IMG/VR virus record: IMGVR_UViG_3300045994_000087
Length of the DNA: 39,287 nt
Strand: one strand, 5' to 3'
DNA from: a virus
Both the position numbers and the translations under genes were made by a program. Positions 1 to 39,287 of this stretch are shown here, piece by piece (within the stretch, counting starts at the first letter, position 1; every line of letters begins with the position of its first letter). The notes beneath the pieces were generated by a model. The model made no database searches. It was not told the origin of the DNA and saw only the letters and a list, made by a program, of their open reading frames with translations.

Positions 1-127
1 GGCATCGCGCAGGATGGTACCGCTCAGGTTGGCATCGTACAGGTTAGCACCGCTCAGGTTGGCACCGCGCAGGTCGACATAGCTCAGGTTAGCACCGTGC
101 AGGTCGGCAACGCTCAGGTTAGCACCG
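1..127. repeat. Terminal overlap, identical to 39161..39287 (circular-contig signature) and also identical to internal 38906..39032
   Basis: Base-by-base comparison: ggcatcgcgcaggatggtaccgctcaggttggcatcgtacagg...cgctcaggttagcaccg occurs at all three places. Sequence diverges after position 127 (tac...) compared with 39033 (ctc...). Confidence 0.95.
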
Positions 128-540
128 TACAGGTTAGCACCGTACAGGTTAGCACCGCTCAGGTTGGCACCGCTCAGGTTGGCACCGTACAGGTTGGCAC
201 TGTGCAAGTTGGCACCGCGCAGGTCGGCAACGCTCAGGTTAGCACCGCTCAGGTCGGCACGGCCCAGGTCGGCACTGTGCAGGTTGGCACCGCTCAGGTC
301 GGCACCGTACAGGTTAGCACCGCTCAGGATGGCACCGCTCAGGATGGCACCGCTCAGGTTGGCATCGTACAGGTTAGCACCGCTCAGGTCGACACCGTAC
401 AGGTCGGCACCGCCCAGGTCGACACCAGCCGAGACCGCAGCCTCTAAGGTCAAGCGAATTGTGTTACCCTCAGCTTCATGTGCGAACATAATGTTGCCGT
501 TCACTAGACATTTTATTTCAATTTTCGTTTTCGTTTTCAT
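1..540 (-). CDS. Pentapeptide-repeat protein, N-terminal part. The ORF leaves the window at base 1 and continues in frame at 39160->38759 when the contig is circularised (~313 aa in total).
   Basis: My own minus-strand translation starts at ATG 540-538, preceded by a purine-rich GAGG (tgaggttaat). It reads [69 protein letters not shown]... and then runs as uninterrupted A-(D/N)-L-(S/Y/H/R)-G pentads to base 1 with no stop. It is absent from the ORF track because it has no stop inside the window. 540 nt is 180 codons, so it joins 39160 in the frame of track ORF 38759..39142. Confidence 0.85.
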   Translation of the reverse strand, partial: MKTKTKIEIKCLVNGNIMFAHEAEGNTIRLTLEAAVSAGVDLGGADLYGVDLSGANLYDANLSGAILSGAILSGANLYGADLSGANLHSADLGRADLSGANLSVADLRGANLHSANLYGANLSGANLSGANLYGANLYGANLSVADLHGANLSYVDLRGANLSGANLYDANLSGTILRDA

Positions 541-545
541 ATTAA

Positions 546-643
546 CCTCAGCAAGATTCGGTTAAAGCGTTATTGCGTTGACCGTGATTAGATTCTAGTG
601 CGCGCAAATGAGTTTGTAAACACCTATTTTCAACTTATTGCAA
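546..643 (-). promoter_or_regulatory. Promoter-leader-RBS cassette, copy A, upstream of the pentapeptide-repeat gene. It is homologous to 31537..31637.
   Basis: A 32-bp perfect match gtttgtaaacacctattttcaacttattgcaa (612..643 = 31606..31637). Further shared blocks are cgtgattagatt(c/t)tagtg, attgcgttg and cctcagcaag, in the same order in both copies. Confidence 0.8.
592..620 (-). promoter_or_regulatory. Sigma70-like promoter for the pentapeptide-repeat operon
   Basis: Minus strand reads TTTACA (620-615), a 17-nt spacer, then TAGAAT (597-592). The gene start at 540 lies about 45 nt downstream of the predicted transcription start. Confidence 0.6.
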
Positions 644-644
644 A

Positions 645-1520
645 TTATTTTGTGTCCATGTCCACATTACCACGGAAGCCGAGGAACACTGGGAAGCGCG
701 GTTTGTCCTTCACGCCAGTCGGTTGTGATTTGTATTTAACCACCTTGCCAATCAGGTTGTCGCCGGTTGTCCAAAACACTTGGCGCTGGTCAGCTGTGAA
801 CCCAGTCCCAATGTCAAACTCCACGCCAGTCTTTAGATCCTTAACCGTGAGGGCTCCCAACGTCTGTTTGCCGACCTTGCCCGCTTTATGGCTTGATCGC
901 TCGAGCTGTCCCAGTTCGTTACGCTTAGCCTCATTGGCATTGTGCTGGGCCTCTGAGAACCCAATGACCCTAGCCTCAGCATCAACAAAGCGCTTAACCT
1001 TAAGTAGCCATGCCTCCTTAGCAGTTGAGCGCCCTTGCTTGTATGGACCACCAGGATGGCGCAGCATCACGCCTTCGTAGCCAGCAGTAAGGTAGCTCTC
1101 CTCCCAGGAGAGGATGGTGTCCTCACGGTTCACCTTATCATGCTGTACCTGCACAAAGTGGGTATGACGCTTGGTCCGCTTGAAGGCCATGTCCAAGCGC
1201 TCAGCAAACCCAGCCTCGTGACTGAAGTCGTCAAACACATAGAACTTCACCTTGGGCTGACCTTCGATGCTCATGACGCCTGAGGTAGTCACTTGGAATA
1301 CGTCCTTGGCAATGGGTGAATCAACGATCAGCTCACCATCAAGGCCGTTGAACTCATGATGGCCGAACAGTTGCTGCACGTACTTGTTGGGGATCGGCTT
1401 CAGACTACGTCCAACAGCAACTCCGTCAATGATCAGACAGCGAATACCATCCAATTTTGGGCTGAGTAGCATTGGGAATGGAATGACTGGGCCGGCAGGT
1501 GACGCAAGCATTGGTTTCAT
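645..1520 (-). CDS. ATP-dependent DNA ligase
   Basis: Track ORF of 291 aa. Nucleotidyltransferase motif I KxDG is present (SPKLDGIRC). Size and layout match small phage ligases. The start overlaps the upstream stop as ATGA. Confidence 0.85.
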   Translation of the reverse strand: MKPMLASPAGPVIPFPMLLSPKLDGIRCLIIDGVAVGRSLKPIPNKYVQQLFGHHEFNGLDGELIVDSPIAKDVFQVTTSGVMSIEGQPKVKFYVFDDFSHEAGFAERLDMAFKRTKRHTHFVQVQHDKVNREDTILSWEESYLTAGYEGVMLRHPGGPYKQGRSTAKEAWLLKVKRFVDAEARVIGFSEAQHNANEAKRNELGQLERSSHKAGKVGKQTLGALTVKDLKTGVEFDIGTGFTADQRQVFWTTGDNLIGKVVKYKSQPTGVKDKPRFPVFLGFRGNVDMDTK

Positions 1521-1819
1521 TTAACAATTCTCCCTTTTCCGTTGCAGGTTTCACAGCAGTGTTTGCGGTAAGACATTGAGTTAGGTACTTCGGACTCAGA
1601 ATATCCGTCACCTCTACAGTCTTCGCACTCAACAGTCTGTGCCTCAATCGCTGCCACGCAAGCAGCTAGGAGGGCGTAGTCAGCTTCAAGATTACTGAAC
1701 ACTAACGGGTACTGTCTGGCACAATTTCTAAGCGCCTCTGCGTCAGAGTGTAGCGCATCGGACTCCAGCTTATCTGCCATAGCCTCAAGTTGTGCCGCTC
1801 TTGCTTCTTGTAAGTTCAT
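1517..1819 (-). CDS. Small protein with two DnaJ-type CxxCxGxG zinc-finger motifs
   Basis: Track ORF of 100 aa with motifs CEDCRGDG and CETCNGKG. ATGA overlaps occur at both ends, at 1816-1819 and 1517-1520. Confidence 0.7.
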   Translation of the reverse strand: MNLQEARAAQLEAMADKLESDALHSDAEALRNCARQYPLVFSNLEADYALLAACVAAIEAQTVECEDCRGDGYSESEVPNSMSYRKHCCETCNGKGRIVK

Positions 1820-2115
1820 TTCAATTCCTCCCTCTGTTGAGCTTTACCAGAACCTCCACACAATTGACACGGCAGGTCGACTGAGTTGAAGCCATAGGCA
1901 TGACTAGTCTTACCTGTACCGGTGCACTGAGGGCACGCCTTGGGCTTGCTAGCCTCCTCATAGGCTATTGTATAAGCCTGTCTGATGCCATTAAACTCCA
2001 CAGCATTACCACCCCTGTCAGGGTGATGGATCATGCAGAGTTCACGCCACTTCTTCTTGACTTCTGCAGGCGTTGCAGTATCGGGCAGGCCCAAAGTTGC
2101 GAACGCCTTATTCAT
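1816..2115 (-). CDS. J-domain protein with two CxxCxGxG motifs (DnaJ-like co-chaperone)
   Basis: Track ORF 1816..2127 starts at a TTG. The first ATG, at 2115, gives MNKAFATLGLPDTATPAEVKKKWRELCMIHHPDRGG with an HPD motif. Motifs CPQCTGTG and CQLCGGSG follow. Confidence 0.8.
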   Translation of the reverse strand: MNKAFATLGLPDTATPAEVKKKWRELCMIHHPDRGGNAVEFNGIRQAYTIAYEEASKPKACPQCTGTGKTSHAYGFNSVDLPCQLCGGSGKAQQREELK

Positions 2116-2219
2116 AGTAGACTCCAACCTGTCATGAAGCAGTTAAACAGGACCTTGATGAAGAGACCTGAGAAAGCCAGCCCTGCTGGAATGCCAATAA
2201 GGATAAAGGACCAGGTCAT
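2112..2219 (-). CDS. 35-aa hydrophobic micro-protein (putative single-pass membrane peptide)
   Basis: My own translation is MTWSFILIGIPAGLAFSGLFIKVLFNCFMTGWSLL. Its TGA overlaps the J-protein ATG as ATGA at 2112-2115. It fills the otherwise empty gap between thyX and the J-domain gene. The RBS is weak. Confidence 0.4.
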   Translation of the reverse strand: MTWSFILIGIPAGLAFSGLFIKVLFNCFMTGWSLL

Positions 2220-2250
2220 AATCCACTCGAGCCATGAGTCTGAGCGGTAA

Positions 2251-2913
2251 CTATTTCGCTTCATTGAGCATCTCCGTGAGTGATGGCATGACGTGTAACA
2301 AGGCCAGTTTGCACATGGTTGCTATTTCACGATGCTCCTTCTGTGTGCCGTTGCCAGTCCGCAGTTGGATGTAGTGGATCCAGCTACGAACAGAGCCGGA
2401 CATGTAGAGATGCGACGGCGTCAAACCTTCAGGCAAGACAGCACGAGCAACTTCCTTGGCGATGCCTTGGTTGAGTGCGTCCTGATAGACCTTCATGGCC
2501 TGCTCAGCGAGCCAAGCCTGTTGATCATCCCACCATGCACGCAGTGCGAAATCCTGAGACTCAGTGCTATTCTGACGGTTTGTTGTGTCTTGCAGACGGG
2601 CTTCACGCAGGACAGGTTCGGCCACGACCTCAGCGTACCGCTGGCTGAACTCTTGGAAGCTGAATGAGCGGTGCCGCAGAATCTGGCGGGCAATGTCGCG
2701 GGTCGTTTTGATCTCGATGACTGCATGAGCCATTTCGAAGGGAGACCAGTGTTGGTTGCGGACCAGATAGCTGAGCAGACGAGGAGCAGTGTCGTGGTTG
2801 GCCTGATTGGCAGGGTTCGAGACCCGTGCGCAGTAGGCCACCAACTCCTCGCCCGTCTGAACACCTTCCAGCTCAATCGGCTGGGTGAATGCGATCAGAC
2901 GGACTTGGCTCAT
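2251..2913 (-). CDS. thyX: FAD-dependent thymidylate synthase ThyX
   Basis: Track ORF of 220 aa. The ThyX signature RHRxxSxxxxSxRY is present as RHRSFSFQEFSQRY. Confidence 0.9.
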   Translation of the reverse strand: MSQVRLIAFTQPIELEGVQTGEELVAYCARVSNPANQANHDTAPRLLSYLVRNQHWSPFEMAHAVIEIKTTRDIARQILRHRSFSFQEFSQRYAEVVAEPVLREARLQDTTNRQNSTESQDFALRAWWDDQQAWLAEQAMKVYQDALNQGIAKEVARAVLPEGLTPSHLYMSGSVRSWIHYIQLRTGNGTQKEHREIATMCKLALLHVMPSLTEMLNEAK

Positions 2914-3125
2914 GACTGGTCTTCCTTCACATCGGTCTCAGCACACAGACCGTTGATGAACTCAAGCAACTCAGCCTTGGCGACTGGGATGTCGGTCTGC
3001 TCGATGGTGATGTCCTTCTTCTTGGCCCCAGTTGCCTCGACAATGTCATTGCGGGTTGCCGTTGCATCGGCATTTGTGCTGGCGTAGCGCTTGCGGCCAC
3101 CGCCTTGAACGAGATAACAACGCAT
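2910..3125 (-). CDS. Hypothetical protein (71 aa)
   Basis: Track ORF. A GGAG lies 6-9 nt upstream of ATG 3125. Its stop forms an ATGA overlap with the thyX start. Confidence 0.6.
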   Translation of the reverse strand: MRCYLVQGGGRKRYASTNADATATRNDIVEATGAKKKDITIEQTDIPVAKAELLEFINGLCAETDVKEDQS

Positions 3126-3127
3126 GA

Positions 3128-3277
3128 TCAGACTCCTTCCACTGCATCGAGCAGTTCACCGGCTTCTCCTGAAACACCAACTGCCATGTGCAGAAGGTGC
3201 GCTGTTTCTGGTGTCAGACTTGCAACAATGTCTGCACCAGGTTTGGCCAAGACTTTGACCATATGTGTGTAGTTCAT
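3128..3277 (-). CDS. 49-aa ORF resembling only the N-terminal half of MazG-like all-alpha NTP pyrophosphatases (truncated or remnant)
   Basis: My own translation is MNYTHMVKVLAKPGADIVASLTPETAHLLHMAVGVSGEAGELLDAVEGV*. A strong AAGGAG RBS lies 7 nt upstream. The EAGEL motif is present, but the second acidic helix (EExGD) is missing in all frames downstream. Confidence 0.5.
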   Translation of the reverse strand: MNYTHMVKVLAKPGADIVASLTPETAHLLHMAVGVSGEAGELLDAVEGV

Positions 3278-3303
3278 GTGAAACTCCTTACTTACATTGA
3301 GGT

Positions 3304-3329
3304 GCAAAGAAAGGAGACCTAAGTCTCCT
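3304..3329 (-). terminator. Intrinsic terminator after the 73-aa gene
   Basis: Minus strand reads AGGAGAC-TTAG-GTCTCCT (3329..3312) followed by TTCTTTG. Confidence 0.6.
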
Positions 3330-3347
3330 ATCCGATAGATAGCTTGC

Positions 3348-3569
3348 TTACGCAGCTTCTTTTTTGATGACGGCTTCCAGGCTTTTCAGCAGGTCGGCCA
3401 CAACAACTTTGGTTGCCTTGACTTCTTCCGCCTTGTTGATTTCCTTGCAGTCCTTGATGATGGTCAGGACGCGCTTGGTCTCGGCCTTCACAGCAACAGC
3501 AACTTGCTTTGCCACAGCAGCTTGCACGCCTTCGTCGGCCAACGCGGCCTTGATTTCTTTTGCATTCAT
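3348..3569 (-). CDS. Hypothetical Ala/Lys/Val-rich helical protein (73 aa)
   Basis: Track ORF. An AGGAG RBS lies 8 nt upstream. It is flanked by its own promoter (3625-3653) and terminator (3304-3329). Confidence 0.7.
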   Translation of the reverse strand: MNAKEIKAALADEGVQAAVAKQVAVAVKAETKRVLTIIKDCKEINKAEEVKATKVVVADLLKSLEAVIKKEAA

Positions 3570-3624
3570 GATGAAACTCCTAGTTGGTTGATAACGCGTT
3601 GGGAGAATTCCCTCAGCAGATGCT

Positions 3625-3653
3625 ATTTTATTCCGCTCTTGCAGAGATGTAAA
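3625..3653 (-). promoter_or_regulatory. Sigma70-like promoter
   Basis: Minus strand reads TTTACA (3653-3648), a 17-nt spacer, then TAAAAT (3630-3625). It sits directly after the primase-helicase stop. Confidence 0.6.
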
Positions 3654-3662
3654 TATGTGGTT

Positions 3663-5765
3663 TCAGTATTTTTGAAGCTTTTGCGCGCCGCTTTGCTTCT
3701 TCGCCCAAGTTTCGAGATGCTTTGTGATCAATTGAGGTTGTGAAGCGATCCACTCGTCTTGCTTGCGGACAGCGTAGTACCGACCTTGTGAACCATCAGA
3801 CAGACGAACGGGCTTCCCACTGCAGACCTGGCGGACTCCAGCACGTGCAAGTTCGCGGCCAAGCCCGTTGGCTGTAGTACCTGTTTTGCCTGCAGGATCG
3901 TAGAACTGGAGCAGCTCTTTTGACGTGAACAGGTCCTTGTCTAAGATGATCTCGCCGACGCGCAGGATATGGTCAGGAGTAGCCAAGAGGTTGCGCACCC
4001 AGCCTGCCAGATCAGACTGTACGTTTGCAATCATGCGCTCCTTAGCTGCTGTCTTAAAGGCAGGAGCCGCTGGGTTGAAGTCGCCGGTATCACGGTGCAG
4101 CAGGTAGTGGAATACCGCTTGGCTGCCACCAGTGTCGATCCAGAGGTCGTAGTCCATGTAGAACTCCTCAGGCATTGGGCCTGCTTGAACCTCATGGATG
4201 AAGAAGCGGCGGTCGTCGTCTTCAAGGAAGAACGAGTCTGGATGGTTGGCCGTGAAGAAGTAGTTGATGCAGTCAGGCACCACGTAGGTTGGCACATACT
4301 TGCCATTGACTCGGAGTTCGCGCTGCGTGATGAGCTTCTTTAAGAAGTCGGCATCAGCTCGCTTGTTGGATCCTGTCACATCGTCGCCCATGACGAACTG
4401 CTTGCCCTCAGCCCATTCATTGAAGCTGTTGTGCAAGTCCATCTGGCTAATCTCGGTGAAGTTCTGCCCGTAAATACGACCCAGCGAGTAGCCGATCAAC
4501 GACTTACCTGTGCCGTGGCGGATACCATGAAGGACTGCAGAGCTAAACAACTTCGTGCCAGGATGTTGAAGCGGGTACGCACACCAGTTGAGGAACCACT
4601 CCATAGCCTCTGGCTCTGAGCCACTGAAGATGTGAGCAACCAGTTCAAGGAATGGAGTGACGTCGTCCTCAACAGGCTCAACACCCCAGCCTGGCCAGAT
4701 GTTGAACATTGGGCGAGGTTCTGCAATGAACCGGCCATCCCCTGGCTTGTACGTGATCTTCGTGACCTCTGTGCGGAGCGGCCACTTGAGCCATGCAGCT
4801 GCTGCTGAGACCGCCTTGAAGGAGACTGAGCCGTCTTGTTTGAGACTACGCTCGTGGTAATTCAGAGGTGCCTGTAGATGCTCTTTGAACGCTGATGGTG
4901 ATGCCTTGAACCGAGTGTCTTGGTCGACAATGAGACCAGGGTCTTGAACGTAGACATACTTCTCATTGAGTCCCCAAAGTGGTGCGGTCAAGCCTAGGGG
5001 CTCGGCTTCAGTGAGTAAGCCACGAAACATCGAAACGGCTGATGGTCCTGCATGGACAAGGAAGTCGTCAAGACCCACCTTCGCAAGGCCGGGCAGTTGA
5101 GGCAGACTGACGAGATGGACAAAGCAACCGCGGCGATGAAGCTCTTCACCAAGCTCACGGAGTGCTGAGCACACCATTGGGTTGGTTTTGTAGTCGCTAT
5201 CGAAGCAGATGTAGACGTTGCGCTTCAACCAAATGACTGAGTCCAGACTGGGAAGCCATGTGATGCCGAGGCGGTGACTGCGCCAGTTGTACACTCCACC
5301 CAGCCCGATGGTGGGGAAGCCTTCCTTGCAGGCTTTGGCGGCTTTGAGCTCGCCTTCAGTAAGGATGATAGGCTGGTCTGGGTCACTGAGAATGGCTGGC
5401 CAGTCTTGGTTGCCAGGATAGTAAGCGACTGGTGCGGTGTTAGGTTCTTGTACGTAGCGGACTGGCTTCTTGTCGGTCAGTGCTGAGAAGTCTGTTGGCG
5501 TCTCAAGATACCTGAGCCGGTAAAACGGCTTGGAGCCTGGCCAGTCTGAGATTGGAAACCCTGCAGGATCGAGGTACTCGATCTTTAAGCTGCAGAGCTG
5601 CTTAAATGCTTGATGATGTTGAGCTGTCTGCTGGGCACCGAGTGCCGTCATTTTCAAGAGCTTTGCATCTTCGAGAGTGAGTCCACTTCCTTTGAGCTTT
5701 GCTTCTACTAGTGCAGTTGCCTTATGATCAGCAGCCGGGGCTGCTTTCTTTCTTGTCGTTGCCAT
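3663..5765 (-). CDS. DNA primase-helicase (TOPRIM-like N-terminal half plus SF3/D5-type P-loop NTPase)
   Basis: Track ORF of 700 aa. TOPRIM-like acidic motifs TEGELKA and FDSDYK are present. Walker A is GIRHGTGKS and Walker B-like is FVMGDD. No zinc-finger or AEP primase motif was recognised. Confidence 0.75.
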   Translation of the reverse strand: MATTRKKAAPAADHKATALVEAKLKGSGLTLEDAKLLKMTALGAQQTAQHHQAFKQLCSLKIEYLDPAGFPISDWPGSKPFYRLRYLETPTDFSALTDKKPVRYVQEPNTAPVAYYPGNQDWPAILSDPDQPIILTEGELKAAKACKEGFPTIGLGGVYNWRSHRLGITWLPSLDSVIWLKRNVYICFDSDYKTNPMVCSALRELGEELHRRGCFVHLVSLPQLPGLAKVGLDDFLVHAGPSAVSMFRGLLTEAEPLGLTAPLWGLNEKYVYVQDPGLIVDQDTRFKASPSAFKEHLQAPLNYHERSLKQDGSVSFKAVSAAAAWLKWPLRTEVTKITYKPGDGRFIAEPRPMFNIWPGWGVEPVEDDVTPFLELVAHIFSGSEPEAMEWFLNWCAYPLQHPGTKLFSSAVLHGIRHGTGKSLIGYSLGRIYGQNFTEISQMDLHNSFNEWAEGKQFVMGDDVTGSNKRADADFLKKLITQRELRVNGKYVPTYVVPDCINYFFTANHPDSFFLEDDDRRFFIHEVQAGPMPEEFYMDYDLWIDTGGSQAVFHYLLHRDTGDFNPAAPAFKTAAKERMIANVQSDLAGWVRNLLATPDHILRVGEIILDKDLFTSKELLQFYDPAGKTGTTANGLGRELARAGVRQVCSGKPVRLSDGSQGRYYAVRKQDEWIASQPQLITKHLETWAKKQSGAQKLQKY

Positions 5766-5841
5766 TGGTCTTCAGGTCCTTATTATCTGTCATGAGCAGC
5801 CTCAGCATCTGCCAACCATGCGCTCAGCCACACGAAAAAGG

Positions 5842-5932
5842 TGTCTGCTTGGCCATATCACTTGCTGAGGGCGACAGACGCGGACCATGGTTGTGGAGCA
5901 ACCGGAGGAGACGCGACACGACCAAGCAGACA
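5842..5932 (-). promoter_or_regulatory. 11-bp perfect inverted repeat in the primase-helicase leader, followed by a T-run
   Basis: Plus-strand tgtctgcttgg (5842-5852) is the reverse complement of ccaagcagaca (5922-5932), with a 69-nt loop between them. On the minus strand the 3' arm is followed by CCTTTTTCG (plus-strand A-run at 5835-5839). Confidence 0.45.
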
Positions 5933-5938
5933 AGAAGG

Positions 5939-5967
5939 ATTTTAGCTCGGCTGCAGTAATCTGTAAA
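5939..5967 (-). promoter_or_regulatory. Sigma70-like promoter for the leftward (early) arm
   Basis: Minus strand reads TTTACA (5967-5962), a 17-nt spacer, then TAAAAT (5944-5939). It lies about 170 nt upstream of the primase-helicase ATG. Confidence 0.6.
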
Positions 5968-6054
5968 CAGTGGATTACGCGGCGTAGGAAATGGGCTGCA
6001 TAAGGTGCAGAAAGCCGTTACGGATCAGGCACTTAGGTGGCTTTGCTACTCCCA

Positions 6055-6184
6055 CTACAGATCTTAGCTCCCGCTACAGATTATGCGGAACTACGCTATT
6101 CTCTATTCTCTATCCTCTCTATTATCTATTCTTCTTCTTCTTCTTCTTTTATTAAAATATATAAAAGAGGAGTAGTATCTGTAG
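6055..6184. repeat. CTACAGAT motif: two direct copies (6055-6062, 6074-6081) and one inverted copy (6177-6184)
   Basis: Read directly from the sequence. The direct and inverted copies bracket the G-free tract. Confidence 0.8.
6096..6166. repeat. 71-nt G-free tract, pyrimidine- and AT-rich, containing CTATTCT repeats and (TTC)6 at 6129-6146
   Basis: There is no g on the plus strand between g6095 and g6167. The sequence is ctattctctattctctatcctctctattatctattcttcttcttcttcttcttttattaaaatatataaaa. Confidence 0.9.
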
Positions 6185-6211
6185 AAAGTCTTATAAACCA
6201 ACAACTTAGGT

Positions 6212-6259
6212 CGCTACACATTGCCGCTACACAGGCCGTGGCTCCGTAGTTGTGTAGCG
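6212..6259. repeat. CGCTACACA motif: two direct copies (6212-6220, 6225-6233) and one inverted copy (6251-6259)
   Basis: Read directly from the sequence. It shares the core GCTACA with the CTACAGAT set. Confidence 0.8.
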
Positions 6260-6303
6260 CCATAAAGGTGGGTGTACGAAGTTCTCCACACGTGGTAGAG
6301 CGG

Positions 6304-6332
6304 TTTACGGATCCCGTGGAACAAGATATGAT
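6304..6332 (+). promoter_or_regulatory. Sigma70-like promoter for the rightward (late, structural) arm
   Basis: TTTACG (6304-6309), a 17-nt spacer, then TATGAT (6327-6332). The -10 context GATATGATCC is identical to that at 16446-16457. It lies 50 nt upstream of terS. Confidence 0.55.
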
Positions 6333-6382
6333 CCGGCCCATTGGAGATTTATTATCTTTTAACCAAATGTGGAGATGGAAAC

Positions 6383-6751
6383 ATGGCGCGTGGTGGAGCT
6401 CAACCTGGATCAGGCCGGCCAAAAGGCGCGGTGGCCAAGGTCACAGCCAAGGCAAAACAGGCTGCCGCTGAAACAGGACTGCTCCCACACGAGTGGTTGC
6501 TATTAGTTAGCCGCGGCGAAGGCATCAAGCACAAGCGCTGGGTCGTCAAGTATGACGCCAAGGGCAATGAGAAGAGCCGCGATCTTGTGGAAGAAGAAAT
6601 CTACGCTGACTTCCCCACACGCATTGATGCAGCAAAAGCATCTTCCCCCTACTACGCACCGCGACTTGCTGTGCAAACCGTCTCAATCACTGGGAACTCT
6701 GACGTGGTGTCTGACACATTGAAGGCCATTGCGGAGAAGCTACCAGTATGA
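6383..6751 (+). CDS. terS: Terminase small subunit
   Basis: Track ORF 6341..6751. I prefer ATG 6383 because a GGAG lies 8 nt upstream. This gives MARGGAQPGSGRPKGAVAK..., a basic N-terminus typical of small terminases. The stop overlaps the terL ATG as ATGA. Confidence 0.7.
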   Translation: MARGGAQPGSGRPKGAVAKVTAKAKQAAAETGLLPHEWLLLVSRGEGIKHKRWVVKYDAKGNEKSRDLVEEEIYADFPTRIDAAKASSPYYAPRLAVQTVSITGNSDVVSDTLKAIAEKLPV

Positions 6752-8082
6752 TAGACCTCTCCCACCAAAAGGACATGGAGCGCTGGTATCCACTCACTGA
6801 GCACTCTGTTCAAACCGACTTAGTCAATGACAAGGTGCGGTTTAAGGTGGTACCAGCAGGTCGTCGGTCTGGCAAGACTGAGAGAGCCAAGCGCTTCGTT
6901 GTACGTGAGGCCATGCGTGAACCAGGTCCTTACTTCGTTGCTGCTCCCACTCGAGACCAAGTCAAGAGGATCTACTGGTCTGACCTCAAGCGCCTCGCCT
7001 TTACCTCTGTGCTCGGTGACCGCTCAGTCAGTGAGTCTGAACTCCAGATCCGTCTACCTAATGGCAGCACCATCAGCCTTGTCGGTCTTGACCAACCTCA
7101 ACGTATGGAGGGTGTGCTCTGGATCGGCGGCGTTATCGATGAGATCGCAGACGTGCGTGAAGGTGCATGGCAGGAGAACATCAGCCCTGCCCTTGACACG
7201 TTCAACCCACTGAAGCCAGGCTACCGTCCATGGTGCTGGTTGATCGGTGTTCCTGACGGCTTGAACCACTACTACGAGATGGCTGAGTACGCTCGGACCA
7301 GCGGCGATGCTGATTGGAAGCTGTACACTTGGAAGTCAGCAGACATCCTTCCACCTGACGTGATTGAAGCCGCCAAGCGCCGCATGTCGCCCCGTCAGTA
7401 CCGCCAGGAGTATGAGGCCAGCTTTGAGACTGCATCGGGCCGAGTGTATGAGGACTACGGTCCTTGGAACCACACGAAGGAAGTCATCAAGAGCCATGAG
7501 CAGATCATGTGGCATCATGACTTCAACTTCACGCCCATGAGCTCAGGCATCGGTGTACGTCGTGGCAATGACTTCTACATCCTTGACGAGATCATCCTGA
7601 CCAGCGCAACGTCGCGCCAGTCGGCTATTGAGTTCGTTGAGAAGTATAAGAACCACGCCAACCGCAAGGTCGTCATCTACGGTGACCCTGCAGGACGCGC
7701 CGGTGAGAAGCATGGCCATGCCTCTGACTACACCGAGATGGAACAGGTGCTGCGCGCCAACAACTGGCAGGTCGAGCGTCGTGTCAAGCCTGCTGCTCCT
7801 GCCATCAAGGACCGTCAGAACTCTGTGCGCGCCAAGATCAGGAATGCCAAGGGCGAGACCAGTCTGTTTGTGAACATCGACAAAGCGAAGTATGCCCACA
7901 AGGGTCTGGCCACGGTTCAGATCAAGAAGGGTAGCACCTTCCTTGAAGAAGACAGCGACTATCAGCACATCACCACGGCCATCGGCTATTGTGTTGACCA
8001 TGAGTGGCCACTGCGTCCTGACCGCCCGAACGTCGATGCCAAGCCCGTCGCTTCCATCAACCATTTCAATTCAAGGAACTAG
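6748..8082 (+). CDS. terL: Terminase large subunit
   Basis: Track ORF of 444 aa. Walker A-like GRRSGKT and Walker B GGVIDEIAD are present. It sits directly upstream of the portal gene. Confidence 0.85.
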   Translation: MIDLSHQKDMERWYPLTEHSVQTDLVNDKVRFKVVPAGRRSGKTERAKRFVVREAMREPGPYFVAAPTRDQVKRIYWSDLKRLAFTSVLGDRSVSESELQIRLPNGSTISLVGLDQPQRMEGVLWIGGVIDEIADVREGAWQENISPALDTFNPLKPGYRPWCWLIGVPDGLNHYYEMAEYARTSGDADWKLYTWKSADILPPDVIEAAKRRMSPRQYRQEYEASFETASGRVYEDYGPWNHTKEVIKSHEQIMWHHDFNFTPMSSGIGVRRGNDFYILDEIILTSATSRQSAIEFVEKYKNHANRKVVIYGDPAGRAGEKHGHASDYTEMEQVLRANNWQVERRVKPAAPAIKDRQNSVRAKIRNAKGETSLFVNIDKAKYAHKGLATVQIKKGSTFLEEDSDYQHITTAIGYCVDHEWPLRPDRPNVDAKPVASINHFNSRN

Positions 8083-8085
8083 CAC

Positions 8086-10155
8086 ATGGCACGCCAAACC
8101 AAAGAAGAGCGCCTCAACGCCATCCATGAAGAGGCCGTGCGTGAGTTCGGCAAGATCCAATCGTCACTTAAAGACGAGCGCCTGCAATGCCTGCAGGATC
8201 GTCGCTTCTACTCCATTGCCGGAGCCCAGTGGGAAGGTCCGCTTGGTACCCAGTTCGAGAACAAGCCACGCTTTGAGGTGAACAAGGTCCATCTGGCCGT
8301 GATCCGCATCTTTAATGAGTACCGCAACAACCGCATCACTGTGGAGTTCGTCAACAAGGAAGGTAAGGACAACGACCAACTGGCCGAGGCCTGCTCGTCT
8401 TTGTACCGTGCCGATGAGCAAGACAGCTGCGCTGAAGAAGCCTATGACAACGCCTTTGAGGAAGCGGTCGGTGGTGGCTTTGGTGCTTGGCGTCTGCGTG
8501 CTGAGTACGAGGATGAAGAAGACGAGGACAACGAGTACCAGCGGATCCGCTTTGAGCCGATCTTCGATGCGGACTCGTCTGTGTTTTTTGACCTGAACGC
8601 CAAACGTCAAGACAAGTCCGACGCCAAGTCCTGCTTTGTGCTGACATCCATGACTCATGAGGCCTTCCGCGACGAGTGGAATGACGACCCAGCCACGTGG
8701 CCGAAGGTCGTGTACCAACGCCAGTTCGATTGGTTAACGCCCGATGTCGTCTACGTGGCCGAGTACTACCATGTCGAAGAAGCCAAGGAGACTATCTACT
8801 TCTACCGCGGCCTCGATGGCACTGAGCGCAAGGTCAATCAGACTGAGCTCGACAACGACGACACATTGGAAGAGACTTTGGCGGCCACTGGCTTCAAGCT
8901 TTCTCGCCAGAAGCGTGTCAAGCGCCGCAAGATCCACAAGTACATCATGAGCGGCAAAGGTGTACTTGAAGACTGCGGCTTCATCGCTGGCAAGCACATC
9001 CCGATTGTTCCCATGTACGGTAAGCGCTGGTTTGTGGACAACATTGAACGCTGCATGGGCCATGTCCGTCTGGCTAAGGATGCTCAGCGCTTGAAGAACA
9101 TGCAGCTATCGAAGCTCGGCGAGATTAGCGCCATGAGCTCGGTTGAGAAGCCCATCTTCACGCCTGAACAGATCGCGTCCCACCAGATCATGTGGGCTGA
9201 GGATAACATCAAGAACTACCCATACTTGCTGGTCAACCCACTGACTGATGGCAATGGCAACGTGACTGCTGTGGGTCCTGTGGCCTACACCAAGGCACCT
9301 GAAATTCCACCTGCCATGGCTGCTCTGCTTCAGATCACTGAGCAGGACATGCAAGACGTCTTGGGCAACCAGCAAGCAGGTGAACAGTTCCAGCCCAATA
9401 TCAGCGGCAAGGCTGTGGAGTTGATCCAAGGCAAGCTCGACATGCAGACGTTCATTTACGTCAGCAACATGAGCAAGGCCATCCGCCGCTCTGGTGAAAT
9501 CTGGCTCTCCATGGCTAAGGACATATTAGTTGATGAAGGCCGCAAGATGAAGGGCGTAGGAGCCTCTGGTGAGGTCGAGGGTATCGAGTTGCTGCGTCCG
9601 ATGGTTAACCAAGAGACAGATGAGATTGAGCATGAGAATGACCTAGGTAGTGCCGACTTCGATGTATCTGTGGACGTTGGTCCATCTTCTGCTAGCAAGA
9701 AGCAAAGCACTGTGCGGTCCCTGACTGGCATGATGCAGATCACACAAGACCCAGAGACCCTTCAGGTCCTCGGCGCCATGGCCATGATGAACATGGAAGG
9801 CGAAGGAATTAGTGAAGTTCGTGACTATTTCCGCCATAAACTGATTAAAATGGGCGTTGTAAAACCAACGGATGAGGAGATGAAAGAACTCCAGGTCGAG
9901 ATCCAGAACACTCCACCTGATCCCAATTCAGAGTTCCTCAAGGCGTCGGCTGATCAGGCCCAGGCTCAAGCAGTCAAAGCGCGTGCAGATACCGTACTGA
10001 CTGTGGCCAAAGCCCAGGAGTCGAAAGCCAAGACGGCTGAGACGTTGGCAAACATTGACATTGGACAGCGGCAACATTTGCTGGACTTAGTACAAGCTCT
10101 TGGTGAGGCGATGCCCAGTGGTGAGACGCCACCACCTCAACCAAGCGCACAGTGA
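8086..10155 (+). CDS. Portal protein (P22 gp1-like)
   Basis: Track ORF of 689 aa. The blocks GGGFGAWRLRAEYED, AGKHIPIVPMYGKRWF and VRLAKDAQRLKNM match my memory of P22 gp1 (VGAWRLVTDYED, AGEHIPIVPVFGEWGF, VRLTKDGQRLRNM). A long helical C-terminal tail is also present. Confidence 0.85.
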   Translation: MARQTKEERLNAIHEEAVREFGKIQSSLKDERLQCLQDRRFYSIAGAQWEGPLGTQFENKPRFEVNKVHLAVIRIFNEYRNNRITVEFVNKEGKDNDQLAEACSSLYRADEQDSCAEEAYDNAFEEAVGGGFGAWRLRAEYEDEEDEDNEYQRIRFEPIFDADSSVFFDLNAKRQDKSDAKSCFVLTSMTHEAFRDEWNDDPATWPKVVYQRQFDWLTPDVVYVAEYYHVEEAKETIYFYRGLDGTERKVNQTELDNDDTLEETLAATGFKLSRQKRVKRRKIHKYIMSGKGVLEDCGFIAGKHIPIVPMYGKRWFVDNIERCMGHVRLAKDAQRLKNMQLSKLGEISAMSSVEKPIFTPEQIASHQIMWAEDNIKNYPYLLVNPLTDGNGNVTAVGPVAYTKAPEIPPAMAALLQITEQDMQDVLGNQQAGEQFQPNISGKAVELIQGKLDMQTFIYVSNMSKAIRRSGEIWLSMAKDILVDEGRKMKGVGASGEVEGIELLRPMVNQETDEIEHENDLGSADFDVSVDVGPSSASKKQSTVRSLTGMMQITQDPETLQVLGAMAMMNMEGEGISEVRDYFRHKLIKMGVVKPTDEEMKELQVEIQNTPPDPNSEFLKASADQAQAQAVKARADTVLTVAKAQESKAKTAETLANIDIGQRQHLLDLVQALGEAMPSGETPPPQPSAQ

Positions 10156-10208
10156 ACGAGGTATCCACCCGGCCTCCTTATCGGGTGAGTTTGAATGGGG
10201 TCATAGAA

Positions 10209-11078
10209 ATGAAGATAAAGGTAGAAGGTCAAGCAGCTGAAGATAAAGGTATGAACCTGGAAGTCGAGACTGGCACTGCCAACGACGAGGCCACAGGCCA
10301 AGTTGCTGAAGGTGAAGGTCAAGGCAACGGAGAGCATTCTGAATCTGACGTTGTTGTGACCATTGGTGAGGAAGCGCCGCCCGCCGAAGATGAACACGCG
10401 AACGCGCCTGAATGGGTTCGTGAACTGCGCAAGACCAATCGTGAAGATAAGCGCCGCATCCGTGAGTTGGAAGAGAAGCTGAAAACCGGTACTGCAGAGA
10501 CCAAGCCTGCCGTCACCCTGGGCACTAAGCCTAAACTCGAAGACCACGACTACGACGCTGACAAGTACGAGCAAGCGTTGGAGAACTGGTACAAGCAGAA
10601 GCGCCAAGTCGATGAACAGGCAGCCAAGGCGGAAGCCGAAGCCAAGTCTACAAATGAAGCTTGGCAAGCAAAGTTGTCGTCCTATGGTAAGGCCAAAACC
10701 GAACTGAAGGTCAAGGACTTTGATGATGCCGAAGGCGTTGTGCAGGAAACATTTTCCGCCACACAACAAGGTATCATGCTGCAAGGTGCTGAAAACCCAG
10801 CATTGTTGGTCTATGCACTTGGCAAGAACCCGAAGAAAGCGAAAGAGCTTGCTTCAATTACTGACCCCGTGAAGTACGCCTTTGCGGTAGCAAAACTGGA
10901 GACTCAATTGAAAGTAACTAACCGCAAGGCAGCACCTGCACCAGAACGTACAGTGCGTGGAACCGGATCCGTCTCGGGTACGGTGGACTCTCAACTCGAA
11001 CGGCTACGCGCCGACGCCGAAAAGACCGGTGACCATACCAAGGTCATCGCGTACAAACGGTTGAAGCGTCAGTCATAA
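10209..11078 (+). CDS. Scaffolding protein
   Basis: Track ORF 10152..11078 starts at a GTG inside the portal gene. ATG 10209 gives MKIKVEGQAAEDKG.... The protein is acidic, Lys/Glu-rich and coiled-coil-like, and it sits between portal and coat. Confidence 0.65.
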   Translation: MKIKVEGQAAEDKGMNLEVETGTANDEATGQVAEGEGQGNGEHSESDVVVTIGEEAPPAEDEHANAPEWVRELRKTNREDKRRIRELEEKLKTGTAETKPAVTLGTKPKLEDHDYDADKYEQALENWYKQKRQVDEQAAKAEAEAKSTNEAWQAKLSSYGKAKTELKVKDFDDAEGVVQETFSATQQGIMLQGAENPALLVYALGKNPKKAKELASITDPVKYAFAVAKLETQLKVTNRKAAPAPERTVRGTGSVSGTVDSQLERLRADAEKTGDHTKVIAYKRLKRQS

Positions 11079-11110
11079 ACCAAACTCATCAACAATTAGG
11101 AGACTTACAA

Positions 11111-12469
11111 ATGAAACGCTTATTGGCAATAATTATCTTCGTGGGCGATGTGCTGCACAAAGCCCTCTTTTCTCACATGGTCCGCTCAGGTATGATCTTG
11201 TGTGTTAACACGTTCAACAAGGAAGAACGCATCGCGTTCGAAAACATCCTTGAGGGTTTCCAAGACGCCCTCGTCCTGAGCCGCAATGTGGCTGTGTACC
11301 CAACCAACGGCACCGAGATGGAACGCGCTGCGGATACTATCTGGCGCCCACAACCATACGTTGCACAGTCGTTTAGTGGTACTGATATGACTACCAACTT
11401 CAAAGACTACGCTCAACTCGCCGTCCCGGCTACTCTTGGCTTCAGCAAGTCTGTGCCTTGGACACTGACCGCTAAGGAACTGCGTGACTCACTGCAAGAA
11501 AACCGTTTGGGCGATGCTGCAAAGCAGAAACTGGCTTCCGACATCAACGTCGCCATCATGAACGTCGCGTCCAACCAAGGTTCACTGGTCGTGAAGCGTA
11601 CCACTGCTGCCACTGGCTACGACGACGTCGCTCTGATGGACGCAGTCATGAACGAGCAGGGTGTCCAAGCCTTCGACCGTTACGCCGCATTCTCCAGCCG
11701 CGACTACAACAACATGGCCAGCAACTTGGCAGGCCGTGGCACGATGCAGGGCAAGCCTGTGACCGCCTACGAGAAGTCTTTTGTGGGTAACGTGGCTGGC
11801 TTTGAGACCTTCAAGCTGGACTACGCCAACCGTCTGACCGCTGCGCTTGGTGTGACCGTGACTCTGAATGGCGCCAACCAGTACTACACTCCGAAGTCCA
11901 TCAGCACGGCCAGCACGGGTGAAGTCTCCAACGTTGACAACCGCTTCCAGACCATCACCATCGGTGTTGTGTCCGGCACGGTCAAGGTCGGTGATGCCTT
12001 CACGATTGCTGGCGTTAATGCTGTGCACCACATCACCAAGCAGGACACTGGCCAACTGAAGACCTTCCGTGTCAGCGCCATCGTCACTGGTGCTGGTGGC
12101 GCTGGTACCATCCAGATCACTCCTCCGATCATCTCGGGTGGTGGTACAACGGACGCAGAACTTGAGTACCAGAACGTCACTGCAACTCCTGCCAACGGTG
12201 CAGCACTTACATTCCTCAACACAGTGGCTGCCAACATCAACCCGTTCTGGCAAAAGGATGCTTTGGAAATCCTGCCTGGCCGCTACGCAGTGCCGGAAGA
12301 TGCAGGTACCGCAGTGATGCGCGCCAGCACCGATCAAGGTATCGAGTTGGTCATGCAGAAGTTCTACGACATCAACACAATGAAAACCAAGTACCGCTTG
12401 GACACTCTTTTTGGTGTTGTGAACAAGCAACCTGAGATGAGCGGCATCATTTTGTTCAGCCAGGTTTAA
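11111..12469 (+). CDS. Major capsid (coat) protein, P22 gp5-like. The start is uncertain.
   Basis: Track ORF of 452 aa. VDNRFQTITIGVVSGTVKVGDAFTIAGV resembles P22 gp5 [27 protein letters not shown], from memory. An AGGAG lies 9 nt before ATG 11111. The first 27 aa are atypically hydrophobic, so alternative ATGs at 11177 or 11192 are possible. Confidence 0.8.
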   Translation: MKRLLAIIIFVGDVLHKALFSHMVRSGMILCVNTFNKEERIAFENILEGFQDALVLSRNVAVYPTNGTEMERAADTIWRPQPYVAQSFSGTDMTTNFKDYAQLAVPATLGFSKSVPWTLTAKELRDSLQENRLGDAAKQKLASDINVAIMNVASNQGSLVVKRTTAATGYDDVALMDAVMNEQGVQAFDRYAAFSSRDYNNMASNLAGRGTMQGKPVTAYEKSFVGNVAGFETFKLDYANRLTAALGVTVTLNGANQYYTPKSISTASTGEVSNVDNRFQTITIGVVSGTVKVGDAFTIAGVNAVHHITKQDTGQLKTFRVSAIVTGAGGAGTIQITPPIISGGGTTDAELEYQNVTATPANGAALTFLNTVAANINPFWQKDALEILPGRYAVPEDAGTAVMRASTDQGIELVMQKFYDINTMKTKYRLDTLFGVVNKQPEMSGIILFSQV

Positions 12470-12477
12470 CCACTAAT

Positions 12478-12504
12478 AACCCCGGAGGTTAGGCCTCCGG
12501 GGTT
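12478..12504 (+). terminator. Strong stem-loop immediately after the coat gene (probable partial terminator or mRNA stabiliser)
   Basis: aaccccggagg-ttagg-cctccggggtt forms an 11-bp perfect GC-rich stem. There is no clear T-run downstream. Confidence 0.5.
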
Positions 12505-12529
12505 ACAACCATAGAATCAGGAGATTGAA

Positions 12530-12844
12530 ATGAAGAACGCAACAATGCTCTACAAGGCCCCAGGACCTCACGAGATCCATGGCGGACACTTCGACTACGT
12601 CATAGTTGATGCAGATGAAGAAGGTGCCATCGACGCAGCCTTGGCTGGTGGCTGGTTTAAGACTACACCAGAGGCAAAGGACGCAAAGGACGCAAAGGAC
12701 GCAAAGGACGCTGAAACTAATAATTCACTGCCAGCCACACGCGCAGAATTAGAACAGAAGGCAGGTGAGTTGGGCATTAAGTTTAACGATAAGATGTCCG
12801 ACAAAAAGCTCGGTGACCTGATTACGGCAACATTGGAGAATTGA
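12530..12844 (+). CDS. Hypothetical protein (104 aa) with an (AKD)4 repeat and a SAP/HeH-like C-terminus
   Basis: Track ORF. An AGGAG RBS lies 7 nt upstream. The sequence includes MLYKAPGPHEIHGGHFDYVIVD... and a C-terminal ATRAELEQKAGELGIKF helix-extended-helix-like segment. Confidence 0.7.
   Translation: MKNATMLYKAPGPHEIHGGHFDYVIVDADEEGAIDAALAGGWFKTTPEAKDAKDAKDAKDAETNNSLPATRAELEQKAGELGIKFNDKMSDKKLGDLITATLEN
12674..12709 (+). repeat. Perfect 9-bp tandem repeat gcaaaggac x4 (in frame, encodes AKD x4)
   Basis: Read directly from the sequence. Confidence 0.95.
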
Positions 12845-12846
12845 TC

Positions 12847-13335
12847 ATGGGATGGACGAAGCGTCAATTTGTAGAGCAAGCCTTTGAGGAGATCGGCCTG
12901 GCAGCCTACGTCTTCGACTTGACACCTGAGCAGTTGCAGAGCGCGCTTCGTCGTCTTGATGCCATGATGGCCGGGTGGAACGCCAATGGTATTCGTATCG
13001 GTTGGCCTATGCCGTCAACGCCAGATGGCTCAGACTTGGATACTGATACCAATGCACCAGATGTTGCCAATGAGGCGATCTACATAAACCTTGCGGCACG
13101 CTTGGCCCCTGGGTTTGGCAAGACACTATCACCAGACACCAAGGTGGTTGGCGACGCCGCCTACAGCAATTTGCTCAACCAAACGTCTTCTCCAACGCCT
13201 GAACGCCAATTCCCAAACACATTAGCTCGTGGTGCGGGAACAAAACCTTGGAGGAGCTTTAATAGTAACCAGTTTGTAAAGACACCAGAGGACCCCATAC
13301 AAGCTGGCGACGACAATACACTTAACTTTGAGTAG
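12847..13335 (+). CDS. Head-to-tail adaptor (P22 gp4-like)
   Basis: Track ORF 12841..13335 starts at a TTG. ATG 12847 has a GGAGAA 7 nt upstream. RRLDAMMAGWNANG resembles P22 gp4 DDLEAMMAEWYQDG, from memory. Size and position also match. Confidence 0.7.
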   Translation: MGWTKRQFVEQAFEEIGLAAYVFDLTPEQLQSALRRLDAMMAGWNANGIRIGWPMPSTPDGSDLDTDTNAPDVANEAIYINLAARLAPGFGKTLSPDTKVVGDAAYSNLLNQTSSPTPERQFPNTLARGAGTKPWRSFNSNQFVKTPEDPIQAGDDNTLNFE

Positions 13336-13344
13336 GAGAATGAC

Positions 13345-13803
13345 GTGCCAACAATCAACCAGCTTACCGCTATCAATTTGCTCTCATCCAGTGACTTAGT
13401 CCCAGTCTACTCTCAGGTGAATGGTGATGCACGCAAAGCATCAATGACAGCCATCGCAAATTACGTGAAGTCCACAATCACTGTAGCCGATGATAAGATT
13501 ACCCAGTACGCGGCTCCAGTGACCGATGGCCAAGTGTTGCAAGTGACTGACGGTCCAAGCAGTGTTTGGGTAATCACAACACCTTTAAGCGTCTTCGCAG
13601 CTGGCACGGTTCGCCTGCCGGCTGTGGCCAACTGTGTCGACCGCCAGGAAGTTCTAGTGAACTACACCAACGGCGTCACTGCGCTGACTGTGGACGGCAA
13701 TGGAGCGGCAGCTGTGTTTGGAGCACCAAGCACCATGGCTTCAAACTCGTTCTTCCGCCTTCGGTTCGATGCCACCATGAAGACCTGGTACCGCGTCGGA
13801 TAA
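13345..13803 (+). CDS. Hypothetical virion-module protein (152 aa)
   Basis: Track ORF with a GTG start at 13345 and an AGGAG 6 nt upstream. The N-terminus is PTINQLTAINLLSSSDLVPVYSQ. Confidence 0.6.
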   Translation: MPTINQLTAINLLSSSDLVPVYSQVNGDARKASMTAIANYVKSTITVADDKITQYAAPVTDGQVLQVTDGPSSVWVITTPLSVFAAGTVRLPAVANCVDRQEVLVNYTNGVTALTVDGNGAAAVFGAPSTMASNSFFRLRFDATMKTWYRVG

Positions 13804-13828
13804 TTATTAACCACTTTAGGAGAGTAAT

Positions 13829-14152
13829 ATGTCATCAGATACACCATTCAACCCGGCACGTGGTAAGAACCAAAAAGTGACTGCCACCATCACGTCACAG
13901 GCCATCACCATTGGTGGTGGTAGTCACTCAATTCGCGTCATCAACCAAGGTGCAGTCGTCGGGTACTTTGTGACCTACAAAGCTTCAGACGAGACTCGTG
14001 TGTGTGCAAACACTGAGACACCGATTGCAGTTGCTGGCGCTGCCGGATCAGTTCTCGTTATTGAGAAACCTATTGATCACGATACCATAGCCTTCCTCGC
14101 TGATTCAGTCACAACTATTCTGCACTTCCAACCTGGCGAAGGCGGCTGCTAA
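13829..14152 (+). CDS. Hypothetical virion-module protein (107 aa)
   Basis: Track ORF. An AGGAG RBS is present (ttaggagagtaatATG). The composition is beta-rich. Confidence 0.6.
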   Translation: MSSDTPFNPARGKNQKVTATITSQAITIGGGSHSIRVINQGAVVGYFVTYKASDETRVCANTETPIAVAGAAGSVLVIEKPIDHDTIAFLADSVTTILHFQPGEGGC

Positions 14153-14154
14153 TC

Positions 14155-15555
14155 ATGCAAATCCCCATCCTTAACGGCATCTACACGGATGGGGTGTCCG
14201 ACTTTCGGACGTCCTACCCGCGCAACATGGTGCCAGTACCAAAGCAACAGGGTATCTCCCAAGGGTACCTCCGTCCAGCTGACGGGATCATTGAGTTTGG
14301 TTCAGGGCCAGGCACTGATCGCGGTGGAGTGAATTGGAATGACGTCTGCTACCGAGTCATGGGTACGAAGCTTGTCAGCATTAGCTCGAGTGGCGTGGTG
14401 ACTACACTTGGCGATGTTGGTGGCACTGGTGAGGTGACATTCGACTACTCGTTTGACCGCTTGGGCGTTGCGTCTGGTGGCAACCTGTACTACTGGAACG
14501 GGACAACCCTGGTTCAGGTCACCGACCCAGACCTTAAGACAGTCGTTGACTTTCTTTGGGTTGACGGCTACTTCATGACAACTGATGGCAAGTACCTGAT
14601 TGTCACTGAGTTGAATGACCCACTCTCTGTCAACCCGCTTAAGTACGGAAGCTCCGAAGCTGACCCAGATCCCATCAAAGGTTTGATCAAGCTGAGGAAC
14701 GAAGTCTATGCTCTGAACCGCTACACCATTGAGACCTTCCAAAACGTTGGTGGGTCGTTCTTTCCATTCCAACGCATTGATGGCGCTCAGATGCAACGCG
14801 GTGTGATTGGCACGTATTGTGCTGCCATGTTTATGGAGATGATAGCATTCTTGGGCAGCGGACGAAACGAGGCCCCAGGTGTTTGGATCGGAAGCAGTGG
14901 TTCAACTCAAAAGCTTTCAACCCGCGAGATCGACCAGATTTTGCTTGGCTACACAGAAGCCCAGTTGGCAGCCTCTATTATGGAGGCCCGTGTCACAAAC
15001 AACCATCAACTCTTGTACATCCATCTGCCAGATCAGACGTTGGTCTATGACGGTGTTGGTTCACAAGTTGTACAAGAGCCAGTTTGGTTTATCCTCACTT
15101 CTAGTCTGGTTGGCCTCGGCCAATACCGTGCACGAAACTTTGTCTGGTGCTACGACAAATGGTTGTGTGGTGACCCAACTACATCCAAGCACGGGTACTT
15201 CAACAACCTTGTGTCGTCGCATTATGGGGTCACCAATGGTTGGGACTTCGGCACTGTCATCATGTACAATGAAGGCAATGGAGCTTTGTTCCACGAGCTT
15301 GAGTTGGTATGCTTGACTGGAAACGTAGCAGCTGGAGTTGAGACAACCATTTGGACGTCATACACAGTCGATGGGCAGACATGGAGCATGGAAAGACCGA
15401 GGTCTGCAGGTAAGCAAGGCGAGCGCCTCAAGCGCATCACCTGGATGCAGCAAGGCCACATGAGGCACTGGCGTTGCCAAAAGTTCCGCGGTAACAGTGA
15501 CGCCCATTTGTCAGTGGCACGACTTGAAGCCAAGATCGAGGGCTTAAATGTCTAA
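14155..15555 (+). CDS. Tail hub / packaged-DNA stabilisation protein (P22 gp10-like)
   Basis: Track ORF of 466 aa. GVIGTYCAAMF and LLYIHLPDQTLVYD resemble P22 gp10 GIAGTYCKTPF and LLIIHLPRHVLVYD, from memory. Confidence 0.75.
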   Translation: MQIPILNGIYTDGVSDFRTSYPRNMVPVPKQQGISQGYLRPADGIIEFGSGPGTDRGGVNWNDVCYRVMGTKLVSISSSGVVTTLGDVGGTGEVTFDYSFDRLGVASGGNLYYWNGTTLVQVTDPDLKTVVDFLWVDGYFMTTDGKYLIVTELNDPLSVNPLKYGSSEADPDPIKGLIKLRNEVYALNRYTIETFQNVGGSFFPFQRIDGAQMQRGVIGTYCAAMFMEMIAFLGSGRNEAPGVWIGSSGSTQKLSTREIDQILLGYTEAQLAASIMEARVTNNHQLLYIHLPDQTLVYDGVGSQVVQEPVWFILTSSLVGLGQYRARNFVWCYDKWLCGDPTTSKHGYFNNLVSSHYGVTNGWDFGTVIMYNEGNGALFHELELVCLTGNVAAGVETTIWTSYTVDGQTWSMERPRSAGKQGERLKRITWMQQGHMRHWRCQKFRGNSDAHLSVARLEAKIEGLNV

Positions 15556-16075
15556 TAGTCCACTCAACCTCACACGAACTCAGCTCGCTGAGTTTCTGCC
15601 AAACCAGCGGGCCATTCGTGCATTTGAACAACTGCTGAAGCAAGTCTCTGACCTGCTGCCAACTGACATCCAAACCATCCTTGTAGCTATCAACGATGTG
15701 TCAGCTGCAGCAGCGGCGGCAGATGATCGTGCAACTCAGTGCCTCGATACCTTGAACCGCATTGCTGACTCACTTGAACTATTGACCACTGCCCCCGTTG
15801 CTCAAAGGACTCTTGAGGTCACTGACGACTTGCAACCACCAGTTCAGATCGGTACTCTTGGGCAGCAACAGCGCGACAACGTTGACATCACTGGAGGCAC
15901 GGTTGCGGCAAAACTGGTCAACAACCAGAGCGTGCTGCTGAGGTCATCTGCAACCTTGGCCAATGGTTCGGCTGGCTCAGTGGCCACATTGACAAACTCC
16001 CCCGTCGTGGGTAACCCAACAAAGTGGGTGTCCATTGACGATAACGGCACCACAAGACAAATCCCAACCTGGTAA
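15548..16075 (+). CDS. Tail needle-like protein (gp26 position)
   Basis: Track ORF of 175 aa. It sits directly after the gp10-like gene. The middle is Ala-rich and coiled-coil-like. The call is by position and composition only. Confidence 0.45.
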   Translation: MSNSPLNLTRTQLAEFLPNQRAIRAFEQLLKQVSDLLPTDIQTILVAINDVSAAAAAADDRATQCLDTLNRIADSLELLTTAPVAQRTLEVTDDLQPPVQIGTLGQQQRDNVDITGGTVAAKLVNNQSVLLRSSATLANGSAGSVATLTNSPVVGNPTKWVSIDDNGTTRQIPTW

Positions 16076-16082
16076 GGACACC

Positions 16083-16418
16083 ATGACAACCACTATCAAG
16101 AATCTCATCCCAGCAAAACAAGCTGAGAGCGCAGCAACGGCGCAGTACACAGCCAACAACTGCAAAACCATTGTGGACAAATTCACGGTGACAAACACCA
16201 CTGGATCACCTGTTCCATTCACACTGAATCTTGTGGCATCAGGTGGTGCAGCCGGCGCTTCTAACACCATCATTAGTGCCAAGAACATTGCGGCCGGTGA
16301 GACCTACACGTGCCCTGAAGTTGTGGGCCACACGGTTGAATCTGGTGGCTTTATTTCCACATTGGCTGGCTCTGCCACAGCGTTGACGATCAGAGCCTCA
16401 GGGCGTGAAATAACATAA
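16083..16418 (+). CDS. Hypothetical protein (111 aa)
   Basis: Track ORF 16035..16418. ATG 16083 avoids overlap with the previous gene and has an AAGGA RBS. Confidence 0.6.
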   Translation: MTTTIKNLIPAKQAESAATAQYTANNCKTIVDKFTVTNTTGSPVPFTLNLVASGGAAGASNTIISAKNIAAGETYTCPEVVGHTVESGGFISTLAGSATALTIRASGREIT

Positions 16419-16425
16419 CCACATG

Positions 16426-16455
16426 TTTACTTAAGCCAACCTACTGTGATATGAT
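16426..16455 (+). promoter_or_regulatory. Internal sigma70-like promoter upstream of the hydroxylase/GNAT pair
   Basis: TTTACT (16426-16431), an 18-nt spacer, then TATGAT (16450-16455) with an extended -10 TG at 16447-16448. The context GATATGATCC is shared with the late promoter at 6325-6334. An 8-bp inverted repeat, ctactgtg (16441-16448) and cacagtag (16476-16483), brackets the -10 element. Confidence 0.5.
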
Positions 16456-16532
16456 CCATCCATCTATGGTCTAACCACAGTAGCTGAGCCTTCAGAGCAG
16501 CCAGCAGCTCATACCCTGAAGAAGGAGTTGGT

Positions 16533-17120
16533 ATGCGCAATTTTATGCACCTAAGTAATAGCATCGACGTTTCTAGTTTGATGCTGGCAATCCACAGACT
16601 TGACAAAGCATCTTCCATTTGGAAAGATGATACGTATCTTCGTGATTACCCACAAGGCCCTTTTGGCGACTGTGAGTCAATCATCCTACGGTTCCCACCT
16701 CGCTCAGTCCATGAGACAGAAGAGGCACTGCGAAACCACCTTGCCACATTTGACCAGCACGAGTGCGTTGATCAGCCAATCTTTGCAAGTTTACCAGAAG
16801 CCCGCCCAATGATATTTGGGCTCGTTGCTTTCACGCAAGGCGAGCGCCTTGGCCGTGTCATCATCAACAAGATCAAACCCGGTGGCCGCATCTACCCACA
16901 TGCTGACACACCAGCCCACGCCGATTACTATGACCGGTTCCACATTGTCCTGAACTCAAACCCTGGCGTGATTTTCAGAGCTGGTGATGAACAAGTCTAC
17001 ATGAGCACCGGAAGCGCGTGGTGGTTTGACAACAGCGTCGAACACGAAGTCATAAACAACAGTGCCGATGATCGCATCCACATGGTCATTGACATCCGCA
17101 CCAGCAAGGTGGTCAAATGA
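16533..17120 (+). CDS. Cupin-fold Fe(II)/2-oxoglutarate oxygenase of the aspartyl/asparaginyl beta-hydroxylase family
   Basis: Track ORF of 195 aa. RIYPHADTPAHADYYDRFHIVLNS...WWFDNSVEHEVINNSADDRIHMVIDI matches the H-x-D...R-x-H...FD-x-x-x-H-x-x-x-N pattern I recall for that family. An AAGGAG RBS is present. Confidence 0.65.
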   Translation: MRNFMHLSNSIDVSSLMLAIHRLDKASSIWKDDTYLRDYPQGPFGDCESIILRFPPRSVHETEEALRNHLATFDQHECVDQPIFASLPEARPMIFGLVAFTQGERLGRVIINKIKPGGRIYPHADTPAHADYYDRFHIVLNSNPGVIFRAGDEQVYMSTGSAWWFDNSVEHEVINNSADDRIHMVIDIRTSKVVK

Positions 17121-17572
17121 TCACGGCGCATGTTGAGTCATTTGCTGACACCATTCCGCACCTTGATGAGTTGCTCCAATCACACTACGAAGAACTCGCC
17201 CTGAACCAAGAGAAGGTTCCGCTCAGCCCACAATTTGAAATCTATTTCGAGCGTGAGCGGCGAGGTGAGCTACTCTTTGTTGTGCTGCGTGATGCTGGAG
17301 AACTCGTCGGGTACTTCATCGGGTTCATCGCCCCGGGACTCCACTACAAGACGTGCTTAACTTGCACCATGGACATTTTCTACGTCCGCAAGGACAAGCG
17401 CACTGGTTCTGCCGGTGTTCGCCTGTTTCGATTTGTTGAACAGGAGCTGCGACGCCGCGGTGTTCAACGGTGGTTCATGGGGTCGAAGATCCACGCTGAT
17501 GCATCAGCCTTGTTCGAACGTATTGGCGCAACCAAGGTCGAAGTTTATTATTCAAAATGGCTAGGAGAATGA
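17117..17572 (+). CDS. GNAT-family acetyltransferase
   Basis: Track ORF of 151 aa. The start overlaps the upstream stop as ATGA. LVGYFIGF...IFYVRKDKRTGSAGVRLFRFVEQELRRRGV fits the GNAT beta4-alpha3 R/Q-x-x-G-x-G/A acetyl-CoA loop. Confidence 0.6.
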   Translation: MITAHVESFADTIPHLDELLQSHYEELALNQEKVPLSPQFEIYFERERRGELLFVVLRDAGELVGYFIGFIAPGLHYKTCLTCTMDIFYVRKDKRTGSAGVRLFRFVEQELRRRGVQRWFMGSKIHADASALFERIGATKVEVYYSKWLGE

Positions 17573-17573
17573 C

Positions 17574-18212
17574 ATGGTCGCAGCTGCAGTAATAGGAAGC
17601 GCCGTTGTCGGCGGAGTGATGTCTAGCAATGCTCAGTCTGGTGCGGCGTCGACAGCCGCCGGTGCTCAGACTGCGGCAAGTGGTGCGTCCATCGCTGAAT
17701 CACAACGACAATTTAATTCCATTCAGGAACTCCTGAAGCCCTACACAACCGCAGGTACCAGCGCGCTGGCAGGCCAGCAAGATTTGGTCGGCTTAAATGG
17801 TACCACGGCCCAGACTACCGCACAAGATGCCATAGCCAATGGACCTCAGATGCAAGCAATGACTCAGCAAGGCGAGAATGCTATGCTTCAGAATGCTTCC
17901 GCCACCGGAGGTCTTCGCGGCGGAAATCTTCAGGCGTCACTTGCACAGTTCAGGCCTCAACTGCTGAGCCAGTTGATCCAACAACAATATAGCAATTTGG
18001 GTGGCCTTACGAGCGTTGGCCAGAATGCTGCCGCAGGTGTTGGCAATGCTGGCCAGAACTCCTCCAACCAAATTGTCAATGCATTACAACAAACTGGTGC
18101 AGCCAACGCTGGAGCAGCTCTTGCTGCAGGCCAAGGTCAAGCCAACATGTGGAGTGGCATTGGTAACACAGGCGCGATGCTTGGCACAATGAAACTCATG
18201 GGGAAATTCTGA
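17574..18212 (+). CDS. Ejection / internal virion protein (gp7 position), Gly/Ala/Gln-rich
   Basis: Track ORF of 212 aa. It has low-complexity A/G/Q composition and is the first of three consecutive genes in the position of P22 gp7, gp20 and gp16. Confidence 0.55.
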   Translation: MVAAAVIGSAVVGGVMSSNAQSGAASTAAGAQTAASGASIAESQRQFNSIQELLKPYTTAGTSALAGQQDLVGLNGTTAQTTAQDAIANGPQMQAMTQQGENAMLQNASATGGLRGGNLQASLAQFRPQLLSQLIQQQYSNLGGLTSVGQNAAAGVGNAGQNSSNQIVNALQQTGAANAGAALAAGQGQANMWSGIGNTGAMLGTMKLMGKF

Positions 18213-18213
18213 T

Positions 18214-19587
18214 ATGCAACCGATGAACTACATGCTCGACGTGCAGAAACCCTTTGATGGTGCTCTGCAAGGTATCCAAGCAGGTCTTGATGTCAGCAAC
18301 GCCATGGACCAATCGGCAGCAAGGCAGCAAGAACTCCAGCAGAAGCAGGACGCACTTGCCCAGCATCAGCAAATGCAGGGAGACTTGGCAAAACTGTCCC
18401 AGAACCCCAACCCATCTGCACATGATTTTGCCTCCATCACAACAAAATACCCATCTCTAGCTGAGCACTTCAAGAACACTTGGAGCATGCTCAACACAGA
18501 CCAACAGCAGGCAAAGTTGAACCACACATCTCAGGTCTACGCAGCACTAAGTGCTGGGAAACCTGAGATCGCCAGCAAGTTACTGGCAGATCAGGCGCTG
18601 GCGCTTCGGAATTCCGGTAAGGAAGACGAGGCCAAGGCTTCTGACACACTATCACAGCTTATCACCATGAGTCCAGAGACTGCCAAGACGTCTGCCGGCT
18701 TGATGTTGGCTTCAGTCCTTGGCCCTGAGAAGTTCTCGTCAACCTTCTCGACACTGTCTAAACTCCCAGGAGAAGTTGCTGCTGGTGAAGCTGGCGCAGT
18801 CAAAGCGAAGTATGAGGCCAACAACACACCACAACGCCTGGCTCTTGAGAACGTCTACAAGGGTGCTGAGATCCGCAACCTTGACAGTCAGGTTGGTGAG
18901 CGTGCTGGTCGCCTTGGCCTGGACCGTGATAAGTTGCAGACTGAGACCGAGTTGAAGTTGTATGAGCTCAACATGAAGGGCAACCCTGCGTTTAACCTTG
19001 ACGGAGACGCAAAAAAGATCATCAATGACTCAACTGTGTCATCCGTTGCCGCTGACCAATCTGCAGGTCAAATCACTGACTTGGCTAGTCGCCTTGAGAA
19101 AGAAGGCGGCGGGTACGGCGCACTTAGCACTGCGTCCGAATGGATGAAAAAGGCCACTGGTAACCAAGACTCCATGACCCAAATGCGGAATGAGTACACG
19201 CGCATCCGTAACAGTCAGGCCATGAAAATGTTGCCGCCTGGTCCGGCATCTGACAAGGACGTCGCAATGGCCATGAGCGGTTTCCCATCTGAGACGGCAG
19301 ATGCCAAGACCATGGCGTCATTCTTGCGTGGTATGGCCAAGCTCAACCAATACACGGCAGTCTCTGACAACGCCAAAGCTGAGTGGGTGAATGCCGTTGG
19401 CCACCTTGGCAAGCCAAAGACAGACATCAATGTTGATGGCGTAAACGTGCCTACAGGATCCACCTTTACTGACTTCGCCCGCCAGTATATGGCCAGCAAG
19501 GTTGAACAGAAGCAGACTCAAGCAGCTCAACAACAAGTCCAAAGCCGGAGCTACATGCGCTGGGCGCAACCACAAGGAGCTCAGTAA
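18214..19587 (+). CDS. Ejection / internal virion protein (gp20 position)
   Basis: Track ORF of 457 aa. The call rests on position and size. Confidence 0.55.
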   Translation: MQPMNYMLDVQKPFDGALQGIQAGLDVSNAMDQSAARQQELQQKQDALAQHQQMQGDLAKLSQNPNPSAHDFASITTKYPSLAEHFKNTWSMLNTDQQQAKLNHTSQVYAALSAGKPEIASKLLADQALALRNSGKEDEAKASDTLSQLITMSPETAKTSAGLMLASVLGPEKFSSTFSTLSKLPGEVAAGEAGAVKAKYEANNTPQRLALENVYKGAEIRNLDSQVGERAGRLGLDRDKLQTETELKLYELNMKGNPAFNLDGDAKKIINDSTVSSVAADQSAGQITDLASRLEKEGGGYGALSTASEWMKKATGNQDSMTQMRNEYTRIRNSQAMKMLPPGPASDKDVAMAMSGFPSETADAKTMASFLRGMAKLNQYTAVSDNAKAEWVNAVGHLGKPKTDINVDGVNVPTGSTFTDFARQYMASKVEQKQTQAAQQQVQSRSYMRWAQPQGAQ

Positions 19588-22205
19588 TGGCAGGCACTCC
19601 CAACAGCTTCAAGGATCCATACTGGACGGACCTTGCCACGCAGACAGGAGCCAAGCTTGGACTGCCTGATGGTCTGCTTGCAGCCATTGTGACTAAAGGC
19701 GAGCGGTCCAATGCTGACCAGGTGTCTGAAGCTGGTGCCAAGACACCGTTTCAGATCATCCCAGCAACCCGCAAGGCGGCAGTTGACAAGTACGGCATTG
19801 ACCCATACCTGAGCCCAGAGAACGCTGCTGAAGTGGCAGGTCTGCTTCTCAAGGACTCGCTGACCCGCAATAAGGGCGACGTTGTTGCCGCGGTGTCCGA
19901 GTACCACGGCGGCACAGACAAGGCCAACTGGGGTCCTCGCACTCGGTCCTACGTGGCTCGTGTTATCGGTGACCAACAGGCCATTCAGCAAGGTGCTCCT
20001 GCCGGTGGCAGTACATTTCAACGTGCTAAAGAGGCCGTTGGACAACCAAGTACAAACGGTGTTGAACAAGTCTTTGACGCCTACAAGTCTGGCAAAATGT
20101 CTTCTGATGAGTCCTCTCAGTTTGAGGCTGACGTCAAAGGGGGCCTTGTCATGCTTCCACGTGGCTCAGTCCTCAATGGCCAAACTCAGACATCACCAGC
20201 AGGTAAACCTGAGCCGATGATGCTGCCAGCTGCCATCAGTGATGCCTACCGTAATGGCAAACTCAGTGAGCAGGAGAAGACCGACCTTGAGAACGACATC
20301 AAGGCTGGTGTGGTCAAGATCCCGGCTGGTGGCTCTGACATGATCCCAGGTGGTGATGGTTGGGTTCCTCCAACTGAGCACGTGACTGCCCAACAACTCC
20401 AGCAGCAAGACCTGTACAACCAGCAACACCCGGCTCCTGGCATTGGAGACAAATTGATCGGTGCCGGTGAAGCGGCATTGACAACAGGCACTGGGATGGT
20501 TGGTGGAACTGCCGGTATGATTTACGGGACAGGAAAGCAAATTGCTAGCAGCGTTCTTGATGGAACCTTTGGTACTCCTGAAGCTGCCAAACTGGTTGAG
20601 CAGTCAGCTGCTTCACACGCGCAAGATCTTACATTCACACCACGCACTGAGACTGGACAGCAGTACGCCCAGAACGTCGGAGACGTCATGCAGCAAATGG
20701 CCCCAACTATGCCTCTTACAGCTGAGCTAGGGATGGCCGGTACTGCAATCCGTAATGCTACCCCAGCCATCCAATCAGCGGCGCGCTCTGCAGCAGTTCC
20801 TGTTATTGCTGGTGCTGGACGAGCGGCAGAGGTAGCAAAGTCTGCCACCATGGACGTAGTCCAATCTGTCAAGAACATGCCAGGCCGAGCCATGGAAGCA
20901 GTTGGCATGCGTGATGCTACTCCACGACCAACTCCTGGAACCATGGCATCAGGTGGTGCTGCAGGAACAGATGTGGCCACTATGCGTCAAGTTGCAGCAT
21001 CCGAACTGCCTGTGCCTGTTGAGTTGACCAAGGGTCAGGCCACACGTGACTTTGCGCAACAACGCTTCGAGCAGGAAGCAGCCAAGAACCCTGAGCTTGG
21101 TGCTCCGATCCGTGAACGCATGGAGCAACAGAACAAGGCTGTACGCCAGTCGTTCGACTCTTGGATCGATGAGACAGGGGCTGAGGCTCCAGACAGCCGT
21201 GCCACTGGTATTGCCGTAGACAAGGCTATTCGATCAAAGGCGGCACGCGACAAAGTTGAGATCCGCACCGCCTACAAGGAGGCCGAGAAAGCTGGTGAGA
21301 CAGCCCAACCAGTATCAACGCAGGTAATTGTTGATGCTCTCAACGAGTCTGTCTCGGCAGAATCAACTGCTCCTGTGCTTGGTGCCGCCAAGAAGGAGCT
21401 CATCCGGTTGGGTGGTGCTGTTGAAGATGCTAATGGTAAGCTGGTTGCTCAGGACATGACTCTGGGCAACACTGAGCAACTCCGCAAGTTTGTGAACAAA
21501 ACTACTGGGTCTGACGCCACCAACATCAAGTTTGCTGGTGACCTCAAGCGAGCCATCGATGCCTCAACTGAAGGTGCTGGTGGTGAACTCTACCAGAAGG
21601 CACGTGGTCTTCGTGCTCGCTACGCTGACCAGTATGAGAACCATTCTGTCATCAGCGACCTACTGAACAACAAGCGTGGAACGGCAGATCGCCGAGTGGC
21701 GCTTGAAGATGTCGCAGACCGTGTTCTGTACCGTGGCTCACTAGACGACATGCGATTTGCCCGAAAAGTGCTTCAGACTGGTGGCGAAGATGGTAAGCAA
21801 GCTTGGAAGGAGATCCAAGGTGCTGCTCTCCGTGACATCCGCGACTCGGCCACCAAGAACGTGGCCCGTGACTCAGCTGGTAATGAAGTCATCTCTGCAT
21901 CTGGCCTTGACAAGGCCATCAAGCGCTTAGACAGCGAAGGCAAGCTTGACTACCTGTTTGGCAAGAAAGGCGGTGAGCAACTTCGCGCCGTCAACGACCT
22001 AGCCAAGGTCATGTTCACGTCGCCACCTGGTGCTATAAACACATCGAACACTGCCAGCGTTCTGCTTGCTGCCATGGACATGGCTATCAGTGGTTCTGCT
22101 GGTATGCCACTCCCAGTGATGAGCGGGTTAAAGATGCTCATCAAAAATGTGAGAGACCGTAAACTGAGGGCAAAGATTACTGACGCCCTGTCGCCCAAAT
22201 TTTAA
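19587..22205 (+). CDS. Ejection / internal virion protein with an N-terminal SLT lytic transglycosylase domain
   Basis: Track ORF of 872 aa. GERSNADQVSEAGAKTPFQIIPATRK fits the SLT pattern E-S...S-x-AGA-x-G-x-x-Q-x-x-P-x-T. The start overlaps the upstream stop as TAATG. Confidence 0.7.
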   Translation: MAGTPNSFKDPYWTDLATQTGAKLGLPDGLLAAIVTKGERSNADQVSEAGAKTPFQIIPATRKAAVDKYGIDPYLSPENAAEVAGLLLKDSLTRNKGDVVAAVSEYHGGTDKANWGPRTRSYVARVIGDQQAIQQGAPAGGSTFQRAKEAVGQPSTNGVEQVFDAYKSGKMSSDESSQFEADVKGGLVMLPRGSVLNGQTQTSPAGKPEPMMLPAAISDAYRNGKLSEQEKTDLENDIKAGVVKIPAGGSDMIPGGDGWVPPTEHVTAQQLQQQDLYNQQHPAPGIGDKLIGAGEAALTTGTGMVGGTAGMIYGTGKQIASSVLDGTFGTPEAAKLVEQSAASHAQDLTFTPRTETGQQYAQNVGDVMQQMAPTMPLTAELGMAGTAIRNATPAIQSAARSAAVPVIAGAGRAAEVAKSATMDVVQSVKNMPGRAMEAVGMRDATPRPTPGTMASGGAAGTDVATMRQVAASELPVPVELTKGQATRDFAQQRFEQEAAKNPELGAPIRERMEQQNKAVRQSFDSWIDETGAEAPDSRATGIAVDKAIRSKAARDKVEIRTAYKEAEKAGETAQPVSTQVIVDALNESVSAESTAPVLGAAKKELIRLGGAVEDANGKLVAQDMTLGNTEQLRKFVNKTTGSDATNIKFAGDLKRAIDASTEGAGGELYQKARGLRARYADQYENHSVISDLLNNKRGTADRRVALEDVADRVLYRGSLDDMRFARKVLQTGGEDGKQAWKEIQGAALRDIRDSATKNVARDSAGNEVISASGLDKAIKRLDSEGKLDYLFGKKGGEQLRAVNDLAKVMFTSPPGAINTSNTASVLLAAMDMAISGSAGMPLPVMSGLKMLIKNVRDRKLRAKITDALSPKF

Positions 22206-22216
22206 GGAGAACCTGA

Positions 22217-22837
22217 ATGACTACGACACAAGTTGCACCGCCATACCCAATCTTCACTGACGTTGATGGAACGCCCTTGAATGATGGATATATCTACCTT
22301 GGCTTCGTCAACACCAATCCTGAACTTCAACCGATACCAGCTTATTGGGACTCAGCATTGACCATCCCAGCAGCCCAACCGATTCGCACAGTGAATGGTT
22401 ACCCATCGCGCCAGGGTTCACCGGCCCAGTTATACACCAATGGCACATTTTCCATTACCATACGCAACAAGGTAAAGGCGGTCGTCCTCTATTCTTCAGT
22501 TGGTTACTCTGTCAACCCATCATCAGTCGCAAGCAACTCAGACATTGTGACGGTACTTGCCAATATGGGCAGTATCAATGCTGCAGTAGCAAGCGCCGCA
22601 GTAGTAAACGCCGCAGTAGTAAACGCCGCAGCGAGTGCGACTGCGGCTGGGAATAGTGCCACCGCTGCGGCCGCTAGTGCCACCTACTTAAATAGTCTAG
22701 TACGGGTAAATGGCAGCGTCATATCTGCCAATTTAACCATACCCACAACCTCGAATGCATTGTCAGTTGGGCCGATCACTGTCCCTGCTGGTGTCAATGT
22801 AACTGTTCCCACTAACTCTAATTGGAGAATCTTGTAA
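22217..22837 (+). CDS. Tail fibre protein (conserved N-terminal anchor domain, variable C-terminus)
   Basis: Track ORF of 206 aa. The N-terminus PYPIFTDVDGTPLNDGYIYLGFVNTNPELQPIPAYWDSALTIPAAQPIRT is a pattern I recognise from many podovirus fibre and tailspike N-termini. An AAGGAG RBS is present. Confidence 0.65.
   Translation: MTTTQVAPPYPIFTDVDGTPLNDGYIYLGFVNTNPELQPIPAYWDSALTIPAAQPIRTVNGYPSRQGSPAQLYTNGTFSITIRNKVKAVVLYSSVGYSVNPSSVASNSDIVTVLANMGSINAAVASAAVVNAAVVNAAASATAAGNSATAAAASATYLNSLVRVNGSVISANLTIPTTSNALSVGPITVPAGVNVTVPTNSNWRIL
22580..22631 (+). repeat. 15-bp tandem repeat gccgcagtagtaaac, ~3.5 copies with a degenerate first copy, in frame (AAVAS-AAVVN-AAVVN-AA)
   Basis: Read directly from the sequence. 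Perfect copies are at 22595-22609 and 22610-22624. Confidence 0.85.
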
Positions 22838-23229
22838 TGCTTACTACTGACGGCGCACAAACACCTGACGGAACACCGTTTAACCTAGTCAACGGCTTCA
22901 AAATTGGCGCGAATGGCGCATCTTTCAAAGGCGGACAAGCCAACGGACGCACCATAACCGCTTCCAGCACTTTAGCGGCAACCGATAGCTGCACCACCGT
23001 TTTTTGCAATCACGCCACTGTGCCGATTGTCTTAACGATCCCAGACGAAACGGTTGCAGCATGGAACGGGCAGGAAATTATCACGCTCTACCAGCAAGGC
23101 GCGGCGGCGGCCAGTTTTTCAGCAGGCGCAAACGTGACGCTGGATGATCCGCTAACCTTGCCTGCACCTGTGCAATTTGGCTTCCAAACCATCGTGCGCA
23201 TCGGCACGAATCACTGGGCGCGTGCATAA
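22837..23229 (+). CDS. Hypothetical tail-associated protein (130 aa)
   Basis: Track ORF 22822..23229. ATG 22837 overlaps the upstream stop as TAATG. Confidence 0.55.
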   Translation: MLTTDGAQTPDGTPFNLVNGFKIGANGASFKGGQANGRTITASSTLAATDSCTTVFCNHATVPIVLTIPDETVAAWNGQEIITLYQQGAAAASFSAGANVTLDDPLTLPAPVQFGFQTIVRIGTNHWARA

Positions 23230-25502
23230 TGTTGCGCGCAGCTCGTCGGTCTCAATTTAAGAGTGCCACCACGCTTACCAGCGTCAATTCGGTGTATGCC
23301 AGTGCGCTGGCAGCCACCACTTCCGGCCAGTATTTCGGCTGGCTGGACGACAGCGGCAACGTGGCACATATCTATCTCAATAATGCAGGGGTGGGCATTT
23401 ATCAAAGCACCATCCCCTACAATAGCGCAACCCAATCGCTCAATGACATCGCTTCGGCGGTGCGTGCCAATACCAAGCTCAGCCTGCCGGCAACGGGCTT
23501 GCTGGTGGATATTTGCGGCATTGATAGCTATTTTTCTGCACAAGGGAAAATTAAAAACCGCGTCGCGAATGCCGAGCCAGATACCAATTTACTCGGTGTT
23601 TCGCGTGGCGCTGACATCTACAACATGTACGCGCTGGGTACGCCTAGTTCAAATGATTTTACCCCTGCCAATACCTTGGCAACCTACGCGCCAATCGTAG
23701 ATGCTGGCGGCGTGAATCTGAACGCGCTGGGCATCACCCTTCCTGCTACAGCGGGCAGTGGTGCAGGGTTAAACGTTGCCTCCTTGCCGGGGCAGTGGAC
23801 TTACACATTCGATGCCAAAGCGTCGGTGACAGGCATCGCGGGCTACATGGGACACAGCTACATCACGCAAGCGTTGACCACGAGCTGGGCAACCTACAGC
23901 ATCACGCTGAACAATACGACTGCGAACGCCGCTGCTGTGGCATGGCTGATCTACACCACCACCACTGTTGCAGGCGTGGTGAGTATCGACAATGTGCGCA
24001 TCACGCCAGGCGCATCGGCTGGGCTGGTAAGTGGCGCGCCACAAGGGGTTGTGCCACGCCAAACTGTACGCGGCCTGCGCGATATGAAATCCGCTGCTGC
24101 CGCGTTTCACAATGGCATCATCCCGCTTGGCAACACCAACAACTTCGCCTCGTTATCATATTCAATGGCGGTGAAGCGTAGCGAGATTACGAATGGCAAC
24201 TGGGATGTGTTGCTGAATAGCCAAATTCTGTTCAACAACGGTTACCCAGCTATGCGGGATTTTTCTGTTGTTGCATCCGCCCCAATTACGGGCAACACTC
24301 AAGCACTGAAATCAAAAGCATGGTTTATCTATGGCGGCTCAGCCGCCCAGTCTTACCTTTCCCAGATGGTTGATGTTGGCACACAAGATGGATATGTGAT
24401 CGTCTCGGCAGTGATGGGCGCGGCGGGTGCGCGCCTGTACATTGACAATCTACAAGTTGCCAGTTCCACAACCGCTTGGTCTGGATCGGCGATGAAATTC
24501 TTGCAGTTGCTAGGTCAGCGCGGCATCGGAACAGAAAGTTGGGGCGGGAATCTGGCCTCGCTCGTTCTGTATCAAGCGGAACTGAACGATGCCGCGATGC
24601 AGAACCTCATCGCGTTGACAAAACAGCGCATGACCGCGATGGGGCTGACCGTGCAGAAATTCGGCTCAGTTTACATTTCCGAGGGCGATTCTATCGCGGC
24701 AGGTAGTACTGGACCTACTTGGTACGCAGGCTTTGCGGTGCGGCAAAAATACCGTTTTACGCCTACCTTACAGGGCATGAACCTAGCGGTTGGCGGATCG
24801 TCACTCGCTGGGGCTGCCACCAACGCCGCACTGATTTATGTCGGCGCAGCTCCTTGGATGGCTGAGGGCACACGCAAAACCGCCATGCTGGCGCAAATTG
24901 CGTCAGTAGTCGCCAGCGGTCGTCGCCCAATCTGCTCGGTACATATCGGCACAAATGATCTGTTCAATGCCTACACAGGCAAGGCAAACGGTAATCCAGA
25001 CAACCTGAACGGTTCGACCACGCTCGACGCGGCGAATTATCTAGTTGGTGCGGGCGCACTGGCTTGGTATCAAGCCCTACTTGATTATTGCCACGCCCTG
25101 CAACTCGCGGGTGCGAAGGTCGTCGTCTCGACCATCTTGCCGCGTCAAGCGTTTGAGGTGGTGGGCGGTGCGCTGGGTTCAGGGACAATTGCTACCGCGA
25201 ATTGCGACAACATGCGCAAAACGCTTAACCAGCTTATTCGCAGTAAAACTATCCCGTCCGGCATCACAGGTTATGCAGGCGCGCCCTACGATGCGGTCTG
25301 TGATGCCTGCGCGGATGCCGCTTTCGCCAACTACACCGCCGCCGCCTCGACTGTTGCGACCAATACGCCAGCTTCGACGGGAGGAACCGCTGTAGCCGGA
25401 CCGTATCTGCTTGCAGCGGATGGCACGCACCCTACCGATGTGGGACATGAGGTGATGGCGTACTACATGCAACAAGCGATTACCAGCGTATGGGTGGCGT
25501 AA
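23229..25502 (+). CDS. Tailspike / receptor-binding protein with a LamG-like lectin region and a C-terminal SGNH (GDSL) esterase domain
   Basis: Track ORF of 757 aa. SGNH block I is YISEGDSIAAGS, block III is HIGTNDL and block V is ADGTHPTDVGH. GGNLASLVLYQAELNDAAMQNL resembles the end of LamG/ConA-like domains. Confidence 0.7.
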   Translation: MLRAARRSQFKSATTLTSVNSVYASALAATTSGQYFGWLDDSGNVAHIYLNNAGVGIYQSTIPYNSATQSLNDIASAVRANTKLSLPATGLLVDICGIDSYFSAQGKIKNRVANAEPDTNLLGVSRGADIYNMYALGTPSSNDFTPANTLATYAPIVDAGGVNLNALGITLPATAGSGAGLNVASLPGQWTYTFDAKASVTGIAGYMGHSYITQALTTSWATYSITLNNTTANAAAVAWLIYTTTTVAGVVSIDNVRITPGASAGLVSGAPQGVVPRQTVRGLRDMKSAAAAFHNGIIPLGNTNNFASLSYSMAVKRSEITNGNWDVLLNSQILFNNGYPAMRDFSVVASAPITGNTQALKSKAWFIYGGSAAQSYLSQMVDVGTQDGYVIVSAVMGAAGARLYIDNLQVASSTTAWSGSAMKFLQLLGQRGIGTESWGGNLASLVLYQAELNDAAMQNLIALTKQRMTAMGLTVQKFGSVYISEGDSIAAGSTGPTWYAGFAVRQKYRFTPTLQGMNLAVGGSSLAGAATNAALIYVGAAPWMAEGTRKTAMLAQIASVVASGRRPICSVHIGTNDLFNAYTGKANGNPDNLNGSTTLDAANYLVGAGALAWYQALLDYCHALQLAGAKVVVSTILPRQAFEVVGGALGSGTIATANCDNMRKTLNQLIRSKTIPSGITGYAGAPYDAVCDACADAAFANYTAAASTVATNTPASTGGTAVAGPYLLAADGTHPTDVGHEVMAYYMQQAITSVWVA

Positions 25503-25780
25503 TGACCGAAAACCAAAACCGCCGCCAAGCCGACTCTTGGCACTTGGAGAAAAATATCAGCATTGGCCACATCATCACCACCGTGATGGTCGCAATTTCG
25601 CTCATCACATGGGGAATGCACATGGAGACACGAATCGCGCTGGTAGAACACGAGCAGGCCACGGCAAAGGAGGCCGACACGCGCATCGAAACACAGGTGC
25701 GCGAGAGCATCACGCGCATTGAATCGTTACTGGTGCGAATTGACGCGAAACTTGACCAAAAAGTTGATAAAAAACGATAG
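25502..25780 (+). CDS. Membrane protein with one N-terminal TM helix and a charged coiled-coil tail (holin, antiholin or i-spanin-like candidate)
   Basis: Track ORF 25490..25780. ATG 25502 overlaps the tailspike stop as TAATG. The TM segment is ISIGHIITTVMVAISLITWGM and is followed by a Glu/Arg/Lys-rich helix. Confidence 0.6.
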   Translation: MTENQNRRQADSWHLEKNISIGHIITTVMVAISLITWGMHMETRIALVEHEQATAKEADTRIETQVRESITRIESLLVRIDAKLDQKVDKKR

Positions 25781-25788
25781 GAAAAAAC

Positions 25789-26211
25789 ATGGACAAAAAT
25801 CACATTTTGCAATATACCGAATACCGTGAAGATGGTATCTTTGGCTGTTTCCAATTCGCCCAAGATGAACACCCTTTTATGGTCACGCTATCACACGCCT
25901 ACGAGCAAGCTAGTGGCAAGTTCGCGCCGATTGTTCTGCCTGGCGTGTATAAATGCGTGCGCGGCATTCACAGTTTAACCAACGGCGTGCCGTTCGAGAC
26001 TTTCGAGATCACTGGCATCACTGGTCATTCCGGCCTACTATTTCACGCAGGGAACTTCAACAAAGATTCACATGGTTGCACGCTGTGTGGCGTGGACACT
26101 GCAACCATGCCAGATGGTCACTGGATGATTACGCACTCACGCGGCGTGTTTGCGTCTTGGATGGCACACTTGGGCGACGTGCAAGAATTCATGCTGGAAG
26201 TCAAAGGGTGA
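25789..26211 (+). CDS. DUF5675-like protein with a conserved His/Cys pair (endolysin candidate by position)
   Basis: Track ORF of 140 aa. GHSGLLFHAGNFNKDSHGCTLCG matches my recollection of the DUF5675 core (IHxGNxxxDSxGCIxxG). It is flanked by membrane-protein genes. Confidence 0.5.
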   Translation: MDKNHILQYTEYREDGIFGCFQFAQDEHPFMVTLSHAYEQASGKFAPIVLPGVYKCVRGIHSLTNGVPFETFEITGITGHSGLLFHAGNFNKDSHGCTLCGVDTATMPDGHWMITHSRGVFASWMAHLGDVQEFMLEVKG

Positions 26212-26345
26212 AGTACCTAGCTATCGCCCTACTACCCTTCGTGCTGGCAATCTTAGCCAGTGTGCTAGCAACTGGCGCGCTGGCATTGAGTGCAGTCTTC
26301 GCCCTGCGTATCACATTTGGACTTTTCAAGGAGTTTATAAAATGA
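26208..26345 (+). CDS. 45-aa hydrophobic membrane protein (holin or pinholin-like candidate)
   Basis: My own call. GTG 26208 overlaps the upstream TGA as GTGA. The translation is (M)KYLAIALLPFVLAILASVLATGALALSAVFALRITFGLFKEFIK, and its stop overlaps the next ATG as ATGA at 26342-26345. It is in frame with the tail of track ORF 25953..26345. Confidence 0.45.
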   Translation: MKYLAIALLPFVLAILASVLATGALALSAVFALRITFGLFKEFIK

Positions 26346-26899
26346 GTTTTGACTTAAAAACTGCAATCGGTAGCTTCGCCCCCACACTCGCCACGATGCT
26401 GGGCGGACCACTTGCCGGAACCGCCGTCAGTGCGCTGTGCGGTGCGTTTGGTCTACCTGATGGGACTGGGCAAGAGGACCTCACAAAAATCATTCAAACA
26501 GGGGAAATGACCCCCGAAATTATCGCCAGCGTGCGCGCTGCCGACCAAAAACATCAAGAAACCCTAGCCCAGCAAGGCATTGACCTTGCCAAACTAAACG
26601 CCGATCACGATGCCGCGATGGAAGTCACCGCCGCTGCCGATCGCGGCGATGCGCGCAAAATGCAAATCGCCCAGCCTAGCCTTTGGCCGGGAATACTTTC
26701 AGCTATTACTACCGCTGCCGTGCTCGGCGTAATAGCTGCCAGAATGTTCGGCGCAACCCTGCCCAATGACAGCACTACCATTCAGCTCATCGGATCACTC
26801 ACTACCGGGTGGGGGATCTGCATGGCCTATTGGTTCGGCACGACTCGCAGCTCACAAGAGAAAAATAACCTTTTGGCTCAATCCACGCCCAGCAAATAA
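26342..26899 (+). CDS. Membrane protein resembling the 3-TM GTA-type holin family (DUF3154-like)
   Basis: Track ORF 26150..26899. ATG 26342 gives MSFDLKTAIGSFAPTLATMLGGPLAGTAV.... There is a central charged segment (DRGDARKMQ) followed by hydrophobic helices (LWPGILSAITTAAVLGVIAARMF, LIGSLTTGWGICMAYWFG). Confidence 0.5.
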   Translation: MSFDLKTAIGSFAPTLATMLGGPLAGTAVSALCGAFGLPDGTGQEDLTKIIQTGEMTPEIIASVRAADQKHQETLAQQGIDLAKLNADHDAAMEVTAAADRGDARKMQIAQPSLWPGILSAITTAAVLGVIAARMFGATLPNDSTTIQLIGSLTTGWGICMAYWFGTTRSSQEKNNLLAQSTPSK

Positions 26900-26992
26900 C
26901 TATCATTCCCGCGCATCCGAACATCCCTACGGTCAACAGGGGCATAAGAAATGCTGCAGGGACTTACAGGAACCATGCAGGATTGAAAAGAA

Positions 26993-27025
26993 AGGCCTAG
27001 CTAGTACTTACTACTAGTTAGGCCT
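26993..27025. terminator. Hairpin at the convergence point of the two arms (bidirectional terminator candidate)
   Basis: aggcctagctagta (26993-27006), loop cttac, then tactagttaggcct (27012-27025), giving 13 of 14 bp paired. On the minus strand it is followed by TCTTTTC and on the plus strand by AGTTGTTG. Confidence 0.6.
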
Positions 27026-27065
27026 TAGTTGTTGCCCTCGGGTCATCCCTGAGGCTCAAGTTTGA

Positions 27066-27539
27066 TCAAAGTTCCACAAGAAGCTGCTCCCAAGCCCTCC
27101 CGGCACCAGTCCACAAGTCTTTGGCTGCCGAGTGAGGGTATTCTTCCACATAGACGATCCGCTGGCAGCTCGTGTTCAGCAGCAGCTTGCAACAGGTCGT
27201 GCACGGGCTGGCTGTCACGTAGGCCGTGTGGATCGCGTACATGTCTCGGCACTGCATCAAAGCATTCTGCTCGGCATGGATCGCTTGGCAGGAATCGAGG
27301 TTCGTGCCGCTTGGTGCGTTCCAACCAGAGCAGGCGTGAGGATGTCCGCCACTGAGATGGTAGGCTGTATCAACATCGTTGCAGTGAGGGAGCCCAGCCG
27401 CGACGCCGTTGTACCCTGTTGAGAGCACATGGCCACGGGCACTCAGCAAGACACACCCTACGGCACGACGGCAACAGGTCGTTCTTTGAGCAGTCAACAA
27501 GGCCAGTTGGAGGGCCCATTTGTCGCGGCTGAGTCTCAT
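27066..27539 (-). CDS. dCMP deaminase (cytidine/deoxycytidylate deaminase family)
   Basis: Track ORF 27066..27584. ATG 27539 follows the upstream stop (TAAtATG). Zinc motifs HAEQNAL and PCTTCCKLL are present. Confidence 0.85.
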   Translation of the reverse strand: MRLSRDKWALQLALLTAQRTTCCRRAVGCVLLSARGHVLSTGYNGVAAGLPHCNDVDTAYHLSGGHPHACSGWNAPSGTNLDSCQAIHAEQNALMQCRDMYAIHTAYVTASPCTTCCKLLLNTSCQRIVYVEEYPHSAAKDLWTGAGRAWEQLLVEL

Positions 27540-27540
27540 A

Positions 27541-28323
27541 TTAGTGCTCCCACCAACGAAGGTCGTCACCGACCTTGCTGTCACGCAAAGCTGCCAAGAC
27601 CCTCATCAAGTGCGCCGCATCATTCCAGAGTACCGCCTCAGTCTCAGGTTGTTCAAGCACCTCACTGGCCAAGCACAACTTGGCATCCGCCCAGTTGGTC
27701 TCGTACAGATGGCTTGAAGCTGCCGTCAAGAAGAGACGCCCAGGCTTCACGGCATCATCGAACTTCCGATGCTCGTTCAGCAGACCACAGACCAGGTGGC
27801 TGAGCATGCTGAAGTTGAAGACATCATACGGAACACCAAGCCAGACATCACTTGACCGCATGAACACATGCGTATTGAGCTTGCCACTGCGGATGCTGAA
27901 GAAGATGGCCACGGTGCACGGCACATCTTTGGTCTGCGGTGGGCACTCACGCCAGATGGTCAGGCCAGCTTGACGGCTATCTTCATCGGCCATCAGCTTC
28001 TCGATGATGTAGGGCAGTTGAGTTTTGATCTTTGGACCATACGCCCCAAAGAAGCGTTCACCGTCATCGCTGAAGTCCTTGATGCGGCTGTTGTAAGGCG
28101 AGATGGTCTCGACACGGTCGTCTCCAGACAGGATCCAGAAAGCTTCAGCCGCCATGAACTTGTAGCTCAGACTGCGGTCAGGGATGCGGAGCACTGGGCG
28201 GCGCATGTCAACCACCATGGTGCGTTGTGGCATCTCACGTGTCATCTTGCCGCGTGGCGCAACTGGATCGCCGTTGGTCAGGATGTCATTGATGGTGTCG
28301 AGCCAAGTTTTTGAGAAGTCCAT
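27541..28323 (-). CDS. ThyA-family pyrimidine C5 (hydroxy)methylase, predicted dCMP-specific
   Basis: Track ORF 27541..28329. ATG 28323 has an AAGGA 7 nt upstream. AAEAFWILSG matches the ELLWFLxG block. The catalytic Cys lies in DVPCTVAIFF. FMRSSDVWLGVPYDVFNFS aligns to E. coli ThyA QRSCDVFLGLPFNIASY and places Asp where ThyA has Asn177. Confidence 0.75.
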   Translation of the reverse strand: MDFSKTWLDTINDILTNGDPVAPRGKMTREMPQRTMVVDMRRPVLRIPDRSLSYKFMAAEAFWILSGDDRVETISPYNSRIKDFSDDGERFFGAYGPKIKTQLPYIIEKLMADEDSRQAGLTIWRECPPQTKDVPCTVAIFFSIRSGKLNTHVFMRSSDVWLGVPYDVFNFSMLSHLVCGLLNEHRKFDDAVKPGRLFLTAASSHLYETNWADAKLCLASEVLEQPETEAVLWNDAAHLMRVLAALRDSKVGDDLRWWEH

Positions 28324-28325
28324 GA

Positions 28326-28697
28326 TCAATCCTTTGTGTGAGCGCCAGCAAAGAAGCCAGCATAGTTAATGATGTCCAGCGCCGTGTCACGTAGCCCTTC
28401 GAAGTTTGCGTCTTGGCCACGCATCTCTTTGAGGACCAGTGAGTTAAAGCGCTGTGACTTCGTATGGAGCATCTGAGCATAGCTCACAGCCCCAAATGGG
28501 AAGTACGACGAGCGGTCGATCTTGTGTGGGTCCATGTCCGCAGCACCTTGGTTGTAGTCCTGGCTCTTGCGAACACAGAGCAGAGCTGCTTCGGCCAGAG
28601 CGCCTGGATGGCCACCACGAGACTGGAGTTCTTCCAGCAGTTCAACGGTCGAGCATTCTGCCAACTGAGTGGCGGTCAGCAGTGATTTGGTTTTCAT
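28326..28697 (-). CDS. DUF1599-like protein (function unknown)
   Basis: Track ORF 28326..28721. ATG 28697 has an AAGGA 7 nt upstream. KSQDYNQGA...AQMLHTKSQRFNSL...NFEGLRDTALDIINYAGF fits the K-x-x-DY...K-x-x-R...E-x-x-x-D-x-x-x-D-x-x-NY pattern I associate with DUF1599. Confidence 0.5.
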   Translation of the reverse strand: MKTKSLLTATQLAECSTVELLEELQSRGGHPGALAEAALLCVRKSQDYNQGAADMDPHKIDRSSYFPFGAVSYAQMLHTKSQRFNSLVLKEMRGQDANFEGLRDTALDIINYAGFFAGAHTKD

Positions 28698-28714
28698 ATT
28701 AGTTCCTTTACGAG

Positions 28715-29107
28715 TTACCATGACAAAATTTCCTTCAGACGAGATTCAGGACCTACCCAGCCTGCCGGCTTCTTGACATCAAACGCGCTGCCGCGTTTTG
28801 AGTCTTCAGCCTTGGCCACACGTACCTTGGCCATATTAGCAGAATGAACTGCATGCATGCCGGCGTGCCACTGAGCCGGGCTAATGCCAGCAAAGAGTGC
28901 CGTACCATAGGCTACGTAAGCCAGGTCGAGCAGAGCGTCAAAGGCCCCCACCTTGTCACCAGTAGCCAAAGCCTCTTTGAGTTCATCGAGTTCTTCTTGG
29001 AGGAACTTGACGCGAAAGTCCTGCGCGGCAGGGTCTTGCATGAGCATGTCAGTCGTGCCGTTGGGCAGGCCAAACTTCTCATGGAACTTAGTGACATTTT
29101 CAATCAT
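28715..29107 (-). CDS. All-alpha NTP pyrophosphohydrolase (MazG/HisE-like)
   Basis: Track ORF of 130 aa. KFHEKFGLP...RVKFLQEELDELKEA...AFDALLDLAYVAYGTA...VHSANMAKV is typical of phage MazG-like enzymes, with EExxE and D-x-x-x-D acidic helices. The start overlaps the methyltransferase stop as TGATG. Confidence 0.7.
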   Translation of the reverse strand: MIENVTKFHEKFGLPNGTTDMLMQDPAAQDFRVKFLQEELDELKEALATGDKVGAFDALLDLAYVAYGTALFAGISPAQWHAGMHAVHSANMAKVRVAKAEDSKRGSAFDVKKPAGWVGPESRLKEILSW

Positions 29108-29940
29108 CAGAACGGCGCTCCTTTCGTGGCTTTGCGGACAACAGGCTTGGCAGGTTTGCCATCAGCTGCTTTACGGCACACCCACAGGTTGTTGCGGGCA
29201 TGGTCAGGGTAGAGACTGCCAAAGATGTTGCTGATGGCGTCACTGTCGAAGTACTGTTCAAGGCCTTGGCGCACCAACTTGATGGCGTCCAGCATCTTCT
29301 TGCCGTCCATGCCAGGGATCTGAGGCTCAACCTTGCCAATGTGCTTGATGTCCATGAAGGTACCGAAGCGACGCTCAATGATATAGCCAGCCTTCTCAAT
29401 GGATGCCTGCAGCTCAGGCACGGTGTATTCGTGGATGTGGTTCTTGGCATGACGCTTGCCGTCATAGACAGGAGTCGAGAGCAACAAAACACCACCCGGC
29501 TTGGTGGCAGCAAACATGGCTTTGAGCAGATTGGTGCCATGCTCAAACTTCATGTGTTCAATGACCTCGTAATTGACGACGACGTCGAAGCCCTCGGGAC
29601 GTGCCTTCAGAAGTTCCTTGTAGCGCTCAACAAAGTTGAACTCGCCATGAAATGTCAGGCGTTGGGAAGCGGACGGCTTCAGCTTGTTCAGATCGACACC
29701 AGTGTAGTGGTTGACGTGAGCAGCTGCGCCGCCAGTCAGGATCTTGCAGAGCGGTTTGTCTTCGCCGCAACCGACTTCAAGAACGTTGTGCTTGGCCGTG
29801 ATGAAGCGACGAGCAAAGCTCCAGCGCCAGAAGTGGGCTGAGTAGTCACGGTGAAGCGTGCGGCCATGGCCAGCCTCATGCAGTTGTGTGGTGTCGTACT
29901 CGCGGTTGTCGCGGGTAATCTCTTTAGTGGACTTGGTCAT
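29107..29940 (-). CDS. Class I SAM-dependent methyltransferase with a short Lys/Pro/Ala-rich C-terminal tail
   Basis: Track ORF 29107..30069. ATG 29940 has an AAGGAA RBS and avoids overlap with the upstream gene. Motif I is VLEVGCGEDKP, the post-I acidic residue is in YTGVDL, and there is a Methyltransf_11/23-like block DVVVNYEVIEHM...KPGGVLLLSTP. Confidence 0.7.
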   Translation of the reverse strand: MTKSTKEITRDNREYDTTQLHEAGHGRTLHRDYSAHFWRWSFARRFITAKHNVLEVGCGEDKPLCKILTGGAAAHVNHYTGVDLNKLKPSASQRLTFHGEFNFVERYKELLKARPEGFDVVVNYEVIEHMKFEHGTNLLKAMFAATKPGGVLLLSTPVYDGKRHAKNHIHEYTVPELQASIEKAGYIIERRFGTFMDIKHIGKVEPQIPGMDGKKMLDAIKLVRQGLEQYFDSDAISNIFGSLYPDHARNNLWVCRKAADGKPAKPVVRKATKGAPF

Positions 29941-30005
29941 AATAATTCCTTTGCGTGATGGATGCCATTGGTGAGGCGCCTTGTCGGTGGTACCTCGGTG
30001 CCGTG

Positions 30006-30665
30006 CTACTTGGCCACCTTGGCTTCTGGCGGATTGGCACCAGACTTCTTCAGGTGGTTGCGGTACCATTTGACGTAGCCGCGCTTCTTCTCATCCAGAC
30101 CGAACTCGGCTTGGACCTTCTCGAAGATTTGGTCGTCCGTCAATTTGCCCGACATAATCAGATCTTGGAACATCTGAGCTGCCGACATCTTCTTTTCGCC
30201 AGTCTTAGCAGGTTTATCTGCCGGCTTGGCTTTCGCCACTGGGTCGATGGCACGACGTCCTGCGTGGACTTCGGTGGGTTTTGCTGCCGCCTTCTTTGCG
30301 ACAGGCTTCACTGCTTTGACGGCAGCCGGCTTTTCAGCCACGGTTTGCTTCTTGATAGTAGCCATTTCAAGCTCCTGTTTGCTAACGTTGATGATTTGGC
30401 CAAGGTAGTCCATGGCCTCCTTTGTTGCCCCGAGGGTCTGGCTGTAGTTCACAAAGAGCTGACATGCCTTCTCCACCGGGTACCCTTCCATCGGAGTGAA
30501 CCGCTGGTCGAATGACTCCGCTGATGTTGCATGGACATCAAGGCCCATGATAATGTCCAGCGGGATAAACTTAACGAGGTCTACACTACGCTCTACTTGG
30601 ATGCAGGTACGCCTGTTGCGGTCGTAGCATGCCATGATAGCCGGTGCTTGTTTTTTAGTTGCCAT
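30006..30665 (-). CDS. Hypothetical protein (219 aa) with a K/A/P-rich linker and a C-terminal domain paralogous to 31097..31528
   Basis: Track ORF 30006..30707. ATG 30665 has a GGAGAG RBS. The shared block is AGRRAIDPV...SGK...F-LD--KK-Y--WYR---K--G. Confidence 0.65.
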   Translation of the reverse strand: MATKKQAPAIMACYDRNRRTCIQVERSVDLVKFIPLDIIMGLDVHATSAESFDQRFTPMEGYPVEKACQLFVNYSQTLGATKEAMDYLGQIINVSKQELEMATIKKQTVAEKPAAVKAVKPVAKKAAAKPTEVHAGRRAIDPVAKAKPADKPAKTGEKKMSAAQMFQDLIMSGKLTDDQIFEKVQAEFGLDEKKRGYVKWYRNHLKKSGANPPEAKVAK

Positions 30666-30897
30666 TTTTCTCTCCAGATAGTTTGTCAGCAATGACGGAC
30701 AGTTCAAGAAGGCCTTGCATCAAGACCTTGGCTTCAGGCCAGTACTGTGGTCCGTAGACCTGCCAGTGAATATGCACTATGCCACTCTTCTTGCTCACAA
30801 GAGCACGCCTGCCGCCGTCAATATACAGCTGGAAGCGAATCTCATCGTACGCGCTTTCGTCAACAATCTCGATGGTGTCTGGGTTGCTGAAGGTCAT
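30655..30897 (-). CDS. Hypothetical protein (80 aa)
   Basis: Track ORF 30655..30903. ATG 30897 forms an ATGA overlap with the upstream stop and has a GGAGAA 5 nt upstream. Confidence 0.55.
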   Translation of the reverse strand: MTFSNPDTIEIVDESAYDEIRFQLYIDGGRRALVSKKSGIVHIHWQVYGPQYWPEAKVLMQGLLELSVIADKLSGEKNGN

Positions 30898-31094
30898 TTG
30901 CATTCTCCATCATATGGAGGCCAGCCGGTACGATCGTTAGCCGGTACGCCTTTGGCAGCCTCAGCATGCCACATAGCAACCATAGCGCAGTAGTGGTCAT
31001 GCTGATCCTCAGCGTCCTCAGCATCGAAGTGGCCAACGACTCCAATCAAGACGACGAGAAGGGCAGCCAATGCCGCCTTGTTCAATGTGCTCAT
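30894..31094 (-). CDS. Small membrane or secreted protein (66 aa)
   Basis: Track ORF 30894..31148. ATG 31094 lies just after the upstream stop and gives MSTLNKAALAALLVVLIGVVGHFDAED..., an N-terminal hydrophobic helix. Confidence 0.55.
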   Translation of the reverse strand: MSTLNKAALAALLVVLIGVVGHFDAEDAEDQHDHYCAMVAMWHAEAAKGVPANDRTGWPPYDGECK

Positions 31095-31096
31095 GA

Positions 31097-31528
31097 TCAG
31101 GCTTCTTTGGGGAGCAGACCAGTGCGCTTCATTTCGCAGCGATACCACGTTGGGTAGTGCTTCTTAGAATCATCAAGGTTGAACTGCTGTTTGAGAGTTT
31201 CCCAGACCTCTTGGTTGGTCTTGCCAGACAGGATCAGTTCACGCGCTGTTGCAGAGATACCAAGTTTCTTTGGCTTGGCTTCAACAACTGGGTCGATAGC
31301 ACGACGACCAGCCTTCACAACTTTTGGCTCTTTGGCTGCAACAGGCTTGGCTTCAGCCTTAGGTGCAGGGGTTTTCAACGACTCGAGGTGGGCAGCTGCA
31401 GCACCAAGGTTGCACTCGAACTTGTCGCCCACCTTTGTGATAAACAGGTTGTAGTCACGAGCTTGAAGGCCGAGCTTACGCAAGGCGGAAGTGGCAGAGT
31501 CACGGGCGGTGTAGGTCTTGGTTGTCAT
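31097..31528 (-). CDS. Hypothetical protein (143 aa) with a K/A/P-rich linker and a C-terminal domain paralogous to 30006..30665
   Basis: Track ORF 31097..31567. ATG 31528 has a GAGGA 8 nt upstream and fits the promoter at 31586-31614. The sequence includes AGRRAIDPVVEAKPKK...LILSGKTNQEVWETLKQQFNLDDSKKHYPTWYRCEMKRTG. Confidence 0.65.
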   Translation of the reverse strand: MTTKTYTARDSATSALRKLGLQARDYNLFITKVGDKFECNLGAAAAHLESLKTPAPKAEAKPVAAKEPKVVKAGRRAIDPVVEAKPKKLGISATARELILSGKTNQEVWETLKQQFNLDDSKKHYPTWYRCEMKRTGLLPKEA

Positions 31529-31536
31529 GATGTGGT

Positions 31537-31637
31537 CCTCAGCAAGGTTTGTTCGAACAAGCACCATTGCGTTGTTCGTGATTAGATTTTAGTGTATCAC
31601 GATGGGTTTGTAAACACCTATTTTCAACTTATTGCAA
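31537..31637 (-). promoter_or_regulatory. Promoter-leader-RBS cassette, copy B (homologous to 546..643)
   Basis: See copy A. The 32-bp perfect core is at 31606..31637. Here too the upstream gene's stop codon lies 1-2 nt beyond the core. Confidence 0.8.
31586..31614 (-). promoter_or_regulatory. Sigma70-like promoter
   Basis: Minus strand reads TTTACA (31614-31609), a 17-nt spacer, then TAAAAT (31591-31586). Confidence 0.6.
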
Positions 31638-31638
31638 C

Positions 31639-33114
31639 TTATTTGCGCAATTTTTTGAGTGCATCAAACAAAGCATTCTGGCCACGGCGCTTCGACTTCA
31701 CAGCGGCAAGCACCACTTCGTCGATTGTCCCACGCGCCATGATATGATGGCAGAAGACTTTCTTGGCCTTGTTGCCCTGGCGAAGAACGCGGCGAATGAA
31801 CTGATCATAAAGCTCGTAGTCCCAAGTCATTGAGTGCCAGCAAACATGGTTGCCCATCTCTTGCAGGTTCAGACCGTGTGCCATGGCCTGAGGATGTCCA
31901 AGTAATACAGGCAACTTACCAGCGTTCCAGAGCTTCTCTAATTCAGCTGAACGGGCAGCAGAGACTCCACCGCCGATGTACGGCACATCTTGGCCAAGTT
32001 TCTCACGCAAGCGATCAAGGTCATGCGCAAAGTCGTAGGCCACAAGGAGCGGGCTGCCTTGCAGTTCATCAATCAGGTCGGCCAGGGCATCAACCTTCTC
32101 AGTGTGCAGGTTCACCCACTCACGACTTGACTTGGGCAGCTTGATCAGTGCCTGAACCTCAGGGTCGAGGTAGAGACCACCATTGGCCACCTGTCTGCAC
32201 TTCATAGATGCAGCTGCTGCAGTACTAGCCACCACGATTTTTGAGTCGATCTTGGCGATCAGGTCTTCTTCGAGTTGGTTGTACATCACCATGACGTTGT
32301 CAGGCAGGTCAACACGGATGTTGTTCTCAATGAGGGCGGGCATGTCAAGGTAGTCGTCAGCCGCCATGCGCAAAGCAAGTGGACTGATGCGCTCGTAGAT
32401 CTCGTCCTCAGCACCTTCACGGATGTTCCAACTGAAGCCGTCATGACTTGGCACAAAGTACTTCATGCGGTAGTGGCTGATGTACGGACCCAGTGTGCGG
32501 CCTTGATCAATGATGAAGCACTGGCCAAACAGATCCAGCAGGCCATTAGATGCAGGCGAACCAGTTAGACCCCAGCGACGACGGAAGGTGTTCAGTACCA
32601 GCTTCAGACCTTTGAAGCGGTTGGTGTTGGTGTGCTTGAACTTGGACAGCTCATCGACAACCAGCGTGTCGAAGCCCAGATTCTTGAAGCGTCGCAGATC
32701 GACGTCGGCCTTTGTCTTGCCCTGCGCAGTCTTGGTCTTTTTGGCTTGTAGGAGCCAGTCTAGGCCCTCAGGATTGATAATGTAGATGTCTGCCTCAGAC
32801 TTCAACGCCTCTTCCTTCTTGGGGCCATGCAGCACTGCTACCTTGAGTCCCCCAAAGTCAGTCCACTTGCTGACTTCCTTTGGCCATACACTGTAGCAGA
32901 CGCGGAGTGGTGCTATGAGCAAGACCTTGTCCAGCAGCTTCTTCTGCTTGAGTAACTTGATTGCTGCCAGCGTGATGCTAGTCTTGCCCAGGCCTGGATC
33001 CAAGAACAGCGCAGATGCTGCGTGCTCGAGCAAGAATTTGACGGCTTTCTTTTGATAGGCGTGTGGTTGCCACGGCTTCGATGACGGAGTAAAAAGCTCG
33101 GATTGCATTGTCAT
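31639..33114 (-). CDS. SNF2-family (SF2) helicase
   Basis: Track ORF of 491 aa. Motif I is LDPGLGKTS, motif II is VVDELSKFK and motif III is LTGSPASNG. The C-terminal helicase lobe has HPQAMAHGLNLQ and ARGTIDEVV. Confidence 0.85.
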   Translation of the reverse strand: MTMQSELFTPSSKPWQPHAYQKKAVKFLLEHAASALFLDPGLGKTSITLAAIKLLKQKKLLDKVLLIAPLRVCYSVWPKEVSKWTDFGGLKVAVLHGPKKEEALKSEADIYIINPEGLDWLLQAKKTKTAQGKTKADVDLRRFKNLGFDTLVVDELSKFKHTNTNRFKGLKLVLNTFRRRWGLTGSPASNGLLDLFGQCFIIDQGRTLGPYISHYRMKYFVPSHDGFSWNIREGAEDEIYERISPLALRMAADDYLDMPALIENNIRVDLPDNVMVMYNQLEEDLIAKIDSKIVVASTAAAASMKCRQVANGGLYLDPEVQALIKLPKSSREWVNLHTEKVDALADLIDELQGSPLLVAYDFAHDLDRLREKLGQDVPYIGGGVSAARSAELEKLWNAGKLPVLLGHPQAMAHGLNLQEMGNHVCWHSMTWDYELYDQFIRRVLRQGNKAKKVFCHHIMARGTIDEVVLAAVKSKRRGQNALFDALKKLRK

Positions 33115-33352
33115 GTACCTCTACTTGGTAGCCCAACTGTTTGAGTTGAGCATGGATGTGTTCTTGTTTTGGCTCAGGTTCTTCACCAGGCCGCTTAAAC
33201 TCAATCAACAACGGACGACCACCAGGTATCCAGAAGATTCGGTCTGGATACCCTGTGTCGCCCGGTGTCACGAGTTTTGAGCCGACGATCCCAAGATGTT
33301 TCCATACTAGATCGACAGCCCACTTCTCAATTTGTGACTCAAGGAGTCGCAT
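32978..33352 (-). CDS. VRR-NUC domain nuclease (PD-(D/E)XK fold)
   Basis: Track ORF 32978..33355 starts at a TTG. ATG 33352 overlaps the TraR stop as TGATG. GYPDRIFWIPGGRPLLIEFKRPGEEPEPKQEHIHAQLKQLGYQVEV fits the VRR-NUC D...E-x-K...Q pattern. The last 137 nt overlap the SNF2 gene. Confidence 0.75.
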   Translation of the reverse strand: MRLLESQIEKWAVDLVWKHLGIVGSKLVTPGDTGYPDRIFWIPGGRPLLIEFKRPGEEPEPKQEHIHAQLKQLGYQVEVHDNAIRAFYSVIEAVATTRLSKESRQILARARSICAVLGSRPGQD

Positions 33353-33585
33353 CAACCGCGACCTTTCTTTTCAGCCACTGATTGGCAGTGTACGCACCGC
33401 ACTCGCCCCATTTCAATTCTCTCTTCTGGAATAGCTTCACTACAATCAAAGCACGTTTCACCATCCCATGAGGCAAACTGCACGAGGTCACTCTGCCTAG
33501 TTCTAGCCTTGGCGATTTGGTTGTCAACTTGTGCGGCAACCAATCGTTCAGCCATCTCCAAGGTCTTGTCGTTTAGCCTAGACAT
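33352..33585 (-). CDS. TraR/DksA-family C4 zinc-finger protein
   Basis: Track ORF of 77 aa. CFDCSEAIPEERIEMGRVRCVHCQSVAE has CxxC-x17-CxxC with the IPxxR motif. Confidence 0.75.
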   Translation of the reverse strand: MSRLNDKTLEMAERLVAAQVDNQIAKARTRQSDLVQFASWDGETCFDCSEAIPEERIEMGRVRCVHCQSVAEKKGRG

Positions 33586-34134
33586 TTATTTAACTCCACG
33601 CAAGTGCTTGAACACCTCTAATGCGTGAGCAGCTTGTGTCTTGGCATCATCTAAAGCATTGTGATACACGCCACCACGTTGGACCTTGATCGATGGTGCC
33701 AGACCCTTGAGTGTCCGGTAGCAGCGGTTGTTCCAGAAGTCCCAACCTGCTGTCATATTGGCTGCAGCATAGCAGTTGATGAGGATGGCATTGTCAAAGT
33801 CAGAACCATTGCCCCACACACGAACGGCCTTGGGGCCAAACTGGGAGAGGTAGGTATTGAACTCGGTCAGAGCCTTGGGAAGATCCTTGTTGCCACGCGC
33901 AGCACGAGCCTGCTTGAGGACCTTCTGAGCTTCAGGGTTCTGCTTCTCCCACCATGCCACGGTTTCAGGGTTTGTGTGCAGTCCATGCTTCTCACAGCTG
34001 GCCATCTTGACAACCACATAGAACTCTGGCCCCATCAGGCCGGTCTCAGCGTCAAAGGCCACTGCACCAATAGAGAGAACAGAACACCCGGCACGACGGC
34101 CCAGAGTCTCGAGGTCAACCATTACGTCTTTCAT
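33586..34134 (-). CDS. DEDD-type 3'-5' exonuclease (Rv2179c-like)
   Basis: Track ORF of 182 aa with motifs VDLETLG, GNGSDFDNAIL and YHNALDDAKTQA. Confidence 0.75.
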   Translation of the reverse strand: MKDVMVDLETLGRRAGCSVLSIGAVAFDAETGLMGPEFYVVVKMASCEKHGLHTNPETVAWWEKQNPEAQKVLKQARAARGNKDLPKALTEFNTYLSQFGPKAVRVWGNGSDFDNAILINCYAAANMTAGWDFWNNRCYRTLKGLAPSIKVQRGGVYHNALDDAKTQAAHALEVFKHLRGVK

Positions 34135-34205
34135 TTGTGAATCCTTTCGTTATTAACACAGTAAAGAATGAGAACTAACCAGCCACAAAGTGACATGGTG
34201 TTCCC

Positions 34206-34931
34206 TTAGTACTTACAAGGGCCGTTTTTGCTGGCACTGAAGAAGCACCAACGGCATTTGTCATTTGGACGCGGCGCAAAGGTCGTGTCGTTCATCATTG
34301 CCTTGGTGCGCTTGGCCCAGACCTTCTTGAGGCGGTCGATGTCCTTCGGTGTGAAGATCAGCGGCTTGTCAGCATCAGGGTAGACAGTGCCTTGATCAAG
34401 GTAGGCCAGACGAGGACGAACTTCCTTGAGGTGCGGGTGCAACAGGAGAGCCGCCAGTGCGTAGAGCTCGAGCTGTTCAACGTAGTCCTCATTCATTTCG
34501 GCGCGGAACTTCCCTGTCTTCCAGTCAGTCACAATGAGAATGTCGTCGCCTTCATGGTGCGCGCAATCCAGCTTAATGCGAACCCAGCAGTGAATCCAGT
34601 TATCCCACTCTGTCTCAGCCCAGTCCTTGGTGAATGACCAGTTGTCTTCGACCACCATGCCATTGATGGACTTCTTGAACTGCTTACGCAACGCCTTGAG
34701 TTCATCACCAAACAACTTCAGCTCCATCGGCAATGTGCGTCCCTTGCCCTTGATGTAGTCCTCAACCAGCGTGTGGATCGCAGCACCACGAGCCATGGCT
34801 GGGTTTGGCGGTTCTTTGATCTTGTCGATGTGCTTCAGCTTGAACTTCAGTGGGCATTGCTTGTAATCGCTGTACCGGCTGAATGACCAACTGGTGGCCC
34901 GCTCGATTGGAATAATTTTCTTGGTGGCCAT
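34206..34931 (-). CDS. PD-(D/E)XK exonuclease, Cas4/RecB-like, with a Cys cluster
   Basis: Track ORF of 241 aa. Features are YSDYKQCPLKFKL, ILIVTDWKTGK, EQLELYALA and a C-terminal CRWCFFSASKNGPC. This gives one N-terminal Cys plus three C-terminal Cys, as in Fe-S Cas4-like nucleases. Confidence 0.75.
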   Translation of the reverse strand: MATKKIIPIERATSWSFSRYSDYKQCPLKFKLKHIDKIKEPPNPAMARGAAIHTLVEDYIKGKGRTLPMELKLFGDELKALRKQFKKSINGMVVEDNWSFTKDWAETEWDNWIHCWVRIKLDCAHHEGDDILIVTDWKTGKFRAEMNEDYVEQLELYALAALLLHPHLKEVRPRLAYLDQGTVYPDADKPLIFTPKDIDRLKKVWAKRTKAMMNDTTFAPRPNDKCRWCFFSASKNGPCKY

Positions 34932-36847
34932 TAGAGCACCTTGCCTTTCTTGTCGTAGTCCTGGAGTTCATCCCAGTTGGTTGAGGAGATTGCTCCCTCG
35001 CTTAGTATGGAGACGTCGAACTCAACCGACTCCATTGTTTGACGCAGCACTTCCATTTCAGGCTTCAGGATCTTCTTTGGTACGCTGACCGTGACCTGGT
35101 CATGGACGTTGAGGACAATTCGTGCTGACGGGTGCTTGGCTGCATGATACCTGATCAAGGCCTCTTTGGTGCAGTCAGCAGCAGAACCTTGAATGAGCAC
35201 GTTGACCAGCTTGTAATCGAACTCACGGACACGGCCATCAATGAGCTTTGGCTCTTCACAGTAATACTCACGACCACCCCATGTGCGAATTGGCTCCTTA
35301 TTCTTGGCCCGCAACTTCATGTCTTGGTACATCTGCTTGAGCCCAGGGTACAGCTGCAAAATTGCCTTCTTCAACTCACTGGACTCTTCAACAGTCATGT
35401 CGTTGCGCTCAGCCAGTTTACCGACACCCATGCCGTAGATCAGACCAAGGTTGGTGTTCTTCACAGGTTTACGCTCGTAGAACTTTCCCATCTTGGCGAG
35501 CTCTGCCTTGGCGTAGTCGTGGAAGTCGATCCATGGATTTTCGACGTACTTGTCCATCAGGGCGCCACCGTCGAAGTGGGCCAAGATGCGAGGTTCTTGC
35601 TGCGAATAATCTCGATCGATGAAGACCTCACCTTTGAATGGCGTGATGTAGCTGCGCACTTTAGGCAGGGCGGGCAACACTTCTTTGAACGGAGACTTGG
35701 GCAACTTCTTGGCTGGATCCTCGTGGTGGAAGATGGCCGCGAACTCTTTGGGGATGTTTTGGAAGTTCGGCGTGCTAGACAGTCGGCCAGTTCGCGTTCC
35801 AACATTGTGGTCACCAGACGGAGACTTGATTTGGTTCCAGGTTGTGAAGATCAGACCACCAGACGCGTTGGCCGTTGCAAGCCATGGCTGCATGAAGGTG
35901 TTCAAACAGGTGTTGAGCTGTGTCCTGTACTTAAGGACAGCCAGCAGAACCTTGTCAGTCACTCCTTGCAGCAGAGCTTCCTTGTTCGTTTGGAACTTGC
36001 CTGTCGGTGTCTTGGGCAGCAGATCAGGATCGGCTTTGCCAGCATCAACCATGGCAGCCACAAGTTGGGCACCTGAATCGAGGTTGATGTCTGCGTCTGC
36101 CTTGAGGGTCTTGATGATCCATGCATCGATCTTGATACGCCACTCGTTGTACATGACCACATCATCAGCTAAGCGCTTGTGGTCCATCTGAAGACCTTGG
36201 CGCTCCATCTCAAGCAGGATGGGCATGAGTTTGCGCTCACGGTCGTAGGAGACCAGCATGTCGCGGCCAACAGTCTTCTTCCATAGCAAGTTAAAAATGG
36301 ACTCAGTGCGCTCGACGTCACCGTTGGCGTACTTGCCGACAAGGTCACCAGGTGCATAGGCGATGTACCGACCGAAGTAGTGCTCAGACGACTTGCTCTT
36401 GCTGATCTTGACGCCTTTGACCGGCTGATTGGCAATGAGCCATTCACCGACAGCATCTTGCTCATCAGCAGGAAGGCCAAGCAGCCGAGTGGCTGATGGC
36501 TTCAGGCCAAGCTCCATCTGGTGCGGATCATCGAGGAATAGCAGGAACATGGTGTCATGGATCTTGTCCCATGCAGGGATAGGCAGACCAAAGTGCTCTT
36601 CAGCCACATCGACGTCGAACTTGCCATTCTGAAAGAGGACGCCTTCCTTGTGTGCCCATGCCTTCTTCAGCTCAGCAGCTCCGTCTGACCAGCAGCAGTT
36701 GTTGCCAGTAGGGTGTCCCCAAGCGTAGTACTTTGACTTCTTGCCAGGGTACTTGATGGACACACCGACAGGCATTGGAGGGTACTTTGGTCTGCCCTCG
36801 ATGCCGAAGGTTTCAAAGTCCACAGTGACCGGGTTTGGTTGCTTCAT
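34931..36847 (-). CDS. Family A DNA polymerase with a 3'-5' exonuclease domain
   Basis: Track ORF of 638 aa. Exo I is VTVDFETFG and Exo II is NGKFDVDV. Motif A is DRDYSQQEPRILAH, motif B is RKPVKNTNLGLIYGMG and motif C is LNVHDQV. Confidence 0.9.
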   Translation of the reverse strand: MKQPNPVTVDFETFGIEGRPKYPPMPVGVSIKYPGKKSKYYAWGHPTGNNCCWSDGAAELKKAWAHKEGVLFQNGKFDVDVAEEHFGLPIPAWDKIHDTMFLLFLDDPHQMELGLKPSATRLLGLPADEQDAVGEWLIANQPVKGVKISKSKSSEHYFGRYIAYAPGDLVGKYANGDVERTESIFNLLWKKTVGRDMLVSYDRERKLMPILLEMERQGLQMDHKRLADDVVMYNEWRIKIDAWIIKTLKADADINLDSGAQLVAAMVDAGKADPDLLPKTPTGKFQTNKEALLQGVTDKVLLAVLKYRTQLNTCLNTFMQPWLATANASGGLIFTTWNQIKSPSGDHNVGTRTGRLSSTPNFQNIPKEFAAIFHHEDPAKKLPKSPFKEVLPALPKVRSYITPFKGEVFIDRDYSQQEPRILAHFDGGALMDKYVENPWIDFHDYAKAELAKMGKFYERKPVKNTNLGLIYGMGVGKLAERNDMTVEESSELKKAILQLYPGLKQMYQDMKLRAKNKEPIRTWGGREYYCEEPKLIDGRVREFDYKLVNVLIQGSAADCTKEALIRYHAAKHPSARIVLNVHDQVTVSVPKKILKPEMEVLRQTMESVEFDVSILSEGAISSTNWDELQDYDKKGKVL

Positions 36848-37050
36848 ACCTGTGCTCCAAGTTCCAGGCGTTCACGGTCTGCGCGGACCTTGTTCAGTCG
36901 GCTGTGAATGCGCTTGATGAACTGCTTGCGCTTGCGGCCCTTAAGTTCCTCCTTGAGGAGGACTTGGCACACAGGCTCATCAGCATCACGCAGGATGTCA
37001 TTCAGAGCTAGCCAAGACTGGAGCGCTGGGTTCGTCACTAACTTCTTCAT
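36844..37050 (-). CDS. Hypothetical protein (68 aa)
   Basis: Track ORF. A GGAG lies 9 nt upstream. Its stop forms an ATGA overlap with the polymerase start. Confidence 0.6.
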   Translation of the reverse strand: MKKLVTNPALQSWLALNDILRDADEPVCQVLLKEELKGRKRKQFIKRIHSRLNKVRADRERLELGAQV

Positions 37051-37068
37051 AATTGTTGCTCCTGAGTC

Positions 37069-37111
37069 AAAAAAAAGGCCCGGCGGCCAAGGGTTAGTTC
37101 AGCACGCCGGG
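37069..37111 (-). terminator. Intrinsic terminator after the 283-aa gene
   Basis: Minus strand reads CCCGGCG...CGCCGGG (37111..37079), with an inner GGCC-GCCG-GGCC hairpin, followed by a run of eight T (plus-strand A8 at 37069-37076). Confidence 0.7.
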
Positions 37112-37128
37112 TAAGTCTCCTGCAAGGA

Positions 37129-37980
37129 TCAGTACTTGCGTGTGGAACCGCGCTTAGCCGCAGGTTTAGCCACAGGTTTTGCTGCTGGCTTTGCTGCTGG
37201 CTTTGCTGAGGCACGACTGCCCCGCTTAGGAGCCGGTGCGACTTCTTCTGCAGGTTGGTACGGGAAGTCGATGGTCGACTTTGCTTCTTCATGGCGTTGC
37301 ATGATGGCACTCATGAACTCGTCAGGGATGTTCATGATCGGCTCGAAGACAACCTTGAACTGGGTCTTCGGATCAGGCACAACCTTGACCTTGGTCACGA
37401 TGCCAAATGGAGGACGGCGCAGAGCACCAGCTACCTGCTTGACAAAGCTGGCGTAACCCTTGACAGATGTGACCGGCAGCTTCATAAAGCCAATGGCTGT
37501 CGAAGCGAAGTGGTCCTCATCTTCAAACATCACGAACTTGCCTGCTTGGTCGAAGTTACCTGCTGGGATCATCGCCAGACGACGAGTCTCACGAGCAGCT
37601 TTGCCGCGACCGGTATCAGAAGAGCCCCATTCGCAGACCTCGCTTTCACTGCACAGTTGGCCAGCAAATTCAGGGTCTGAGTTCTCGTGCCATGTCATGG
37701 TCTTCTCATCACGGCCGAACGCAAAAGCAGTCGGTGTCTGAGGAGTGTCCGGATCATATTTGCCTTCGTAGTAGGTGGTCTCGAAGATGCTGTCCAAGAT
37801 GACGACTGCCATCTGGTTGCCAGGCAACGGAGCATCTTGCCAGGACAGGATGCCACCTTTGGCGCTGAAGAATTGCCCGCCTCCAGTGTTGGCTTCCATG
37901 CCGGCAGCGACTTCAGCTTGTTTGGCGAGTTCTTCATCCCAACGGACGAGGGCGGTGGTTTGTGGTTTCTTAGTTGCCAT
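37129..37980 (-). CDS. Conserved early protein (283 aa) with an (AKPA)n basic C-terminal tail; possible DNA-binding or SSB-like role
   Basis: Track ORF. An AAGGAA RBS is present and a strong terminator follows. The C-terminus is SAKPAAKPAAKPVAKPAAKRGSTRKY. I recognised no catalytic motif, so the functional guess is by position only. Confidence 0.6.
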   Translation of the reverse strand: MATKKPQTTALVRWDEELAKQAEVAAGMEANTGGGQFFSAKGGILSWQDAPLPGNQMAVVILDSIFETTYYEGKYDPDTPQTPTAFAFGRDEKTMTWHENSDPEFAGQLCSESEVCEWGSSDTGRGKAARETRRLAMIPAGNFDQAGKFVMFEDEDHFASTAIGFMKLPVTSVKGYASFVKQVAGALRRPPFGIVTKVKVVPDPKTQFKVVFEPIMNIPDEFMSAIMQRHEEAKSTIDFPYQPAEEVAPAPKRGSRASAKPAAKPAAKPVAKPAAKRGSTRKY

Positions 37981-38063
37981 GATAATGGTTCCTTAGTAGT
38001 TAGTAACGAGTGCACGGAGTTGAAAGATCAGAACCTTGCGCCGTGCCCCAAGATCCTGATTGG

Positions 38064-38459
38064 TTAAACTTTGTTGATGGAGACGGACACAGCGTTGAAG
38101 TGCTCAACGCCTGGAACTTCCTTGCCTGCTTCCCAACGCTCTTTGATGGCCACGTCAGTCAGGCGCTTTTGCATGAGGTCAAAACTGCCAGTCTTCTTGA
38201 CATACTTGTAGAAGGCTTCCCAGTCCTTGACCTGAGGAACCTGCTTGGTCACAACAGTGACGCGGGCCAGCTTACCAGCCACACCAGACGCTTCGGACTT
38301 TGGCAGGTTATCGATGATGTGGTTCTTGAGGGCGGTCTCTTCAGACGTGATCTCGTCAACCTTCTTTTGTTCGGTCAGGCGCTTGTTGCGCAGCTCGAAC
38401 AGTTTATCCGCGCAGGCGCCGAGCGCCTTGGGGAACTTGTATTTAACTTCTGTTGCCAT
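38064..38459 (-). CDS. Hypothetical protein (131 aa)
   Basis: Track ORF. An AAGGAG RBS is present. The N-terminal half is coiled-coil-like. Confidence 0.6.
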   Translation of the reverse strand: MATEVKYKFPKALGACADKLFELRNKRLTEQKKVDEITSEETALKNHIIDNLPKSEASGVAGKLARVTVVTKQVPQVKDWEAFYKYVKKTGSFDLMQKRLTDVAIKERWEAGKEVPGVEHFNAVSVSINKV

Positions 38460-38486
38460 TTGATAACTCCTTAGTAATGTTGATGA

Positions 38487-38711
38487 TTAGCCGCCAGTTT
38501 TAACCCAGTACTTTCCTTGCTCGGTATATTCCTGACCAAGACCAGTACCAAGCTTTCCAATCCCAGGTCCAAGATTGAAACATGTTTTGCACATGTGTGC
38601 CCAAGGACCACGTTTTGTTTTGGCGTCGTAGAAAACCTCGTTGATCGGTCCATCACACGTCTCACAAAATCCAGGAACTGGACTAATCCAGCGTAGTTGC
38701 GTTTTAGACAT
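38487..38711 (-). CDS. Zinc-ribbon protein (74 aa)
   Basis: Track ORF 38487..38762. ATG 38711 has an AAGGAG 8 nt upstream and gives MSKTQLRWISPVPGFCETCDGPINEVFYDAKTKRGPWAHMCKTCF, with CxxC...CxxC. Confidence 0.65.
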   Translation of the reverse strand: MSKTQLRWISPVPGFCETCDGPINEVFYDAKTKRGPWAHMCKTCFNLGPGIGKLGTGLGQEYTEQGKYWVKTGG

Positions 38712-38758
38712 TTTATAACTCCTTAACAAGGTTTGTTGTGGTCGTTGACCGCAGGATG

Positions 38759-39287
38759 TCACCGCAGGATGGCACCGCTCAGGTTGGCATCGCGCAGGAT
38801 GGTATCGTACAGGTTGGCACCGCTCAGGTTAGCACCGCTCAGGTCGGCACCGTACAGGTCGGCACCGCCCAGGTCGACACTGTGCAAGTTGGCACCGCTC
38901 AGGTTGGCATCGCGCAGGATGGTACCGCTCAGGTTGGCATCGTACAGGTTAGCACCGCTCAGGTTGGCACCGCGCAGGTCGACATAGCTCAGGTTAGCAC
39001 CGTGCAGGTCGGCAACGCTCAGGTTAGCACCGCTCAGGTTGGCATCGCGCAGGATGGTATCGTACAGGTTGGCACCGCTCAGGTTAGCACCGCTCAGGTC
39101 GGCACCGTACAGGTTAGCACCGCTCAGGTTGGCACTGTGCAAGTTGGCACCGCTCAGGTTGGCATCGCGCAGGATGGTACCGCTCAGGTTGGCATCGTAC
39201 AGGTTAGCACCGCTCAGGTTGGCACCGCGCAGGTCGACATAGCTCAGGTTAGCACCGTGCAGGTCGGCAACGCTCAGGTTAGCACCG
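38759..39287 (-). CDS. Pentapeptide-repeat protein, C-terminal part. Bases 39161-39287 duplicate 1-127, so the unique part is 38759..39160.
   Basis: Track ORF 38759..39142 ([18 protein letters not shown]... pentads). The same frame stays open up to the window end. The stop codon is at 38759-38761. Confidence 0.85.
38906..39032. repeat. Internal copy of the 127-bp terminal sequence
   Basis: Identical by eye to 1..127 and to 39161..39287. It lies exactly 255 bp upstream of 39161. Confidence 0.9.
39161..39287. repeat. Terminal overlap copy (same as 1..127)
   Basis: Exact 127-bp identity with the window start. Confidence 0.95.

Follow-up and report, generated by a model that had tools for sequence, protein, structure and literature searches.

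The window, the whole 39,287-nucleotide stretch of viral DNA analysed here (IMG/VR record IMGVR_UViG_3300045994_000087), encodes a protein that is predicted to be a phage pentapeptide-repeat beta-helix protein. Sequence comparison places it in a widespread family of modular phage proteins, which are built from an N-terminal cap (N-cap), a solenoid that differs in length between members and an interchangeable C-terminal 'GC(Q/K/F)' domain; the window copy lacks the last of these. The anatomy of the gene, i.e. the gene itself, its fold class, its truncation, its family tie, the conservation of its promoter and its place in a hot spot, is near certain. That the protein acts in counter-defence or host interaction, with the binding surface and expression timing proposed below, is the reading we prefer, although with somewhat less than even confidence.

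The gene is split by the ends of the contig. On the minus strand the reading frame begins with an ATG at position 540, preceded by a Shine-Dalgarno GAGG at 549-546, and runs through 180 codons down to position 1 (1..540; N-cap 424-540, pentads from 423 downwards). It resumes at 39160 in frame and in pentad register, and its 3' part (38759..39160, minus strand, codons 181-313) ends with ...ANLSGAILR and a stop codon at 38759-38761. The two ends of the window are identical over exactly 127 bp (1-127 = 39161-39287), the terminal copy (39161..39287) being a circular-assembly overlap within the internal repeat of the gene; the k-mer size of the assembler was deduced from this overlap. The join across the contig ends is backed by the order of ligase, pentapeptide-repeat gene and Gam-like gene in relatives. 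The product is at least 313 aa long and consists of a 39-aa N-terminal cap (MKTKTKIEIKCLVNGNIMFAHEAEGNTIRLTLEAAVSAG) followed by 274 aa of pentads. The preliminary description of a long pentapeptide-repeat gene split at the contig junction, with a short cap and A(D/N)LxG pentads, was thus confirmed, also by a match to Pfam PF00805 (E=1.9e-96, in 8 stretches). Open reading frames on the plus strand of the repeat region (97-447, 164-565 and others) are repeat artefacts.

The array contains 55 uninterrupted pentads in register (54 full pentads and the four-residue AILR), with A at position 1 in 45 of 54 and L at position 3 in all 54. Members of the pentapeptide-repeat superfamily have at least 8 contiguous pentads of the consensus A(D/N)LXX, and the window protein has 55. 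Tandem Repeats Finder reported 15/30-nt periodicity across 1-419 and 38765-39287. As four pentads form one coil, 55 pentads correspond to ~13.7 turns (~66 Å), and the '~54-turn' helix described earlier is in fact one of ~14 turns. The earlier estimate of ~313 aa holds as a minimal solution, but not as a fixed length. The 127-mer of the window ends recurs at 38906-39032, and the array includes a 255-bp (85 aa, 17 pentads) tandem duplication, the first copy of which lies at 39033-39160 plus 1-127 and the second at 38778..39032 on the minus strand. Stretches of 155 and 88 bases are the same, letter for letter, in both copies. Since the internal identical repeat of 155 bases is longer than the 127-bp end overlap, 313 aa is the minimal length and the true length is 313+85n. 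The window array is the longest in the family (55 pentads, compared to 2-46 in other members). In-frame differences in repeat number are also found between near-identical isolates (phage L/ST64T, RW/GB2A and 24/CP-T1).

Structure prediction, proposed earlier as a check, gave a beta-helix fold at a pLDDT of 86-90 (AlphaFold2; 86 for the sequence by itself and 89.7 when an alignment was supplied), with one bridge residue per 5 residues. The N-cap is predicted to form a beta-hairpin (residues 4-11 and 17-24) and a helix (28-37) at pLDDT 90-96. Foldseek matched the model with probability 1.00 to HetL, Np275/276, QnrB1, MfpA and AlbG, and also to the designed beta1; all matches were pentapeptide-repeat structures, apart from these only uncharacterised viral pentapeptide-repeat proteins, of which Caulobacter phage RW gp16 was the best (TM 0.63). 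The TM-scores were low (0.2-0.6) due to register ambiguity and length, and therefore only the fold class is used here. The repeats of the window protein are nearly ideal consensus, and the closest solved sequences are the designed 'beta1' solenoids and Np275/276. Charges are even on the faces of the solenoid, and one face is mildly Tyr-rich (7 Y).

The family set comprised phrog_31265, phrog_31567, phrog_20532 and phrog_37032, and included the relatives L004, L014, L016 and L029. The window protein carries the N-cap motif KIEIK.R..G.VLF.HEAE.N...LTLEAAV, its cap being 56-67% identical to those of the relatives; phrog_31265 matches its residues 6-165, and phrog_37032 was also matched. A cap profile search returned 290 proteins, and the window cap alone matches 43 representative clusters, none of the family representatives being more than 67% identical to it. 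A homology search with the whole protein was swamped by ~500-aa cyanobacterial pentapeptide-repeat proteins and was uninformative. A literature search gave no paper in which N-cap pentapeptide-repeat proteins are ascribed a function. The C-terminal globular domain (75-100 aa, with an invariant Gly-Cys as in 'GCQR' or 'GCFFG') is found in 7 of 7 complete relatives and 12 of 12 family representatives, i.e. in all 19 other complete members. Its absence from the window copy, in which only 4 residues follow the last full pentad, was missed in the preliminary description. Directly after the stop codon lies a partial second operon leader (CGGTCAACGACCACAACAAACCTTGTTAAGGAGTTATAAA; 38712..38758, minus strand), and a 13-nt direct duplication (ATCCTGCGGTGAC / ATCCTGCGGTCAAC) extends across the stop codon. 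The duplicated leader and the 13-nt duplication mark the recombination junction that truncated the gene.

The gene occupies a variable slot between an ATP-dependent DNA ligase gene (645..1520, minus strand) and a Gam-like/Gp157-like gene (38064..38459, minus strand), which are its conserved upstream and downstream boundaries; the order ligase, promoter, gene, Gam-like gene is as in relatives. The same slot holds a separate cassette, p91 (phrog_29767; 38487..38711, minus strand), which encodes a 74-aa CxxC...CxxC protein. We considered p91 as a detached C-terminal domain and ruled this out, as 21 of 21 homologues are standalone proteins of 63-85 aa without a pentapeptide domain; in L021, L022, L031 and L032 the p91 homologue is placed elsewhere. 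Among relatives with 60-93% identical ligase, the pentapeptide-repeat gene is present in 14 and absent in ~13, in which the slot is either empty or filled by unrelated small genes. The nearest cultured phages, AXL3 and PW916 (PolA 67%), lack the gene, and Stenotrophomonas phage AXL3 has otherwise the same synteny. Between relatives whose ligase, Gam-like and PolA proteins are 92-97% identical, the N-cap is only 56-70% identical, suggesting that the gene diverges or is exchanged fast. The locus is a presence/absence hot spot in a common family of phages, and the gene is an optional cassette that changes fast. When known phages were searched at the DNA level, the sole match was to a segment of a portal gene, with 74% identity. 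For the same allele, an exact 31-mer scan of IMG/VR gave no match and a degenerate scan gave only 52-62% identical caps. No family match was obtained in an Rfam search and no tRNA in a tRNA search.

The intergenic region upstream of the gene (541..644, minus strand) contains a sigma-70-type promoter (-35 TTTACA at 620-615, 17-nt spacer, -10 TAGAAT at 597-592) as well as a conserved leader (CTAATCACGGTCAAC...CTTGCTGAGG) and the GAGG at 549-546. In an alignment of 11 relatives the promoter hexamers are invariant and the spacer is variable. The gene is, as had been described, the first one behind a promoter-like element, which is phylogenetically conserved, and it lies directly upstream of replication genes, with Gam-like, PolA, exonuclease and helicase genes following. 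The promoter is not, however, a dedicated one: relatives without the pentapeptide-repeat gene have the same promoter and leader directly ahead of the Gam-like gene. A second copy of the promoter element is found at 31615-31571. Neither is the gene the first of the early arm, as primase, ThyX, DnaJ-like and ligase genes are located upstream on the same strand. Based on the sigma-70-type promoter, we infer that the gene is expressed early.

The only functional precedent is gp60 of Vibrio phage 24, and it comes from one preprint. Deletion of gene 24_60, which encodes this pentapeptide-repeat protein, greatly raises protection by Sucellos, a RexAB-like abortive-infection system that gp60 has been proposed to counter, and escaper phages carry Y112R and N110/N115D (bioRxiv 10.1101/2024.07.02.601686). 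The N-x-Y-x-x-N spacing of these residues would fit surface positions of an ANLYGAN repeat. The protein aligns with that of L016 across the repeats and the C-terminal domain (BLASTP E=2e-18), while its homology to the window protein is confined to the repeats. Since gp60 counters a RexAB-like system and is homologous to the proteins of the relatives, anti-defence is the best guess for the function of the window protein. This role was the better of those suggested in the preliminary description, given the hot-spot locus and the homology of the relatives' proteins to gp60, and it remains inferred only. It is possible that the C-terminal domain, which gp60 keeps, is the active part. The homologue in a P22-like phage is the gene next after ral in the PL operon and precedes kil, arf, erf and abc2 (anti-RecBCD). 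Arguments from gene neighbourhood at hot spots carry little weight. When two Staphylococcus phages were bred to infect more hosts, both acquired a mutation in their pentapeptide-repeat gene (PMC8065394). No match was obtained with the PADLOC models, which cover defence and not counter-defence systems.

DNA mimicry had been suggested on the basis of the fold, and it could operate in two ways. The protein might be a decoy in the style of Ocr or ArdA, an acidic rod that sits in the groove where a host nuclease (type I R-M, BREX-type or RecBCD-like) binds DNA. The solenoid of the window protein has 24 acidic and 8 basic residues distributed evenly over four faces, the gene is the first behind an early-type promoter and adjoins a Gam-like end-protection gene, and the P22-like homologue adjoins ral and is near abc2 and lar. 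However, a net charge of -16 over ~66 Å, or ~-1.2 per 4.8-Å coil, is roughly 40% of the charge density of B-DNA, and the relatives at the same locus are neutral or basic, so that acidity is not a family trait. The net charge of the solenoid ranges from -16 in the window protein to +3 in L004 and +2 in gp60, with relatives at +3 to -9, which makes the suggested mimicry doubtful. Neither McbG nor QnrB, both of them pentapeptide-repeat proteins, inhibited BREX, the EcoKI results being for ArdA and ArdB only (PMC7261183), and thus the pentapeptide fold alone gives no Ocr-like activity. Nor is there a sequence or fold tie to Ocr or ArdA, as the significant PDB and Pfam matches were either pentapeptide-repeat beta-helices or repeat-driven chance matches, and we regard a decoy as distinctly unlikely. 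A mimic of the T-segment of the Qnr/MfpA/AlbG type is in our view highly improbable. Its target would be the gyrase or topoisomerase IV of the host, and its effect either to shield the enzyme from poisons or to adjust supercoiling for phage replication. The fold class is the same, with QnrB1, MfpA and AlbG among the Foldseek matches, the window protein is acidic (pI 4.58, net -14 to -16), the gene lies within the replication gene cluster, and phages are known to encode gyrase inhibitors, namely Igy and Gip (PMC10886550). Against this, the testable features (thresholds, loops and C-terminal helix) all fail. The NCBIfam models penta_rpt_Qnr and MfpA scored 105.5 and 97 bits against cut-offs of 240 and 360, respectively, and the Qnr subfamilies all scored 65-107 bits against cut-offs of 425-500. 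A match above cut-off to NCBIfam 'Alr5209' was discounted, because it is a 113-position repeat model summed over 5 stretches. In Qnr the loops A and B interrupt the helix and are required for activity (PMC3089455); the window protein, with 55 pentads in perfect register in a 274-aa array without insertion, has no Qnr-type loops. It also has no C-terminal dimerisation helix, as it ends inside a pentad and its only predicted helix is that of the N-cap (residues 28-37). The best sequence and structure matches were consensus or cyanobacterial pentapeptide-repeat proteins and not Qnr, close relatives dispense with the gene, the charge of the solenoid is not conserved (L004 +3, pI 8.3), and a repeat number of 2 to 55 within the family is a poor fit to a size-matched T-segment mimic. 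There is no evidence that the window protein is a Qnr-like gyrase protector.

Two further explanations concern the integrity of the gene. It may be a truncated and decaying remnant, from which the C-terminal effector domain was deleted when a cassette of leader and p91 recombined into the gene, and in which the solenoid is tolerated and expands by slippage or unequal recombination. The reading frame does stop at the duplicated-leader junction, with the 13-nt direct duplication over the stop, all 19 of the other complete members of the family keep a C-terminal domain, relatives can do without the gene, and the near-identity of the two 255-bp copies indicates that the duplication is recent. We nevertheless consider a remnant unlikely. 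All 55 pentads are in frame, with the A/L core positions 83-100% conserved, and the N-cap, start codon and Shine-Dalgarno sequence are intact. The longest array of the family looks more like the result of selection for length than of decay. In addition, the escape mutations of gp60 appear to lie on the surface of the solenoid, which is thus probably functional. Alternatively, repeats in short reads may have been collapsed or mis-joined, and the true gene would then be longer and perhaps contain a C-terminal domain. The internal repeat (155 nt) exceeds the end overlap, the contigs of 8 of the 14 relatives end inside the gene, most of the top database matches to the N-cap are fragments of 41-93 aa, several of them labelled 'partial' at the source, and pentapeptide-repeat proteins are 26 times commoner in long reads than in assemblies (PMC9238414). 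The repeats of 24_60 could likewise be resolved only by PCR and Sanger sequencing (bioRxiv 10.1101/2024.07.02.601686). An assembly artefact in the 3' end or the length of the gene is still very unlikely, as frame and pentad register are unbroken over the join, neither the stop codon nor the leader-p91 junction falls within the long repeats, both being in unique sequence, and the flanking synteny is that of the relatives; the logic of the assembly graph permits extra 85-aa units, not a hidden C-terminal domain. As a practical warning, pentapeptide-repeat genes break short-read assemblies, overlaps of 'circular' ends can arise inside such a gene, and reported lengths are lower bounds.

In the counter-defence reading that we prefer, the window protein would be a monomeric, uninterrupted right-handed quadrilateral beta-helix of ~14 coils, capped by the N-terminal beta-hairpin and helix. 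Its gene is a dispensable, rapidly exchanged cassette, promoter-proximal in a conserved sigma-70-type operon that otherwise opens with the Gam-like gene, followed by DNA polymerase, exonuclease and helicase genes. The window copy lost its C-terminal domain where recombination joined it to a duplicated leader, and its solenoid has grown by tandem duplication. The protein would be made early from a promoter used by the host RNA polymerase, and residues exposed on the solenoid (pentad positions 2, 4 and 5) would bind a host protein and so put it out of action. The likeliest target would be a sensor or effector in a system of the abortive-infection type, in line with what has been proposed for the homologous gp60 of Vibrio phage 24. 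A wider and distinctly speculative extension, to which we give little credence, is that proteins with N-cap, solenoid and swappable C-terminal domain form a large unrecognised class of phage counter-defence proteins against abortive-infection sensors (RexA-like), carried as promoter-proximal cassettes and rapidly tuned, as in contingency loci, by recombination in pentad number and surface residues. If so, the window copy with its 55 pentads and no C-terminal domain would demonstrate that inhibition takes no more than the solenoid.

Pentapeptide-repeat genes occur in ~1% of sequenced phage genomes (486 of 50,697 records). The present locus offers a natural experiment, in which near-identical phages with and without the gene share one conserved promoter, and it is tied by homology to the one pentapeptide-repeat protein of a phage for which a phenotype (anti-Sucellos) has been reported. 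Being a natural solenoid-only variant, the window copy could tell whether the helix or the C-terminal domain carries the activity.

Compared to known systems, the window protein shares with Qnr, MfpA, AlbG and McbG the right-handed quadrilateral beta-helix and an overall acidic surface, whereas it has ~14 coils in one chain and these have 8-10 per subunit of a dimer. It belongs with the N-cap proteins of phages and prophages. Ralstonia phage PQ43W gp58 and Caulobacter phage RW gp16 (phrog_31265, phrog_31567, phrog_20532) share (M)K(I/F)EIK.R..G.VLF..E....L...EAAV.A.A(N/D)L with it, and the N-cap proteins are similarly variable in solenoid length and early or accessory in position. The complete members inspected have, unlike the window protein, a C-terminal domain of 75-100 aa (types A, B and others). 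The P22-like orf232 (ST64T/L; Salfasec13b_046) is likewise an accessory gene of an early operon, near ral, kil and abc2. It is a member of phrog_37032, which the window protein also matches, and it shows an in-frame 15-bp (one-pentad) polymorphism between near-identical phages. It differs in having another N-terminus, in keeping a type B C-terminal domain and in belonging to a temperate lambdoid phage. The gp60 protein, finally, resembles the window protein as a phage pentapeptide solenoid encoded in a replication/early block, polymorphic in repeat number and hard to assemble, and it is homologous to the proteins of the relatives at the window locus (type B C-terminal domain, phrog_37032/31567). 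It has ~8 annotated pentads compared to 55, a different N-terminus (MNINDVLTQH...), a C-terminal 'RAGCQ' domain that the window protein lacks, and a slightly basic solenoid (+2) in contrast to the -16 of the window protein.

The pentapeptide-repeat (PR) gene is real, and of an ordinary kind. Its product belongs to a common phage pentapeptide-repeat family that is modular and functionally obscure, and the gene is an optional promoter-proximal cassette in the replication operon. Two features are particular to the window copy: the C-terminal globular domain (C-domain) has been lost where the gene meets a leader, and the solenoid is expanded, with an uncertain copy number. The window ends are identical over exactly 127 bp (1-127 = 39161-39287). 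On the minus strand the gene starts with ATG at 540, behind a GAGG at 549-546, and runs for 180 codons to position 1 and off the end; with the overlap removed, frame and pentad register are unbroken from 39160 to the stop at 38759-38761. The circular join is sound, since relatives keep the order ligase, PR gene, Gam-like gene. The 313-aa product consists of a 39-residue non-repeat N-terminus (N-cap) and 274 residues in 55 uninterrupted pentads, i.e. 54 full ones and a four-residue AILR. In the full pentads position 1 is A in 45/54, position 2 N (33) or D (15), position 3 L in 54/54, position 4 S, Y, R or H, and position 5 G (35) or D (9). The product matches Pfam PF00805 at E=1.9e-96. The preliminary description was right about a gene split by the contig junction and about its N-terminus, but not about ~54 turns: four pentads form one coil of the quadrilateral beta-helix, at 4.8 Å per coil in solved pentapeptide-repeat structures, and the protein therefore has ~13.7 turns and a computed length of ~66 Å.

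Tandem Repeats Finder reported 15/30-nt periodicity at both window ends, and the plus-strand ORFs listed over the region were rejected as by-products of the repeats. Other short tandem repeats, perfect or near-perfect, lie at 12674-12711 (9 nt x4.2), 22569-22631 (15/30 nt x3.3/2.1) and 37178-37208 (12 nt x2.6), inside structural-region ORFs and a 283-aa early gene. AlphaFold2 predicted the solenoid from the single sequence with pLDDT 86 (residues 40-313 mostly above 85) and, with 61 cap-containing homologues aligned, the N-cap as a beta-hairpin (4-11, 17-24) and a helix (28-37) with pLDDT 90-96. Foldseek returned only pentapeptide-repeat structures from the PDB and uncharacterised viral pentapeptide-repeat proteins from BFVD, the best being a 356-aa Caulobacter RW-type protein. 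The closest solved sequences are the designed consensus 'beta1' solenoids and Np275/276, so the repeats are near ideal.

The length of the protein is a lower bound. A third copy of the terminal 127-mer lies at 38906-39032. Numbered along the gene, bases 414-568 are identical to 669-823 and bases 587-674 to 842-929, an internal tandem duplication of 255 bp (85 aa, 17 pentads) whose identical core of 155 nt exceeds the 127-bp end overlap. The overlap would correspond to the k-mer size of the assembler. The minimal traversal of the assembly graph is the path Y-R-X-R-Z, and therefore the true length is 313+85n aa. A partly mis-assembled gene is a rival reading of the window copy. Pentapeptide repeats of this kind break assemblies: such proteins were enriched 26-fold in long reads over assemblies (PMC9238414), and PCR and Sanger sequencing were needed to resolve the homologous gene of Vibrio phage 24 (bioRxiv 10.1101/2024.07.02.601686). 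The top database matches to the N-cap are mostly 41-93-aa fragments, several labelled 'partial' by the source. Eight of the 14 gene-bearing related IMG/VR contigs terminate within the gene (3' ends of loci L001, L003, L006, L010, L013, L021, L022 and L024), and therefore completeness and circularity calls in this phage group are probably biased by this gene alone.

The window represents a ~39.2-kb phage genome whose portal is P22-like. Judged by DNA polymerase, the cultured phages closest to it are Stenotrophomonas phage AXL3 and Pseudoxanthomonas phage PW916, at 67% identity. From upstream to downstream, the minus strand carries primase/helicase (3663-5765), ThyX (2251-2913), two DnaJ-like genes (1816-2127 and 1517-1819), ATP-dependent DNA ligase (645-1520), a 104-bp intergenic region, the PR gene, a 74-aa CxxC gene (38487-38711), a Gam/Gp157-like gene (38064-38459) and, in order, the 283-aa gene, PolA, a PD-(D/E)XK exonuclease, a 3'-5' exonuclease, a DksA-like gene and a helicase. 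The PR gene therefore lies in the middle of the replication block and does not head the early arm. The overlapping DnaJ-like genes both match the DnaJ CXXCXGXG zinc-finger region below the Pfam cut-off, the second (1816-2127) has a J domain match above it, and AXL3 is annotated with the same arrangement (DnaJ domain-containing protein). Besides ThyX, the genome encodes a second member of the thymidylate synthase family, which is ThyA-like, along with a MazG-like pyrophosphohydrolase, a hydrolase and a methyltransferase-like gene (2251-2913, 27541-28329, 28326-29107, 29107-30069), which may form a nucleotide or DNA-modification module as in AXL3.

A promoter scan placed TTTACA-17-TAGAAT at 620-592 (minus). 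Across 11 aligned relatives, GTTTACA and TA(G/T)(A/G)AT are invariant or nearly so, with the 17-nt spacer free to vary, and the downstream leader (CTAATCACGGTCAAC ... CTTGCTGAGG) terminates in the start codon of the first gene, whichever is present. In three relatives without the PR gene (L005, L015, L026) the Gam-like gene is first behind it. This argues for a genuine, conserved operon promoter and for the PR gene as a cassette inserted promoter-proximally; the promoter proposed earlier thus stands, its dedication to this gene does not. Nearly the same AAGGAGTTAT(A/C)AAATG ribosome-binding motif precedes each cassette. A second promoter of this type, GTTTACA-N17-TAAAAT-CTAATCACG, lies at 31571-31615 (minus) between the helicase gene and ORF 31097-31567; the chance expectation for such a match is zero, which suggests a phage-specific promoter/leader family marking operon starts.

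With the ligase as query, 59 related viral contigs were gathered. Among relatives with ligases 60-93% identical, 14 carry an N-cap PR gene in the slot, and in ~13 the slot is either a ~100-nt gap or filled by unrelated ORFs or by insertions reaching 3.4 kb; AXL3 shares the synteny but lacks the gene. The window N-cap has only 56-70% identity to caps from relatives that match the window at 92-97% in the ligase, Gam-like and PolA proteins, pointing to either much faster evolution than the neighbours or exchange. A conserved 65-67-aa ORF (MTDTERLDAIGEHGLCISRHDV...), absent from the window, overlaps the ligase stop codon and lies ahead of the promoter in L007, L009, L011, L013 and L021-L024 (~6864-7064), and is a second variable element at the ligase boundary.

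Complete relatives' proteins at the slot (153-315 aa) all terminate in a 78-90-aa globular domain, of type A (...GPIGSRCAYF..ITDKGLRFDAGCQRQITREVF...HGDN.HAKEY; phrog_20532) or type B (...ITEGFMRIGCQRHSHEKW...; phrog_31567/37032), and one of these was present in 12/12 full-length representatives found by the cap alone. Ralstonia phage PQ43W, Caulobacter phage RW and many metagenomic proteins share the N-cap with the window protein but have other C-domains. The window protein, unlike these complete relatives and representatives, has no C-domain, and its array is the longest (55 pentads vs 2-46 in the family members compared). In the 3' flank of the gene the operon leader is partly repeated (CGGTCAACGACCACAACAAACCTTGTTAAGGAGTTATAAA-ATG), and this second copy now stands ahead of the 74-aa gene. 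The leader duplicate, with a 13-nt direct duplication (ATCCTGCGGTGAC / ATCCTGCGGTCAAC) spanning the stop, occupies 38712-38770 (minus) and looks like the scar of a cassette insertion or truncation. The stop codon lies at the junction with the duplicated leader, and we read the duplications as recombination between pentad and leader that would have removed the 3' end of the gene; a decaying remnant is a rival reading. The 74-aa gene was rejected as a detached C-domain, as all its homologues are standalone. Its product (phrog_29767) has a CxxC...CxxC pattern with weak DksA/TraR zinc-finger similarity (E=0.04). The gene occupies the PR slot only in the window genome; L021, L022, L031 and L032 have it at other sites, among them one ~3 kb upstream of the ligase. 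It is a mobile small gene.

The preliminary description had suggested a DNA-mimic effector acting on topoisomerases, restriction or other defences. A Qnr-like topoisomerase mimic is the least likely reading, as all curated Qnr/MfpA models score far under cut-off and both the loops and the dimerisation helix are absent. An Ocr-like DNA decoy, a further rival, would agree with the acidity of the window protein (pI 4.58, solenoid net -16, evenly distributed on four faces), but the charge density is only ~40% of that of DNA, and charge ranges from +3 (L004, pI 8.3) to -9 in relatives at the same locus and is +2 in phage 24 gp60; acidity is therefore not a family property. BREX is not inhibited by the pentapeptide-repeat proteins McbG and QnrB (PMC7261183). 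By analogy with gp60, the solenoid surface would bind a host protein or act in counter-defence, and this is the best-supported mechanism, although we hold it tentatively, at somewhat less than an even chance.

The only experimental data found on function come from V. cholerae phage 24, where all escapers from the RexAB-like abortive-infection system Sucellos carried Y112R and N110/N115D in the pentapeptide-repeat gene 24_60; deletion of 24_60 made Sucellos far more protective, and the authors proposed an anti-defence protein (bioRxiv 10.1101/2024.07.02.601686). The deposited gp60 aligns at 35% identity (E=2e-18) with the L016-type protein from a related contig, over both repeats and type B C-domain. 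The mutated residues have an N-x-Y-x-x-N spacing that would suit an ANLYGAN repeat, which would place them at solvent-exposed solenoid positions in a longer corrected gene. As supporting context, the near-identical isolates L/ST64T, RW/GB2A and 24/CP-T1 differ at few sites, and in-frame changes in pentad number are among these. Two Staphylococcus phages that had been bred to widen their host range had each gained a mutation in their pentapeptide-repeat gene (PMC8065394), and in a P22-like phage the homologue immediately follows ral within the PL operon, with kil, arf, erf and abc2 (anti-RecBCD) downstream of it.

Follow-up and report, generated by a model that had tools for sequence, protein, structure and literature searches.

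A phage gene cassette predicted to replace cytosine with 5-hydroxymethylcytosine and associated with a SAM-dependent methyltransferase

Results and Discussion

A block of five minus-strand genes in the viral genome IMGVR_UViG_3300045994_000087 very probably directs the replacement of cytosine in the phage DNA by 5-hydroxymethylcytosine (5hmC), as judged from the predicted proteins, and the methyltransferase encoded in the same block may convert 5hmC to a base not yet described, possibly 5-methoxymethylcytosine. We regard pre-replicative cytosine replacement of the T4 type with a SAM-dependent tailoring step as the best explanation, and give it about an even chance of being correct. If true, the virion DNA would be resistant to restriction enzymes. 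The core module (PRA-PH, ThyA-N177D, and deaminase) is a known marker of cytosine-modified phage DNA (PMC8670742; bioRxiv 10.1101/2024.12.05.627091). The initial annotation had called the route undescribed; this holds only for the methyltransferase-coupled variant, for which no product was reported in the searched literature, and not for the core.

Locus Organization and Conservation

The window (the whole stretch of 39,287 nt that was analyzed) is a closed circular contig with a 127-nt exact terminal overlap, corresponding to a siphovirus-like genome of 39.2 kb and 53% GC. On the minus strand, the block encodes a class I SAM methyltransferase (MTase; 277 aa, ATG 29940 to TGA 29107), an all-alpha pyrophosphatase of the MazG/HisE type (130 aa, ATG 29107 to TAA 28715), a four-helix DUF1599-like protein (123 aa, ATG 28697 to TGA 28326; 131 aa from ATG 28721), a ThyA homolog (260 aa, ATG 28323 to TAA 27541), and a deaminase (157 aa, ATG 27539 to TGA 27066). 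The MTase and pyrophosphatase genes overlap by 1 nt at TGATG (29105-29109), a 17-nt gap separates the latter from the DUF1599-like gene, and the remaining two junctions read TGAtcATG and TAAtATG. The other in-frame ATG of the DUF1599-like gene, at 28721, overlaps the pyrophosphatase stop as ATGGTAA, and each of the two starts (28697 and 28721) is preceded by an AAGGA-type Shine-Dalgarno sequence. The five open reading frames and four junctions are exactly those of the initial annotation, and Pfam and PHROG profiles match all five family identities that it had given (DUF1599 below threshold in Pfam).

The block had been described as a five-gene operon, but it is the 3′ end of a longer co-directional array of replication genes (39142-27066). 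Promoter and terminator scans gave chance-level results, so that no upstream promoter stands out. A terminator-like element on the minus strand (26983..27026), missed by a simple consensus scan, consists of a hairpin (26992-27026; 14 bp with one internal mismatch) and then the U-tract UUUCUUUUC; with an RNA fold of −26.2 kcal/mol (z = −2.9 vs. shuffles), it closes the minus-strand array, opposite which lie convergent lysis genes.

Close packing is by itself ordinary in phage genomes, and the non-chance evidence for the block comes from conserved gene order, not from spacing. Every one of the 73 IMG/VR loci that could be evaluated in the close MTase branch keeps the order, and a distant podovirus-like branch, whose MTases are only ∼29-30% identical, has the cassette too, again in the same order. 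An MTase gene lies near a ThyA homolog in 142/142 evaluable loci (73/73 close, 69/69 distant), although part of the synteny shared among phages may be a legacy of common ancestry and not a sign of functional coupling. In relatives, slot 3 (the third gene position) holds either a DUF1599-like gene (25 loci) or a dTMP-kinase-like gene (47 loci), never both.

The closest cultured relatives, Stenotrophomonas phage AXL3 (Axeltriavirus) and Pseudoxanthomonas phage PW916, have ∼72% nucleotide identity over the cassette and share with our phage the replication module, ThyX, and the order MTase, pyrophosphatase, slot 3, ThyA (Asp/Asp/Asp), and deaminase. Their genomes differ in size and composition (47.5 kb and 63% GC vs. 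39.2 kb and 53% GC here), and the dTMP-kinase-like protein (327 aa) encoded in AXL3 slot 3 shows no similarity to our DUF1599-like protein.

A Predicted dCMP Hydroxymethylase

The best PDB match of the ThyA homolog is the CMP hydroxymethylase MilA (2e-17). In the alignment, its catalytic Cys136 lies in 'TKDVPCT', Asp occupies the positions of Escherichia coli N177 ('GVPYDVF') and L143, the Asp at D169 is kept, and the C-terminus typical of thymidylate synthase (TS) is missing. According to a published residue rule, N177D denotes dCMP as substrate, L143D/E a hydroxymethyl product, and D169N a 5-hydroxy product (PMC13326640). The ThyA homolog is predicted on this basis to be a dCMP 5-hydroxymethylase and, since D169 is kept, not a 5-hydroxycytosine synthase; for this phage and its close relatives alike, product identity rests on residue rules, of which that for L143 is empirical, the PaMx74 enzyme that makes 5-methylcytosine (5mC) having a polar Asn there and not a bulky hydrophobic residue. 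Among the controls in the same alignment, T4 gp42 and the SPO1-type enzyme have Asp at L143, and the PaMx74 enzyme has a TS-like C-terminus ('YNPRPEV') that is missing from both T4 gp42 and our protein. The Asp/Asp/Asp signature is present in 140/142 of the MTase-associated ThyA homologs; among close homologs, Asp177 and Asp169 each occur in 73/73.

These features also bear on ordinary thymidylate supply, whereby dCMP deaminase would yield dUMP, the ThyA homolog dTMP, and the DNA would be canonical. AXL3 and PW916 have been annotated in this way (PMC7504290; PMC9414467), and Pfam places the ThyA homolog in Thymidylat_synt (PF00303, 9e-23). All NCBIfam thymidylate-synthase equivalogs nevertheless score far below their cut-offs, and Asn177, the residue that recognizes uracil O4/N3, has given way to Asp in all 73 close homologs. 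With ThyX already present in the genome and 35 of 37 restriction enzymes failing on AXL3 DNA, ordinary thymidylate supply is very improbable, and thymidylate synthase identity was rejected on the Asp residues at N177/L143 and the missing TS C-terminus.

Nucleotide Pool Enzymes

The pyrophosphatase matches Pfam PRA-PH (1.3e-11) and phrog_671 (3.6e-25), and shares 43% identity with the N-terminal domain of PaMx74 gp53 and 40% with AXL3 gp30. By its family and by analogy with T4 gp56, it would be a dCTPase that both supplies dCMP and depletes dCTP. The DUF1599-like protein reaches only E = 0.036 with Pfam DUF1599, under the Pfam cut-off, and the same sub-threshold match occurs in 28/32 family members; phrog_18404 matches it at 8.6e-18, in a part of the profile downstream of that matched by gene 2. 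Its AF2 model (pLDDT 84, four helices) has no significant fold match in the PDB. It had been thought to lack a counterpart, which does not hold, as it is 42% identical to the C-terminal domain (residues 159-227) of a 245-aa pyrophosphohydrolase, gp53, encoded by the 5mC phage PaMx74. As the two gp53 domains resemble gene 2 and the DUF1599-like protein, respectively, genes 2 and 3 constitute a split two-domain pyrophosphatase, and the DUF1599-like protein is, judged by homology, a separately encoded version of the C-terminal domain found in the pyrophosphatase of the Xp12/PaMx74 5mC phages.

The deaminase matches PF00383 (dCMP_cyt_deam_1; 1.9e-19) and phrog_174 (1e-36), has the motifs HAE...PCxxC and a Cys/His-rich insert, and finds T4 dCMP deaminase as its best PDB match (1vq2, 7e-14); its identity to the PaMx74 deaminase is only 25%. 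ThyX, a flavin-dependent thymidylate synthase (2251..2913, minus strand, 220 aa; Pfam Thy1 1.5e-39, phrog_85 1.3e-67), is the phage's own source of dTMP, and the ThyA homolog is therefore free for cytosine chemistry. Both ThyX and hydroxymethylase release THF, not DHF. Searches of the whole closed circular genome yielded no DHFR, Walker-A kinase, or kinase homolog, and no visible glycosyltransferase; the absence of a dNMP kinase and a glycosyltransferase noted earlier thus extends to the entire genome. Because of the ThyA residues, the phage's own ThyX, and the missing DHFR, the core is read as following T4 logic (dCTPase, dCMP hydroxymethylase, and deaminase).

The same enzymes could serve an Xp12-type pathway to 5mC, with the ThyA homolog as a dCMP methyltransferase and the deaminase making dTTP from 5-methyl-dCTP. 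N177D is common to our ThyA homolog and the 5mC enzymes, genes 2 and 3 have a homolog in the Pamexvirus pyrophosphatase, and deaminases adjoining ThyA-N177D are often 5mC-selective (bioRxiv 10.1101/2024.12.05.627091). We nonetheless hold this pathway to be improbable: the ThyA homolog has Asp where the PaMx74 enzyme has Asn, lacks its TS-like C-terminus, and is 28% identical to it; DHFR, encoded by all eight Pamexvirus 5mC phages (PMC9206674), is missing; the phage's ThyX makes a 5mC-to-T route unnecessary; and the SAM MTase would be left unexplained.

Restriction data also argue against 5mC. Of 37 enzymes, only TasI (AATT) and Tru1I (TTAA) cut AXL3 DNA and all 35 with G/C in their sites failed (PMC7504290), these data being from a phage with a kinase-type cassette, ∼72% identical over the region, and partial digests perhaps having gone unreported. 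Eam1105I/AhdI and KpnI cut Xp12 5mC DNA fully, and XbaI and PdmI/XmnI cut T4gt 5hmC DNA in part; AXL3 DNA resists all four (PMC7504290).

The Methyltransferase

The MTase matches Pfam Methyltransf_23 (6e-14), and its AF2 model has a Rossmann MTase fold with Foldseek matches to small-molecule MTases. Its family profile finds Hen1 (1e-8) and UbiG (1.2e-8) in the PDB; the protein itself is far under the cut-offs of these family models (31 vs. 340 bits and 33 vs. 103 bits, respectively). Residues E125-x-x-E128-H129, H168, R163, and E171 are invariant throughout the family, and the ExxEH...H pattern fits the metal ligands of HEN1 (E796, E799, H800, and H860; PMC10781085). No DNA-MTase motifs were found in the protein. 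Two stretches, RDYSAHFWRWSFARR in its N-terminal and YFD..A.S..F...P..ARNNLW in its C-terminal region, are unique as well as invariant. The MTase is highly conserved; its homologs form 876 clusters, the top 120 all at least 71% identical. We propose the MTase, as a Hen1/UbiG-like enzyme of small-molecule or nucleotide type, to be the tailoring enzyme, and from its motifs it is probably a metal-dependent O-methyltransferase. The ExxEH motif is likewise frequent across the broader Methyltransf_11/23 group, and the metal of Hen1 binds a 2′,3′-diol that a deoxynucleotide lacks.

A less likely explanation, though the main competitor, is that the final base is 5hmC itself or an otherwise decorated 5hmC and that the MTase has an unrelated role and is only syntenic; it might, for instance, 2′-O-methylate RNA 3′ ends as Hen1 does, or methylate a host metabolite or defense signal. 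Hen1, an RNA 3′-end 2′-O-methyltransferase, is among the best relatives, the nearest PHROGs family is labeled 'tRNA methyltransferase', a homolog with 45% identity resides in a small integrated element (L179) without the cassette, and the synteny may be inherited. Bacterial Hen1, however, partners with Pnkp, which is missing here, and the association with a ThyA homolog (Asp/Asp/Asp in 140 of 142 loci) spans two branches and different morphotypes. The failure of XbaI and XmnI on AXL3 DNA likewise disfavors plain 5hmC, and the PaMx74 5mC-type and carbamoyltransferase-type cassettes are reported without such an MTase.

The MTase might instead belong to the cytosine pathway but have a target other than the hydroxymethyl oxygen: it could methylate N4 or N3 or act before hydroxymethylation (e.g., giving N4-methyl-5-hydroxymethylcytosine), or it could transfer a non-methyl group from a SAM analog, as CmoB does. 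This shares the synteny evidence with the best explanation, and the acceptor atom cannot be read from the fold; Foldseek and profile matches also include phosphoethanolamine and coclaurine N-MTases, cap N7-MTase, and CmoB. We consider it rather unlikely, given that the top profile matches and ExxEH...H point to metal-dependent O-methyltransferases and that the (D/N/S)PP(Y/F) amino-methyltransferase motif is absent from the sequence.

Proposed Pathway

In the pathway that we favor, i.e., T4-type replacement with methyltransferase tailoring, the pyrophosphatase and its DUF1599-like partner would convert dCTP to dCMP, removing canonical dCTP from the pool, and the ThyA homolog, predicted from its three diagnostic residues and missing TS C-terminus, would use CH2-THF to produce 5-hydroxymethyl-dCMP. 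The deaminase would divert part of the dCMP to dUMP, from which ThyX would make dTMP. The modified monophosphate would then be raised to the triphosphate, a step that the dTMP-kinase-like enzyme in slot 3 may serve in the relatives; as a dNMP kinase is missing from this genome, host kinases or another activity must do so here. The family A DNA polymerase (PolA; 34931..36847, minus strand, 638 aa; Pfam DNA_pol_A 3e-52) would have to accept modified dCTP and insert it in place of cytosine; the MetaGPA supplement lists DNA_pol_A as one of the domains enriched on contigs with modified cytosine (PMC8670742). The MTase would finally methylate hydroxymethylcytosine, as nucleotide or in DNA, with 5-methoxymethylcytosine as the simplest product; this tailoring is the weakest step of the pathway.

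The observation in the initial annotation is confirmed and its interpretation partly supported. A cytosine rather than thymidine pathway, with T4 logic and an extra SAM MTase, is upheld by Asp177/Asp143, the separate ThyX, and AXL3 resistance. Among the final bases suggested, a methylated 5hmC derivative is favored and 5mC disfavored.

Comparison with Known Systems

The T4 pathway comprises gp56 dCTPase, gp42 dCMP hydroxymethylase, cd dCMP deaminase, td thymidylate synthase, gp1 dNMP kinase, and alpha- and beta-glucosyltransferases. Our phage resembles T4 in a pyrophosphatase that would yield dCMP, a ThyA homolog with Asp at N177 and L143, a dCMP deaminase, a separate dTMP synthase and, as proposed, a tailoring enzyme acting on the new hydroxyl. 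It differs in a MazG/HisE-type pyrophosphatase with a DUF1599-like partner instead of a gp56-type enzyme, in ThyX as the thymidylate synthase, in the missing dNMP kinase, in a SAM methyltransferase instead of a glucosyltransferase, and in its 39-kb siphovirus-like genome.

The Xp12/Pamexvirus 5mC module (PaMx74 gp50-gp53) comprises DHFR, deaminase, ThyA homolog, and pyrophosphohydrolase. PaMx74 shares with our phage the order pyrophosphatase, ThyA-N177D, and deaminase, with homologs of genes 2 and 3 fused, and it too lacks a P-loop dNMP kinase. In contrast, the Pamexvirus ThyA homolog, with Asn at L143 and a TS-like C-terminus, makes 5mC, and these phages have DHFR, no ThyX, and no SAM MTase in the module.

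The 5-hydroxycytosine synthases of RB69 and DLP3, also ThyA homologs, have N177D and L143E and equip C5 of dCMP with an oxygen as a handle for subsequent decoration (Lee et al., NAR 2026, PMC13326640); unlike our homolog and its close relatives, which keep Asp169, they carry D169N and bind flavin. Hen1 and UbiG/Coq3 share with our MTase the class I fold, ExxEH after strand 4, and a further His after strand 5, whereas our MTase has neither a Pnkp partner nor an RNA-binding domain and lies in a nucleotide-modification cassette.

The precedent for tailoring is the MetaGPA module (Yang et al., eLife 2021, PMC8670742). On viral contigs bearing modified cytosine, PRA-PH is found there together with a ThyA homolog, a dCMP-family deaminase, and a single additional enzyme, namely a carbamoyltransferase, which acts on the hydroxyl of 5hmC to give 5-carbamoyloxymethylcytosine. 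Six domains in the enriched rows consulted (ligase OB_2, Thy1, DNA_pol_A, PDDEXK_1, SNF2, and DUF3854) all occur in our genome, and these rows of the supplement include no Methyltransf domain (PMC8670742). Where that module has a carbamoyltransferase, ours has a class I SAM MTase, which is the new element of the cassette.

Genome Context and Cassette Architecture

The first and last 127 nt of the window (1-127 and 39161-39287) are identical, and given this exact terminal overlap the window is a complete circular genome of 39,160 bp with 53% GC. The overlap falls within a tandemly repetitive gene, whose repeats may therefore have been collapsed into fewer copies. The minus-strand ORF spanning the circular junction (38762-39287 into 1-~540; ~313 aa, 320 codons stop to stop) consists almost entirely of Qnr/MfpA-like pentapeptide repeats of the A[DN]L[SYH]G type (phrog_7713, 2e-42), and its product could be a DNA mimic or anti-defence protein. 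The plus strand carries morphogenesis and lysis genes, and the minus strand codes for a ligase, ThyX, a DUF3854/DUF5906 primase, an SNF2 helicase, an Rv2179c-like exonuclease, a PD-(D/E)XK nuclease, and PolA. The closest cultured relatives, the Stenotrophomonas phage AXL3 and the Pseudoxanthomonas phage PW916, share ~72% nucleotide identity with this genome over the five-gene cassette described here.

The cassette lies on the minus strand and comprises a methyltransferase (MTase; 29940-29107), a pyrophosphatase (gene 2; 29107-28715) that overlaps it by 1 nt at a TGATG junction, a DUF1599-like gene (gene 3; 28697-28326) that starts after a 17-nt gap, a ThyA homolog (28323-27541; TGAtcATG junction), and a deaminase (27539-27066; TAAtATG junction). 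Sequence inspection bears out exactly the five ORFs and the junctions of the initial annotation, and its family assignments hold above curated profile thresholds for four of the five proteins (Methyltransf_23, PRA-PH, Thymidylat_synt, and dCMP_cyt_deam_1), with DUF1599 scoring below threshold. Two starts are plausible for gene 3, both served by a Shine-Dalgarno sequence of their own: ATG 28697, which leaves the 17-nt gap, and ATG 28721, which overlaps the gene 2 stop (ATGGTAA); its database homologs are annotated at both lengths (123 and 131-133 aa). The block had also been called an operon. Its gene content and translational coupling stand, but a separately promoted operon does not: the five genes are the last of a long run of co-directional replication genes, which is closed by a terminator-like hairpin (26992-27026), and promoter and terminator consensus scans give chance-level results. 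Two neighboring minus-strand ORFs (30006-30707 and 31097-31567) look paralogous: both have an 'AGRRAIDPV..AKP' stretch and a helical module at the C-terminus that closes with 'W/YYR..hKK/RsG'. A motif similar to this C-terminal one is present at the N-terminus of PaMx74_47. Neither Pfam nor PHROG gives a function for either ORF.

The closed 39.2-kb genome contains no P-loop dNMP kinase, DHFR, or C5 DNA methyltransferase, as judged with a Walker-A regex and tblastn with 46 kinase queries. A screen confined to replication-module proteins gave no glycosyltransferase match for 15 proteins against Pfam and 15 against PHROGs. The lack of a dNMP kinase and, among the proteins screened, of a glycosyltransferase had both been noted initially, and both observations hold.

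Conservation of the Cassette Among Relatives

We retrieved 79 loci from IMG/VR with a close MTase homolog and 80 with a distant, podovirus-type homolog (~30% identical), and scored their neighborhoods by tblastn. The distant branch was reached by an alignment-based search; a single-protein podovirus MTase query gave one locus only. The close set has 73 evaluable loci, all of which encode the pyrophosphatase and the ThyA homolog, and 67 of which encode the deaminase. The ThyA homolog is likewise present at each of the 69 evaluable distant loci, and a kinase is encoded at 59 of these. Among GTDB genomes, the MTase gene is found almost only on phage-sized MAG contigs. The exception is a 45%-identical homolog without cassette partners (L179 6848-8686, on the 635-kb MAG contig CAVSAZ010000011.1), located in a small element that also encodes an integrase, an HTH protein, and a DUF3854/D5_N primase, adjoining a seryl-tRNA synthetase; this may be a satellite-like integrated element.

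In some relatives a gene for a C5-cytosine DNA methyltransferase lies between those for the SAM MTase and the pyrophosphatase, or close to them (L080 2282-3352, PF00145 at 3.6e-17; L081 5224-6570; L084 7849-8958; L090 8261-9370; L004 3767-4828), and the window has none. Such an enzyme is odd for genomes predicted to be fully C5-substituted at every cytosine.

A Predicted dCMP 5-Hydroxymethylase

The ThyA homolog belongs to PF00303 (81.2 bits against a gathering cut-off of 24.3 bits) and keeps the catalytic cysteine, with the invariant Cys136 in 'VPCT' aligning with C146 of E. coli ThyA. Its best solved relative in a PDB search is MilA, a CMP 5-hydroxymethylase. We aligned the window protein with E. 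coli ThyA, T4 gp42 (checked against 1B49), an SPO1-type enzyme, the 5mC enzyme of the Xp12-type Pamexvirus phage PaMx74, and the cassette homologs. The window protein has Asp in place of E. coli Asn177, Asp in place of Leu143, and retains Asp169 ('TKDVPCT', RSSDVWLGVPYD), a pattern found in 73/73 close and 67/69 distant cassette homologs. In the controls, the residue at position 143 is Asp in T4 gp42 and the SPO1-type enzyme, and Asn in PaMx74. A C-terminal Y-x-P-x-P segment is common to the PaMx74 enzyme and E. coli ThyA and is missing from the window protein and T4 gp42. According to the published rule, N177D confers a dCMP substrate, D169N marks 5-hydroxy-dCMP synthases, and L143D/E is correlated with a hydroxymethyl product instead of a methyl one (Lee et al., PMC13326640). 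Because of these active-site residues and the controls that fit them, the redundancy with ThyX, and the absence of DHFR, the ThyA homolog is quite likely a dCMP 5-hydroxymethylase of the T4 gp42 type.

Three other activities were considered. The cassette is annotated as thymidylate synthesis in AXL3 (PMC7504290) and PW916 (PMC9414467), and the Pfam family is that of thymidylate synthase (TS). In the window protein, however, position 177, where a canonical TS has the Asn that reads uracil, and position 143, where it has a hydrophobic residue, are both Asp, the closing C-terminal segment is absent, and all NCBIfam TS equivalogs score far under their cut-offs (e.g., 63 vs. 175 bits). The genome's own ThyX also makes a second dTMP synthase redundant. 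Ordinary thymidylate synthesis is rejected on three grounds: N177D, the ThyX encoded elsewhere in the genome, and the AXL3 digests presented below. A 5-hydroxy-dCMP synthase of the RB69 gp48 type is rejected on residue 169, which is kept as Asp rather than Asn. A dCMP methyltransferase, as in the Xp12/PaMx74-type 5mC pathway, would share N177D with the window protein; the Asp at position 143 (Asn in PaMx74), the missing TS-like C-terminus, the lack of DHFR, and the resistance of AXL3 DNA to KpnI and AhdI disfavor this pathway. Neither ThyX nor a hydroxymethylase oxidizes folate to DHF, which fits the missing DHFR of this genome. By comparison, DHFR is present in all Pamexvirus 5mC phages (PMC9206674).

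Published digests of AXL3 DNA bear on the same choice. Among 37 enzymes, only TasI (AATT) and Tru1I (TTAA) cut it (PMC7504290). AhdI and KpnI cut the 5mC DNA of Xp12 completely (PMC7653180), and Eam1105I and KpnI partly cut the DNA of the probable 5mC phage AXL1 (PMC9206674), whereas AXL3 DNA resists both Eam1105I/AhdI and KpnI. Similarly, XbaI and XmnI give partial cutting of the 5hmC DNA of T4gt and leave fully glucosylated T4 DNA uncut; unlike T4gt DNA, AXL3 DNA resists XbaI and PdmI/XmnI. For this phage family, 5mC is therefore disfavored and the modification behaves as bulkier than 5hmC, on digests of another phage, AXL3, for which partial digestion was perhaps unreported.

The Methyltransferase

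The MTase has the invariant class I features 'VLEVGCGED' (glycine-rich motif I) and 'GVD83' (the acidic residue at the end of strand 2), and its AF2 model (pLDDT 73) shows the class I fold, with strands alternating with helices. A Foldseek search with this model gives 772 PDB MTase matches at E ≤ 1e-3, and the neighbors of the model are small-molecule MTases (BioC, RebM, MitM, TleD) and the cap N7-MTase, not DNA MTases; these are generic matches at TM ~0.45 from which no specific function can be read. The marks of a DNA MTase are likewise missing from the sequence: there is no C5 PCQ/ENV motif, no (D/N/S)PP(Y/F) motif, and no PF00145 or N6_N4 match. Conservation of the protein is unusually high, with 876 homolog clusters, at least 71% identity for the best 120 of the 876, and long invariant N- and C-terminal motifs.

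Searched against the PDB, the family profile finds bacterial Hen1 (1e-8), UbiG (1.2e-8), and HEN1/HENMT1 best, and in NCBIfam UbiG and bacterial Hen1 rank first, far below their cut-offs. The protein is not a Hen1 ortholog (31.4 bits against the 340-bit bacter_Hen1 cut-off). The metal ligands of HEN1 are E796, E799, H800, and H860 (PMC10781085), and E125-x-x-E128-H129 after strand 4 and H168 after strand 5 of the window protein are family-invariant and occupy equivalent secondary-structure positions. The register of H168 relative to the distal His of HEN1 rests on a reading of the HMM alignment, and the ExxEH and H168 segments coincide with the two loops that the model places with low confidence. 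Such conservation is suggestive, but not proof, of a metal-dependent O-methyltransferase.

Pyrophosphatase, DUF1599-Like Protein, and Deaminase

Gene 2 falls in the MazG/HisE family PF01503 (45.1 bits against a 21.3-bit cut-off; PDB relatives 3nl9 and DR2231), and from its context is a predicted dCTPase. Gene 3 scores 14.8 bits against PF07659 (nucleotide modification associated domain 1), under the 25-bit cut-off, with sub-threshold DUF1599 matches in 28/32 members of its family (best 3.6e-4). The initial annotation saw no counterpart of this protein in the classical hmC pathway; a clear homolog is now found in the C-terminal domain of PaMx74 gp53 (42% identity, 2e-18); the N-terminal domain of gp53 is 43% identical to gene 2. 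Since both gp53 domains are matched and a single 264-position profile (PHROG 18404) spans both genes, genes 2 and 3 are a split version of the pyrophosphatase that Xp12-type phages encode as one two-domain protein. For gene 3, AF2 gives four helices with confidence, and the model has no significant neighbor in the PDB (Foldseek E > 1; HisE and MazG appear, but as weak matches only). The hhalign comparison of gene 3 with its MazG-like partner is not significant (E = 0.11).

The slot occupied by gene 3, between the pyrophosphatase and the ThyA homolog (28326-28697 in the window; 7674-8657 in the relative L001; also located in loci L012-L090), is variable. Among the 73 close loci it holds a DUF1599-like gene in 25, a dTMP-kinase-like gene (EGxDGxGKST) in 47, neither in one, and never both, and the swap is seen between genomes whose flanking genes are ~90% identical. 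The kinases (~300-390 aa) are unrelated to the DUF1599-like protein; gene 3 was rejected as a kinase fragment or relative, with no similarity by BLASTP or hhalign, and it shows none to the slot-3 protein of AXL3. In PaMx74 the pyrophosphatase and DUF1599 parts are fused in one protein, and a P-loop dNMP kinase is likewise missing. Together, this fused form and the mutual exclusion in the slot suggest that the kinase and the DUF1599-like protein are functionally interchangeable. In several loci (L017, L036, L046, L069, L078) the dTMP-kinase-like P-loop domain is followed by a conserved ~120-aa C-terminal extension ('SAGN...vvlvG..FAE.K..D..YQWPFASFS..GCS.WL'); a UDG-like nature for this extension was considered and dropped, as it has no Pfam match.

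The deaminase belongs to PF00383 (69.9 bits against a 25-bit cut-off), has the zinc motifs 'IHAEQNA' and 'SPCTTCC', and has T4 cd as its best PDB match. Deaminases adjoining ThyA-N177D enzymes can be 5mC- or 5hmC-selective (bioRxiv 10.1101/2024.12.05.627091, the MetaGPA follow-up).

Proposed Pathway and Its Significance

The cassette had been read as a cytosine-modification pathway with T4 logic, and the main line of that reading is supported, with details corrected, such as the split pyrophosphatase. The pathway would be a T4-like or MetaGPA-like replacement of dC by 5hmdC, to which a dedicated and probably O-directed MTase is added. O-methylation of the 5hmC hydroxyl, yielding 5-methoxymethylcytosine, would be the simplest proposal because the hydroxymethylase makes exactly one new hydroxyl. 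Taken jointly, it is possible, if on balance doubtful, that widespread phages replace cytosine with an undescribed base (at its simplest 5-methoxymethylcytosine) through new Hen1/UbiG-like metal-dependent O-methyltransferases acting on 5-hydroxymethyl-dC nucleotides, with the DUF1599-like protein supplying or bypassing the kinase step.

The phage group comprises at least 299 IMG/VR contigs and 876 protein clusters, besides the cultured AXL3 and PW916. The cassette is common in metaviromes, and it occurs, under its thymidylate annotation, in phages considered for Stenotrophomonas therapy. Phage DNA hypermodifications counter restriction and some CRISPR defenses, and phage DNA modification has been a source of widely used tools (T4 BGT, 5hmC chemistry, 5mC-selective deaminases). 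If the MTase caps 5hmC, its product would be a natural DNA base new to science, and the enzyme itself a new nucleotide or DNA O-methyltransferase usable to derivatize 5hmC. The exclusive kinase/DUF1599 slot offers a concrete handle on the function of nucleotide modification associated domain 1, and a role of DUF1599 in supplying or bypassing the kinase step, if true, would explain 5-methyl-dCMP phosphorylation in Xp12-type phages, which encode the fusion and lack a P-loop kinase.

Comparison With Known Systems

Unlike a complete T4-type hmC system, this genome has no phage dNMP kinase, a gene that 47/73 close relatives do carry, and no DNA glucosyltransferase among the screened replication-module proteins. 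The literature searched contains nothing on methoxymethyl-cytosine, on an MTase coupled to dCMP hydroxymethylase, or on the identity of the AXL3 modification, and the SAM-MTase variant, its product, and the kinase/DUF1599 alternation were not found there. The core module is of a known kind, because MetaGPA and its follow-up already describe the core domains: Thymidylat_synt, PRA-PH, and dCMP-deaminase domains are tied to cytosine-modified metavirome contigs, and 5-carbamoyloxymethylcytosine is the product of a carbamoyltransferase that such modules carry (PMC8670742). The domains enriched in that study also include DNA_ligase_OB_2, Thy1, DNA_pol_A, PDDEXK_1, SNF2_N, and DUF3854, which make up the replication module of the window (PMC8670742).

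Follow-up and report, generated by a model that had tools for sequence, protein, structure and literature searches.

The Operon and Its Genes

The window, namely the whole stretch of 39,287 nucleotides of viral DNA that was analyzed, carries on its minus strand an operon whose genes encode, in this order, a Hen1-like SAM methyltransferase, a MazG-like NTP pyrophosphatase, a small all-alpha protein, a ThyA-like protein and a dCMP deaminase; the gene of a flavin-dependent thymidylate synthase is found in the same window. The features are the following:

27066..27539, minus strand: dCMP deaminase, 157 aa, zinc motifs HAEQNA and PCTTC; PF00383, E = 2.6e-19
27541..28323, minus strand: predicted dCMP 5-hydroxymethylase of the ThyA family, 260 aa; PF00303
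28326..28721, minus strand: 131-aa all-alpha protein ("MazG2"), matching the C-terminal half of phrog_18404, E = 6.6e-18
28715..29107, minus strand: MazG-like NTP pyrophosphohydrolase, 130 aa; PF01503, E = 1.3e-11
29107..29940, minus strand: class I SAM-dependent methyltransferase, Hen1-like, 277 aa; Methyltransf_23, E = 9e-14
2251..2913, minus strand: flavin-dependent thymidylate synthase ThyX, 220 aa, motif RHRSFSFQEFSQRY; PF02511, E = 1.5e-39

The genes of the operon overlap or are separated by 1-2 nt; all of them have an ATG start and a Shine-Dalgarno sequence, and the order methyltransferase, MazG, x, ThyA-like gene, dCMP deaminase is kept in about 65 viral loci; a scan of the operon for promoters and terminators gave counts not above those of shuffled sequence. 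In the ORF listing, the ThyA-family frame spans 27541..28329 of the minus strand when read from a TTG; the start was set at the ATG at 28323, which yields a protein of 260 aa, the same length found in more than 100 homologs, and the gene so defined agrees with the interval 27541-28323 given in a preliminary description of this DNA.

Regarding the neighboring genes, that of the dCMP deaminase begins 1 nt past the stop codon of the ThyA-like gene, in agreement with the gene calls in relatives, and it occurs in 65 of 67 related loci; the best PDB match of the protein is T4 dCMP deaminase (1vq2, E = 7e-14), and by analogy with T4 cd its role would be to supply dUMP for ThyX. The MazG-like protein, present in 63 of the 67 loci, matches phrog_671 and the N-terminal half of phrog_18404, with weak PDB matches only, to DR2231 and 3nl9; like T4 gp56, it may be a dCTPase (possibly a dUTPase too) that yields dCMP and depletes dCTP. 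The 131-aa protein found no match in a PDB search and a sub-threshold one to PF07659 (DUF1599/Nmad1, E = 0.04), and it resembles a degenerate domain of the MazG-like or Nmad1-like kind. In Stenotrophomonas phage AXL3, Pseudoxanthomonas phage PW916 and many other relatives, its slot is taken by a dNMP-kinase-like gene, and the two never occur together in the 67 loci.

As for the methyltransferase, the first gene of the operon, it has the invariant motifs EVIEH and RHA-NHIHE and is probably a metal-dependent enzyme of the O-type. The only search that indicated Hen1 was that of its profile against the PDB, with the Hen1 methyltransferase domains 3jwg/3jwi as best matches (E = 4e-5); on NCBIfam the matches to UbiG and Hen1 were far under the cut-off, phmmer against the PDB returned nothing, and Foldseek gave generic class I methyltransferases only, with a TM of ∼0.5. 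The methyltransferase gene precedes the ThyA-like one in 56 of the 67 loci, all the methyltransferase-anchored loci of sufficient length have a D-type ThyA-like gene downstream, and conservation is higher for the methyltransferase than for the ThyA-like gene.

ThyX scores 163 bits on NCBIfam TIGR02170, against a cut-off of 87.9, and because the phage has this enzyme of its own, a ThyA homolog is not needed for dTMP. No P-loop motif occurs in any window ORF of at least 45 aa, tblastn of AXL3 gp29 against the window gave no match, and the window showed no DHFR, glycosyltransferase or NDP-sugar genes.

Fold and Predicted Substrate of the ThyA-Like Protein

The 260-aa protein belongs to the ThyA superfamily: Pfam PF00303 matches it with E = 9e-23, and the equivalents of Cys146, Glu58, Tyr94, Arg166, Ser167, Asp169, His207 and Tyr209, the catalytic residues that go with the thymidylate synthase (TS) fold, are all aligned and conserved. 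Its AF2 model (pLDDT 91.8) is matched by Foldseek to TS and to MilA, a CMP hydroxymethylase, with probability 1.0; the matches are global, with a TM of 0.78 to MilA, which is the top PDB match by both structure and sequence, above every thymidylate synthase. A fold search of BFVD returned nothing past names of the "TS/dCMP hydroxymethylase domain" kind. The C-terminus is a helical extension of 50 residues that ends in LRWWEH, with RWW invariant in the clade. The key residues, with the E. coli ThyA equivalents in brackets, are the following:

first half: Arg24, Glu60 (Glu58), Tyr95, Arg117, Asp133 (L143), Cys136 (C146)
next: Thr137 (H147), Met155 (Q165), Arg156, Ser157, Asp159 (D169), Asp167 (N177)
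last: Ser203, His205, Tyr207

The preliminary description had quoted the peptides HVFMRSSDVWLGVPYDVFNFS, TKDVPCTVA and MAAEAFWILSG, all of which are found in the translation of the ORF, together with a T4 gp42 string that is identical to the T4 record; the catalytic Cys (DVPCTV) and the AEAFWILSG block are indeed retained, Cys136 being the counterpart of Cys146. Its central point, an Asp at the site of E. coli Asn177 and T4 gp42 Asp179, is borne out by a MAFFT alignment with ThyA, gp42 and other references, which puts Asp167 there, and by HMMER pairwise alignments against PDB chains, where Asp167 pairs with Asp in MilA and with Asn in S. aureus TS. The alignment is unambiguous because the span from R166 to N177 is gap-free and equally spaced (R156-S-S-D-V-W-L-G-V-P-Y-D167 in the query). 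Asp167 is invariant among 43 close homologs, and of 150 representatives of clusters at 50% identity, 149 have this Asp and one has a gap; Asp is also found at position 143 in 146 and at position 169 in 148 of these representatives. As read from such clade-wide conservation, Asp167 is no chance substitution. That residue 177 determines the choice between dCMP and dUMP, as the preliminary description held, was established by mutagenesis (Hardy & Nalivaika 1992; Liu & Santi 1992; Graves et al. 1992, as cited in PMC8670742 and PMC13326640).

The public names of the relatives say instead that this is a genuine dUMP enzyme, either a thymidylate synthase or, for PW916, a "deoxyuridylate hydroxymethyltransferase", and the TS-type fold and catalytic core agree with such names, as does the adjacent dCMP deaminase, which makes dUMP. 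However, the Asn177 of ThyA is replaced by the clade-invariant Asp, whereas Asn is kept even in the ViI-type and SPO1 dUMP hydroxymethylases; H147, Q165, D205 and W80/W83 are all replaced, and the protein stays under every cut-off of the NCBIfam ThyA equivalogs, with 63.4 bits against 174.6 and 57.4 against 327. The set that shields the methylene intermediate for hydride transfer in TS (Leu143, Trp80/Trp83 and the C-terminal tail) is represented by Asp133, Ile, Phe and an unrelated C-terminus, and a dUMP enzyme would be redundant given ThyX, so that the assignment suggested by the names is most unlikely. As for the earlier prediction that the enzyme acts on dCMP and not on dUMP, all the computational tests (residues, NCBIfam, ThyX, operon and AXL3 DNA) concur with it.

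Residue Signature and Predicted Product

The ORF probably encodes a folate-dependent deoxycytidylate 5-hydroxymethylase of the ThyA superfamily, and not a thymidylate synthase. The positions that separate the known activities are 143/147/165/169/177/205 in E. coli numbering, with the following residues:

query: D,T,M,D,D,S
T4 gp42: D,T,M,D,D,S
E. coli ThyA: L,H,Q,D,N,D
Xp12 methylase: N,P,L,D,D,H
RB69 5hodCMP synthase: E,T,M,N,D,S
Ag3 (ViI-type dUMP hydroxymethylase): D,N,N,D,N,N

The query is identical to the T4 dCMP hydroxymethylase at six of the six positions, and the other four enzymes differ; the same D,T,M,D,D,S was found by alignment in the ThyA-like gene of one relative, L056. Positions 143, 169 and 177 are described as diagnostic in PMC13326640 and, for T4 dCH, also in PMC6400193. 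In the query, Asp133 precedes the catalytic Cys by three residues (Asp133-Val-Pro-Cys136), a placement whose role is described for T4 dCH, where the D145N mutant gives no product (PMC6400193); this Asp points to 5hmdCMP as the predicted product, between 5mdCMP and 5hmdCMP, which the preliminary description had left open. Ser157 and Arg117 correspond to the deoxyribose discriminators Ser169 and Arg123' of T4; in MilA, Ala176 and Lys133' give the preference for the ribonucleotide, CMP (PMC5175136), and this MilA/BcmA-type pair is replaced by the Ser and Arg of the query. With Asp167 as the equivalent of Asp179, the Asp before the Cys, and the Ser/Arg pair, the protein has three of the residue features that mark dCMP hydroxymethylases of the T4 type. 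One feature that speaks against this class is the Gly in place of T4 Ser94: the Ser/Thr-x-Tyr motif of T4 (Ser94-Asn95-Tyr96) reads Gly93-Ala94-Tyr95, with the Tyr kept, and F92, G93, A94 and Y95 are invariant in the clade; the T4 S94A mutant retains ∼25% of the activity (PMC6400193).

The signature also bears on two other enzymes that use dCMP. A flavin-dependent 5-hydroxy-dCMP synthase, as RB69 gp48 or DLP3 gp80, shares with the query Asp177, an acidic residue at 143, Thr147, Met165 and Ser205, and RB69 gp48 is 27% identical to it; however, every verified member has Asn at E. coli position 169 (PMC13326640), which is Asp159 in the query and Asp in nearly all the representatives, and the window yielded none of the glycosyltransferase or NDP-sugar genes, making this type of enzyme extremely unlikely.

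The second is a dCMP methyltransferase of the Xp12 type, which would perform a reductive methylation with CH2-THF to give 5-methyl-dCMP and DHF, and 5mC in place of C in the DNA. Asp177 is equally compatible with it, the motifs are very alike (FLRSSDLFVGLPYDV vs FMRSSDVWLGVPYDV), the ThyA-like gene is followed by that of the dCMP deaminase in Xp12 too, the isolated relative PW916 is placed in the Mesyanzhinovviridae, as is Xp12, and the query lacks the signature Ser of the T4 hydroxymethylase. The overall sequence is nearer to the Xp12 methylase (72 bits, 29% identity, BLASTP E = 2e-19) than to T4 gp42 (32 bits, 5e-6), a point against a dCMP hydroxymethylase. On the other side, Xp12 has Asn at position 143, which in the query clade is almost always Asp, the residue whose exchange for Asn in T4 D145N abolishes hydroxymethylation, and Trp80, Arg127, a TS-like tail (AYNPKPEVIE) and the DHFR of Xp12 have no counterpart in the query or its window. 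Positions 143, 147, 165, 205 and 80 and the tail differ from the Xp12 feature set, although this is a weak test of membership because the set derives from one Xp12 sequence. Taken together with the AXL3 DNA described below, the Xp12-type reaction appears unlikely.

Restriction Pattern of AXL3 DNA

The DNA of AXL3, whose enzyme has the same signature, resists 35 of 37 restriction enzymes; it is cut only by TasI (AATT) and Tru1I (TTAA), and no tested site containing G/C is cut (PMC7504290). KpnI and AhdI cut the 5mC DNA of Xp12 fully and leave T4gt DNA uncut; KpnI and Eam1105I, an isoschizomer of AhdI, fail on AXL3 DNA in the same way, which argues against the Xp12-type methyltransferase. By this comparison, the resistance of AXL3 is the 5hmC pattern of T4gt, and for the phage studied here the support comes by way of an enzyme that is 56% identical. 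Guanine modification may be an alternative source of the resistance seen in AXL3; the scanned ORFs of the window include no genes of the queuosine/archaeosine type and none like DpdA.

The same pattern weighs on another reading of the operon, according to which dCMP is hydroxymethylated and the adjacent deaminase then converts 5hm-dCMP into 5hm-dUMP, so that thymine positions, and not cytosine, carry the modification (5hmU or a derivative). The deaminase of T4 accepts 5hm-dCMP, and the deaminase of the operon, which has the T4 enzyme as its best PDB match, directly follows the ThyA-like gene and is nearly always present; in addition, relatives that lack the methyltransferase have weakly PLP-enzyme-like genes, reminiscent of thymidine hypermodification clusters. 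This route is nonetheless very unlikely: a ThyX of its own would be pointless to the phage if T were replaced, the known 5hmU phages employ dUMP hydroxymethylases of the Asn type, and the enzymes that cut AXL3 DNA do so at AATT and TTAA, never at a site with G/C, whereas the 5hmU DNA of SP8 is resistant to only ∼8% of the enzymes.

Proposed Pathway

In the mechanism proposed for the dCMP hydroxymethylase, and based on residue identity with T4 gp42 and MilA, Cys136 would attack C6 of dCMP, and Asp167 would bind and protonate N3/N4 of the cytosine, thus selecting dCMP over dUMP; Glu60 would open CH2-THF, with transfer of the methylene to C5, and Asp133 would activate water for addition to the exocyclic methylene, in place of hydride transfer, giving 5hm-dCMP and THF. 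Ser157 and Arg117 would set the preference for deoxyribose.

Upstream of this reaction, and by analogy with T4, the MazG-like pyrophosphatase would convert dCTP into dCMP, both feeding the enzyme and draining dCTP; the dCMP deaminase would take part of the dCMP to dUMP, from which the phage ThyX would make dTMP. The product 5hm-dCMP would then be phosphorylated, here of necessity by a host kinase, and incorporated by the family A polymerase of the phage, so that C would be largely replaced by 5hmC or a derivative and the DNA would resist restriction. The last part of the pathway differs from a full T4-like scheme in that no P-loop dNMP kinase is encoded in the window, while T4 requires its gp1 kinase and a kinase-like gene is present in the operon of AXL3, PW916 and most relatives; for this reason, complete replacement of C is uncertain in this phage.

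A further elaboration is doubtful but conceivable: the Hen1-like enzyme might add a methyl to the 5-hydroxymethyl group, either of the nucleotide or of DNA, to give an undescribed derivative such as 5-methoxymethylcytosine, and the exchange of the kinase for the 131-aa protein might represent a second, kinase-independent route of the modified nucleotide into DNA. Literature searches found no methoxymethyl-cytosine in phages and no base analysis of AXL3 or PW916 DNA.

Distribution and Significance

Homologs number 2,479 at E ≤ 1e-10, and at E ≤ 1e-30 they form 604 clusters (50% identity). The label "thymidylate synthase" is attached to this protein and to thousands of relatives in IMG, GenBank and PHROGs, including those of the isolated phages AXL3, PW916 and the pelagiphages HTVC200P and HTVC119P. 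If C is replaced by 5hmC, the unexplained restriction resistance of AXL3, a candidate for phage therapy, would be accounted for; moreover, an abundant group of environmental phages would be expected to show biases in library preparation, in conversion (bisulfite or enzymatic) and in nanopore base-calling, and such phages would be predicted to be sensitive to type IV restriction systems. Being distant from T4 gp42 (∼21-23% identity), the clade can also reveal which residues are truly required for hydroxymethylation, as with the Gly found for Ser94.

Comparison with Known Systems

The closest isolated counterparts are AXL3 gp28, annotated as thymidylate synthase, and PW916 ORF60, annotated as dUMP hydroxymethyltransferase, which are 55-57% identical to the query, with an identical signature and the same operon; AXL3 also has a ThyX. 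They differ in that both phages are siphoviruses of 47 kb, whereas the window looks like a podovirus-like genome of 39 kb with no tape measure, and in that a kinase/UDG-like gene (gp29 in AXL3) fills the place that the gene of the 131-aa protein has in the window. When the operon was compared by Megablast with a phage collection, the methyltransferase gene alone found a match, at 73%, in PW916, with no close known phage there.

T4 gp42 (EC 2.1.2.8; PDB 1B5E; ternary complex in PMC6400193) has in common with the query the ThyA fold, the Cys nucleophile, the equivalents of Glu58 and Tyr94, the cytosine-selecting Asp, the Asp before the Cys, Thr147/Met165/Ser205, and the Ser and Arg that discriminate deoxyribose. 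Identity is limited to ∼21-23% (BLASTP E = 5e-6), and the query has Gly for Ser94, Gln for Arg127, no Trp82, and the 50-residue helical C-terminal extension with its invariant RWW. At the level of the phage, both combine an NTP pyrophosphatase, a dCMP deaminase and a separate thymidylate synthase; unlike T4, this phage has neither a gp1-type kinase nor glucosyltransferases, and it uses ThyX instead of td and MazG-like proteins instead of gp56.

MilA, from mildiomycin biosynthesis (PDB 5JNH, 5B6D), is the best PDB match by sequence (E = 2e-17) and shares D-x-x-C-T, M-R-x-x-D and the equivalent of Asp186, along with the TM value given above; it is a bacterial enzyme of secondary metabolism with ∼320-340 residues as crystallized, and its Ala176/Lys133, linked to the preference for CMP, contrast with the deoxy-type Ser/Arg of the phage enzyme.

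The deoxycytidylate methyltransferase of Xp12 (MT664984, QNN97214) is by BLAST the closest phage comparator with an experimental basis (29% identity, 2e-19), and has Asp177, a similar RSSD...GLPYDV motif and a dCMP deaminase directly after; it has Asn143, Pro147, Leu165, His205, Trp80, a TS-like tail and an adjacent DHFR, in contrast to Asp, Thr, Met, Ser, Ile, another tail and no DHFR here.

Finally, the Asp-type TS homologs identified by MetaGPA (eLife 2021, PMC8670742) have the N177D and H147 substitutions of the query, and the domains of TS, PRA-PH (MazG-like) and dCMP deaminase co-occur specifically, in statistical terms, on cytosine-modified viral contigs (PMC8670742). On those contigs a neighboring carbamoyltransferase tailors 5hmC (PMC8670742), whereas here the candidate tailoring enzyme is the Hen1-like SAM methyltransferase. 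The predicted system is a phage cytosine modification of a known type, with no new mechanism, and Asp-type ThyA homologs in phage metagenomes had already been described; the known picture of phage cytosine modification is unchanged, and a known strategy for restriction-resistant DNA is predicted here for a large and poorly annotated environmental group.

The ThyA-like Gene and Its Operon

The ThyA-like protein (260 aa, hereafter the query) matches Pfam PF00303 with E = 9e-23, and its AlphaFold2 model, built from a 43-sequence input, has a mean pLDDT of 91.8. Translation of the window gives a minus-strand ORF at 27541..28329, with TTG as first codon; the real start is the ATG at 28323, preceded by the Shine-Dalgarno sequence AAGGA and indicated by the gene calls of identical and related contigs, with more than 100 homologs of 260 aa. 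This start agrees with the 27541-28323 interval of the preliminary description, and all three peptides quoted there occur in the translation. The gene is the fourth in a compact minus-strand row of five, separated by overlaps or gaps of 1-2 nt, each with an ATG start and a Shine-Dalgarno sequence; in transcription order they are:

29107-29940, minus: class I SAM methyltransferase
28715-29107, minus: MazG-like NTP pyrophosphatase
28326-28721, minus: 131-aa all-alpha protein
27541-28323, minus: ThyA-like protein (PF00303)
27066-27539, minus: dCMP deaminase, top PDB match T4 cd

A bona fide ThyX is encoded elsewhere (2251-2913, minus).

Conservation was gauged on 67 viral contigs, each anchored by its ThyA-like gene, every copy of which has the D...D...D signature. 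The deaminase accompanies it on 65 of them, the MazG-like gene on 63 and the methyltransferase on 56. All methyltransferase-anchored loci long enough to show the module carry it.

Substrate and Activity of the ThyA-like Enzyme

The preliminary description placed an Asp at the uracil/cytosine discrimination site, and the alignments bear this out. In E. coli ThyA, the block that opens with the invariant Arg166-Ser167 and closes with Asn177 (R-S-C-D-V-F-L-G-L-P-F-N) aligns gap-free with R156-S-S-D159-V-W-L-G163-V-P-Y-D167 of the query. MAFFT sets Asp167 against ThyA Asn177 and T4 gp42 Asp179; in HMMER pairwise alignments it pairs with the corresponding Asp in MilA and with Asn in S. aureus TS. 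A set of 43 close homologs shows no variation at this residue, and of 150 representatives of 50%-identity clusters 149 have Asp there; therefore it defines the clade and is not a chance substitution. Position 177 is the uracil/cytosine discriminator according to the mutagenesis work cited in PMC8670742, PMC13326640 and PMC5175136.

Five further positions separate the known activities of the family. The position of E. coli Leu143 is hydrophobic in methyl-forming enzymes and Asp/Glu in hydroxymethylases; in T4 dCH the corresponding Asp145 activates the substrate water, and D145N is inactive (PMC6400193; PMC13326640). Asp169 is replaced by Asn in all verified 5-hydroxy-dCMP synthases (PMC13326640). 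The query was compared with one enzyme of each known activity.

Table. Residues at positions 143/147/165/169/177/205 (E. coli ThyA numbering)
E. coli ThyA; dTMP synthase; L, H, Q, D, N, D
Xp12 QNN97214; dCMP methylase; N, P, L, D, D, H
T4 gp42; dCMP hydroxymethylase; D, T, M, D, D, S
RB69 gp48; 5-hydroxy-dCMP synthase; E, T, M, N, D, S
Ag3 gp059; ViI-type dUMP hydroxymethylase; D, N, N, D, N, N
Query; activity to be assigned; D, T, M, D, D, S

The query equals T4 gp42 at all six positions, and this pattern together with Cys146 (seven residues) recurs in 127 of the 150 representatives. The hydroxymethylase MilA is its top PDB match by both sequence and structure, above all thymidylate synthases, and its scores lie far under the cut-offs of the NCBIfam thymidylate-synthase equivalog models; these results support the earlier prediction of dCMP, rather than dUMP, as substrate. 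Ala176 and Lys133', which give MilA its preference for CMP, are Ser and Arg in the query, as in the deoxynucleotide type. The query is probably a dCMP 5-hydroxymethylase with 5hm-dCMP as product. One difference from T4 gp42 regards its Ser94-x-Tyr96 signature, where the query clade reads Gly-Ala-Tyr; T4 dCH S94A retains about a quarter of its activity (PMC6400193).

A dCMP methylase of the Xp12 type is an unlikely assignment, kept in consideration because the query is overall nearer to the Xp12 enzyme (72 bits, 29% identity) than to T4 gp42 (32 bits). However, Xp12 has Asn at position 143, where the query has the water-activating Asp, and it keeps Trp80 and a TS-like C-terminal tail, neither of which occurs in the query; moreover, a DHFR gene adjoins the Xp12 enzyme gene, whereas the query genome has no DHFR and its dTMP route is ThyX, which yields no DHF. 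Judged by sequence, Asp177, Asn143, Trp80 and the TS-like tail would make a plausible signature of natural dCMP methylases, in contrast with that of the hydroxymethylases. In the Xp12 locus (L146:44377-46195, MT664984), the gene labeled "thymidylate synthase" is followed by dCMP deaminase and then by DHFR.

Regarding its C-terminus, the query has a helical extension of about 50 residues that ends with the invariant R256, W257 and W258 (window 27541-27600, minus) and that has no counterpart in ThyA, T4 gp42 or the Xp12 enzyme; it might cover the folate site as a lid.

Restriction Pattern of AXL3 DNA

The Stenotrophomonas phage AXL3 has a query-type operon and ThyX; its ThyA-like enzyme is 56% identical to the query and agrees with it across the whole signature. 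Only two of 37 restriction enzymes cut its DNA, TasI (AATT) and Tru1I (TTAA), and its authors suspected a G/C modification (PMC7504290). These digests were set against the reference tables of Flodman et al. (PMC7653180), in which 5hmC-containing T4gt DNA is completely cut by MluCI and MseI, isoschizomers of TasI and Tru1I, and resists AccI, AciI, AhdI, AlwNI, ApaI, AvrII, BglII, BsaAI, BsaI, ClaI, HpaII, KpnI, MscI, MspI, StuI, StyI and XhoI. KpnI and AhdI cut the fully 5mC-modified Xp12 DNA completely (PMC7653180); AXL3 DNA is uncut by KpnI and by Eam1105I, an AhdI isoschizomer. The sole difference between AXL3 and T4gt is XbaI, which cuts T4gt partially and AXL3 not at all. On this comparison, the AXL3 pattern fits 5hmC or a bulkier base and disagrees with plain 5mC.

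The Kinase Slot

No dNMP kinase was found in the window, either by a P-loop scan of ORFs of 45 aa or more or by a search with AXL3 gp29. Where the window has the 131-aa protein, between the MazG-like and ThyA-like genes, sister phages have a protein of ~300-330 aa, such as AXL3 gp29, with a P-loop dNMP-kinase-like domain and, by motif inspection, a UDG-like C-terminal half. The 131-aa protein has a weak Nmad1/DUF1599 match (E = 0.04), and it aligns with the C-terminal half of a PHROG that is a double-MazG fusion. Across the 67 loci, the slot holds the kinase in 43, the 131-aa protein in 21 (the window and 20 others), neither in three and both in none; the exchange is seen between genomes that share 80-93% identity in the flanking genes.

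The Methyltransferase and Alternative Neighbor Genes

Of the module's genes, the methyltransferase is the best conserved, above the ThyA-like gene; in the related locus L037 the respective identities are 77% vs 57%. The top PDB matches of its family profile are the Hen1 RNA 2'-O-methyltransferase domains 3jwg/3jwi (E = 4e-5). Its motifs EVIEH and RHA-NHIHE are invariant, and would correspond to metal-ligand residues of Hen1. The enzyme may tailor 5hmC or act on RNA. In relatives devoid of it, other candidate tailoring genes adjoin the hydroxymethylase module:

L120:748-3808 and L143:6130-8994: in each, a three-gene set with weak PLP-dependent-enzyme matches
L132:6742-7491: HtrL_YibB-family protein
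L127:3553-5004: C5 cytosine DNA methyltransferase

This position may be a variable tailoring slot, and these alternative neighbors leave room, speculatively, for further tailoring of 5hmC.

The Genome and Its Relatives

The window is a complete JGI/IMG contig whose positions 1-127 and 39161-39287 form an identical 127-bp terminal direct repeat, so it represents a circularly closed genome of ~39.16 kb. The two ends meet within the gene of a pentapeptide-repeat protein with ANLSG repeats (ORFs 38759-39142 and 1-540, both minus). The gene content looks podovirus-type. Its structural genes are those for terminase, portal, scaffold, major capsid protein and a lysozyme-domain internal virion protein, with no tape measure gene among them; for replication there are a family A polymerase, an SNF2 helicase, a primase-helicase and a ligase. 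In the region of 3128-3307 and 2910-3125 (both minus), a 59-aa ORF resembles MazG-like pyrophosphatases in their N-terminal part (phrog_229, E = 5e-8) and breaks off right after "...EAGELLDAVEGV". This may reflect a third MazG-like gene in truncated form, a frameshift or an assembly error.

The "thymidylate synthase" gp014 of the T7-like pelagiphage HTVC200P (L012:4947-5765) shares ~44-46% identity with the query, as well as the D,T,M,D,D,S signature. This suggests that some SAR11 podoviruses may also make 5hm-dCMP, of which no published mention was found. A comparable tblastn match was obtained for HTVC119P.

Comparison with Known Systems

Both this class of enzyme and the significance of its Asp are well known, Asp-type ThyA homologs on modified metagenomic contigs have already been published, and the clade is systematically mis-annotated as thymidylate synthase. 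The methyltransferase and the kinase/Nmad1 exchange are the parts that merit experiment. The gene set of the window is analogous to the T4 combination of dCTPase, hydroxymethylase, deaminase and thymidylate synthase, and its operon fits the MetaGPA set of domains that co-occur specifically on cytosine-modified viral contigs (PMC8670742).
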